NCBI GenBank assembly: GCA_958009085.1
Contig: OY253670.1
Span: 1,116,001 to 1,180,000, forward strand
Origin: Protoeuglena noctilucae
Taxonomy: Eukaryota
Length of the DNA stretch: 64,000 nucleotides
Direction: 5' to 3'
Every line of letters starts with the position of its first letter. Position 1 is the stretch's first letter. The position numbers and the translations under genes are program-made. The notes below the pieces were generated by a model that was given only the letters and a program-made list of their open reading frames with translations, had not been told where the DNA came from and made no database searches. Below, piece by piece: positions 1 to 64,000 of this stretch.

Positions 1-41
1 AAGGAAGCCGTTCTTCAGGCGCCGGCCTCGCGGGGGAGCTC

Positions 42-2742
42 ATGAAAGCGCTAATCGTGGGGGCTGGCCCTGCGGGCCTTTTGGTCGCGCTGCAGCTGGC
101 TGACGCTGGGTGGAACGTGGAGGTGGGAGCTCAGATGCAGCAGCTTTGTTGCTGTAGATTGCATGTTGGATGCGACGCGGCGTTGGTGCGTGGCACAGGG
201 ACGCATGGGACGCGCTGCAAAACACAGCCCAGCATGAGCATGCGGCCCGCCTGAACTTGTGCGCAGATGGTGGAGGTACTAGATGATCCTCGATGGGGCC
301 CGCGGGAGGATGACAGGACGTACGAGATCGTTCTGGTGAGGGTGGCAAGGCGGGGCCCTTGCCAAGGGATGCTGCTGGCCGATGCGGGGGACGCCGGCTG
401 CGCTCTTTGCTCAGCCATGTCGATTGCATAATGTGCTTGCTGCCGATGCATCGTCGCTGTGTGCGAGCGCCCGCGGGCCTCGAAACGGCACAAACTACAC
501 ACGGTGCTGTTGACCGGTCCCGTCTTCGCCTGCGGACAGCGGGGACATCGATGCCTCCGTCGGCTGCAGATGGAGAGAGGCATGAGTGCGCTGAAGATGG
601 CGGGAATAGACGACCCCGACGACGACATGGCGACGTTCGTCGGCAGCGTCAACCACAACACCCGCGCGGGCGTCCGCTGGGGCCCGGGCGTCCTCCAGAT
701 GCTGTCCAAGAAGCAGCGGACGATCTACGGGGTTCGACAGGAAATCGACTCCATGATCCTGAACCGCATCGAGGCCAAGGCGAGTTCAGGCACCCGTGGC
801 CCTCGTGAGTGCCCCTCGCGCTCTCTTAGGGAGCGGTCTGACTCGCGTCCGCTCTCCTCGCGCGCAGGGCCACCTGCAGTCTTCTGTGCGGATTCACTGG
901 GGCTACCGCGCCAAGCACATCGACCTCGCGGCCAGGCGGGTCGTCGCGGAGCGGGTCGCCCCTGACCCTGCGCCTCCCGCAGACGCATCTCATGCGGGCC
1001 CCAGCAACGCCCGGTCCGCCGCGGCATCCGAGGCGGGGCCCTTGGGGTCCTCTCCGCGCCATCCCTCGCGCCGGCACTCCCTGGCCGGCTCGCTGGCGTC
1101 GGCCGTGTCGGACAACGACGACGAGGAGCTGGGCGAGGCCTCGCGGGCCACCGAGCGCACGGAGTTCGTCGCAGCTGCCGCCACGCCGCCCAAGCTGCCG
1201 CCCAAGGAGGTCACCTTGGAGTACGAAGTCCTCATCGGGGCAGACGGCGTGCACAGGTGAGATAACGAGAGACGATCAATGCCTGGCTTGGCCTCATGAC
1301 ATGGCCCACCTGGCATGGCCTCGTGGCTCGCAGTGCGGTTCGGGAATCCATGGCGAGCGTCCCCGACGGCATCACGGCGTCCGTCGTCCCGGGCAACCTC
1401 GGTTACTTCACCGCCCGGTGCCAGGAACCGAGGGACGTGATGATTTACGAGGAGGTGGCTCGGAAGGGGCTGTCCGGGTACGATCTTGACACCGCCAAGG
1501 GTTGGATTCACGTCATACCGGGGGCCAAGCCCGTCCACTGCGACCAGCTGGGATACGCAGACGTGAGCCTTGCGATGGGTTGGGGCCGTGCCCGAGGCTC
1601 GGCATGCAGATGCGACGGCCAAGATCGGCAAATGCTTTGCATCCCCGCCGCCCTCGCAGCACCCGTCGATGATGCTGCTGTCGAGCCTGAGGGGCGTGCC
1701 CTTGGAGCGTGCGCGGGAGGCGGCGCGCGAGTGCCGGGTGGTTTTCCTGGGACCCTTCACGTGGCTGCAGACGCTGAACAACCAGGCCGCGGCGTTCGAG
1801 GCGCTGCAGGAGCAGTTCGGGGGTCGTATCCGCAAGAGCGTCCTGGCGTCCATTGCAGGCGAGCCACGCGGCGATGCCGGAGACGGGTGGGTGGGAGGGT
1901 GGCAGGGACGCACGACGTGGTAGTAACAGACGCGGCCGCGGTCTTGACGTCTGCTGCAGAGCAGATCGCCACGGAGGGCGGGCCGTTTGGTGGTGGCTAC
2001 TCGGTGACGTGTTCACGCCTCGTGGGTCCCCACGCTGCCCTGGTGGGCGACAGTGCGCATGGGATGCTCTCGACGCTCGGCATGGGCTGCAACGTCGCGC
2101 TCGAGGGCGCCACCGTCCTTGCCCAGTGCCTGGGAGGCGAGTCGGGCGTTTGGGGCATCAGCGCACGCTTGTGCACGTGCGATGGGGTCGTGCACCTGGT
2201 GACGTCAAGTAGGCTTACAATGCAACCACGCGCTTGTGTCGTCCGCACGCAGCCTGCAAGGACGTCGCAGACATCCCCGGCGCCCTCGCCGCGTACAACG
2301 CGTGGTGGCACCCTGACGCCTTGGCCGCCACAGAGATGTCGCGCACGTTTGTCCTCCGGTGAGGCCCCTACCCAAATTGCAGGGCTTCGACAGCCATCTT
2401 GCCTGCATCTGTCGCTTGCTGCTTGCCAGTGAGCAGCTGCAATGGCCCGTCACGCTCGCCTGACACTGGTGTGGACTCACAGCCCCCTTGCCCTGCCATG
2501 CGCCCAGGAAGCACCTGATCCTCCCCGCCACCGGCGTCCTCGCCTTCGCCTCGCGCCTGCTCCCCTCCCTTTTCGGCACGCCCGCCCTCCACCGCATCCG
2601 GGGCACTGAGTCGCTTTCCCAACGACTGAAGCCCGACCTCGACCGCACCGTGACCGACGCGGCCCTCGCGCTCGCCACCCTCAGCGTCCCCGTGGTCCTC
2701 CTTTTAGTCACGTTCCTGCTCGCCGTCGCGAGGCTCTTCTGA
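42..2742 (+). CDS. FAD-dependent monooxygenase, kynurenine 3-monooxygenase-like (multi-exon)
   Basis: N-terminal Rossmann motif IVGAGPAG, the DG motif 'LIGADGVH' (~1230-1257) and the GD motif 'ALVGDSAHGMLSTLGMGCNVALEG' (~2035-2107), plus a C-terminal hydrophobic helix ending at TGA 2742. Exons are separated by GT-AG introns (e.g. 123-267). Confidence 0.8.
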
Positions 2743-2924
2743 TTCACACGTAGGCCAGGCTGTCGCATTGCATGACATATGACTGATGTGATCTACTCGC
2801 TGCGCAGAAGCACCCTGAGGCAGACTATCTCGTACTTGAAAGCAGTCCCGTTCTGCAAATTTGTGACGGCGTCACCAGGAGACGCGGCGACGGGGCTGCG
2901 GATGCCCGGGCTCTCCGCCCCGAC

Positions 2925-4650
2925 TCATAACGCGACCTTGGCGCCCTTCCCGCGCAGAGCAATGACCTCCAACTCGCGGTTGACGAATTCGCCCGTGAGC
3001 GTCTCAGGGAAGGCCGCACGGACGCCCTCGTCCTCCCCAAAGTGCCCCAGGGGCTCCAAATAGCTGCAGCACACGCGGAAGGGCAGGCGTCGTGCTCGGC
3101 GAAGCAAACATCTCCCCGCATCAGTAGGGCACGCGAGAGTGCTGCACCTGGCGCAATCACGCAGCCATCTACGCAACCACAGCGGCTGTGAGCCCTTAGC
3201 CGCCTCGCCTGTCTGACGCGATGTGGGCGAACACAGTACTCGACACTCGCCATAAGCAACGGCCCTCGGCCACTGCCCGCTGCACCGCTTCCTCTGCGAT
3301 CACGGTTCAGCACAGGGCCCGATCACTCCTCGAGAGCACACCCATTGGCATGCACATACAGATGTCGCTGCACGCACTGCCTGCTGTGCCTGTGTGGCTG
3401 CTTTCTCACCGGTGGCCCGCGTGAAAAGCACCTCGTGGAATCCCGCACGCACCGCACCGCCCGTGAGCCACTCCAGCTCCTTGCCAGCCTGCGACGAGGT
3501 CACCGCAGTCCTGGTTGCTTTCCATGTCGGTGCAGTGCTGCCGATAGCCCTCGAGCGACGGGGCCACCAAGCACTCCACGCCGCCCGTGTCTCACCTGCA
3601 CGAGCAGGCACCCCTTGGGGACCTGGACTGGCACTCGCGTGCCGTCCCTGAGCCACACGTGCAGTCCCGGGAACCGCGACCGGCCGTGGATGGTCAGGAA
3701 GTTGAGGTCGTAATGAAACCCCGCAAACACCGTGCCGACGTTGCCGTGGCGAGCGAGGTCTGAGCCCGTCGGGGCCAGCAGGTGCGGGCCCAGTCGCATG
3801 CGGGACGTGAAGGCGTCTTTCGGAAGCCTGCGATGCGCAGCAAGCGAGGGCGTGAATCACGGCTTCTGCGTTCGCTTCAGCCACGACCCTGGGTCCCCAG
3901 CATTGACGATGCTTGGCTCACGCACCCGAGCCCGCACGCAAGCAACTCGGCGCACGTTTCCACGGATGCCAGCAGCTTCAACCCCCATCCGTCCATCACG
4001 CGCGCCCACCGGTCTCGGAACGCCCGCGGGACCACTGCAGGTGCAGGGGAAGCGATGCTGCGTTACGGCTGCCAGGCAATGCATATCCGACTCATGGGCC
4101 GCCTCGAGGCGCACCTGGCTCGGCGTTGAGCTCTGCGAATTGGGTCGACGCGGGACGCGGGCCGACACGCCACATGAAGCGCCACTTCGGATCCGCCCCC
4201 GGCGGCACCGTGGCTCGGTGCTCAGGGGGCATGTTGGCAATCTCCTTGAGGCACGAGGGGTCTGCCATGCATCGCGGGACCTCCACACCCTCCGGGGTTG
4301 CTCCGACCTGATACGAGAGCTCCGGTCGCGCGTCCTCGGCCTTCAGCTCGGCTGGCTGCGAGAAGTACTCCTCCAGCAAGTCGAGGAATTCGTCGTTGTC
4401 CGCCTCTGTGACGCGGGGGTCGCGCACCTGCGTAGAGCGGGCGGACCACGCGAATTTGGTGTCCGCTCGCTCGAGACCCGTGCTGCCCAGGCCCCGCAGT
4501 CAACATCTGAGACCAGCCGCGCGTCCTCGCCAGCAAACACCCCGTCCTGCGCATCGCGTCGGCGACCGCGCGCGCCGTGTCCTCCATCTCCGAGGCCTTG
4601 TCAGGGGCATCCTGCAGATATCGGCCCAGATCAACGACGGGCACGTTCAT
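2925..4650 (-). CDS. 2-oxoglutarate/Fe(II)-dependent oxygenase, IPNS/DIOX-like (multi-exon)
   Basis: Starts MNVPVVDL (DIOX_N-like). Contains the HxD motif 'GFHYDLNFLTIHGRSRFPGL', then 'LLVQAGKELEWLTGG..AGFHEV' with the distal His. Last exon ends 'ELEVIALRGKGAKVAL*' at 2925. Confidence 0.85.
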
Positions 4651-4864
4651 GATGCCTGCGCCTGCCTCTGCGACTCAACGAGTGGCGAAGGCTACCTCGC
4701 GCGGTGCGGATTCACAGCGCTGTCCCCATGCCAGGGGCCCAAACACTGACGCAGGTTTTTGGGCTTCCAACCGCCGTCAAGCGCTATTCCTCTCATTCTC
4801 TTGCACCCGTATGTTCGCATGTACATGGATTGTGCGCCAGGGTTCGCGTAGCTCTCCCGATGCC

Positions 4865-6969
4865 ATGCTGAGGCGAGGAAGTTACCTGCTTCGACCTAGC
4901 CTCGCGTCCCTCGCGCATCGGACCGACGCGTCTGCCTGGGGGAGGGCCGGTGTTAACTGTGCGCTGCGGGCACTAGCCTCGCAGCGCGACCCGCGGTCTG
5001 CGTGGGGGCCCTCCGGTGGTTCGACCGGTGGTTCCAGGGGCGATGGAGATTTTGGCTTGAACGGGGGCGCGCCGGGCAGCGCTTGGGGCGCGCAAGGACC
5101 GACCCAAGGCCAGGCGCAGTACCATGCGGAGCCGATCCCGGGTGCGCGCCGGGGTATCGACAACCACCCTCGCTCGCTCAACGCTGCGTTCGTTCCGAGG
5201 CCTCAGTGTCCCTCATATCCTCTCGCTCGTGCCATTCTTCACCCCTTCACGTCCGTTGTTCTTACCGCCGCTCCCGCAGGGCTCGACTGGCTGCATCAGC
5301 CCCCGACGCTGGCCACGAGGATTGATGAGGTTGTTCAGCACCCGTCGCTGGTGCTGGCGCGGCGCATCGAGTGGGGCGACGTCCTCGTCGGGTTCGAGCA
5401 GCGCAACACGTACGCCGTGCAGGAATTGTCCGGCCAAACGCGCGCCCTGGTGCGGTGTCGCTCGCCAGTTGCAGCCGCAAGTGTGTGACGGTGGCGTGGC
5501 CAGAGTATATCTACCCTGCGCCCCCTGTCATGCGCGCAGATTGTGGAGGAGGGTCTCAATTTCGGGAAGATCCTCGCCCGCCAGCTCTTGGGCAACCGCC
5601 GTCCCATGTCGCTCGTCCTCGTCGGCCGCGATGGGCGCGTGCTGCTGCGCCTGCGCCGGCCCTTCGCGTGGATCGGGAGCCGCGTCTTTGTTGAGAGGCC
5701 GGACGGCACGGTCATTGGGGAGATCTGGTGAGGACCCTGGGTGTCCGCCTGCCACGCCAAGGCGGGTGCTCTTGGGCGACATGCAGAGCCACCTGCCACG
5801 ATTTCCGGCTATCTGATGTGTGACAAAGGCACCCGGTGACTCCCGCGTTGTGATGTCATCCCGCAGGAATCGATGGCGGCTGTGGCGCCGCGTGTACGAC
5901 GTCTATCTGGGCAAGACCCAGGTCGCGGCCGTGGACGAGCGGCCCCTCCTTTCCTTCAAGTCCTGGTTCAGCTTCCAGGTGTGAACATGTGGCGTTAGCA
6001 CGCTTGTCACAGCAACATTATCGTTGTCTACAGACTAGATACTTCCCCCGTGACACCAAGCGCTCGCCAATTGCTCGCTGCTAAACCTCAAACCCCATCG
6101 CCCGTCGGCGCTCGCAGTTGAAGGACGAAGAGGGCCGTCCCACGGGGCTCATCACCCGCGACCTGTCTCTGGTCAAGGACGTCCTCCTGAGCGCGGACGC
6201 CGGCCGCTACGTCGTCAGTTTCGGCGCCAATCTGCCCATCCACCCAGGCGGCGCCCCCGTGTACACGTGGGGCCAGCCCGCTGCGGTGAGAATCACCATG
6301 CCACTTTCGCGATTGGTCCGCTTCTCTGACCTGTCCATGGCCACGTGCGACACCGTGATCCGTCGCATGCAGTGCCTCCTTCAGCGCCAGTCAGCGTCTC
6401 TGTCTATTCGTCTCCCGCAGGTGCCCACCTTCCCTCAGGTCATGGACAAGTCGGGTGGGTTGGTCCCGGCCGGACGGGCCCTCAGCGACGACGAGCGCGC
6501 GCTGTCGCTGGCCCTGGCCATTGCCGCGGACGTCGATTACTTCAGCAACCGGAGGAGGCTCGCCATTGGCATACCCCTGATATTTCCTGCGGGGTGAGCG
6601 CCTGTGAGTGGGGGTGCGACGGCCGTCGCATGGCTGAGCCAGGGTGTGTATTTGAGGACTTGGATTGCAACTTTGTGAGCTGTGTGGGTCGCAGGGAGAG
6701 AGATGACGACGACGATGGCCGGGGGGGCGGTGGGGATGGAGGTGGCGGCGGGGGCGGTGGGGGCGGGGGTGGAGGCGGAGGGATCCTTCCAGGGTCGTGG
6801 AAGTCGGGGATTGACCTAGGTGAGATGCTTACTAACTTAGTAAAATTGCTCTGAGCAGATGTCAGAAAGGAACTGCTTGCGTTTGCAGCTGCGTGCTGGT
6901 GGTACGACGGTCTGTCTGTGCCCCGCAGATGACGACGACGCTTGGCGAGACGACGACGACAGTCGCTGA
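4865..6969 (+). CDS. Phospholipid scramblase family protein (AIM25-like, probable mitochondrial transit peptide)
   Basis: Arg/Ser/Ala-rich N-terminus. Scramblase motifs 'RRIEWGDVLVGFEQRNTYAV', 'RQLLGNRRP', 'LRRPFAWIGSRVFV', 'RWRLWRRVYDVY' and 'LSDDERALSLALAIAADVDYFS'. A Gly/Asp-rich tail is spliced in via introns starting at 6594 and 6820; stop at 6967-6969. Confidence 0.8.
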
Positions 6970-7245
6970 GAGCACGAGCTTGGTTGACAAGCAGGTAGCG
7001 AGGCAGGACATTGCTTGCGCACGTTTGCGCACATTGATGGGTTGCACACACGAACGATAGGGACGTTAGGACTGCCGCAAACCATAGGTGCCACGCACAC
7101 GCTCGGATCTGGCAATGCTGCATTCAATGGGTCTTGCCATCAGCTCGCCAGAACTCGGCGAGTGCAGCGCCGCACGCACGGCCGCGCCAAGCTGCGCGCG
7201 GCCTTGACCCTCCATCGCGGGCCTTTGCTGTCATGGGCCCTCTCA

Positions 7246-9628
7246 TCAAACTCGGACGTTGTCGGCACCCACCGCCGCCGCGCTCCTGTTCCCCTTGTGC
7301 GCCGACACGGCCGCGAGGAACTTGGCCCGCAAGTCGCTCGTGCGCACCTTCACCGCGTACGTACGCAGCGCCTGGGGCCCAGGCTCCCCCCCTGCCGCGC
7401 CATCCTTCTCTGGACTCTTTGCCGCATCCTCGCCACCCGCACTCGCGCCCTCCTCCGCCCCACTCCCAGCCGCGCCTTCTGTGGTGCGTTCGCCCTCCTT
7501 GCCGTCGTCGGACGCGGCACCCGCCCTGCCGTCGTTTGCCTGGCCCTTGCCCTGCAATCGCGCGTCACAAAGCCATCTCGACTACAAGCACGCGTCTCGA
7601 GCTGTGGCCTCCCACCGCCCTCTAAGGCACTCAGTGCCCGCCTCGCCTTGTCTAACGGCACCGCTGCCGAGTTGATGCAGCTGAAGGTGGCGCCCTTGCC
7701 GCCCTCCATCTCAGTCAGGGCCATGTCTGCAAAGAGCCGGGCGTTGAGCACCAGGCGGCCCGTGCGGGACCGCATCACCAGGCGCGCCTGGCCGCCCTCC
7801 TTCGCCACGTTGACCCGCAGCTGCGAGGGAGGCAATGGCGGCGACGGTGACGTGTCCCATGCAACCTTCGAACCCTCTAGTGTTGGCACCGAAGCAGTGC
7901 CAATGCCAGCACGCAACCGAAGTCAGCCACTGACCACCTGGCCCTCCAAGCCCCCGCCTCCCACAAAGGCACGCTCTCCTCACCTCCCCGACACCCCTCT
8001 CGTGCCACTGGGAGTCGAGGCCATACTCAAACAGCTTGGCGTGTGCTGAGAACACTGTGTCCTCGCCCTCCTCCCCCGTCGCCACCACCTTGGCCTCCAC
8101 TGCGGCGCAGAGAGTGCATGGCACAGAGTCACAGCCGTGCACATGACCCAGGAGCAGGACGTGGCAAACACCCCGCGGCGAGACACAGAACGGAAGCAAG
8201 GGGTTTGGCACACGAGACAGGCACTCGGACAAGGCAAGCACTCTCTCAAGCCAGGCACTCGCAACAGCCAGGCACTCGCGTGCGGGCTTGGAGGACGCCC
8301 CGAACAGCGTCGTGGGGGGCGCCTTGGCCGCCGAGGCGAAGTCGAATTTGAGGCCGGAGAACTGCGAGTTGCCAAAATCCAGCGGCTTGGCGCTCCCGAA
8401 GACCGTCGCGCCCTGCGGACGCGGTGTTGGTAAAAGCGTGGGGCTGGTCCACAAGGCCAGTGCCCAGCGGTGGGCGCCGGGCCCGCCTGCCTGCCACGCA
8501 CCTCCCCTGGCTTGTCGCTCGCCCCCTCCTTGTGCAGAGCCGCGAAGGCCCCGAAACCCCCGGCCTGCGTCGCGGCGGCGAAGCCACCGAAGCCGCCCAG
8601 CCCCGCACAGGGCGCGGCGCCAGCGGCCGAGACCTCGCGTGGCCTGGACGCTGCCTCCCCGCCCTTGTCGCTCTCGTCCGCACCCACGCCCGCCTGCGCG
8701 TCGCGCGAGCCGCCATCCCGAAGGGAGGCGGCTTGGGCCTCATTGGAGGGCGGAGATGCGCCGTCGGGTCGAGGCGCACCCCCACCCGCGTCGGCCTTCG
8801 CTCCTCCGGCCGCCGCCGCCGCTGCCGCCGCGAAAGCCCCGAAGCCTCCTCCTTGGCCGGGCATGCTCACGTTCGCGAATGGATTCGACGAGGGCGGAGC
8901 AGCCAGAGAGACTCCACTGCAAATAAGCAAAGGGAAGGCAGCACTCTCGCAACAGCAACGACACCTCCTCTTCTGCACCTGATAATGGCGAACGCATGTC
9001 ATCGCACGCCTGCTTCTACGCTCGCCTGAACGGATTGCTGCCCGCGGCCTTTGTTTGGGCGGTCAGGTTGGTCGATGCGAATGGGTTCGAAGCGCCGTTG
9101 CCGTGGGTCTCCCCGGCTGCTCCCCTTCTCCTGGAATCATCATGACGGAGATGGAGATGCAGCAGCTGGCCAGGAGGGACGGAGTGCGCGGCGGGGCAAG
9201 TTCTTCGTGCGTGAGCGGGAAACTAGTGCGGCGATCCTCGGTCGGGCGCTGCATGCCACGGAAACCCACTCACTTGGCCTTCACAAACTTCCGCGTCTTC
9301 AGCGTCTCTTCGGAGGCCTGGTGGAGGTCCACGTTCGGCCCATCGTTCGCCTCCCCGTCTGCGAGAGGTCCACCGGCCGCACGTAAAGCCGGGAACTCTA
9401 CTCAAGGGCGGCTGCATCATCAATGTGCTCCGACACACATCGTGCGCATGCGCGAATGGCCATCGACGCCGGCATCTCATCCCGGGGGCTGAAATCCCCC
9501 TGGATGCGCTGGGAGCCAATTGCCATGCAGCGCATCCGCGTGTTGCGCGCCGCACCGCTCTCAGCGTCCACATCTTCACGACGAAGGTCTCCGGCAGCTT
9601 TCCTCTTGCTCGGGCGCTCCTCTGTCAT
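7246..9628 (-). CDS. NUP50: Nucleoporin Nup50-like (N-terminal importin-alpha-binding motif, FG repeats, C-terminal RanBP1 domain)
   Basis: N-terminal 'SKRKAAGDLRRED', several FG motifs (GFGAF, GFGGF, VFG, LFG), and a RanBD 'TGEEGEDTVFSAHAKLFEY..WHERGVGELRVN..ARLVMRSRTGRLVLNARL'. Confidence 0.8.
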
Positions 9629-9844
9629 GGCTGCGGTCACGTCGCTCCGGATGCGATGATGCAGCTCCCGAGTCCAGCGTCCAAGGACAGGCGCAACGTT
9701 CTCTCTGTACATTTGCTGGCACGTCGCGGCTTCAAACATCGCTCGTCGCCACTGGCACCATCTGGCATCCGCTGAGGGAACGCTGCAGCGCCATGCGCGC
9801 CCAACACCCGACCATCCCCGCAGTCCATGCCGCTGCCCCGTATC

Positions 9845-11250
9845 CTAAGCACTCTCGAACGCTCCCCAGCCGTCCCCCGAGTCCAGGCTCCCCAGTCGGT
9901 CCGCCAGCACGCCCACCGCCTCGTCGCTCCCGCTGCGGATCTCTTCCCCAGACACACGCAGGCGCGGGTCCTCCGCGTGAGGGCTGAGACCCTCCTTGGA
10001 CGCAGACGAGACCCTCTCGAAGTCGCCCCTGTCGATCTGAAAGCGAGAGAGGACACGTGATGATGGCATGCGGTCCGGTCCGGGCGGATGCGGGCGACGG
10101 GCGAAGGCAGCAGCGACGTGCCCAGGTCCCACCTGGGAGAGGCATCGGGCCACCGGGACGCGCAGGGGCGGCGGCGGCAAGACGCCCGGTATCCGGACCT
10201 CGCTGCCCGACACGGCCTCCTTCGCCGCCCGGATGCCCAGCTTCCGCGAAGGGCCCTCCGCGTTGATCGCCTTGTCCAGCGACACGGTCAGGGTCTCCCC
10301 TGCAGGCGTGCAGCTGTTGCGCGGTCAACACCCAGACCCCGTCTGGCCCATCGCACCGCCTCCGCCCTGCCCAATCGGCAGCCGCCCTCAGGCCCCGAGC
10401 TCGCCTGGCTTGAGGGAGAACTCCGACGGCCCCGGACCGACCCCCTCCCCGTCCTCGCCCTCACGCAAGGACGCGCTGGCGGCCTTGGCCTCCTCAATTC
10501 CCTCGCCAGCTGCGCGGCCTCCTTCATGCGCCGCAGGTACTGCCTGCGGTACGGGCACGGATCTCAGCGATCGTGGTTCGACTGCCTCTCTCACCCCAAC
10601 GGGTGCCTCCAGTTCCCCGCGCTCGCCTGTGGTCGTCGAGCGCAGCCCGGAAAGAGATGGCGTGCTCGCGCTCGCGGAACCCCAGGCCCAGGAACGCGTG
10701 CCTCCCCGACGCAGGGTCGACCACCCTGAGCACGAAGTAACGTGAAGAGTCCAGCACGGGCTCCACCGACGCGTCCAGGGGCTTGTCGTTATCGACTGGG
10801 CACTCGGCGAACACGGCGCCCGATGTCTTGTCCTCCAGCACCACGCAGATGTTGTCCCCGCTAGTAATGGTCTTCGTGCTGACCTCCGCGATCCACTGCG
10901 GGCTCAGAAAAGCACAAGGGTTGCGCACCACCCACGGCGAAGTTCCTCGCAGCTTCTCGCGGCCGTTTGCCCCGCCTGCGGTGCCGGCGCCTTTACCATG
11001 AATCATTCTGAACCGATGGAAGCTAGATCACCTTATTAACGTTCCAAAGCTCCGCACGATGGCCCAAAGACGTGGGCGCGGGCGGGATTCCATAAACGTA
11101 GCATTCTCTGCGGCCAGCGAGAAGATAATGGTAAATGCGCCACGGAATTCCAAAGATCGTGTCGTATATGATCCCCGACGCCACGCGTTCGGACCTGGAG
11201 GTAAATGTTATCAGCTCCAGGGGAGTGACTGGCTCCCCCTCCCCCGCCAT
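9845..11250 (-). CDS. NECAP: Adaptin ear-binding coat-associated protein (NECAP, PHear domain)
   Basis: 'ECYVYGIPP..GHRAELW', 'LEDKTSGAVFAECP', 'VEPVLDSSRYFVLRV..HAFLGLGFRER', and a C-terminal WxxF-acidic motif 'DGWGAFESA*'. Confidence 0.9.
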
Positions 11251-11411
11251 CTCGTAGGCCTGGCGGCTGCGCGAATCCCAAAGTCCCTGGCTGCCTCACA
11301 AAACGGAGAACGTGCATCTGTTGCTTTCTGTCGCGCAAGGGCTCAATTCAACAGGCACCGTCTGACTCGGCAGGGCACTGGCAGGGGCGATACTTGTAAC
11401 TGGAGCAGCTG

Positions 11412-13041
11412 CTACGTGGAGGCAGTGGAGGACGGGCCGTCTGCGCCTTCCTCTACCGCTGCGCACCCCGGCTCGAACACAAGATGGAACGCATCTCTGC
11501 CCGCCGCCACTTGTCTCGCAAGCGCCTCCCCCGGCAGCCGCACGGCAACTACGTACATCGTCTCATCGTCTTCGTCTTCTTGGCTCTCTGAGAAGTTCCA
11601 CGTGAACTCTGCCCCCTCCGTCGCCTGCACACGTATTTCTGTGATGGCATCCCGGCCAGCCACGCACAGCGGGGCGTCCCGTGGGAGCCTGAGCTCGGGC
11701 CCTGGCCCCTGAGACAGTTTTCTCGCAACGTCCTCCGAAAGAGGTGATGCTGCGGGCGAGCGAGAGGAAGAGACGATGAGTACAGGATGCAAGCTGAGCA
11801 CGGGGCTGTTGCTGCCCGCCAGTTCACGCACCCATGTCTGGCCGATGATTGAGCCATATGTTGACCAGGAACGTCACCCGCGGGGCTCTGGCCCCATCTT
11901 GCTGCTCGGGGGCCACGATCCCCATTAGCCTGGCCACATCGCTGCTCGCCCCGTGGAGATACCGGCCGTCGAAAGCCATGTGCTGCGAGGAGGGCCTGGT
12001 GGGTCGTGGTTGCAGCCGGCGCGATGACATGACATGGGGGTCGAATCAGTTACGGTTCTCCGCGTCACCTTGCCGAGCTTCGGGACGCTGAGCCACCCCT
12101 GGGCGATGTCGGCCAGAGCGCAAGAGTCAGCCTTCTGCAAGGGGCCCGCATGCTCCAGCACCATCGTGGGCCCTCCATGGGAAGAGAAATACGTCACCGT
12201 CCCCAAATGCGGGTGGATGTTGAGGCCAGACGACTCCGCCGCATAATCCTTGTCCCTGAGCCAGGGAAAGCAGGGCAGGTGCTCGGACAGGGGCGATCCG
12301 TGCATTGGCCCGACCCAAGCGAGTGGGATTCTCACCAATGCCACCCGATGTCGTCATCCCCATCAATCACTTGCGTCCACCACTCGGCTCCTGACGACTT
12401 GGCGTCGAACGTGGCGGCACGCGTGTGAAACCGGAAGATGTGGAGGGCCATGCTCTCCAGCACCGTCCGCGGCGTCGCGTCAGCCGGCACCCAAAACGTC
12501 TCTCCTGCGAGCTCGCGACGGCCGCCATACTCTGCAGCGCCCTGTGTCACTTGGCCAATGCATCCCCGGAGAGCCGTGCTTGCCTGAGCTGTAGGAGGCG
12601 CCCCTGGCCCGCACGTTGCACACTTCGCGGCAGTCCTTGACGATCCGCGCCAGGGTCGCTTGAAACCCTGGTTTTATCAGATCGAGTAGAGCGCATGGGT
12701 AGGTCTGAAAATTCATGTCCATGCGACCTTCGTAAGCGATGCGCCCGTCCTCCGTCAAGCGGAGCTCCTCCGTCGCCCCATCACTCGCGTCGTCCTGACT
12801 GCTCTCGTTTGTTGACGCTTCCTCGTCGCTGCAAAAACAGCAGAGACGTGCGGTAGGCAACATGGCGGGGGCGCCTTTGCAAAGCGACTGTTAGCTCGCA
12901 AGGAAGCATTGCTGCTGTCAACATGATCCAGATCGACATATGGAGAGACCAGTCATACCTTCTCTCCACGATCTCCGGCTCCTCGGGCTCCGGATCGGCG
13001 GCCTTCGCCCGCTTCGCCCGCTTCCGCGGTGGTTGCGGCAT
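11412..13041 (-). CDS. Uncharacterised protein with a probable 2OG-Fe(II) oxygenase (double-stranded beta-helix) fold and an N-terminal NLS
   Basis: Spliced product starts MPQPPRKRAKRAK and contains 'GAEWWTQ', 'IGWHW|DKD' (HxD), 'HPHLGTVTY', 'FDGRYLHG' (distal His) and 'RVTFLVNIW' (2OG-binding Arg position). Confidence 0.6.
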
Positions 13042-13317
13042 GTCTTCGCCAAAAACGCCACCAAATCCCAAGGGACGCAACAATGCAACGATCGTTCTAC
13101 TTTGCGGCAGGTAACGTTTCCGGCAAGAGCGCTGGCGGCGCAACTTTGAGGAATTGGCGAGTTGGGGGCGGTGTCTGGCGCGTCCTTTCGTCTCCCCGTC
13201 GTCATTCAAGTTGGCATGTTCAGGCTGCTTGGCCTCGACAAACTGATCATGGGTCCTTGTTTTCGCCTCCTGAAACCCTCAGCGGCAAGGACAAGCGTTT
13301 GGGGTGGCGTGTAACGT

Positions 13318-16300
13318 ATGCGCCGAGCGGCACGTTCGCTCGGCCTCGTGTACAGGTCCAGCGCGGCGTTCTCGTGGTGGGGCGGGTGGGAGGGGAGAAG
13401 CCGAGACCTATCCTGGGGTTGTCCGGAGTGGTCCCGCGCCTTTGCCGCCGAGCGGCCGGCGGCGGGGGAGATCGGTCTAGGGGCCCATCGCATCGACTCG
13501 TTCGCCCAGGACCGGATCCGGAACTTCTCCATCATCGCACACATCGATCATGGCAAGTCTACGCTTGCCGATCGCATCCTCGAGCGCACGGGAGCGATCG
13601 ACGCCGGGTCCAAGGCCCAGTTCCTCGACTCGCTGGCCGTCGAGGGTGAGCGAGGGATAACGGTGAAGGCAAAGACCGTGTCCGTGGTCTACGAGCATCG
13701 AGGCGTACCATACCTGCTCAACCTCATCGGTGAGAGGCGCTAGAGCGCGTAGATGACCACGCGCACGCATCCCCAACATGCAAAGCGCTTGCAAAGCGCT
13801 GCCCTGCCCCTCCGCAGACACTCCCGGTCACGTGGATTTCGCCTATGAGGTCTCCCGTTCTCTCGCGGCCTGCACGGTGCGCAGCCTCGCCCGCGCGCAG
13901 CAGTGCGCCCTGGCATTGCGCAGCCACCAAGCTACTCAAACCCTTTCAATGTCTGCCACCCACGCAGGGCGCCCTGCTGCTGGTGGACGCCTCGCAGGGC
14001 ATCCAGGCGCAGACCGTCGCCAACTTCTTTTTGGCTTTCGAGCTCGACCTCTCCATCGTCCCGGTGATCAACAAAATCGACATGCCCACGGCGGACGTCC
14101 CTTCGGTGCAGGAGCAGCTCCGCGACGTGCTCGCCCTGCAGCCCGCGGACTGCGTGCTGGCGTCGGCCAAGACGGGCCAGGGCCTGGACGACGTGCTGGC
14201 GGCCGTCGTCGAGCGCATGCCGTGCCCGGCCGGTGCGTACCTGGATGCGTACCCGCGGCCCCTATGAGCCAGCCGTGGTCCCCACCGTGTCGCTTCAGAT
14301 GTGCAGTTACGCGTGGCACTTACCCATCTCCCATCAATGCCATCGCGGTGTGCACACAGGCAACGCCGCGGGCCCCCTCCGCATGATGCTCTTTGACGCG
14401 CACCACGACCCGTACCGTGGCGTCATCTGCCTGTTCCAGGCGAGCACAGCATGTGGTGTTCCACCTCCCACGCGATGTGCCTCTCATGGCGGCCCACCGC
14501 TGGGCTAGGGCCACCACGCTCACATGATCGGAGCCGTGCCTTACACCCGCAGGTGGTGGACGGATCGCTGCGCCGGGGCGACCGCATCGTCAGTTCCGCG
14601 ACCAAGGAGGCGTATGACGCGCAGGAGATCGGCGTGCTGACGCCCAAGATGGTGCCATGGTGAGCTCGGATGGGCCAGTCGATGTTGACACGACCGACGT
14701 GCCTCCAGTGCAGTACTGAGATGGTCCAGTCGATGTTGATATGCATGACGCCCTTCCAGCGCCGCCCTCACGGTTCTCTCCGCCCGACCCGTGCCCTCAG
14801 TGACGTCCTCAGCACCGGGCAGGTCGGCTACGTGATCACGGGCATGAAGGCCGCCCGCTCAGCCCGGGTCGGCGACACCTGGCACGTCCACAACCAGCCC
14901 GTGGAAGCTCTGCGGGGCTTCCAGCCAGCCCTGCCCAAGGTCTTTGCGGGCATCTATCCCATGTCCGCCGAGCAGTTCAACAGCCTGCAGGAAGCCATCG
15001 TGAGGGGCCTGGGCTCACGTGGCTCAATCGCCTTCATTGACATCTCGCAAGCGTGCGCCGAGCAGCGGTGGCGCCTTGCAGGCGGTCACCAGGCGCAACA
15101 CGCCGTAGGTATCAACCACACTACCGCTTTCCTGTCCCTGCAGGACCGACTGCTCCTCACGGACTCGTCGGTGGTGATACAGCGCGAGCACAGCGCGGCG
15201 CTCGGGATGGGATTTCGTTGCGGGTTCTTGGGCCTCCTGCACATGGATGTGTTCCGGCAGCGACTGGAGCAAGAGTACGGCGCGATTGCAGTCATCACGT
15301 CGCCCACCGGTGCGGGGTGCTGCCACGACACAGGGAGGGTGGTGTTTCCTCTGCCATGTGTTTCCTGTGTCTCAATGAAGTGCTAATACCAGCATGGTGT
15401 CATGGTGTGGTCGCCTGTATCTCCGCCCGCAGTGCCGTACCGCGTCGTGCTGGCGGACGGCTCGGAGGTGACCGTCGAGAACCCCGTGCATTTCCCGGTG
15501 GGCCAGAAGATCAAGGAGGTGATGGCGCAAGCCGCAAGGCCCCTCATACATCACGCATGCCGCGTGTTGCTGCGACTGCACGTGCCTTCACCTCACGCTT
15601 GCCACGATTGGATAGGCTCCTGTTTTGTGACATACAGGTCCATGAGCCGGTGGTGCGTGCGACGGTCATTGTGCCAAATGAGCACCTGGGTGTGGTCCTG
15701 CAGCTCTGCCACAGCCGGCGGGGAGAGCCCGTGGGGCAGTCGAGCCTGGGACCCTCCCGCACGCTGCTGCACTACCTCCTGCCCGCGTCAGAGCTCGCCA
15801 GCAGCTTTTACGACGACCTCAAGAGCGCTACCAGCGGCTATGCGTCTTTCGACTACGAGGACGCTGGCGACAGGTGCGGAATGGTGCGGTGCAAGTGGGC
15901 AGATTAGCATGTGCGGATTGGGGTGTGCCGCTGTTGGCGACCATCGCGCCTGCCGCCCCTCGCCGCAGGGTGGCAGACATGGTGCGCCTGGATCTGCTGG
16001 TCAACGGCGAGCCCGTCGATGCGATGGCCAAGGTCGTGCATCGGGACGAGGCCTCGCGTGTCGGGCGGCGCCTCGTGACGCGGCTGCAGGCCATCATGCA
16101 GCGGGAGCTCTTCGACGTCGTGCTGCAGGTGAATCAGCGCGGCTGACTTTTCTTCCTTTCTCATCTATCGCTGGCGCTGCAGTCTGGATTGGGACTGCAG
16201 CTGCTGTGGCTCCTCTCGCCCTTAGGCAAAGACGGGCGGCAAGATTGTCGTGCGGGAGACGGTCAAGGCGTACCGGAAGGACGTGACGGCCAAGTGCTAC

Positions 16301-16657
16301 GGGTGAGGGTCTGCTGCTAGCTAGTCATCCTCTGTGCCGCTTGAATTAGTCAGTGAACGAGGTCTCACGCGCGCCCCACCCTTCCCGTGCTTCCAGGGGC
16401 GACGTCTCGCGCAAACGCAAGGCGAGGCCAGCCCTGTGGCTGGCTGTGGGTCGGGAGTCAGGCCGCTGACGAGGCCTCGCACAGCGTGTACAGTCTGTCG
16501 TGACGTTGTCGGCACGTTCGCGCGCGCCTCATCACCTGTCTTCTCTGCGCCTCCCCCGCAGTTGTTGGAGAAGCAGAAGGAGGGCAAGAAGCGCATGCGT
16601 GCTTTCGGGAACGTGCAGGTCCCCTTGGATGCTTTCGTCGATATGGCTAAGGCATAG
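13318..16657 (+). CDS. GUF1: Translation factor GUF1/LepA (EF4), organellar (probably mitochondrial)
   Basis: '[20 protein letters not shown]', 'ERGITVKA', 'DTPGHVDF', 'NKID', '[15 protein letters not shown]', 'SGYASFDY' and '[29 protein letters not shown]', across many introns. Confidence 0.95.
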
Positions 16658-17026
16658 AGCGGGCACAGAGCGAGGACCGGTGCTTAATGGGTGCCGTTGC
16701 TTCTCAAGAGGTGCCGTTGCGGGAGCGATGGCCGACGCTCGATAGATGCCGTTGCGGGAGCGGGAGCGGGTCCAAAGCTTTTGAATGGCTGCTAGCGAAG
16801 TGCAAAGATCCGTCCGGGTAACGGAAGACACGACGCAAGTAGGAGTAGAGAAATGAAAACAGTCTGGCTCGGCAGGGCGCCACGAGCGCGGCAGGAAAAT
16901 AAGCCTCGCGGTGCGCCAGCCACGGCCTTAGTCAAAGCACGTTCGTGCAAGTGAGCGCCTGTGCCAGGGGGCTGCCAGCCCTCCCAGCGACCGCGTGCAC
17001 TTCCAAAGAGAGAGAGTCAGAAACCG

Positions 17027-18074
17027 TTACGTCGGCTTCGCGGCCCGCTTCGTCGGCTTCGCGGCCCGCTTGAAGGCCTTGACGCGCTCCTTCGTGACGG
17101 CCAGCTCCCCGTTGAGCGTCGAGAAGGCCAGCTCCAAAGCACGGAGCGCCGGCTCGGCCAGGTCGAAGGTGGCGCGCGCGAGGGGCGAGGCGGGCGCGCA
17201 GGACTCGCCCCGCAGGGAACAGAGGTGCGACCGCACCCTGCAGAGGTGCTCGTGCACCCTGAGCAAGACCTCGCGCCCTCGGCGATACTTCGCCTTGGCA
17301 CTGCGGGGCGGGGCGGGTGGGGAATCGTCGCTGGACCGTCACGACACGTACATTCCGCCGCAAGGCATCCCGAATCGCGCGCGCCGTCCGCGGGCGCCCC
17401 CAAAACCCATCGCCTCGATGTGTCCGGTTCCTGCCTCACCTTTTGAGCGCGGCCTTGTCGGCGATGGGCTGGCAGGCCTTGTAATCTTGAACGCCCGCCA
17501 ACCACTCGTCCGGGGCTTGCATCACGCCCTTCGCGTCACGGCGCAGGCCCATCTGCAGCACCTCCGTCACCGCTTGCTCCGCCACGTCCCCCGGAATCGG
17601 CCCCTTCCCGGCCGCGCCCGCAAGCGAGGTGACGACCAGATAGTCCGGAGAGTTGGGCCCTGTGCTGGAGGCCCGCGTCACCGAGTCGGAAGGGCCGAAC
17701 GGCAGGCAAGACGGGGAGGGGCCACAGCTGAGCGGCCGGCAGCTCTTCCCGTCCTCGATCCCGCCGTTGTCCGCCACCAGCGCAGCCTCTGCAGTCACAA
17801 GATGTGCAGAGACGGTCAAGAGCGCTGGAGGGGAGCGCGCAGGGGCACCCACGGTGGCAGCCGCAGGCTCACCGAGCTCAAGGTCGAATACGTCCAGATC
17901 CTCGGCCCTGGGCCGCTTTTCCGTAGAAGTGGTGTTGACATCCACCCGTGCGCGCTTCCCCTTCGCGCTGCGCACGTTCCCATCGCACGATGTGCAGACC
18001 TCGACCGGTCGACCCTTCGGCCTCGCGGGAGGTTCGCGCGTCTCACTCAGACATCCCTTCTTCCCTCGGCCCAT
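17027..18074 (-). CDS. Hypothetical protein (basic N-terminus, C-terminal helical/coiled-coil region)
   Basis: Exon 1 runs MGRGKKG...KAALK with a GTGAGG donor near 17439. The exon 2 acceptor near 17301 gives 'AKAKYRRGREVLLRVHEHL...LAVTKERVKAFKRAAKPTKRAAKPT*'. No family recognised. Confidence 0.5.
17030..17071. repeat. Perfect 2 x 21-bp tandem repeat (CGTCGGCTTCGCGGCCCGCTT), encoding KRAAKPT twice on the minus strand
   Basis: Two identical units at 17030-17050 and 17051-17071, read directly. Confidence 0.95.
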
Positions 18075-18659
18075 GCAGAGGGAGTCCCGAACCGACTCAG
18101 GCGACCCCCCCGCCGGGCCGACCTGCGCGCGCGGCGGCAGAGGCTCCAGACCGTGGGGGCTCGGAGATCGCAGGCGCAGGGCCCTGGCACCCGGCCCGCT
18201 GCGGGTCGGCAGAGGCATGGCCACGACCAGAGGCAGCGCGAGCACAGCAGAGGGCCGGGGAGCCGCCGAAGCCGACGATCGCAGGCGGCGTGCTCCGCCC
18301 CAATGGGCCCGTCGCCCCGGGGATCCCGGCGCGCAGGCGAAGGCACAGGAGCCCGCTGCCAAGCACCTGTAACGCGAAGCTCCCTCCTCAGAAAGCAACA
18401 GAAAAGTAGGAAGTTACCGCGGCAGAGGCGGCGCAATGTCGATGGCTGAGCTACTCAGCAAACGGTGTGGCGACGATGGGTCGCTCCATCGACGTAAATT
18501 GAAGGAGCCGGCGCAGAGGAGGTGTTGCTGACGCAAGACTGGCGTGCAACGCAGGCCACCGTCAAAACTCTGTGTGATGGCCCTTGCGTGTGGTCCTTGT
18601 TGCATCATAGCGCGGCCTTGGATTGGAGTCCCATTCTCACGCTCTCTGACGCAAAGGGC

Positions 18660-21600
18660 ATGCATGAGATGTCGCCAAAGGCTGAGTCCCGTTCCATCAA
18701 ACTAACGGACCTCCCCTTCGACTGCCTGGCCCTCATCCATGAGTATCTGTCTCCGCTGGGGCCTCGAGGGGAGGCGGAGCCCACGCTCCCAGTGTGGGCC
18801 CGCTTGTACAGCCAGGCAGCGAGAGACGTGAGTTGGCGACCAGATACGGCATGAGTACCGTGGTTGGCGACAACGGTCGATGTCGCCGTCACACGGGAAG
18901 TTCTCGAACAGCCTCGCGGTATGTCGTTTGCAGCCTCCCAAGCCGGCATGGGGGCATCCGCATCGCATGGTCGCTGTCCCGGACAAGTGGAGCTTCTACT
19001 CGAGCTGCAAATCGGTCCGCAGCGCCGTCCTGGGCGCGGCCAAGTACGCTGTCCTCCTCCCTCGCCCCATCCGCGGAGGCGACTTGGACATCGCGGCCGC
19101 AGCGGACGCCGTTCGGAACGTCCTGTCGCTGGCCACCCATGTGACCCAGGTGAGTCCCTCCCCTGCGCGCCACCGCGCAACCAGCGACCGCCCCGACCGC
19201 CCTGTGTGAAGTGGAGGACCAGAGAGGGCATAAAAGAGGCATCCCTCGCCCCGCACCACCGCCCCGTCCTCCGTGCACGTTCGCCTCTGGCCACGCTCTG
19301 CAGGTCGACCTGACGGAGTTTGATGTGGGCACAGACGCGGAGCTGGAGACACTGGTGTCGGCCCTCGGGACCCTCCCTGCGCTGCGGCACGTGCGGCTCG
19401 ACTGCCGGGCACGGGGCCTCACCGCCCGTGCGCTCCACTGCCTGCGTCACGTGCCCGCGCTCGAGTGCGTGGAGATTCGGTGGTGCACGGACATCACGCC
19501 TGACATGGTGCAGGTGGGTCAGGACACCCTATCAGGCAGGGGCGTCGCTGGCCAAGCCCCACGACGACCGTCACACTCCCTGCCCCGCTGCAGGCCCTGT
19601 CTGCGCTGCCGCGCCTCCGCGACGTCGACCTGGTGTGGACGAGCGACACGGCGACGGACGAGGGCTTCACGCTCCTCCGCTGCATCCCGCGCCTGAGGTC
19701 CGTCGAGATCTTCATGCCGCCCTACGTCTCCCAGGGCTCCATCCTGCGCCTGCGGGACCTGGACATCCCCCGCGGGGTCCTGCTGGAATTCATGCTTCGG
19801 CGGCGCGGCTCTCTCGATGTGGACTTTGCCTGGTCAGATGGAGCGCTAGACGCTCTGCGGCAGATGCGGGGGCTGCAGGGCCTCGATGTGGCCTTCCTGG
19901 AGAACGCCGTGCGCGCTGTGCCAGGCGAGGGGAGCTTTAAAGGAGGGCGATCGGTGTTTTTGGGGGCAGGGGTCGTCTTGCCTGCGTCACACCTTGGCTC
20001 GCCTGCCCGTCGCCCGCAGCCATCGGCGAGATGACGCAGCTGACCCGGCTGTGCCTCCCTCGCCTCTGGGAGCCCACCTGGCTCATCACCAACGCCACCG
20101 CGGTCAACGACGCGATCCTGTCGGCCTCCAGCACCGTCGTGTCCCTCACCCGCCTGCGCGCCCTGGACGTCACCGCCCCGCACCTCTCCTACGCCTTCCA
20201 ACACCTCCAGAACCTCTCAGCTCTGAAAGACATCACCCTGGTGAGACTGCAGACTGCGTGCAGTTGTCACAACAGTTGCGGACGCTGCTTGGCTTTCCTC
20301 TGGTCATTTCAAAGCATGAAGCGCAATCTCACGGTGCAGGCGGTGAGCCAGCTGGAGGAGGAAGCCTCGTCCGCCACTCCCATCCTCACCATCGAGCCCG
20401 GCCGGCCCCTGCCCCACATCACGGTCATCGTCAACGCCGACCACCCCGACCACCGCATCTCCGCCGGACACCTCCGGCAGCTCGAGCGAGTCGACCGCGC
20501 CCTGGGGCCGGAACTCGTCCTCGGCACCGACGCTGACGCTCCGACTGCGTCAACCACAAGCGTACCCCGCCCCGTGGCGGCGGGCCCCAACCTGCACCTG
20601 CTCCAGGAGCTGTCGCTGCAGATGGTACGCGCGCGAGATGCCAGGGCCGTTTGCGATACTCTGGCGCATCTCCAGGACCTCACGGGTGGGTGGGCAGCTA
20701 GGCCGACAGATCGTGCTTCGTAGGGCACGGCTGTCGCTGGGCGGTCACTGCGGCATCGATCGTGCTTTGTGAGCATCGTTGTCATTGGACGATACGGCCG
20801 GGTGCGATGTCTACGCGCTCCACGTCATGCTCGCAGTCCTGGCGATGCTCTTTGATGAGCCCGTCCGGCGGGGGGAGGACTTGGGACCCCTGGGTTTGCT
20901 GCCGTGAGTGCAGTGGGTTCTGAGCTGCTGGGCTGCTGAGATGCCGGGTTTCTGAAATGCCGGAGTTTTTATACTATCCATTATTCGATGATCTGTTGAT
21001 CGTGCCAATCATACCTTCGCTCCCCACTGGCCGCAGCCGCTTGTGTGAGCTGACCATCCGCGACGTCGACGGATGGGTTGACATTTTCGACCATCCTCAG
21101 TCGGCCCACCCATTCCTCCCTCGTCTCACCAACCTCGAGGTGACGTCCATGGCCGAGACGTGGGACGTCTTGTTGGCCTTTCGAATGACATGTGGAGTCA
21201 TGGGCGTCTCGGTGCTTCACGGCTGTTCGCTCACGCCCGCTTCGCCCCGCCGTCGGTGCAGATGGGCGGCGCGATCGGCAACGCCCAGGTGCTCAGTCGT
21301 CTGACCAAAACCACCGTGCTGGACTCCCTCGCGGTGCTGCGTGTCTCGACACTCGACGTCAACCTCTCCCACCTGCGCGCCCTCTCGTCCCTGCCCCAGC
21401 TCACGCAGCTGCACCTCACGACGTCACACGAGGTCGCCCCGGCCGCCGCGACAGACCCCGCTGAAAGCCAGAGCGACGGTGCCCTGCGAGACGTGAGCCC
21501 TGCCGCCACCCGCACGGTGCATCAGCATGCATGAGAGCTGGCGGTGGTGGTGGTGGCATCCACACAACGCCACTTATCCACAGGAATGTGTGCATCTTCT

Positions 21601-22845
21601 AAGCAGAATGGCGTCGCATGCACATGGGCGTCGCTGCAGGCACACCGCTGCCCCTGCCGTGGCCGCAGGAGCAACCCGGCAGTCCCTCGCGCACCTTCCC
21701 GCACCTCATGGACATCTCCGTGTTCTGTGGGACTGCCGCCGACCTCGGCACCATCCTGCGCGCCATCACCGGGCCTTGCTTCACGCCGTCCCTCAGGTCC
21801 CTGGAGCTCTCCGTCAACCCCTGGTGGCTGGGGTTCAACACCCTCGAACAGGTGAGGCAACGAGCATCATACGGCACACATTAGGTCACCTCATCTCATT
21901 GCCCGCCTCATCTCACCTTTCCCCATCTCATCTGCCCGCTTCGTCTGCCGCTCCTGCTGTTCGCCTCCACACCGGCACCGCAACTCGGTTGCGACCGTCG
22001 CCCTCCGTCGTCCGACGCAGTTCCCCGTCTCTGAGCTCAGCGCCCTCTCTCACCTCTCCTCCCTGGAGGACCTGACCCTGTCAGACATCAACGTGCTTCC
22101 GGTCCGGGCCACGGAGGCAAGCACGCACAGCACGCACAGCGTGAGGCGAAGCTCCGTCGGCGCCTGTGAGCTTTGCGGTGTTGTCGCCACCAAAGCTTGT
22201 TTATGCCTTTGCGTTTGTCGCAGGGGGAGTTCCTCTGCGAGGCCCTGGCAGGGCTCCCTAACCTGAAAGGCCTCCACCTGTTTGCACCCGTCCTGTGCAT
22301 GCCATCCTTCCGGTGAGGGGGCCAGCCGGCGTCGTAGACAGGACACTCGACGTGGCGTGTCACGAACCGCAGCTCGGTTGCGCTTGCGCTGCAACCTCGC
22401 ACACCCTCCCGCGTCCGCAGAGGGGTGGCGGCGCTGTCAGGCCTGCGGCAGCTGGCGGTGGGGCGCGGGAACGGCCTCAGCGCGGGGATGGGGCTCATGG
22501 AGGAGACCTCGGTCCCAGGATCCCAGGTGTTCAGCCCCCCGGTGTGGGAGGAGATCGCTTCTCTCCAATTCCTGGAGCATCTGGAGCTCCCGGGGCATTG
22601 GATCGAGAACCTCGCGGTCCTCGCCAGGCTCAGGAACCTGCGCCTCCTCGCCTGTACCAGCCCGCCCTCGCTCGCCACCCTCCAGGTGCGGCAAAGGGGG
22701 CTGGGCACTTTTCGCACTGATGGCGGCTTCGTGCTGTGCTTTGCATGACGTGCTGTGAACGACGGAGGACGGCACACACGTGTGATGTGCCTCGCAGAGT
22801 GTCAACCTCATTTCGGCTCAAGTTGTGCTGAGGTACCAGGACTGA
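18660..22845 (+). CDS. F-box-like / leucine-rich repeat (RNI-like) protein (multi-exon)
   Basis: N-terminal 'LTDLPFDCLALIHEYL' (F-box-like) and many LxxLxL repeats (LPALRHVRL, LTRLRALDV, LPQLTQLHL, LQFLEHLEL). Last exon 22798-22845 reads SVNLISAQVVLRYQD*. Confidence 0.75.
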
Positions 22846-23180
22846 CAGCCGCACACTCGACGCGGTGGGATGTGCCCTGGGCTTTTGGATCGACCCACCT
22901 GCATGCACTGCGCTGCGCTGCGCTCGGAGCCAGCAATGCGACAATTTCGCACCTCACTCTCTCGCTATCTACGACCGCCGTCATTCGCGGCCAGGCCAGC
23001 AAGAGTCGCTTGACCGGATTCAAAGGTGCTAGGACGAGTCGCATTTGGTTGAAAAAAGTGCAATGCTCTTGCCGCACACACCCTCACATGAGTGCCAGCA
23101 ACAGAGCCGCCCGGGGACCCCGGAAGCGGGCTGAGCGCCGCACAAACGCAGCAGCCCACGCCCGTCTCTGCTGGTTGCGT

Positions 23181-23185
23181 TTACA
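23181..23185 (-). promoter_or_regulatory. Putative chlorophyte polyadenylation signal TGTAA downstream of actin
   Basis: TTACA on the plus strand about 40 nt past the actin stop. UGUAA is the established chlorophyte poly(A) signal. Confidence 0.45.
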
Positions 23186-23225
23186 AGCACACGCAGCACT
23201 ACACGCCCGTCCCTGCTCCCCAAGC

Positions 23226-25202
<1,977 letters not shown>

Positions 25203-25823
25203 CTCCGCCGGCTCTCTCTACGCGATACCCAACCGCTCCGCGCGCGGCACGAGTCGCCCCCCCAGTGCGAAGACTGCAATCTCCCGGTGCGCTCGAAGCA
25301 AGCCAGAGATCGCTGACGAGGGCGACCTGCGTGCCGGAAGGACGGAACGGGACGTGGAGGTGCGCAGCTAGGCAACGGCGAACACTGCAGCCGCCGAGAC
25401 GCCACCATGCGGCGACGCTCGCTTGAGGAACATGCGGCACATGCGTGGCATCTGCCCCGCCGTGGCGACCGCATCAACGCAAGCCACCCCTCGGCCAAAT
25501 GCACACAGTCACAAGCACACATGAGATGGCCTCCCGCGCGTCATTGCGTCTCACCTGCTCGCGAGGGTGCCGGAGCTCCTGCTTTTGAAATCCTGGGCCC
25601 TGCGAGTAACTCCGCGGAAAGCCACCGGTCAACATCCTGGTGAGTCGTCATCGCGTCAACGGGCGTTGAAGCTGCGCGCCGTGTTTTCTGAGGGGGGCAT
25701 ACCGTCAGAAGGGACCTCGCTCGCGCATGAGGCGATGAACGCGGGCGTGTCCGCCGCTATCACGTCAATGGACACATCGGGGCTTCGTCGGCGCAGCCAG
25801 CGCTACCTCTGGGGTCGTCGCTG

Positions 25824-27199
25824 ATGGTGGAGAGCTCGGCGCTCACGCTTCGGTCGCTGGCCGAGCGGCTACCCATCCCCGCGGTGTACGAATGCCAAGC
25901 GGCGTTGAGGAGGTGCCAAGAGCAGGTAACACGAGGTGCACTGCTTCGCCGGAAAGTCCGAGAGGGAGGGCTTGGAGGGTGGTACCATGCTTGAGCTGTC
26001 GTGTGTGCCGCCGCAGGCCGAGATTTCCGCCCGTGCACAGAGCGCGCGCTTTGTTACCAGCGGATACGAGCCGAGAAGGCGCGGGTTTGTTGCCGCATCA
26101 CCGGCGGAGGATGAGGATGAAGACGATCGCCCGCACGGTTACGTCCCCGGGATGGGGACTGCACCGTCCGGGTTCCGCTTCCCTGGGCCCAGGTACCGGC
26201 GGGGCGAGCCGCAAGTGCAGCAGGCAGCGGAGGCGGAGCCATCGGGCCAGGGGTCCGTGCAGGAGGGCATGTCGGCAGCAAGAGAGGGTGAGCGGGCGAC
26301 GGATGGATGGCCCGCGAGCCGCGCTTCGTCCCTGTTGCACCGCGGAGCTTCCCTCCCGTGCTCGCAGTGGTCCAGCAGGCGGGCCAGCGGGCGGAGATCC
26401 GGAGAGACGTCGCGCAGGGGGCGGTCCCTCCATTGGTAATCCCGGACTTCAACAGCATACGCGTCGGCGACGTTCAGGTGCAGCCGCACACCTGTCGCTG
26501 TCCGAGGTGCCTGGGCGCGCGTGCGCGGGCGCGAGTGGCACCCCCGGCGCCCTCTGCTCGCAGACCAACTGTGCGGTCCAGTCCGTGATGGCCACGATTG
26601 GTGGGGCGGTGATGGGGCTCTTGTTTGGCGCCTTCTTCGGCAGCATGGAGACGGCGGGTGGGGGGAACGCCATGCTGGGAGGTGTCACGGGTGAGTTTTG
26701 CTGAGGGCCGCTTGGTGCAGTTGAGTAGCCGCTGACGGTGGTGCACCCAATGATGCATGTGCCGATGCGCGCAGTGGAGGAAAACACGACCGTCCGGAAG
26801 GTACTTTCCGAGATGGTCACGTCCATCCGAACCAAGTCCGTGAGCTACGCCAAGGTGAGCCATGGCATGGGCGTGGGGCAAGAGTGCAAGCCATTTGCAC
26901 GGAGGTGGAGACTTAGCCCTCTGAAAACAGCATGTTTCAGTGTCCTTGTTACATAGCAACCACATAGTACTATGCCCTGTCCCTCTCAGAGCTTCGCGTG
27001 GATGGGGTTCCTGTTTGCGGGGTCCGAGTGCGTGATTGAGAAGTGGCGGGCCAAGACGGACATCTACAACTCGGTGTCGGCGGGGTGCGTCACGGGGGCC
27101 ACCCTGGCTTACGGCACCGGGCCCAAGGGCATGTGCATCGGGTGCGCTGGGTTCGCGGCATTCTCGGCGGCCATCGACAAATTCCTCGGGAGGCACTGA
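25824..27199 (+). CDS. TIM22: Mitochondrial inner membrane translocase subunit TIM22 (Tim17/22/23 family)
   Basis: 'TNCAVQSVMATIGGAVMGLLFGAF', '[41 protein letters not shown]' and 'IGCAGFAAFSAAIDKFL'. The start is uncertain (ATG 25824, or an internal ATG near 26269). Confidence 0.9.
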
Positions 27200-27226
27200 C
27201 GCTGGCAAAATTGACGCTTGCTTGCT

Positions 27227-27231
27227 TGTAA
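27227..27231 (+). promoter_or_regulatory. Putative polyadenylation signal TGTAA downstream of TIM22
   Basis: TGTAA about 28 nt after the stop codon. Confidence 0.45.
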
Positions 27232-27343
27232 CAAGCCCACCGATGTCATGGTTGAAACCTCCCTCATTGCAATGGTCGTGGCTAGCAGGGACAGCGCAGC
27301 ACTAGAGAGGTGCCGCTGCTGAGCAACAACGAAACCGTACTCG

Positions 27344-29811
27344 TCAGACTGTGCGACGCGGGGCAACCCAAGCCACCTCTCCCCTGGCTGTGCCGCACAC
27401 GAGCTGCCCCCACGCCGAGTGCTGCGACACCGCGCACACGGGCGCCTGCGTGACGACCTTCGCTGCGGGTGCCCTGCCCCTGGCACGCCTAGTGCCGTCC
27501 CTCCCAGAACTTGACCGTCCCGACGCCGCCTCACCGGACGCGGCGCCCCGGGCAGACAGGGCACCCTCGCTTGTCGTGCCAGGCTCCCCACGCCTGGCGG
27601 CAACAGGTTGGGGAGCAGGCACCGTGTCGACTGCGGTCGCCGACACCACGCCACGCGCCAAGTCGACAAGGAAGACGCCGCTGCCGTCCGCACATGGCAC
27701 GGCAACTGCATCGCCGCGGTGGCAGATGCGCCTCCTGCGGACGTTCATGACACCCGGGGGTGGACGTGGGGTGTCCTGCGGGTAGCAGGGCCGGCATGTG
27801 GCACTGGGTCGGATGAGGGACACAAGGAGATCATATCACGCAACAGACCGGCTCTGGAAAGGCTCTGGAAAGAGAGAATGCGATGGCCAATCGCACCTGG
27901 TGAGTCCCGTGGTCTGCCGGCCAGTCCTGGGTATGCCCCGTGAGGAACGCGGGGCACGGAGGGCCGTTGAGGTTTGTGACTGTTTCCGTCTCGACCATGA
28001 GAGCCCCGGTCCACCCGCAGCCGAGGTGGAAAAGGGCGCGTAAGTTGCTGGATGAGCCCTGCGGGACATCGCATGTAAGAGGCACTGAAGCAAATCGATA
28101 CAGTTTGCCACAGTCAACAGGGCTGGACACCCCACTGCGCGCGGGAAGGTGCGGGGCAGTGGCGCCACCCCGTGTCCTCGCCTCGAGAACGACGTCGTGG
28201 ATGGACGGGAGCGGAATCCTGGTTTGCGCCAGGAGGCCACGCACGCGCGTCAGGGCAGCTGGGATGGCCACGGATTGCAACAGCCCGTACACCCTCTGGT
28301 TCGCCCCGCTGAAGCCCCCCACGCTCGCCTTCCTGCAACAAAGGGCGACGCAAAATCGTTGCAGTGTTACCTATGTGACCCGCCTTGCAAAAGGCAAGCC
28401 GTGTTCTGGCAAGAGGCGCATCAGCTTTGACAAAAGCACGTGCCTGATGTCCCAGATATGCACGCGGCCGGCACCGCCCCCGGCAGCCACGAGCGTGCCG
28501 TCTGCAGATACAGTCACGGCGGATAGAGAAGGGTCGCACTCGCCCCTTGCGGATGCCGTGAGCTCTGCCTGGTGGCCCTTGCCCGCCCTCCGGTCCCAGC
28601 ACGCCACGGAGCAGCACGTCGTGGCCGCGCACAGCACGTTCCCTCCCGAGCCGCCCTCGGGGAAGAACGACAGGGCCGTGAGGCCTTCCCTCCTGTGAAC
28701 TCAGAAGCAGTAATACCGCGTTCCTCGGCAGCGCCTGCGCCTGGGGCCTGAGCGTCGGTAGGCCCTGCCTATCGGCCCCACGTATGTCCGCCTACCTGTG
28801 TACCCCGGCGCCCCGGCGCTCGACGGTGACGGCGCTCGACTCGGTCGTTTCGCAGTACTCGAGATCGAAGAGCGAGACCTTGGCCGCGCTCAGCAGGGCC
28901 ACGGCGACGGTGTTGCGGTGCACGGGGTCCCAGGTCAGCGCGGACGCCTGACCCCCGACGCCCAGAGCCACAACGGGATCCATTTCCGCGCGGCCAACGG
29001 GGGTTCCGGGCACCGGAGGCGCGCGCGCAGCGTGTGCGAGGGCGACGGCGTCGTGCACGGTGAGGGCGCCGCCGGCCGTCACGGAGGCCACGAGGTCGCA
29101 GGTGGCATCGAAGGCCACGTCGACGACGGCAAGGTCCGGGCAGTTAGACCAGCCGGTCCAGTTGCCGACCACCGATGCGCTGAAGCTGTGCGCATCAGGA
29201 CTGGCGCACACGTGCAGGCGCTCTGCCAAGGCTGGGAAGTGCCTCTCCCACAGGTCGCCGCGCCGCATCTTGGCGGCCTCGTGCCGCGGGAGCACGAGCG
29301 CATCCCTCCATTTCTGCGTGCGGGAGGGGCGCGAAGCGCATCGGGGCTCGGCGACGCGCGCACAGGCCACGACAGCTGAGTTTTGCATTCGTATGCCGCA
29401 AGCACTCACGGCCCTCTGCATCCGCCGCGGCGCGTCCACCGAGCAGGATGGCTCGCCAGAAGACCGATACCCCAGGCGCAGGTTGGCTTGACGGATCACG
29501 TCGCGCGCCTCAGGCTCGCGATGCTCCACGCGGACGAGGAACTGTTCCAGCGAGACCTGCGACCAAGCGGCTTCGCTGCATGTCTGCCGCTTGCGTTCGA
29601 GTGACGCAGCCTGCCAACGACCTGGGCCGTCGCGGCGGCCACGCGGCTGTCGGCGACACAAGCCAGCCGCTTAAATTCGCGCTCTGCCCGGTCAGGCAGT
29701 CACCTGCCTGCCCGCCCCCGTTTTAAGACGCTTTCGTCCCTCATCACCAGCCTCCAGCCATTGGTTTTCCCTGAGAGGCGCGCGCTCGTCTATTACGCCT
29801 CCCTCCATCAT
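27344..29811 (-). CDS. WD40 repeat protein (multi-exon)
   Basis: Beta-propeller blades 'VVDVAFDATCDLVASVTAGGALTVHD', 'ASALTWDPVHRNTVAVA..VSLFDL' and 'LSAVTVSADGTLVAAGGGAGRVHIWDIR'. First exon inferred as MMEGG...GRQ, followed by a GT donor. Confidence 0.75.
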
Positions 29812-30011
29812 GGCAAGTGTGTGCAGCGCCTCTCTGGTCTACTCTAGCTGCATGGGCGCTGCACACAGGATAGCCCCTTCACGGGACGGGCTCAGAGATG
29901 GAGCCAACAAGAGGGACTGTCAGGGCCGCCGCCAGAAGCCCAGGTCTTTCAACGCAATGGGAGTCAGGAGAAGTTACGCAAACCCAGAGCATCGAATCCA
30001 CATTGTAGCTT

Positions 30012-30897
30012 TCATTTCTCCTTCAGCGCCGCGTAGAACTGCGCCAACTCCTCGCAGATCCTCGCCCTGCAGTTCATGAGGGTGGGTGGAGGAGCTTGCT
30101 TGTCATGTCATTTGACCTGAGAGGCGCATGGATGGTGATGGGCCGACTGCCAACAGCGCTGCATGGGCGCCCACCTGAGGAGCAGGGCGCGCTCCTTGAA
30201 CTCCCGCACCGCCCCATCGACGTCCGCATGCAGGTCCTCCGGGCAGTCGATGTCCTCCGGGCCGACGGAGGGAATCGTCAGGGAGCCCTTCGCCACGGGG
30301 TCGCCGGACGTCTCCACGGCCAACTTGATTTCCAGGTCGAACCCATGACGCCTCTTCCCACGCACAAAGTGCACCGCGGCCTCGCCACTCACGCTCGTCA
30401 CGCCGGTCACGCGCACGAGCGTCCCGTCCGAGGCAGCCGCCTCCAGCCCCTTCAAACGCCCCTTCACGTCCTCCTGCAGGGGTCGAAAAGGCGCCGACTC
30501 AGAGGCCGTGCATGTCCTACTGACTCTCCACGTCGCTCGGCGCAATGCTTGGCTGGCTGCTCCACGGCTCCCCTTGCCTGTGCCCAGTTGCTCAAGTCCC
30601 GCGTCTCGAACGTCCCCGCTTGGTTCCACGCCGATGCGCTCACGCAGCCCTCCTCGGCGGAGGAACGCTCCTCGGGCGCGACATCGAGCCGGACCGGCAC
30701 CGCAGAGTAATTCGTCACGCCCCCCGACCACGCCGAGTAGGACAGGTCACCCTGCATCGAGCGCGCACAGGCAGGTTGACGCTGCAGCCCTTCGCCTGAG
30801 CGCAAAGCCGTCGCGGTCTGGATTTAGCGGCCTCGCGGGCCACCTTCGCCGTCGCTTGCTCTTGCAGGCGATTTAGTGGGACTGGCGCCCCCGACAT
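30012..30897 (-). CDS. Activator of Hsp90 ATPase (Aha1) N-terminal domain protein
   Basis: 'SAWNQAGTFETRDLSNWA' and 'VTSVSGEAAVHFVRGKRRHGFDLEIKL'. Last exon 'ARICEELAQFYAALKEK*'. Confidence 0.8.
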
Positions 30898-31227
30898 TTG
30901 ATGAGTGTTCGTGCTGGCTACTAGCGCAGCGGCTGGCAGAGGCTGGGCTCTGCGGACGGCCTGCTGCTTCTGGAAGCCGCAATCCCCGACGCGAGATCAC
31001 AGCTGTCCGACCCGCTCCACGCCAGCCCTGCGCACACAGATCGGTAACAGCTGCCTCTCGCGAGCGGGGGTCGAATCGCCGGTCGATGAGTGCGTGAGTG
31101 CGTGTTTACTGACATGGGCCCCTCGCGTCAGGCCAGCTCTGACTTCGAAAGGTTCAAGAGCTCAGACGCAACGCCACGCTAGGGCTCATTGCCGTCAGCC
31201 CACATAGATCCTCTACTTGCGCCCAGC

Positions 31228-31666
31228 ATGGCCACTGCGAAAGTGAGCTTCAAAATCACCCTCTCCAGCGACCCCAAGCTCCCATTCCGCGTGCTGAGCG
31301 TGCCCGAGGACGCCCCTTTCTCCGCTGTGATGCGGGTGAGAGCAGCGTGGGCGCCCCGGGCATCAGAGATGTGGGCAGTCCTTCCCATCCGTCCTCGGCA
31401 TTCTTCGACCCGCAGTATGCCTTCTCTGACCCGCAGTATGCCGCAGAGGAGTTCAAGGTGTCCGGGGAGACTAGCGCAATCATCAACGGGGACGGGGTCG
31501 GCATCAACCCTTCCCAAACAGCGGGCGCCGTGTTTCTCAAGGTGCAGCTGGGCCTTGGGGCTCCTAGCCCTGGCTTCGCGTGCCCAGTGCTCACCCAATG
31601 ACGCCCCCATTCCCGCAGCATGGTCCGGAGCTCCGATTGATTCCCCGCGACCGGGTCGGGGCCTAG
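31228..31666 (+). CDS. UFM1: Ubiquitin-fold modifier 1
   Basis: Three exons give [86 protein letters not shown], close to canonical UFM1. Confidence 0.97.
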
Positions 31667-31732
31667 TGCGCACGCCAGCCATTGCTGCCAGCCAACCTTC
31701 AAAGAAGTCGCGACACGAGCTGCACGCATCGG

Positions 31733-33306
31733 CTAATCCTCGTCGTCGCTGTCGTCGTCTACCATCGCCTCTTCGTCCTCCGCGCCCCCCGACCCCTCCC
31801 CACCCTCCCCGTCCTCCCCCAGCTTGCCCCTCGCGTCCTCAATCGCGTCTCGCAAATCTGCATACTGCTGCCAGATGTCCTCCTCCCGCGGCACCCCCAT
31901 CCTCTCAAGGAGCGCCTCGCCCCGCGACGCCGCCTCCGTGGCCTCGCGCAGGCTCCCTCCCGAGTAGTACGCCAGCCCCAGCATGTGCCACACGTTGGGG
32001 TCCATGTCGTCCTCGGCCACCAACGTCTCCAGGACCTCGATCGCGTCCTCCGTCGACGGGTCCAGCTCCAACAGCAGCTTGGCGCACTCGAAGCGGAACT
32101 CGTAGCTGGGGGGCTCATACCCCGGATCGAAGTTCCACCCCTCCTCCTCCTCCTCCGGCGCGCTGCAAGTTGGGCAGAGCAACCCAGCGACTCTGTGACT
32201 GTGTCCTGCCACAACGACCGTCGCTAGGTCTTGGCTTGTCATTCACGATCGCAAGTCGCGAGACCGGGGCACGCGGGGCCTCACCTGTGCATCCACTTGG
32301 CCATCGACTCCCTCAACGCCCCCAGGGCCTCCTCTGGCAGGCCCAGCTCGTACAGCAGAGACGCCTGCACCTGCTTGGGCTCGGGGCTGCTGGGACAGCA
32401 ACGCTCGGCGCGTGCCAGCGCCTCGGTCGCCTCCTCCTGCGCGCGCGTGAGAGCGACTCAATTGGCGCGCGCAAAGGGCCATCCTTGTTGCCGCGAACGA
32501 GCCCCCCGGCACGTCATCTCGTCTGCCTCGTGACCTCGGCCGTCCCTGCCTCACCCGGACCGCAGCAAGGTCCCCGACGGAGCCGCTGATCATGTGCTCG
32601 ACGAGCGCGCACAGTGCTGCACACGTGTCCTCTGAAAGTTGCTCACGCTCCTCCGGGTCTGACGTGCTCGCCAGCCGGCTCTCGAGCACGCGAATCCCCG
32701 CCTGCGGGTGCGTGCACGCCATCGCCTTACGCGGTGCGGGGCTGCCGGCCCTTCGGCACAGCTCGGTAGGAAAACGTGCCTTGATGAAGTTGAGGCCCTC
32801 CTCGTCGGGCAGCAGCTGGCCCAGGTACATAAACTTCTCGTGGCCCGAGTCCGGCGCGATCTCGGCGGCCCGTCTCAGGACGGCGAGCGCCGCGTCGCCC
32901 TGCCCCATCTCTGCGAGGAGTGCGCCTAAGGCGTCCAGGACCTCCACGTCGCTCGGGGCCAGCTCGGCAGCGCGGCGCATCAGCCCCAGTGCTTCGTTCG
33001 GGTCCCCATTGTCCAGATGCAGCTGGGCCTGCGCCAACAGCTCCTGCGGCGAGAGCTGCGAGGCGCGGCACGGGAACTCAGTCGCGCCCGCGGCAAGCAA
33101 GCTTCATAGCCCGCACGGAAAGCCCCGGAAGAAGCATCACGAGGTCTCGGAACAGGATAGCAGCCCTCCGGGCATCCCGCCCAAGACATCGCGGCGCAGG
33201 CGCCGTGCCGGCCGCGCCTGCGGCAAACCTCGACCTGCTTCTTCTTGGCGCTTTTTCCCGCCCGCCCCTTTTGGCGAGCAGCAATTTGCTTTGGAGTGAG
33301 TCCCAT
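31733..33306 (-). CDS. ACL4: TPR protein, assembly chaperone of Rpl4 (Acl4)-like
   Basis: Basic N-terminus, TPR repeats, 'APDSGHEKFMYLGQL', 'PSYEFRFECAKLLLEL', 'VWHMLGLAYY' and an acidic tail. Confidence 0.8.
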
Positions 33307-33462
33307 GGGGCCCTCCGCAGACCGCGCTGGCGCGGGTGTGCAAGTTGAGGCAGGCGAGGACGTTTCAGGGGTGAAATATCACTCGCACAATGCCCGAGCC
33401 GCGGACGTCTGAATTAACACGGTGTTCCTGTACACCCACGACGCCGCGGCCAGCCCCCTGAC

Positions 33463-33982
33463 GATGCCAGACCCGTGGCTCCCTGTCAGGAAGAGCGGCA
33501 GAGCAAAGCACGAGCAAATGGATCCGCCCCCCGCATATCCACCGCCCGTGTTCCTCAGTCACGCTACAGGACATGCCTCTGCAGGTGCCCTCTCCTCGAA
33601 CCGTGGCGCAAAGCTTGAGCTGGGCTTTGCAAGCCAATTCTGCAACTCTACAGCTTCATTCATCCTCCATTCATCCCCGCAGGAGTGGGTGACAGGTGGA
33701 GTTTTCCTCTCGACTCTCGTTGGATCTTTCGCTTGGTCCTTTCACCGCAACTTCGAGCGTGGCGCGCGAGCACTGCGAGAGGAGGAGCCCCGCGCACTCC
33801 GGGCCGCGCAGCGGGTGGCTCCGAAGCTGCTCCTGTCCGGCAGTCTTGTCGTGGCAGCCGCGGGAGCCGTCGCGTGGGCCGTGTTGGTGAATAGCGCGCC
33901 CGCTCTGCGGGCCCTCACCAGCGAGGCGCGACGGGAGCATGGGGATCGACGAGACGACAGCCAAGGTGCTGGAGGAGCTTAA
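33463..33982 (+). CDS. Small two-TM membrane protein (hypothetical)
   Basis: Two hydrophobic helices (WVTGGVFLSTLVGSFAW; LLLSGSLVVAAAGAVAWAVLV) after a CAG acceptor at 33682; TAA at 33980-33982. The start is uncertain. Confidence 0.5.
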
Positions 33983-34397
33983 GGAGGTGGAGAAGATGAA
34001 GGACAGGATCGAGACGTTGAAAGCGCAGGTTGGGGAGCTCGAGAAGCGCATAGCGGACGCGCGAGAGGCAGCAAAAGCTCTCTCAACGAAGGGTGCGGAC
34101 GCACACCCCGCACACACGGCCAGGGTCTGGTACTGGGGCGCTCCTCAGCTGCCGCTGCTGCTCCCCACGCAAGCGGCACGGGACGCACTGGCGCGGGGTG
34201 AGTGGCAGCTTCGAGGGGCGGCGCAGCAACGACCGACACCCGGCATGACCCCTAGTTCCCTGCCGGCTGCAGACATGGAGGTCGCCCAGTCGAGTCTCGC
34301 GGCCGCCCAGGCGGAGATGCGGGGCTTGCAGGCCGCCATACAGGCGCACGGCGCGGGCGTCGACGTCGGGGAAGCGTATGTGGCGACTCGGGTGTAG
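33939..34397 (+). CDS. Small coiled-coil protein (hypothetical)
   Basis: ATG in gcATGg context, heptad-rich 'VLEELKEVEKMKDRIETLKAQVGELEKRIADAREAAKAL', and intron 34198-34272 (GTGAGT..TGCAG) joining to 'DMEVAQSSLAAAQAEMRGLQAAIQ'. Confidence 0.55.
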   Translation: MGIDETTAKVLEELKEVEKMKDRIETLKAQVGELEKRIADAREAAKALSTKGADAHPAHTARVWYWGAPQLPLLLPTQAARDALARGEWQLRGAAQQRPTPGMTPSSLPAADMEVAQSSLAAAQAEMRGLQAAIQAHGAGVDVGEAYVATRV

Positions 34398-34409
34398 CTC
34401 GCAGCCGCG

Positions 34410-35443
34410 TCAGGCGATGTCGATGGCCTGGTCGTCGCCGTTGCGCCGCACGAGGTTGATGCCGACGGCCGCGCAGACCCGCAGCCTTTCAATGCACTTG
34501 GACGGCTTCACGGTGGCCGACGTGACCTGCAGGGTGGGACCGCCGTGAGGAAGGGTGCCTTGCCCACAGGCGGTCCACTGCCCTGCACCGGGCTTTCCCG
34601 CCGCCCTCACCTGGTGCGCGCAACCTGCAACAGGGCTCCGAATGGCGCCACGCCCCCGCCGCAGCTCATCTCGCAGCGCCTGCCCCTCGTACACGTACCC
34701 CTTTGCGTCCTCCACGGGCTCACTGCAGCGACGGATGGGCGAGCGAGCGTGGCTTGGGTCGATGGGAAGCAAAGCGCTGCGCTGCGCACCTGCCAAGGCC
34801 CTCCCCGCGCCTCACTCGAGCTCCATCACCGCCTTTTGCGTCAAGGGGCACGTCCAGTTCATTGGCAGGAAAGGATTCCGTTTGACCTCCACGTCGTCGT
34901 CCTCCAGCTCAGCCGAGCGGGTGGCCGGCAGCTCCCCGTCGGGGTGACGGACGACGTGAAGAAAGTCGCGCAGCTCTTGGACCTCCCGAGCGCCGGCTTC
35001 GGATTCCCTAACCTCCGCGTGCGCCATGCGCTGGCGCAGATCCTCTCCCAGCTCCTCCCACGGCTGTTCCAGCGCGACGTCGCCCACCGTGCAAAACACT
35101 GCGCTGTGGGACGCGGCCTTGGCCCTGGCGGCGTGAAGCGACGCGACCTGCTCCATAAGCTGATCGGCGAACTCGCCCGCCCCGTACTGCGAGGCAGGGG
35201 CTTGGCTGGATCCAGCACTGTCCATCCAGCACAGTCCCAGCGGTGCAGACCGGCAAAGCTGCACTGCGCCATCCGGCGCCCGGTCACCTTGACCGCTGCC
35301 ACGCAGACCTTCTCCATGAAGTCCGGTCGCAACTTGTCCTCCACGGTCTTCGCCAGGTCCTCTGCGGCTTCCTGCAAGCGAGGGGACCAGGGGTGCAAGC
35401 TGCACAGTGCCGTCCCAACCAGACGCGGGCCTCCAACACTCAT
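34410..35443 (-). CDS. NSE2: E3 SUMO ligase NSE2/MMS21-like (degenerate SP-RING)
   Basis: Helical N-terminal region, then 'EDDDVEV...NWTCPLTQK..LEEPV....YVYE..AL...IRSPVAGC.H', which follows the Nse2 acidic-linker plus SP-RING layout. Confidence 0.7.
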
Positions 35444-36066
35444 GGCGATGCAGCAGACACACGAGACACACCGAGCCGCGCTGCTGATGCAAAAGAAGGA
35501 TTCAAATTGCACTAGGGTGCGCGAAAGAACTTGCCTTGGCCTGCAGAGGCGTCCATCGGCTCAGTCCGCTCCTCTCCGACCCCAGTATATCTTGTGGATT
35601 CAACGCTGCGACATGGGACGGCCCAGCGCCCGCGCTATCGCCGCCGACGCGCCTTGATGCGCCTCGCATCTGCATCACGCTGTGCCCAGCACAGTGCTGC
35701 CCACTGCTGCGCGGAGATCGCACGTGCTCCAACAGTAGGGTGGTCACTGCGATATGATTTGACACGCAGGCGTTCCGGGACAGCCGAAGACCCTTGCCCC
35801 CTTGACCAGCCCTGACGCTCGTGTCATGCCAGGGCAAATAACGTGCTACCAATCCGAGGTCCTTGAAAGGCTTTTGACTCAGGCGACGGCCAAGGAGAAG
35901 GTGGGTAGCAGTGAGCGGTGGGACCCTGCTCAACGCCGCTGCGGTCCCTGATCAAGCAGAGCGTGAGTGCGTCGCTGTCCAAATGGCGGGGCAGGGGAGT
36001 CGCCTTTAAGCTGCCGCGCGCGGCGCTACTCGGGGACCCCTCGCGGTGCGTGCGCATCGTCAGGAC

Positions 36067-39000
36067 ATGCAGGCGAAACGAATGAAGCCCATCGGGCCGA
36101 GTTTCCACGCCTCGACGACGGAGCTGCTGGATTGGGTGGCCGCCGTCACGAAGAGAGAGGTGAGCCACGTCATCCGGCGCTCGTGACGCGCAGGAGCTGT
36201 AAGCCCCTTTGCTTCCTCCCGGTTGCGGACGACGTCGGCTTGCTCGCGGCCGCTTTTGGGCCCCCCGGCGGTTCTTCCATTCCTCCTGCAGCGTCCTTCA
36301 CTCCATTTAACATTCCGCCCATTAGTTGCCGTTGCGGCGTCCACTGGCCTCCGCTCTGGGTGCACGCATTCGCGTCGCTTTGGTTGAATGCAGCGAGCGC
36401 AGGAGGCCTTTCCAGCGATGCGCACAAGGCGTGTGGGCTTCGTTGCAAATCACCGATCCTGTCCCTTGCTGCAGATCCTGGGCATCGATGACATCCGCGA
36501 CGGGACGGCCCTCTTGCAAGTGATGCACGCATTCAATCCCGTCGCCGTGCGTGGGACGGCCATTTACGAGAATCCGACCATGGACTGGGAGATGGAGAGG
36601 AACTATCAGGCACGTTCGCGTTCCGCCCACTGCGTAGGCTCGCCGGTGTGGCCGGCGCAGGCAACTGCATCTCCGCACGCTCCCCGCCGCAGGTGCTGCA
36701 GCGCGGATTCGAGCGGACGCCGGAGACGGCGGCCATCCGGGTGAATGTACCCGCGGCCATCGCGGACAGCCCGTCCCATCGCCTCACGATCCTGCAAATG
36801 CTGTACGCGACCCTCGGCCCCCCCGGCGGGTTCACCTCCGACTTCCGCCGGCGCTCGCGGTCCCCCGCGCCTGACATCACTGCGAGCTGGAAGCCCCCCC
36901 GGAGGTCCCACGCGCGTCCAACGGCAGCCAGCCGGGCGGTGAGCCACCACACACGCATGCAGCACATCCCGCTGGCACACCTGCCCGCGGCCACGCCTAT
37001 GTCCCGCCTCGCCTCGCCCCTGCAGTCTGCGGGATGGACGCCGGGACTGAGCCGCCCCCCGTCCGCACAGTCCTCCGCCAGCTCCCGCGCACGGCTACCC
37101 AGCAAGCCCGGAGCTGCAGGGCGGGCCAGCTACCCCAACCCGGCCACGCGCCGCGAGGCCCGCCACCCGGCTGTGCCTACCCGCGCGCCGTGGAATTCCT
37201 CCACGGCCGTCCGCCCCGCCTCTGCCTGGGGCCCGGGCGCTGCGCCGATGCGGCACAGCGTTGACGTGGGCCCGTCCACCGCATCAGACAGCCTGGCGTT
37301 CGCCCGGGGCAAGCAGGGCGCGCGCGTGGGGGCGTCCGTTGGGGCCGTCCCGTTGGACTCGCTCTTCGGGCAGGACGTGCGCAACAGCAGGGGCCCTGTG
37401 AGGTTCCGACGGCCCCGCCCCCCGTCCGGCAGTGGCGCAGCAGACGCGGCCAAAGGTCATCTGGAAGACGGCTGGCGGCCGACAATGACGGCGTCGCGGG
37501 GAACGACGTCGAAAGAAGCCGCGTCTCGGTCGCCGAAGCGGGCGGCGGCGGTTGATGCGACAGACGTGGCGCGGGGCGGCGGTGGCAAGGGCGCGGCGCA
37601 GCCGGTGAGACAAGAGAAGGACAAGCGTTCACACGCCCTGCCTTCTCATGCGTGCAGTCGAGTTCCATAGCCGCTGCGCTGTTGGGTGGGGGTTTCCCTT
37701 GACGCGAGTGCACATCATGGCAAGGGCCCTCGCAGGACAAAAAGGCGGGCCATGGGCGCACGCGGTCCCGGCCTCTGACGTTTAAACAGCTGGAGAGCCT
37801 CCATAAGACGCCGCGGAGGGAGTTTGGGGCCGACGGCGGTTCCCGTGCGGCCCAGGGCAGGCGGGGCACTGGCGCTGCTCCCGGGGACCCTCGGCGTGAG
37901 GCCCGGGACGCGGCTTTCGAGGCCGCGGGCGCGGCGGTCGAGCTGCTCTACCGGTGCGGAGCGTTTGCCTCGGTTACACCTGGTGTCTGCTGACTGGCTC
38001 GTCCATTGATCGCATCCGCTCCCGCCTTTGGCCTTTGGTCAGCTCTGGGCCATGCTGCGTCTCTGGCCGCATGACCTCTTGCGCCTAGCTTGCCACCTGC
38101 CCTGCCCCTGACCACCTGGGCTCGACCGCGGCCCTCGCTCCCCTGTGCGCAGATGCGTGCCGACCATCACGGTATTGGATGAGGACGTGCAAGACGATGG
38201 GAGGGAGGAGTACCAGTCCCGCATGCGCATGGTCGCGGCGCTCCTCGTGGTGAGCCCCGCTGGCGAGGGCAGGGCGCTGGCAACAGCTCAAGAGATAGAC
38301 TAGCATGTCCGATACACGGGGTGTGGCATGCGTCACGCGGCCATGCATGGACTGGCACGTGCGGTTCAGCAGTGCGACTGGCGCGTGACGACGTGTCCGC
38401 TGTGCCGTCCGTCTGCAGTCGGCCGCACACCTTTTGGAGGACCTCCTGTCGGCCCAAGGCGGCCCGCCCTTGACGCAAGAACAGGCGGCCCACCTGCGCC
38501 GGTGGCTGCGGGAGAGGCGGCAGATCGAGGCCGTGTTCCTCGACTACTGCAACGCCAAGGCCCTGGCGGAGGTGATTGCGAGGACTGCGCCGTGGGGCAG
38601 GGGAGGGGCGGGGGTGGCGAGTGCGAGTGGGGCTGCAGATGTGCAGGGCGCTGTGTCTCACGACAAAGCGGCGGAAGATGGGGATGCGGGGGAGCCTGCA
38701 CGGGGAGAGGGGGATCGGAGCAGTGCGGAGGGCGAGGCGGGGCGCGCGGTTGCCTCACGGACAGGATCGGCTGCGGGCGTGGACATGGGTGCGGGCGCTG
38801 GTACCGGGCAGAGGGAGGTGGGCGGTGAGGACAGCAGCGAGGGGACGACCGGAGAGGTGGAGGCGGGTCAGTCGGCGCCCAGTCGTCGGCTCCCGGACGC
38901 TTCCCTGGCGGAGCAAGTGCTGAGGGCCGAGTTGGCGCTGCGTGCGACACCGACGCAGCAGCCAGGGGCGGAAGAGAGGGGCGCGGGGGATGCAGAAAGG

Positions 39001-42000
39001 GCAGGCAGCGAAGCAGAGGCCGCATCGGGGAAGGCGGAGGCCTTGACTGGTGACGGCAGTGGGGAGGTGCCGAGGTTGTCGCAGACGGGCACCGAGCATG
39101 GGCAGGGGGAGTTCGACGGGGAGAGCGTTTTGAGCGCGCTCGCGACGATCCAGGCGATGCGGGAACGGCTGCGGGATCTCGCCGCGACCCCTGTCCGCGG
39201 CACGGCTGCGGGTGAGGGCCAACGGGTGGGGTCGCCGGGGCGGTGGCGGGTGTCGGAAGAGGTGGTAGGCGGCGCGGGAGCGGAGGGAGAGCCCGGGGCG
39301 GCGCCCCACACCTCTGCGACGGAGGTGGAGGGCGGCGGGGTGTTCCTAGGCATTCGCCCGGCCCCACGGCCCACAGCGCAGGCGACCAGCGGCGTACGCG
39401 ACTCCCGGCCCGCGTGGGGGTCCCCCGGGGCGTCGCCCGGCCGCGCCAAGTCGCCGAACGGCGCCGAGCGGCGGTCGACGTGGACGCCGGCCGCGAGGGG
39501 TGGTGCGCGGGGACAAGGCCGCAGTAGCGGCGGTGGGGGGGTCGCAGACCGGGGCGGGAGCGGCGACGGCGGCGGAGGCGGCGAGGTGGGAGTTGGAGCG
39601 CGCCAGACGTGGACGCCCGTGGAGGTGCCGCCGTATCCTCATGCCAAGTCACCGTCTATCACGCCGGGCAGGCGTGGCACGGGCCGGTCATCTGGGGGAG
39701 CATCCAGCCCCACGCGAGGGTCCCCCGGTCCACAGAGGCGGAGCGTCTCTGGCATGGTGGTGGCGGGGCTCGCTCCTGGGATGGACGAGGCGCGGGGAAG
39801 GGGGGCGGGCGTGGCAGGGGCGGGGGTGGGGGGGGAGGAGGTTGAGGCAGGGGACATGATGGGAGGCGAGAGCGGGGGAGACGGGGGCGTGGGGTGGCTG
39901 GTACCTGAGGATGAGGAGGGGCGTGGGGCTGAGATCTCTCCCAAGGATGGCAACCTTGGCAGGGAGCGGGACAGTGCGGGGACAGGGGGTGCCCGGGACC
40001 TGGCAGAGGCGTTTGGTGGGGCCGCAACGGTGCGGGATGGGTCGCGATTGGAAGACGCGGCGTTGGGAATGGGCGGAGAGGGTGCGGGAGGGGCAGGCGC
40101 GGGCAGGGAGAGTGCAGGAGGGGCGAGCGTAATGGGTGCGAGTGAGGATGGGTTGTATGGGCAGGCAGAGGTGGACGCGGGGGTAGATGCCGACGTAGAG
40201 GAAATGCAGAGACTGGCCCAGGAGCTGAGGGACCTGGAGGGGCAGCTGGGGGCGCTGGCAGCGGGGGCGAGCGACGAGGAGGACGCCGAATGGGACGGGG
40301 AGAGCGGGGGAGATGGGGCGGGCTCGGGGGGTGGGCGGCCTTCGGCGTCGCCGTCCCCCGATGCAGCGCCACCTGCCACGGCACCTCCCGGCGCCGCGTG
40401 GGCTGCGGGAGATGCACAAGCAGAGGAGCGGGCAGAGGAGCGCCGTGGGTCCAGCCCCGGTGCCCAGGACCCGCCAGGGCCACGGCAGAACCCTGCAGCG
40501 GGTGACCAACCTCGCAGCCGCGACGGCGTTGCACCGGGCTCGCCCCAGCGGGGCTCTCCGTCCCCGCAGCCCAACTTCCCAATGCGTGGGCCGTCGCTGT
40601 CGCCGTCCCTGACCCTTGACTCCCCCATCCGCGTCGCCTCGCTCTCCCGGGGCTTCTCTGCCGGGGTTGACTCCTCTTCAGATGTCGACGTCGATGCTGA
40701 CACCGACACCCATCACCCCGACACCCATCACGACCACCGTGGTCCGAGGTCGCCGGTGCGTGGCTTCTCCCTTGGCCTTGGGACGCCCTCCGATACGGCC
40801 AGCCACGCGGGGACGCCGCAACGCGGGACGCCGTCCTCGGTCGGCGAGGGGCGGGGGCAGGGTGGGGTTGGAGAGGTTGGGGAGGGTGTGGGTGCGGGCG
40901 CTTTGCAGGGCCAGGGTGGGCGTGGGGAGGTGGGGGAGAGTGGGAGTGCAATGCAGGGCAGGGACGACTCTGCTCGGAGGTCGCGGGAGGCGGGGGGCGC
41001 GGAGGGAAGCCCGGCTGTCGTTGCAACCACGCCTGCCACGCGGCCTTCCCTCTCTGAAGTGGCGCGAGGGGCGATAGCCGAGGCGCTTGCCACAGCGACC
41101 GACGCAGCCCCGTCACCGTCGCCAGGGGCGGGAACGCCGTTCGGAGCCGCCTCATCTCCCACCCCACGTCCGTTCACCTTCCTGGGCACTGGCACCAAGC
41201 CGATGGCGAGCCCGTCCCCAGTCATGGGCGCGGACGTGACGTTAGGGAACCAGTCCCCCGCGCCGCCCCACCGCATGCAGTCCCTGCCGCTGCTCGTGCA
41301 AGTGCCCTTAGAAGAGATGCAGGTGGTGGTGGAGGGCGGGGAGGTGGGCGTGGAGAGCAGTGGGTCGGCAGACGGCGACGTGTCGGTGGTCCATGTCGCG
41401 ACCGAGGGCGGCGCCGGGGAGGCCAGGGCGGACGGCGACGAGGCGTCCGACTCAAGCGACGTGCAAGGAGACGCCGAGGGAGGCTCGCCTGCCATGGCCG
41501 GGTCACCGCCACCGCAGTCGCCGCCTATGCAAGCGGCCACCACGCCCGCCGCTGTCCCTGCGCCGTCCCCCAGCGGCCCCCAGGCGCTGCTGTCTCCCTC
41601 CATCGCGGCCCTGGAGCGCGCCGCCAACGCCCCGCTCTCCACGCCACCCCCGCTGCTGCGCACGACATCGACGTCCACCCAGGCCGCCCACGAGGCACCC
41701 CCCGTGCCCCAGCTGCGGCCCCGGGGGTCCCGCAAGCTCGTCTCCCGACCCAGCGTGGTCACGCTCACGCGCACGGTGATGGTGTCTGACGCCAACGAGG
41801 TGTACATTGGGGACGTGAGGAGCGGGGCCATGGACGGGTATGGGTGAGGGGAGCGGAGAGGGTTGGGGTAGAGGGAAGGGGAGGAGGTGAGGGTGATAAG
41901 CGCGGAGTGGGTGGATGTGCTGGCATGGATGAGGAAGGGCGACTAACAGCAGCGTGGGTATGCAGCATGGTTGCATGGTTGCCCCACGCACCCCACACCA

Positions 42001-43592
42001 CAACTCCCCCATCACGCCCCACTCCGCTCTCTGACATCTCTAACCGCACCACCTCCCCCGCAGCGTGTACCACTTCTCGACTGGCGGGGTCTACCAGGGC
42101 GAGTGGGCGGGTGGGCTGTTCCACGGTCACGGTGTGGAGGTCTTTGCATCGGGTATCAAGTACTATGGGGCGTTCATATCGGGACACCGGACGGGCCTGG
42201 GCCGGTGCGTCCAGCTGGATGGGTCGCGGTACGGCGGGGAGTGGGTGGATGGGCGGAGGCACGGGTGGGGCATTCAGGAGACGGGGGACGGGACGGGCTT
42301 TTGGGGAAGGTTCGACGCCGATCACCGGGAAGGGCCGGGGACACTCAAGTGAGTCGCTACGAGGATATGAAAGAGACAAGGGTTGTGTTCACAGGAGGGC
42401 GTGGCGGGGCGGGGTAGATGCGGATGGATGCACAAATTGCGAGGTGTAACACGTGTTGTTGCGTTGTAAATACAACACACTTTGCGCTGGTCCGCAAGGC
42501 ACACCTTCTTACATTGTGTCTTTGCTCCCAGGACTCCGTCGGGCGATGTCTTCATGGGCCTTTTCTCTCACGGGGAGTTGCACGGTCCGGGGGCCTTCTG
42601 GTCCCGGTCGCACCAGCAGCTGTCAATTGGGGAGTGGCGGAACGGGACGCACGAGGGGAAGGTGACGGAGGGGTGGGGTGGGTGAACTGGGAGGGGTGGG
42701 GTGGGACATGGCATGTGTGAGGTAACGGGGGGGTAGCGAGTCTCATGGCGGGGTAGAGAGTGCAACACTGGATTTCCAAATCACTTCTTGCCTCCTCTGT
42801 TACCCCCGGTACTTCACCTTCCATCACCACCTCTCGCCTGCCACCATCACCATCCCCACCGCCTCTCCTCTCCTCCCCAGGGCGTGGTGCGATCTTCGGA
42901 CGGCCAATACCACGTCTGCGTGTGGCAGCCAGACGAGAACGTGTACTCGGAGCCTGCAGCGAACGCCGATGCGATCGAAGCAGACGTGCTGCAGCTGGCC
43001 CGGGCCAACCAGCGCCGGGGGTTCGCGGCCGCAGCCGTGGCGCTCAAGTGCACCCAGCCGCTGATGCGGGCGGTGGCGGAGGGGCCGGAGGGGGTCTTTG
43101 CGGACGCGGCACTCGCGGCGCTGGTGGCGGGGATGCGGGCCACGGGGACTGGGGAAGGGGAGATGGAGCGGGTGAGGACGGGGGTACGAGAGAGGGTGCA
43201 TTGCATGAGGATGGGCGGTGAAGGATGGGCGTCGCGAGCGCACTTTGGTTTGGTAGATTAACTCGCGCCCTTGTGTGAGAGTAGCAACGGCACCTCGACT
43301 GCAAAACGGCCACCCCTCAACACCCTTGTGCCACCATGCCTCGACCGCACCTCTGCCTCCACTACAGCACCTCTCACCAGCGATGGCCACCCCCGCACCT
43401 CGATCGCAGGACCCCGACTTGGCGCAGTTCTCCACGGAGACTCCCCCCCGCGACTTCGCCCAGCGCCTGGACGAGGCGGCGGAGAGCGCGGCGGAGGCGG
43501 CGGTGGCGGCGCTGGACGTGCGGTCGATGGTGCTGCGGGCGGGGAGGGGCAAGTTCGACAAGATGCTGCGGAAGATGGGCATCGAGCCTTGA
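36067..43592 (+). CDS. Large protein: N-terminal EB1-type calponin-homology domain, long low-complexity region, C-terminal MORN repeats
   Basis: 'ELLDWV..|ILGIDDIRDGTALLQVMH..MERNYQ|VLQRGF' (CH domain), a 3.4-kb exon (38419-41843), and MORN repeats 'VYQGEWAGGLFHGHG', 'RYGGEWVDGRRHGWG', 'VFMGLFSHGELHGPG'. Stop at 43590-43592. The joins between 37605 and 38152 are less certain. Confidence 0.65.
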
Positions 43593-43607
43593 GGATGAAG
43601 ACGTGAA

Positions 43608-43686
43608 GGTGGAGCCGAGTTTAGGTGGAGCCTTGAGGGTGGAGCCGTGAGATGGGAGGTGTGAAATGGAGCCGTGAGGTGGAGCC
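43608..43686. repeat. Degenerate tandem array of (GG)TGGAGCC, 5 copies, just after the CH-MORN stop codon
   Basis: GGTGGAGCC at 43608, 43624, 43638 and 43678; TGGAGCC at 43667. Confidence 0.8.
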
Positions 43687-44014
43687 TTGCGGTGTTGCGA
43701 GGCGTGAGGAAGAGAGGGGCGAGAGTAGGCGCTGCTGTTGGGCGATAGGACAATAGGGCAGTTCGATAGGGCGCCGTGGGTGGCGTAGGATGAGAGCCGC
43801 GATAGGGGACACGTTTGACAATGGCGCGTGAGATTGGGCACCGTAGGCGGGCGTTCATACTACTCATGGTGCCAGCGGGTGGCACTGACTCTCACCTCGC
43901 GCTTTGCTTTGCGTGTTCCTTTGCGTAGCTGCTACCGATTCAATCTAGCTAGTACTACGTGCAGCGATACGCCCACTGCGCACTTAAGTCACGCACCGAC
44001 AGTTATCACAAACG

Positions 44015-47000
44015 TCACCGCCCGTGCCCCGTGCCGCTGCTCCCGGCGCCGGCATCCCGCATCGCCCACCGTCCCTGCCCGCCCCCCTCAATCTCCACCA
44101 CTGCGTCATGCAGCGCCTCCAGCGACGCCCCGTGGCCCACCGTCACCACCGCCACGCCCCGGGCACGCAGCGCCGCGTAGACGGCCGCCTCCGCGTCCCC
44201 CGGCAGCGCATTGGTGCTCTCGTCCAGAAACGCAACCAACGGCCTGCACGCACACGCGGCTACACATCTCAGTGATAAGACCTTTCGCCACCCAAGCGCC
44301 AGTCTTACACAGGAAGGCAATATATGGTTCTACAGAGCAACACCATGTCCTCCACCCATCCGCCCACGTCGCGCATCCCTCGCCACCCCAGCCAGCCACG
44401 CACCTGTGGTACAGCACCCGTGCCACCGCGACCCTCTGCTGCTCCCCGGGTGACATGGCCGCGCCCCACCGCGCCTCCCGGTCCACGTCGCCACCCACCC
44501 TGGCCAGGGCATCCCCCAGGCCTGCCCCCTCCACCGCCTCCCGCACCCGCGTCTCCTCATCAAAGGACCCACTGGCCGTGACTGAAAGCGGGTATACCAC
44601 CTGCTGACGCAGGGTGGTCAGGCCGGGGTCTTCCCCAGTCCCGACCGCCAGGAGCGGTCGCTGAGGCAGGAACATGACACGGTCGTGGGGTGGCAATGCC
44701 ACGTGGCCGGAGTGGAGGGGCCGCAGGCCGCAGAGCGACCGCAGCAGGGTGGTCTTGCCGCAGCCCGACGGCCCGCGCAGCAGCAGGGCGCCCCCGGCAG
44801 GCACCGACACCGTCAGTCCCCGCACGGCCCAGCGGCCGTCTGGGAGCGCGCACGACACGCCGGTCAGCGCCACGACCGGCGCAGCACCGCTACCACCTGC
44901 GTCCGTAACTATCGCCGGCCCTGCCTGGCGATGGGGCCAAGGTGGATAAGCGACGGTTGGTGCGCGTGACAGGGCCTCTCGCACTGCAGCCGCCGCTGCG
45001 TCAGGCGGGGCGGTGGTGAAGAGCGTGGCGGGGTAGACGCGCGTCCCGACGACGGGGTGCGAGAGGAGCGGCAGAGGGCCCGCGTCGTTCACGGAGTAGC
45101 CCAGGAGAGTCCTCGCGCCACGGACCTCGCTGTAACGCTCTCCCGGGGTCCCTCTCATGGCCAGGCCCGTCAGGGGATCTGCGGATGAGGTGGCGAAGAG
45201 AGATTTGAGACGCTGTTGTGTGCTGACTGCCACAGGGAGAGGAGCGTATGTCATCTTAGGGTTTGGTGGTTGCAGGAGGAGGGTCGATGGGGAATGGATG
45301 TGTCGGCGACCTTCCCAGGCACTCACAGCCGGGACTGCACCACCCGGCTCTGGTGATACGCATGAAACACGACAGGCTTTGATGCAACATGAAAGTCCAT
45401 TCCGAGTCTCACCGATGGAGCAGCTCCAGTGCCCCAGCCGCCCCAGCACCGCCTCGACCGCCTTGGATGCTCGGAAGAAGGTCTGAAGCATGCGGTCCAT
45501 CTCCTCAGCCACCTCTGCGAGAACGAAGAGAGCCAGGCGATGAGAAGAGAGGCGCAAGGGCAGACGCGAGTAGAGAGACTCGCAGCTGCTCACACCCGCT
45601 CCTGCACCCACACCCACACCCGCACTGCTAGCAGCTCACCGGTCCCGCCGTCGCCCGCCAGCTCGACCTGGCTGCACTGCATCGTCACGATGGCCGTCAG
45701 CGTCCCCGGAGAGTGGATCGGCGCATCGGGAAACACCCCTGCCACCACAGCCGCCAGAGGAGGGCCCAGTGCATGCACCGACACCTCCAACTGCCCCGGC
45801 AGCCATGCCGCATCGCCCGCACTCCATCCCACGGAAGCCTCTCCTCCCGCACGCGCACCACCCTCCATCCCAGCGCTCCCGTTGCTCGCGCTCGCCCCGC
45901 CACCCCGCTGCCCACCCATCGCTGTCGGCGACGCCTTTCCCCCGTCATGCAGACAGAAAAGCGTCGGTGGTTGAACCGTGCACGCCTCCGGGTGAGGTGC
46001 ACCGACGCCAGGCAGCACCCCAGGCCCAGCCCCATCCCTCCCACGCCTCTCAATGCCCGGCGATGCCCCAAAGAGCGACCCCTGTCGCGACATGGAGTCC
46101 CGAGACGTGACAGAGTCGATGCTGTTTCTGCAAGTGCACAAGATGTTGCGATCATCAGGGTCCCTAGTGTTACTAATCGATGCAGCCGCATGCACAGGCA
46201 CGGGAAGGCGCGCAGCAAGGTGGCGGGCCTCCTATGGCTCGGCCCTTGCGATATCCTCGCTGCTCAGCAGGAGCTGGCATGGCAACAGCCGCTGCCCTTC
46301 ACCTGGGACGCGGGGCAGTCCAGCCCCCGTACGCCCTCATCGCTGTACCGTGCTCGTTTGCGTAACCGCCCTTTCCGCCCTTCCCCATCCGGGCCACGTG
46401 AGCGTGCGTCAGTCCCAGCACACGCAGAGCAGCGCCCACGCGTGCGGCGAGGCCGGCCAGGTCCGCGCAGTCCCTCGCGGTACCCAGGACCTGCGATGCA
46501 ACGCACGGGTGAGGGCGATGGTTACAGTCCCTGCACAGGGCTGCCCAGGACCTGCAATGCAACGCACATGTGGGATGATGGATGCAATCCCTGCAATGCC
46601 CCATCCAACTCTGCCCCAGTCACGGCCTCGCCTGCGTGAGGCTGTTGATGAGCATGAGGGTGGCGAAGGAGGCCGTGGACACCAGCCGCGCCACGTCGCC
46701 ACCATCCCCTGCCGCCCTCGGCGCCAGAAACACCGCGGCCCCGATCACGGCGTAGTTGACCACGGACCCACCGTAGTCGAGGATCTGGGAGACAGCAGCG
46801 AGGAGCCAGCGGCGGAACTGCGGCGAGGGAAGGGAGGCCACGGCACTCTGTCCCACACGTCGCCCATGATTGATTGCTGTCCCTGCCAACCAAAGTCGGG
46901 TTCGCATGTATGGCGCTGCTTTGACGGTACGGCACAGCGGGCTGAAGAGTGGCGGGACGCAGCATACGCATCGCAACCCCACGCGCATGCGTCCCTCACC

Positions 47001-48313
47001 ACGATGCGCCCCTGGTTGTCGACGGCCCTGCTGAGGGCGCGCATGACGACGGCGGACTCGGCGCCCTGAGCCCGGCTCATGGCCACGTCCTCCCTTCGAT
47101 CCCAGAGGCGCACTGCGGCAAAGGGTGCACAGGCAGATAGTGCGTTCCCTTTCCACAGGCATGGCGTGGCATAACATGGCATGACATAACGCACCACGCA
47201 CCGTGGGCCGCACGCAAAGTGCCCTCCATGCGCTCCTGGTCCGCCACGAGGCGTGCGATGGATTTGACGAGGAACGCCTGGGCCGCGGATCCCGCGGCAA
47301 AGAACGTCACCGCTGCCAGGACGCTGCCCGCACCCACCAGGCGCACGCCCAGGGTGCCGTACTGCATGGGGCGAGCGGGAGGGAGCGCAGTGGGACCAGA
47401 GCTGGGACTGGTGGGACTTATGAGCGGGATTGATTGATGGGGCTGATGGGTGGGACGGACATTGCGTGGCCTGCGGTAGTGCCACTGCAGACGGTTGCAG
47501 GGTGGCAACGGTGTCTGTGGATCGTTGCGGACGTGTCGCTTACATCCTAAACAACGCAGGCACATCCGGGTGTGCACACTCGCGTCCGCTCACCCACACG
47601 ACCCGCAAAGGCGCGGCGAGGACGACCTTGAGTACGCGCGAGAGGGAGTCGCAAAAGTCCCGGAGATCCTGTGTCAGGCGCTGGTCCGGCGTGTCCAGGG
47701 ACGCCGCCCGCAGCAGGCCTCGGCCGCGGCAGTACTGATGCTGCGCCGCAAAGCCCAGCCGCCAGCGCCACCTGCGATGACGTTGCGAGCAAGCTGAGAG
47801 GCCCGGGACGCGCGTGCAGCGCAAGCGCAACGTCGTGCGACAGTGTCTCCCTACCTGTTGGACAGGAACTCCGCGGCAAAGTCCGTCGTGGCTGCGATGG
47901 CGGCGGACATCGCAAAGAGCAGCCCCGCGAAAAGCAGCGTGCGCAGGAAGAGTCCCGCATCGCGATCGATGAAAGCCTGGTAAAACCTCCCGTACATCAT
48001 CCCGGAGGCCGCGGTCACTCCCGACTCGAGGACGGAAAGAACGGTGAGCCATAGCGCACCGTACGGCCTGGGGGCGCGGAGGAGGCCGTCCTCAGGGACC
48101 CTGCGCACTTAGCAACGACCACTGCGATGCGTACATGATACAAAAGCGGCCATCGTCTCACCGCAGGACGCTGGCCAGGAATATGAGCTCCGCCAAGGGC
48201 CGCTGCCCTTTGGGATCCGCTCCGTCCCCATCCGATCCAGAGGCCACTCCCACCCACTTCTCCGCGCGGTCAGAAAGAAGCAGCGGCGCTCGCTCATCAA
48301 ACACCCCAGCCAT
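44015..48313 (-). CDS. ABCD4: ABC transporter subfamily D, ABCD4 (cblJ)-like half transporter with an internal MMADHC (cblD)-like domain
   Basis: TMD loop 'LDTPDQRLTQDLRDFC', Walker A GPSGCGKT, Q-loop FLPQRP, signature MSPGEQQR, Walker B AFLDESTNAL and H-loop TVGH. The MMADHC-like segment (~45006-45790) lies in frame between TMD and NBD. Confidence 0.9.
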
Positions 48314-48668
48314 CGCGTCGGTCCACGCGAAGAGCAGCCTATCGGCTCCTGCATCCCTTGCTTGCCATTCCTTGAACAGTCTTACACCCACAGGCGAGCT
48401 ATGCGTTCGACAGTTAGCAGCATGCTGAACTTTGAACATGGGCTCTCGTGATTTTAGTATCACACAGGACACGTGCTGCAGTTGCAGGACCAGCCTGTCT
48501 GTCTGGAAGCGGAGACAATTCCTTTTGCCATCGCTGGCACGGAGTAAGCGTCATGGGCATGCGCTCATTCGATGTCGCATCGTGATCTCTTTGTCGCGTG
48601 ATGAGGAGAGTGAAATATGGTTTATGCCATGACGTGATTGGCTCTGGCTGACCCGCGGCATCGGAGTG

Positions 48669-51600
48669 ATGGCCTGGAGGAGGAAACGGGGCAAGACCGG
48701 GAGGCCAGGGCGGCCCCCGCCCTTGTCTATCCCGGCCGAGGGGCCCGCCGCACTCGCCTCCCCCCTCTCGCCCAACTTCACGCTCGAGCAGGTGAAGGGT
48801 GGCACAAACGAGTTCATATATTGGTTTAGCCGCGACACATGCTAACGATGGGGTTTTCACGCACAGATGGCGTAAGCAATGCGACACGCCCCGTGTATGG
48901 GGATGCAGCCGCGATTCCGCGCCGTCCGACACCGTCCACCCGCAGGATGCCGAGTTTCCGGAATGGACAGTCGTGGAGCCATACCGGGACCCCCCGCCGA
49001 AGGCTGCAGAGCCCCCAATGCCCGGGCCCGCGCCCGCCCTGCCGAGTTTTTTGCAGCCCCTCGCGACCCGGTGGCCGTGGCTCGCGACCGCCGCATCCCA
49101 TGCACTTCGAGTGAGCATCGCGTTGACTTTCTCCACTCGACACCCCGCGTCCCTCTTCCCCTCGACCGGTGTCCCCCCTTCCTCGTGCAGAGCTGGCCCT
49201 TTGCGCAAGCCGCGGCCACCCCGCTGGGTCCCCCGCCGCACCCGCTCGCCCAGAGCTTCCCCGAGGGTGCGCGGCTCTCACACCTGGACGTGCCGCCCGA
49301 GCTCATCCCCGGATCGGACGCACCCCTACCCACCGTGCCAGGCCCGATGCTGGCGGGGGACGTGGCCCGACTGCGCCTGGCCGCCGCGGCCCGCGCCGCG
49401 CGTGGCGAGCGTGGCGCGTCGGATTCATCGTCCGACGAGTCCTCGGACGCCAGCAGTGGAGCCACGGAGGCGGGGGAGCTGGGGACGGCCAAGCGCCAGG
49501 GCAGGCGTGGGGCCAGAGGGGCGCGTGGGGGCGAGGAGGCGGACGCAGGGGACGCGGGCGACGGGGCGAAAGAGCTACTCACTTCCACGCGCGCGCCTGC
49601 ACCCGACGACGTGGAGTGGGAGAGCCAGATGGCGAAAGAGCTCGGGGTGTCGGCACGGAGGATCCCCGGGCCACGTTGGCATGCGGACCTGGCGCGCAGG
49701 GCCCAGGCGCTGGCGGCGTGTCCCGAGGCGCGGACGGCGACGGAGGACGACCGTGCGGGGCGGCGCATGTTCCCGATGCTGGCGCTGGTGGGGGCGCAGG
49801 AGGAGCCTTGGCTCACGGGGCTCTTCGAGTGCTGGCGTGACCCCTGGGTGGCGTGCAAGGGGGCGCTGTGCCCGTGCCTGCTCGTGCGAGGTGGGAGCCA
49901 GGCTCGCCTGCACGCCCCTTGGCATTGATACCCACTGCGTGTTGTCTGTGCTGCACCACTGCGTGCGGTCTGTGTTGCCACGCCCGACCGTGCCTTGCCG
50001 CCCCAGATGTCCGGAAGATGCTGACGAGGAATGCAGAGGCCGGCAACGCCGCCTGCTTCAAGTGCATGCTCAGCGTTTTAGTCGGATGCGTCCTGCCGCC
50101 CTTCGCCATCCTGCCGTGCTTCTCCGTGTGCCATCCAGGTGAGCTGCGACGCAAGTGCCTGTTGCTGCCGTCACTCATCGCAAGCGCACACTGCAGGGCA
50201 ACATGGGCAGGGTTAACAGAGCTGCACAGCAAGGCAGTGGATAGAACATGAATGGATAGGCATTCTCACGCAATGCTTTCAGCCCCTCTCTGCTCGCCAC
50301 CCCTTGCCCGCAGTCGCCACGCTGTTGGTGCTGCAAGGGACCAGTCGGTCCCGCGCGGCCCTGCGGCGCAAGTACAACTTGGAGATAGGCCGGTTCAGCG
50401 ACACGACCGTGCACCTCTTCTTCATGCTGTGTGCTCTGTGCCAGGAGGTGCGCGAGCTCAAGCGACGCAAGGCGACCCCAGGCAACTTCGGGCTGCTGCT
50501 CAGCGAGGCGGACGCCGCGGCGGTGCAGGCGGACGCGGACACGCTCCACGGCACGCGATCGGGGTGAGGGGCGCCGGGTGCATACCTGTAAGAAGTGCGG
50601 GGGACGCTTTTGTGGGTCGCACATCGTGGCCGCTGAATGAATGCATCTCTCTTCGACCCTCATCTTAGCCTGTGTGCGCCGCTTGCCTTTTCGTCAACCT
50701 CGGTCGGTGCGCCCTCGCAGGCCGGTGCCCCGTGACTTGGCCATCGACGCGGAGGAGGACGGATGGGTGGCGCTGAGGGTGTTGCCGCACTGGGTGACCA
50801 AGTGGGGCAATCCCCTGACGTACTATTCCATGACCAAGGAGGGGGTGCAGGTGCTGGCGGAGCGGTTGGCGGGTGGCAAGGAGGGCCCGGTGGCTCTGAC
50901 TCAGGCGCCGCGTCAGATGACATTGACGGCGGAAGACGCGAGGGGCGTTGCGGGGGGTTCGGGTGGCGGAGACGGGGCGCACGTGGCACAGGAGACGGGC
51001 GCGGTGGTGTTGCGGATCGATGCGGTGGGCGAGGGGGACCGGGAGGGGAGGCTGGTGTCGAGCGAGGGTGGCGGGACAGCGAGGGAGGTGGCGGGGGCGG
51101 TTGGGGCGGAGAAGAGTAGGGAAGGGACTGGGCAAGGGGCGCCGAAGCTGGATAAGGCTCCTGTCATGAAGGCGGGAGCGGGTGGGGCTGGAGATGTCGC
51201 TGCGGCACAGGGCGATGCGGGTGCGGGTGCGGGTACGGGCGGGAGTGCGGGTGCTGAAGCTGGTGGAGATGGGGCCGCGGGTGCAGATGCCGGCGGGGCT
51301 GCGCCCCTGGCGCCCTCCAAGAGTGCCGAGCAGGGCGTGCTCATCTCGGGCCTGATGACAGCGGTTGAGAAGCTGCGGCACCTCCCGTCCTCCCCGTTGG
51401 TGCGTCTGGCGGACATTCGTAAGTTCCAGCTGGGTCAGCTGTACGGGAGCCTGCAGTCGCGGTCCAAAGAGCACGACGAGGAGGGCGAGGGGCAGAGACG
51501 GGCGTCCATGGCGGGAGGGCGGGGCAGCGTGGACGAGCCATGGTGAGGGTCGTGCCAATCGCACTGTAAGAGCTTGCAATCGGCACTGGCACTGACAGTG

Positions 51601-54600
51601 GCACTGCTGTGAAGGGCAGCCGAAGGCATTCGCTTGTTGTGACTTGCGACAGTCGCAAGTGCCCCGCTGCTTTGACCCTCGCTTGCTGCTGGCCGTCCCT
51701 GCAGCCCCCACTGCAACGGGGCCGTGGCTGAGTCCACGAGGGAGATGGGCACGGGCATTTACCGCTTAGTGCCCGGGGAGGCATGCAAACACCCCCTGGG
51801 GAACACAGCCACAGGTGAGTGGGGGCGGGGAGTGGAACGGTCGAGGACTGGCGGTGGAGTAACGGCCCATGGCGACTTAGTTGACGAGAGGAGGATGAAG
51901 AGAGGCATGACGTCCATCGTTATTTGTTTCAAATATAGCTAAGCTCAGCTTTCGGCGCATGTGTCAGCTTGCGTCTGCATCCTTGCAGGGCTGGTGCTGC
52001 CCAGCGCGCACATCCGGCAGCTGGAGGCTCTGGTGGAGGAGGCGTGCGGGGGCGACGGGGAGGAGCGGGAACGGAAGGCGCGGTTCCTGCGCTTCGTGGA
52101 GGGGAGGCGGAGGCAGGTGACGAGGGCGGTGGAGGGTAGGTGGGGTTGGTACGCAAGTGTCGCACATGCCTGACCCACCCTCGTGCTTTCTCATCGCAGC
52201 TCGCCCAGCAGGCCTGCATCGACCAGGCGCGCCGGGCGGTGCTCGCGGAGCAGGCGGCCGTGGAGCGTTTGAAAAAGCGAGAGGCGTCGGCAGCGAGCGT
52301 CGCGGCGGCTTGCATGCCGTCCCAAGCGGCGTGCCTGCCGACCCAGTCCGCGGTCGCGCGGAGGCGCAAGCGGCAGCTGGGGTCCAAGAAGAGCACCGTG
52401 GGGGGCACGCGCATGAAGGCCGTCGTGGTGTCCGGCGACGGGGAGGGTTCGAAGGCGAGGGGCTTTGATGTGGTGCGACGTGGGCGGTATCTTAGCACAA
52501 GACCTGCCGGCACGCTCCTGCAGGCGCAGGCATCCACGAGCCCTGACACATGTGCTTTGCTATGATGTTTAAAACCCTGTGTTTTGGCTTTGCTTGGCTT
52601 GACGTTCCGCTGCCCAGGTCCCCCGCAGTCCCAGCGTCGGCCCTCCCTGCGCCGCCGCGTGCCCCGGACGGACGTCAGCGATTCGGACGAGTCAGACGGG
52701 AACGGCAGCACGGTCGGGGTGGCGATGGACAGGGGCCAGGTGAGATGAGGGCGGGGGTGCACGGATGAAGTGGCGATGGGCCGCGGTACGGCGAGGGACA
52801 GTGATGCCGCGGGGCGTGGCCGACCAATAGCGCAACAGCGCGTGTCATTGCATCGGCACTAACTGCACCCCGCCTCGCCCGCAGTCGGCCCTGACTCGTC
52901 CCGGCGTCGCCCGGCAGCGCTTCTTCAACTTAAACGCCGACATCATCGACTGCGTGGACTTTGACGTGGCGGTCGAGCCCGGTGAGTGCCGCTGCGGTGT
53001 CAGGGACACCGCCAACCTGCTCAGTCAGCCTCCCCGTATGCACCTCCTGTCCCTCCTAGGCCTGGAGTGCACTCCCCCACCTGCTCACCCTGCGTTGTGC
53101 ATCTCACAGGCATGAAGGCTCTATCTGCACCCACCGTATCGCTAAGCCCGCATGAAAGCTCCCATCAGATCTCCTATCACTGAGCTCGTCTGTCACGCCC
53201 GCAGAGACCTTTTTCGAGCACATCCGCGACCCTCCCCCGGTGCCCTTTGAGCGCCTCGAGCGCACGCCCTCCCACGCACAGCAGTGGCGCATGGCGTTCT
53301 TGCAGGCGAGCACCCGCCCCTCCTGCCTGCTGCATGTCTGTGCGGCCACTGAGAGGACTCGCCCCTGTCACAACACGACAGCAGCTTTGCCGTCCGTCTC
53401 CAGCACGGCACCCTACCGCTTGCGCCTTTCATCGCACACGCCCGGAGCTGCCCGTTGCAGGAGCTGGAGGGCGCCAGGGATGGCGCGGATGGCTTCCCGC
53501 GAGACGAGGACGTGATGCCCCTGCCGATGCGCAACATGAGGGACTTCCAACAGGAAGCGCGGGCGCGGAGGAGGGCCGCACGGGCGGGCGACAAGACGGT
53601 CAAGGCACTCACGTGGCAGGTGCGATGACCTCTGACGCCATCGCTGGCTGGGTCAAGTGTGATGGAGACATGGGAGATGGCCACCATGGGAGAGAGGCCA
53701 GCCCTGTCGCGTGACGCATGGTGCCGTTGCGTTGGGTGCAGGAGTACCGCGACCGCGTGGAGACGGGCGGGGCGCCGCCGGCGGGGCTGGCGGTGGCGCG
53801 GGGCGGGGTGTGGGAGCGGCGGAGCAGCGCGGGGCATGTGGACATCGCGCTGCGCGTGCTGGGGTCCAGGGATGCCCGGGACGTCCCGGCGACGGTGATG
53901 ATCGAGCCGGGGGGGCAGGTGCGGGGCTGGGCGGGGTGTGGCTGGACCCGGTCGTCGCGGGGGTGCCTGTGAGGTCGGCAGTTGCATTTTCATTGGTCAT
54001 GTGGCACTTTGAGTAGGGGTGTGCTTAGTCATGACTTCGTGGTGGTCGAGACCTGCGGGCCCTCGTTCATCGGCGCAGGTGCACGCGATGCTCCAGGCAG
54101 AGGAGGTCTCGGCGCTGGACCGGGTCTACTTGACGTTCGGGCCGCGCGACGCTGAGGGAAGGGAGCGGTCGGGAGGAGCGGCCGGGGCTTTGGAGGGAGA
54201 CGGGGTGGTGAAGCGGCGAGGCGTGCGCGCGGCGGTGGGACGGCGGTTGCGGCAGCTGCGGCTCGCCCGGGGGGACGACTGGCACGGGGGGCAGGCAGAT
54301 GACGAGGACATGATGTGAGGAGCCGGGCCTCGGCGTATGTTCCATGATTGCAGAGTTAGTGTGTGCCGTATGCATTCGCAGCCTCTGCAGTGATCGGTCA
54401 CGTCTTCTTGCCCCATCCCAGTGAATACCTCAACTGGCGGAACGCCGACATGATCACGAGCGAGCCCAGGGCCGAGGAGCGGCAGCGCACTGCACTGGGT
54501 CCCAAGGTTCGTATGGATGTGGGGGCTTGTGTGCGCCTGCAGCCCTGCAGCCATCTCATCCTCTTGCATCGTGGCTCCGCAGGACGGTCCGGGCCGGCGC

Positions 54601-54772
54601 GTGATGCTGATGCGGGCTGGCACCGTCGCCATCCGAGTGAGTGCTGGGGAGGTGCAGCTGGGCGCATTGTACCAGCGAGATGGCAAATGTGAATCACTCC
54701 GCACCGTGCGCGCCTCCGCAGTCACGCGCGGCGGAGGGCAACGCAGATCGGAGCAGCCGACAACTGCGATGA
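48669..54772 (+). CDS. PLAC8 (Cys-rich) domain protein with a long uncharacterised C-terminal extension (multi-exon)
   Basis: PLAC8 motifs 'WLTGLFECWRD..C..ALCPC' and 'RAALRRKYNL....D...HLF..LCALCQEVREL'. Downstream exons splice in frame at 50564/50720 and 51543/51704. The 3' end is uncertain: 50567, 51546, 54318 or 54772. Confidence 0.6.
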
Positions 54773-54987
54773 GAGAACGACGACCTGCCTGGGGCCCTGG
54801 CTGCGTGAATGATCACCGTGTCAGTCGACTCTTGACCCATGACTCAGACGCTGCGGCAAGCACGACCTCTGAAACAATTCGATGGCCACACGATAGGCCG
54901 TCTCCGCTTCAGCGAGCGAAATTGTGTCTTTGATACGGTGAACTGTCCCGGCTTGGCGGCCAGAAGTCTCATCACGTGCGGATCACC

Positions 54988-55771
54988 ATGCCGAAAGTTC
55001 AGGCGAGTGATGCGATATACGTTGCGCAAATGCGCTGCGGGCACGCGGGCGTCGCTTTCCGGAGCGCCCAACAGCCTCGGCGGACATGCCACGCCTTCTA
55101 GGACCCGCGACTGCAGGCGTCGGAGCCGCTGTACAAGGTGTCCAAGAGGAAGAAGTACACGGAAGTCCTGAGGCGAGAGTTCGGCCGCGATCCAGTCGCG
55201 ATCCAGGCGCAGGCTGCCCTTTGAGAGTCCGGGCCTCGCCCTTTCTGCACGCAGCGCGGCGGACCTGCAGAAGTTCGGCTATGGGCTGGATCGATGGCAT
55301 CTGGTTTTCCTGGTCATATGCTTCCTGGCATTCACTGGTGCGGCATGGGTGCGGGATGAATCAGCGGTCCTGCCGACCACCGCTGGGCTCTTCGTTCTTG
55401 ACCTGCCCGCGTGGGTACCCTGGCCCCGCCGCAGGAGCGATGATATGGTACGCGTGGTTCCTGGACGGCAAGGTGAAGAAAGCAGTGAACCAGATGAGCC
55501 CCGTACTGACCACCGTGGCCCTTCCCGTCGACAGCCAGGGCTTCTTCACAGTGCCGCTGCCCGCCATCACCGTCTGCATGGCAGTGGCGCCCGAGACAGG
55601 TGCCCGACGCCGGGGCGTGGGGCCGGGTCACCTCCACACCCCTCCCAGCCATGCAAGAAGCCTGGCAATAGGCCTTCCACCCATGCAGCGTTGATTGACT
55701 TCCCCTCGGCGGACAACCGCACGGCCTTCTACCCTGAGGGCATCTCTGGCGCGCTCGCAGTGGACCTCACA
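54988..55771 (+). pseudogene. 3'-truncated paralog of the 2-TM channel-like gene at 60636-62913
   Basis: Exons MPKVQ|DPRLQASEPLYKVSKRKKYTEVL|AADLQKFGYGLDRWHLVFLVICFLAFT|GAMIWY..FFTVPLPAITVCMAVAPET|ALIDFPSADNRTAFYPEGISG..LT align exon-for-exon with the downstream gene. Homology then stops about 200 nt before the convergent RPN13 stop. Confidence 0.7.
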
Positions 55772-55979
55772 GGCACCTCAAGAGCACATGCCGTGATTCA
55801 CACCCTCACCACACCTAGCCGACTCCCAGCAGGGAGGGCTCATCACCAATTCTCTCGTTTCGATTCGGTTCACCCTCGCCTCCATTCAGTTCTCACCCCC
55901 GCTTCGTTTTGCAACAGCTATGCACAGTGACCGTGACCCGCACCATTGGTCAGCTCTTGCCCCAGTCCAGACCAGGCAC

Positions 55980-57680
55980 CTACTGCCCCTGCTGCCCACC
56001 CTCCCCCCGCTTCTTCTCCTCCTCCACCGCATCCATGACGCTCTCCAGGAAGTCCGCCAGCCTGCAAGCATCGCACGCCTGACGCAGCTGCATGTGGGGT
56101 TCGGCATGGCGGGCGCCGCACGACAGGACAGGAGAAACACATAGGGCAATACACAGGACAGAGCTCTCAGGCGATTCAGTTATTCCATAGTGCACATGTG
56201 AAACTGCGTGGTGAAACACCCCTCGCTGTCGTGCTCACGTGGGTCCTTTGTACTTGAGGCCGAACTGCGTCGCCGACACGGTCCCTTGCGAGATGGCTGC
56301 TGAGAGCTGGTCCATCTGATGCCGCAGCTGCGCTGAGGATGCCAACTCACTGTGAGGACAAGCGGGGACGCTATGTGGCGTGGTGCTGTCCAATGCATGG
56401 TCATTCGGGCGATGGGCACTGACCGTGAGTTTCGCCAAACAAACAAACGAAGGCAACAGCAGTCACCCAGCCCACCGTGTCATGACTCACCTGAAGTGGT
56501 GCGGTGTGCGGTGTTCGGGCGGCATGAACTCCGCCAGGCGCGCCTGCACCGCGGGGTCCCCCAAGACCGGCCGCAGTATCTCCGGCCGCAGGAGCTCCCC
56601 CAGTGTGGGCAGGCGGTGCTTGGGCTCCCCACCATGCAGCCCCCGCCGGCCCAGGAGGACGGCCGGGTCCAGGGTGCGTGGGTCGTGGGACGTGCTGGGA
56701 TCGCGGGACCGCTGCAGCGCCTCCATGAGACGGTCCAGGCCCTCTAAACGCGCGGGACCCCTCGAGGAGCTCTCGGGTGCGGATGGCGGCGCTGCGAGGG
56801 TGGCAGGTGCGATGATGGTGTCAGCATGCTCCGCCGCGGTAGCTGACGCGAGCAGCGAGCTGACGGGGAATGCCTATGCGGTGACCAATGCCGGCTGCTC
56901 GCCTGCGGGCCTAATGGGCGCTCCGGGCGTCTGCTGCACCCCTGTCGCTGGGGCAGGCGTGCTCTGGAATGCCTGTGCGGGCTCTGCCGCCCCGGGAGCT
57001 CCGATGCCGTACTTTGCCACCGCCAGAAGGTTCGGGTCCCTGCACCAAAAGACTCCCGCTCGGGCTTGCGGTGCCGAGGCCATACACAAACGTGGCGTTT
57101 TGGCTCCCCAGACAGCACGGAAGCAGTGACCCAAGCACCAAGCATGTGCCATTCACGTAGGACAGGTCGCACCTGGCGGATTCGGGCTCTTGCATCCAGA
57201 AGAACACATTGCGGGACTTGTCCTCAGCGAACTTCACGGCAAACACGCGCGCCGAGGAGTTAATCATCTCAATCCTGCGACGCAGGTGGTAATGTGGGAG
57301 TCAACGATGCCAATTGCCGCACTGTTGGCGCGGATGCGAGTCGGCGTCCCTCGCCCCAGCCTCACTGCGCTTCGCCCTCGAAGACGACCTGGTCCTCCTC
57401 CGCATCTGCCGAAAGAGATCCATCCTCCTTGCGCTCGAACCACTGAATATGCACGAGGCCCGAGATCTGCGCAAAACGCCAGGTGCAGGCGGGATTTCCA
57501 ACGGCAGGGAGGTCGAACAGGCAACCGTCAATGCCTGGCCCGAGGAGGCCCGATGCGCTGTGTTCGCACCTCCGCGACCCGAAACTGCCCTTTTCGCGGG
57601 TCTGCCGCCAGCTTCTTGTCCGCAAACGTCATCCTCCCCGCTCGGAAGGCGCATATTTCTCGCTCGTCGTCCACGTCCAT
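55980..57680 (-). CDS. RPN13: 26S proteasome ubiquitin receptor RPN13/ADRM1
   Basis: Pru domain 'FRAGRM..KKLAADPRKG', 'LVHIQWFER', 'RVFAVKF...FFWMQEP', and a C-terminal DEUBAD-like region 'LGELLRPE..PVL.D..V.ARLAEFMP..S.QL..QMDQLSAAI'. Confidence 0.9.
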
Positions 57681-57991
57681 TGTTACGTGCCTTGCCCCGT
57701 CGACTCACAGTGGCCTTGTCTGCATGTGATTCTCGGTCAACCTCTACGTCGTCTCCGCCCGTGAATCGGCCCGAGCGATGTTTAAGACACCAAGTCGGGG
57801 AGGCCCTCGTCGCAGGAAGCAAAGTTGGAATGAGGACGGGACGCAAAGAGTCGCCATATCAGCACACGCGCTCGATCTCCTGCGAGAGAGTTGGTTACCA
57901 GGACTTGAGCATTGCTGGCGATCCTCTGGGCACGCACGGTTCCAACTTTTGCCACGATCGCCCGTCCCTAGCGCCCTGCGCGGCTGCAGCG

Positions 57992-60488
<2,497 letters not shown>

Positions 60489-60635
60489 GGGCGGGGGCTG
60501 GCACAGAATGGGGAGGGTAAAGGTTGGGCGCGGCTCCCGTCTCATCTGGCGCCCACGCGACGACCGACGACACTTGAAGACCTCACCTGAGGACATCCAG
60601 GGCTTTGTTCGCCCCGTGGACGCGCAGCGGGCGGG

Positions 60636-62913
60636 ATGGTGCGCCTCATGGCCGGGAAGACGGCCGACGGCCAGCCCGCGCAAGACCACCATGAGAAAAA
60701 GAAGGTCCGTGACTGCGTTGCGCCCCAAGGTCTGGGCTCTTCGAGCCAGGCCGAGCCATCGGGCGGCCTTGCCGTACCGTGCGGGGCGAAACGATGCGCG
60801 CCGGTGGTCGATCGCCATATGAAGCACACAAAGCTGTCGATTGTGTCCAGCTCTGCCGCTGCCGTGGAGCAGACGTCGCCATGGGCTTTGACCTCCGCCT
60901 GCTCTCCATCCGCAGCACAAGGATCCCGAGGAGTACCTCTGGGCTGTACAAAAGCGCGAGAAGTACACGAAAGTGGTCAGGTTGGTTGCTGAGGGCCTTA
61001 TGAATGTGACATGGTTCATCGCGTCGCGCCAATGCGCCTTGGCAACGCGCCATTCTTTGCCGTTCGCAGCGCGAGGGACCTGGAGAACTTCGGATACGGT
61101 CTTGATCGCTACCACACGTACTTCATCATCCTGTGCTACATCGCATTCACGGGTGCGTATGCGACTTGGCAAGGCGCCGACATGCGCCGGCATGCTCCCC
61201 GCCTCTCCGCGAACGCGGCGACGCCACGGTCCCGCCGCTCGTGCTGCAGGTGTGATGATCTGGTACATCAAGTTCCTCGCCGACAAGGTCAACCGGAGCG
61301 CGCGCATGATGGCCCCGGTGACCACCACGGTCGATGTGGCTTCCAATGGCGAGTTCTTCGACGTGCCGGTCCCGGCGATCACCGTCTGCCTGGCAGTGGC
61401 ACCTCAGACAGGTGATGAGCTGTTGCGGTATTTCTCCGATAGGCCGGGCCTTCGTGCCTTGCCGCCCTCACTGGCAATCCACACACTGCTCGCAGCGTTC
61501 CTGGAGTTCCCGAACCCCGAGAGCCGCATCGGGTTCTATCCGAGCGGCATCTCTGGCCAGCAGGCCGCCAACCTCACGTCGGATGCCGCTCAATGTGAGC
61601 CCTCTGTGCGCCTTGTTGGCTCACGTGTCCCTTGCTCCGTGCACGTTGCCACATGCCGCAGTCCTCGCTCGCCTCCTCTGCAGCCATCACTTCCAACACT
61701 GGCACGTTCTTCAAGGGCCCGCCCGTGCCCAGTGACAACCGGCTGGGTGGCCAGCCGTACTTGTCTGCCTACTACGTGCCGCTCAGTGGCCCCAACACGA
61801 CGGGCACGATTGAAATGATCAAGGTGCCCACGGCCACTGCTCACCGCATCTGCACGGATGCCATGGCCTGTCGCGTATCCCCGCCCCCGCTGAGCCCGTC
61901 CCGCTCTGCTCTGCCCCCAGGACGGCCTCGTCCGCGTACGCCTCTTCGTCTCTCGGGACGTCTCCGTCACGCCCCAGAACGTCTTCAACCTGCCTCCCCA
62001 GGCCGCCATGGTCTACCTCTCGGACCCCAAAAGCGAGCCCGATTGGCTCGTGAGCGCCAAGAACTCCACGGAGCTGGACCGCTGCCGGGACATCTCCTAC
62101 CCCAACGTGACGGCTATCGAGCCCGACGGCGTCTACCTCTTCCGATACCAGCAGGCGCGTGGGCTGCGAGAACATTCTATCAGAACAGAAAACAGTGGCT
62201 GCTTGCCGACTCTCTCCCTCTGGTCCACGCTCGCAGAGGCAGCTGTTCAAGGACAACGGGGACCACGAGAACCCCGCGGACCTCGTCGGGACCGTGTACG
62301 AGTGAGCGATGCGCCGCGTGCCTGTCCTGACACCGTTCCTTGCCCTCCCCTCGCTGCAACACGCTCGCCGTGCCCGCACGCAGGTACATGCAGGTCAGCC
62401 GGCTGGACAGCAGCAAGGTGTCCACGGTGTCGGACATCGACACGACGAGCCTCTGGCAGGGCTACATGCACAACTTGAACCAGTCGGATCCGCAATATTT
62501 TGAGAGCTTTATCAACAGCACGTCCCGGTGTGGTGCCAAGGACAACTCCAACTGCGTTTCGTTGTTGGATTTGTACTTCCAGTACGACGGGGAGATGCAG
62601 GTGGAGAGGTACAGCCTCGAGCAGGTGTACGGCACGTCGCAGGCCGTCTCGGATGCCATGGGTGAGTGCGGGGGTCACTGGGTGTCATTGCCCCACACAC
62701 ACGGCCTGTTCCATGCGTCCGCTGCCCTTGGCGCAACTGAGGGGCCGCTCGTGCGTCTCCCCGCGTGCAGCCATCCTCAGCATGGGAGTCCAGTCGATCG
62801 CCACGGCGGGCCTCGTGCTCTTCATCATCGTGCGCCTGCGCATGATGTACGTCGAGAAGCAGGCCGCGCGCACGGCTGCGCAGAGGGGCGGGCCGCCCAA
62901 GGAGACCGCCTGA
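60636..62913 (+). CDS. Two-TM membrane protein with a large extracellular loop, DEG/ENaC/ASIC-superfamily-like channel candidate
   Basis: TM1 'YFIILCYIAFTGVMIWYIKFL' followed by 'VPVPAITVC'; several N-glycosylation sequons (NLT, NTT, NST, NVT, NQS); 'LDLYF..VERYSLEQVY..AVSDAM' before TM2 'AILSMGVQSIATAGLVLFIIV'. All introns are phase-consistent. Confidence 0.6.
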
Positions 62914-63067
62914 ACCGGCCGGTGAATGTCAAGTGCAGGCATTCACCGCATGATTCTCAGCAGCAGTGCCTTGACTTGGGAAGCACAGACTAGGGTAGAG
63001 GCGTGATGCGCGTATGTGTAGTCCATTCAACAACACAACAGAGCCCGAGTTGATGGACTATGCTGAG

Positions 63068-64000
63068 TTAGTCCCCCTTGCCCTTGGCGGCGCCCCTCGG
63101 CCCACCCTTTCTCCCGGTCTCGTCCCGGAGAGCGAACTCATGCGGCTCGTGACTTCCCGTATCCTCGACGACAGCCGTGGTGAGGTAGCACGCCGACCAA
63201 AACAGGCACAGCTTTCCGATCACCCAGAGATCGCAGTAGTCGGCGAGCACGAGCAGAGGGGCCCAGACTGCGAGCGAGACACGCAGACGTCACTTGGGCG
63301 CCCAACAGCGCCCGACTGAGGTCTCCCATGCGGTGCGGTAGTGGACCGCCACATGAGCGAGGTCACTTGCACGAAGCGAGCAGGAGAAGGCAACCACGCA
63401 CCTGTCAGGACCGACCCCAGGTACTGGGCGTGCGAGACGTGGTTGAAGGGGAATCCCTCCACCCAGGGCACCTTCTCCCCGAAACGGCAGCCGTAATACG
63501 TCCCCGTCTCCCCGAGCTTCGCGAAGACGGCTGCGTTGAGCGTCTGGCCGTACGCCGCCATGCCCAGGCCCAGGACCCCGACAGCGACCCCCGCCAACCC
63601 GGGGAGCAGCCGTTGGGGCCCGAGGCGGCCGCGGAAGAGGGCCAGCCATGGATTGGGTCCCGGGAGAAACTGTCCTCGGCGGTAGACCCTGCGAAGCTTC
63701 GGCGCGATGCGGTAAAAACTTTGCTGGCTTGCCCGGGGACGCAGTTACGGCACCGGTGCAAGCGCGGCAGCGCACCCGGAGACCCACGGCCACGCCAGCT
63801 TGTCCGTATCAAGGTCATGAACCATGTAGAATGTGACGGCGGCGGCAAACTGGATCGCTGCGGCGCGGCGGGGAGGGAGGCAGTTCACATCCCGACGCGG
63901 GAAAGCCAGCCAAGGAGGCGCTTGATGTGCTGCAAGAAGCCCGCAGATGGTGGATGCACGACTATGTGTCCGATGGATGCCCCTGATGCGCCGGTCGATG
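63068..64000 (-). CDS. Phospholipid (phosphatidyl-N-methylethanolamine) N-methyltransferase, PEMT/PLMT family; 5' end outside the window
   Basis: 'GQTLNAAVFAKLGETGTYYGCRFGEKVPWVEGFPFNHVSHAQYLGSVLT|VWA'. Stop at 63068. Confidence 0.9.

Follow-up and report, generated by a model that had tools for sequence, protein, structure and literature searches.

A predicted ABCD4-type transporter carrying an internal CblD-like domain in a marine green alga

The gene described here, from the GC-rich, intron-rich marine green alga Protoeuglena noctilucae, is a single, real and expressed gene. Its product is predicted from sequence to be an ABCD4 (CblJ)-type ABC half transporter whose membrane domain and ATPase are separated by a copy of the nitroreductase-like C-terminal domain of MMADHC (CblD). 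By domain content this three-part architecture occurs across chlorophyte and streptophyte algae and is not special to this species, and the gene is apparently an undescribed variant of known parts. The original prediction knew of no account of such an architecture, and our literature search, outside which most subscription journals lay, likewise returned no description of an ABCD4-MMADHC fusion. By analogy with the human proteins, we think it somewhat probable that the gene works as a B12 exporter with a handoff at its exit.

Results

The gene lies on the minus strand at 48313-44015 of the window, by which we mean the whole analysed stretch of 64,000 nucleotides. Scripted joining of the exons gave one open frame of 11 exons and 927 codons, and so a protein of 927 amino acids, from an ATG at 48313-48311 (the first of the model, hence a predicted start) to a TGA at 44017-44015. 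The exons are placed at 48313-48162, 48067-47855, 47771-47594 and 47361-47202 (exons 1-4), 47112-47000, 46817-46632, 46490-46303 and 46127-45640 (exons 5-8), and 45514-45413, 45178-44404 and 44243-44015 (exons 9-11). Splice sites are GT-AG in nine of the ten introns and GC-AG in intron 6 (46491-46631), where the default cut reads CC..CG and six letters fit on either side.

Seven of the ten introns are seen as spliced joints in marine metatranscriptome contigs with at least 99% identity to the window. The joints 46127/46303, 45514/45640 and 45178/45413 correspond to introns 46128-46302, 45515-45639 and 45179-45412, exactly the three that had been proposed from the DNA. RNA contigs of runs X1 and X3 skip intron 6, both introns inside the MMADHC-like domain (45515-45639 and 45179-45412) and intron 10 (44244-44403), while runs X2 and X4 hold unspliced pieces spanning introns 3, 8, 9 and 10. 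Introns 2, 4 and 5 are without an RNA joint among the contigs and were placed by splice signals and homology; the missing joints are no evidence against them.

The joint that matters most for the architecture is intron 7 (46128-46302), which separates the membrane-domain exons from the exon that holds linker sequence and the first part of the MMADHC-like segment. It is bounded by GT..AG and spliced in phase (AG/A, forming Arg397). The original prediction had singled out the 46303>46127 junction for an RNA check, and the joint is present in one contig of 581 nt, from run X1 only, which also skips intron 6 and continues upstream of exon 6 for 89 nt into intron 5. On the other side of the insert, exon 10 (45178-44404) carries the end of the MMADHC-like segment together with the Walker A motif GPSGCGKT (44774-44751) in a stop-free frame. 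An RNA contig of 878 nt joins 44659-45178, 45413-45514 and 45640-45895 and so has insert end and Walker A in one contig, bearing out the claim that the insert runs without a stop into the ATPase.

It could be argued that two adjacent genes have been misread as one, the first coding for the membrane domain and stopping at the TGA at 46301-46299, the second for MMADHC and ATPase. Retention of intron 7 would indeed give that stop, the joint 46127/46303 rests on a single contig of one run, and a prokaryote-style gene call (P0001, 495 aa) holds the insert end and ATPase only. Yet the RNA contig skips precisely 46128-46302, between GT and AG and in phase, and relatives (P0002, P0146, P0154 and others) have all three parts in single uninterrupted open reading frames. 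In tblastn P0002 and P0003 lie collinearly on the window exons, and blastp pairs the Pedinophyceae protein P0133 with the model in a single alignment (aa 65-913, 37% identity, E 2e-146). Moreover, an ABC transporter needs its ATPase and a membrane domain by itself is not functional, so that the first of the two genes would make no working transporter. Given the RNA joint and the undivided reading frames of the relatives, we rejected the two-gene reading, which we regard as extremely improbable. A Pfam scan of seven neighbouring long open reading frames found no family in any; at 66% GC such frames are weak evidence of genes.

The membrane domain, of the ABC_membrane_2 type, occupies about aa 51-360 in exons 2-7 (46415-48067, minus strand, boundaries approximate), and the nucleotide-binding domain with its C-terminal tail about aa 695-927 at the end of exon 10 and in exon 11 (44015-44876, minus strand; PF00005, 52.9 bits, E 7.5e-14). 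The order of membrane domain, MMADHC-type domain and ATPase is thus the predicted one, within a single transcribed gene. As read from the translation, the ATPase has Walker A GPSGCGKT, signature SPGEQQR, Walker B LVAFLDE and H-loop VGH, and its motifs look intact.

Affinity to ABCD4 was assessed by comparing scores against solved structures. Exon 3 (47770-47594) matched ABCD4 with 21.6 bits (E 0.002) and ABCD3 with 12.4 bits (E 1.6), and in this alignment the window's DTPDQRLTQD pairs with DNPDQRISQD of human ABCD4. For exon 6 (46817-46632) ABCD4 was the sole solved-structure match, a weak one (E 0.25-0.42). The relatives carry PF06472 (89 bits in P0002, 119 bits in P0003) and point the same way: P0003 scored 208 for ABCD4 against 109 and 103, and P0002 180 against 139 and 138. 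A profile of 21 fused proteins gave 480 bits for ABCD4, 291 for ABCD3, 283 for ABCD1 and 237 for Rv1819c of Mycobacterium tuberculosis. Plant ABCD1 reached the highest total score, but one summed over two halves. The ATPase domain alone did not favour ABCD4 (ABCD1 70.9, ABCD3 69.8, ABCD4 65.2 bits). The original prediction had called the motifs of both domains ABCD4-like; DTPDQRLTQD, SPGEQQR and VGH are present and the membrane domain upholds the assignment, whereas the ATPase taken by itself does not. It is the membrane domain, and not the ATPase motifs, that by these comparisons discriminates ABCD4 from ABCD1-3.

These scores bear on whether the transporter could move something other than cobalamin, such as acyl-CoA or another organelle cargo, and have merely picked up a nitroreductase-like domain. 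Such a reading would fit an ATPase as near to ABCD1 and ABCD3 as to ABCD4, and the top total of plant ABCD1, although that total spans two halves. We nevertheless hold it to be very unlikely: substrate choice is set by the membrane domain, and this is far nearer to ABCD4 than to ABCD1 or ABCD3, the family of the insert is known only from B12 trafficking, and the joining of two parts of the same pathway across many lineages is hard to attribute to chance.

The insert, aa 508-665 in exons 8, 9 and 10 (44964-45796, minus strand), matched a custom MMADHC profile with 134.4 bits (E 2e-43, a single-sequence value) when the spliced protein was searched. The profile was built from 34 short, standalone-length proteins positive for the Pfam family. 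PF10229 itself was scored on unjoined pieces of the window, where two separate exon pieces gave 14.2 and 12.2 bits at collinear profile positions (170-200 and 229-267), and the unspliced open reading frame P0001 gave 21.1 bits; none of these reaches the cut-off of 27. Fused relatives pass it (P0003 42.8, P0002 28.9, P0189 60.2 bits) and match only about positions 122-265 of 272, that is, the C-terminal nitroreductase-like part of MMADHC. The corresponding Chlorella insert found human CblD (5cuz) with E 2.8e-9; its search returned 613 proteins at E ≤ 0.001, and 63 of the 68 short ones scanned were MMADHC by Pfam.

The fold was tested on the insert of P0002, the closest relative, as a stand-in for the window domain. 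Its AlphaFold model has a pLDDT of 92.5, and all eight Foldseek matches in the PDB with E ≤ 0.001 were CblD structures (TM 0.65-0.76, about 20% identity); the alignment behind the model included true MMADHC proteins, which biases it towards that fold. The original prediction had recognised the MMADHC C-terminal pattern here and had staked its case on a profile or structural match at 45006-45790; the profile match covers this segment and the domain of P0002 is predicted to fold as CblD.

The insert is reached through a Gly/Ala/Arg-rich, low-complexity linker of about aa 361-507, encoded by the end of exon 7 and the first two thirds of exon 8 (45797-46414, minus strand) with intron 7 inside it. 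Pfam scans of 45640-46126 and 46305-46619, in this region, found no family. A full-length model of P0133 shows confident membrane, insert and ATPase blocks with pLDDT below 50 between them (aa 306-373 and 590-609); the first of these stretches is the counterpart of the window linker and scores 29-40. In the relative's model the insert is thus flanked by two low-confidence linkers, which are probably flexible. The insert domain is internal to a membrane protein and comes with neither the N-terminal mitochondrial leader nor the disordered region of MMADHC.

A search for the same architecture, as had been proposed, gave at least 20 full-length fused proteins. Among 44 long matches scanned, 18 carry both ABC_membrane_2 and ABC_tran (11 of these also pass Pfam MMADHC at 1e-6), to which P0002 and P0003 are added. 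Named examples come from Chlorella, Micractinium, Myrmecia, Pedinophyceae, Chloropicon, Chara and Chlorokybus, and many of the fused relatives are uninterrupted single open reading frames on short metagenome or metatranscriptome contigs. In a tree of the inserts one branch parted 27 fused rows from 42 standalone rows (SH-aLRT 94). ABCD4-like proteins of Trebouxia have no insert. A word-based search with the Chlorella membrane domain gave 27 proteins, none of them animal, and a search for named standalone CblD in green algae gave seven matches, all unnamed fragments.

The insert of the window departs from CblD at one conspicuous site. In the hmmalign columns Pro628-Leu629 (45072-45077, minus strand) takes the place of Cys261-Cys262 of human MMADHC, the human numbering being taken from alignments to solved CblD. 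At the second position (Cys262) cysteine is found in all 42 standalone rows and in 30 of the 36 fused ones, at the first (Cys261) in none of the 36 fused rows. Both are absent in the window, in P0002, in Chloropicon P0147, and in P0189, P0137 and P0188. According to a preprint, Cys261 of human MMADHC is the cobalt ligand, the Cys261/Cys262 pair forms and resolves the Co-S bond, and the C261S/C262S protein is unable to load methionine synthase (bioRxiv 10.1101/2023.07.25.550549). Since both of these cysteines are missing, the window insert should not be taken for granted to work by a human-type chaperone mechanism. As judged from the residues present, the insert of the window and P0002 would more likely serve as a docking adaptor for a partner than bind cobalt as a thiolate ligand.

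The same site raises the possibility that the fusion is real but that its insert has, in this lineage, left B12 handoff, having become a structural or regulatory module (gating, sensing) or a decaying remnant while a separate CblD does the chemistry. The loss of both cysteines in the window and P0002, at a site whose second Cys is invariant in the standalone rows, speaks for this, as do the sub-threshold Pfam scores of the window pieces. Set against it, conservation elsewhere in the domain is good (134 bits, and motifs such as DP.TG and YPATLFT.AP are retained), the relative's domain folds with high confidence, the insert is transcribed, and the conserved Cys persists in 30 of the 36 fused rows, so that the family overall seems to be functional. 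We therefore consider loss of the handoff role unlikely, and continue to favour the exporter with a handoff at its exit.

Discussion

If the algal protein resembles ABCD4, it would sit as a homodimer in the membrane of an endolysosome or vacuole, its ATPase domains lying in the cytosol, and cobalamin would be moved through it from lumen to cytosol. Two tethered CblD-like domains would then stand beside the cytosolic exit, where they could hold CblC/MMACHC and/or methionine synthase, so that B12 is passed on without free diffusion. The human methionine-synthase route in the cytosol is served by the C-terminal part of CblD, and in the proposed scheme only this part would have been retained. The algal pathway may differ from the human one in that LMBD1 (CblF), the escort of human ABCD4, is among algae reported almost only from dinoflagellates (PMC11439496).

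Each part has solved counterparts. Human ABCD4, a lysosomal cobalamin exporter (PDB 6jbj, 24vc, 24ve), is likewise a half transporter with ABC_membrane_2 followed by the ATPase; no other solved half transporter scores as high with the family profile, the relatives or the membrane exons of the window, and the motif DxPDQRxxQD is shared. Compared with it, the algal protein is longer by about 330 residues between membrane and ATPase domains (linker, CblD-like domain, linker), its ATPase alone is no nearer to ABCD4 than to ABCD1 or ABCD3, and its location and substrate are suggested by analogy. Human and mouse MMADHC is cytosolic and mitochondrial (PDB 5cv0, 5cuz, 6x8z, 5a4r; 9mrs with MMACHC and B12), and its C-terminal fold matches the modelled insert; in the alga, by contrast, the domain is internal to a transporter and Pfam positions before about 120 are unmatched. 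The bacterial Rv1819c (PDB 6tqe) and SbmA/BacA-type proteins, annotated as vitamin B12, bleomycin or peptide transporters, share the ABC_membrane_2 plus ABC_tran build and dominate a word-based search with window exon 10. Rv1819c, however, scores well below ABCD4 for the family profile, and no CblD insert appears in the Pfam lists of this group. Closest in build are the fused green algal proteins, including that of YPF-701 (CAG9461072.1), which have the same three parts collinear with the window protein, albeit at only about 30-50% identity and, in most, with the conserved Cys that the window lacks.

How B12 is transferred from ABCD4 to cytosolic chaperones is not settled in human cell biology. 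In a broad range of green algae, exporter and CblD-type domain have stayed joined in a natural fusion. This counts as Rosetta-stone evidence for the two acting side by side, and hints that they work in the same way next to one another in other organisms. With both parts on a single polypeptide, the handoff could also be approached by structural and biochemical work. More tentatively, the fusion may have a single origin, no later than the last ancestor shared by green algae and streptophytes, and may record a direct physical partnership that animals maintain between the two as separate proteins, a scenario that we find possible but doubtful. If it were correct, CblD would work at the mouth of the lysosomal exporter and B12 would never be free between the membrane and methionine synthase; the versions without cysteine would show that a docking role is separable from cobalt-sulfur chemistry. 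There is a practical side for algal B12 ecology too: in green algae one fused gene may have been counted under both names, and the database labels on the fused proteins read plain "ABCD4" with the CblD part unmentioned.

Results

We found an expressed, ABCD4-type transporter gene in which a CblD-type domain separates the membrane domain from the ATPase. Translation of 43000-49500 on the minus strand and scripted exon joining gave a gene of 11 exons with 927 codons in one open frame, from the ATG at 48313 to the TGA at 44017-44015. The exons, numbered from 1 to 11, lie at 48313-48162, 48067-47855, 47771-47594, 47361-47202, 47112-47000, 46817-46632, 46490-46303, 46127-45640, 45514-45413, 45178-44404 and 44243-44015, with GT-AG borders in nine introns and GC-AG in intron 6. 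As the G+C content of the window is 66%, long open frames alone are weak evidence for a gene and the model was therefore based on splice signals, homology and RNA. A 1152-codon open frame on the plus strand (38389-41847) carries no Pfam family and is maybe a chance frame at this G+C content; a Pfam scan of six further long frames around the gene returned no families, and these too could be chance frames.

RNA data were taken from four marine metatranscriptome runs (X1-X4) of one study, the contigs of which were aligned to 43700-48700, and 25 of the 27 aligned records were at least 99% identical to the window. Seven spliced joints were found, every one coinciding with a model intron: 48066/48161 (intron 1), 46489/46631 (intron 6), 45514/45640 (intron 8), 45178/45413 (intron 9) and 44242/44403 (intron 10) in both X1 and X3, and 47361/47594 (intron 3) and 46127/46303 (intron 7) in X1. 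The aligned contigs of X1-X4 gave no joints for introns 2, 4 and 5. Splicing through 46128-46302, 45515-45639 and 45179-45412, as put forward in the original prediction, is thus confirmed by RNA. An 878-nt contig (44659-45178, 45413-45514 and 45640-45895) holds, spliced together, the Walker A motif, the entire conserved part of the insert and some linker; the insert runs on to Walker A within its exon 10 piece, as had also been predicted. A 581-nt contig, which comes from a single run and extends 89 nt inside intron 5, joins approximately 46010-46127, 46303-46489 and 46631-46906 and so connects the final exons of the membrane domain with exon 8, in which the insert begins. Contigs of X2 and X4 are unspliced across introns 3 (47316-47532), 8 (45466-45679), 9 (45088-45280) and 10 (43933-44302), for which X1 and X3 have spliced forms; the unspliced sequences may stem from pre-mRNA, retained introns or carried-over DNA.

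Intron 6 (46491-46631) has a GC instead of a GT donor, yet is skipped by RNA contigs from two runs. The 29 nt spanning its acceptor (46483-46511) are duplicated with 90% identity inside the intron at 46544-46572, 61 nt upstream in transcript sense. This creates a look-alike acceptor at about 46551/46552, from which the frame would reach a TAA nine codons on; it could serve as a decoy or in alternative splicing.

Single window exons gave only weak matches to the MMADHC family (PF10229), at collinear profile positions. When longer proteins were searched for with exon 10 as the query, two were obtained in which PF10229 is combined with ABC_membrane_2 (PF06472) and ABC_tran (PF00005): P0002, the closest relative (747 aa, metagenome; 51% identity across exon 10), and P0003 from Chlorella vulgaris (883 aa, named ABCD4 in the database). 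In both, a Pfam scan places MMADHC between membrane domain and ATPase (28.9 and 42.8 bits, respectively; cut-off 27), the order that was expected. The Chlorella insert on its own matched the structures of human (E 2.8e-9) and mouse (1.3e-8) CblD, and retrieved 613 proteins at E <= 0.001 from 1.84 billion representative proteins, with Pfam MMADHC in 63 of the 68 short hits scanned. Residues 508-665 of the spliced window protein scored 134.4 bits against our own profile of 34 short MMADHC proteins, in agreement with the proposed MMADHC match; since these 34 were picked among hits to a fused insert, they represent the family with some bias. Fold prediction was made on the P0002 insert with 40 relatives, the window's own insert being split over three exons, and gave a model (pLDDT 92.5, pTM 0.89) for which each of the eight PDB matches at E <= 0.001 is a CblD structure (5cv0, 6x8z, 9mrs, 5cuz, 5a4r), the best match after this set having an E of 0.019.

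The transporter part is of ABCD4 type, as judged from sequence comparison, and it is the membrane domain that discriminates. PF00005 is found in exon 10 (52.9 bits), and the translation contains Walker A, the signature SPGEQQR, the Asp-Glu of Walker B and the H-loop His. Compared by itself with solved structures, the ATPase exon is undecided between ABCD1 (70.9 bits), ABCD3 (69.8) and ABCD4 (65.2), so that the ABCD4-likeness originally claimed for both parts stands for the membrane domain but not for the ATPase. Exon 3 favours ABCD4 (21.6 bits, E 0.002) over ABCD3 (12.4 bits, E 1.6) and has the DxPDQRxxQD stretch in common with it, and the sole, weak match of exon 6 is ABCD4. The whole relatives score higher with ABCD4 (208 for P0003, 180 for P0002) than with the ABCD1/ABCD3 structures (109 and 103 for P0003; 139 and 138 for P0002). 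When 21 fused family members were combined into a profile, it gave 480 bits for ABCD4, 291 for ABCD3, 283 for ABCD1 and 237 for Rv1819c; plant ABCD1 totals 636 bits, above ABCD4, but is a two-half protein matched over four stretches.

The fusion is a family across the green lineage. Among the best 150 of the 613 Chlorella-insert hits, we scanned 44 proteins of 329 aa or more with Pfam: 18 had ABC_membrane_2 and ABC_tran (MMADHC also passing at 1e-6 in 11 of them), four had the membrane domain only and 12 ABC_tran without it (both mostly fragments), five had MMADHC without ABC parts, and five had no family at the 1e-6 cut-off. Adding P0002 and P0003 to these 18 gives at least 20 full-length fused proteins. 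Named fused or further hits come from Chlorella vulgaris, Micractinium conductrix, M. tetrahymenae, Chlorella sp. A99, Myrmecia bisecta, Pedinophyceae sp. YPF-701, Chloropicon primus, Chara braunii, Chlorokybus atmophyticus, Tetraselmis sp. (partial) and, by a match to our own profile only, Nannochloris sp.; every named source is a green or streptophyte alga. Several of the fused proteins are encoded by single ORFs on metagenome or metatranscriptome contigs of 2.4-7 kb, which argues against chimeric gene models, and P0133 (Pedinophyceae) aligns continuously with the window model (aa 65-913). The MMADHC profile found no insert in the Trebouxia ABCD4-like proteins P0305, P0306, P0310 and P0313, where it was either lost or skipped by the gene models, nor in three more distant ABCD4-like proteins. 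In an unrooted insert tree (69 rows, 160 columns) one branch parts 27 fused from 42 standalone sequences (SH-aLRT 94), and the window insert groups with P0002; this short tree allows a single origin of the fusion but does not prove it.

Two Chlorella vulgaris models, P0300 (824 aa) and P0003, are of the same gene on the same contig and differ by 59 residues. The shorter, P0300, has no precomputed PF10229 and a broken MMADHC profile match; the two could be different isoforms, or the insert may have been modelled in two ways.

Discussion

In the full-length model of P0133 (mean pLDDT 79, pTM 0.58) the membrane helices, insert and ATPase are confident, and stretches below pLDDT 50 lie on either side of the insert (aa 306-373 and 590-609). 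The predicted insert thus resembles a module held by a flexible tether at each end, and the model does not fix where it sits relative to the other domains. The transporter would form a dimer in an endomembrane and export B12 into the cytosol, where the tethered domain would hold CblC, methionine synthase or both at the exit site. The insert retains only the C-terminal part of CblD; in humans the methionine-synthase route requires no other part of the protein.

The main rival reading concerns the cysteines. In human MMADHC the cobalt ligand is Cys261 and the bond is resolved by Cys262, and the C261S/C262S protein is unable to load methionine synthase, according to a preprint (bioRxiv 10.1101/2023.07.25.550549). 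With human numbers transferred from Chlorella insert alignments to CblD structures, and rows aligned to the MMADHC profile, the Cys262 position is Cys in 42/42 standalone and 30/36 fused rows, and the Cys261 position in 19/42 and 0/36. The fused family at large may, on this alignment, have retained thiolate use. The window protein, in contrast to human MMADHC, has Pro628-Leu629 there and, like P0002, P0147 (Chloropicon), P0189, P0137 and P0188, has Cys at neither position, so this copy is incapable of thiolate use at the site. A Cys-less insert could then have another role, or none, in the window lineage; in our preferred reading it would act there as an adaptor.

The literature searched gave no description of an ABCD4-MMADHC fusion, and the architecture appears to be undescribed, as first supposed. 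In the closest paper (PMC11439496) CblD and CblJ (ABCD4) are scored separately in more than 1600 data sets, and its abstract, section 9 and further passages, like a methods passage of its preprint, make no mention of a fusion. Passages of PMC10828217 report Chlamydomonas ABCD4 and LMBD1 homologues by BLAST and nothing further on the topic; those of PMC8085122 have PF10229 in a table and use neither “fusion” nor “fused”. The novelty lies in recognising the architecture, the sequences being already public and machine-named ABCD4.

Other combinations appeared among the hits. In P0265 (749 aa) MMADHC comes after Gpi16, and in P0204 (1924 aa) reverse transcriptase and RNase H come after an MMADHC-ABC protein; both are probably merged gene models, not real fusions. 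In P0252 (822 aa, metagenome) MMADHC (64 bits) precedes a complete PrpD/MmgE 2-methylcitrate dehydratase, a further unexpected partner of a CblD-type domain, touching propionate metabolism.
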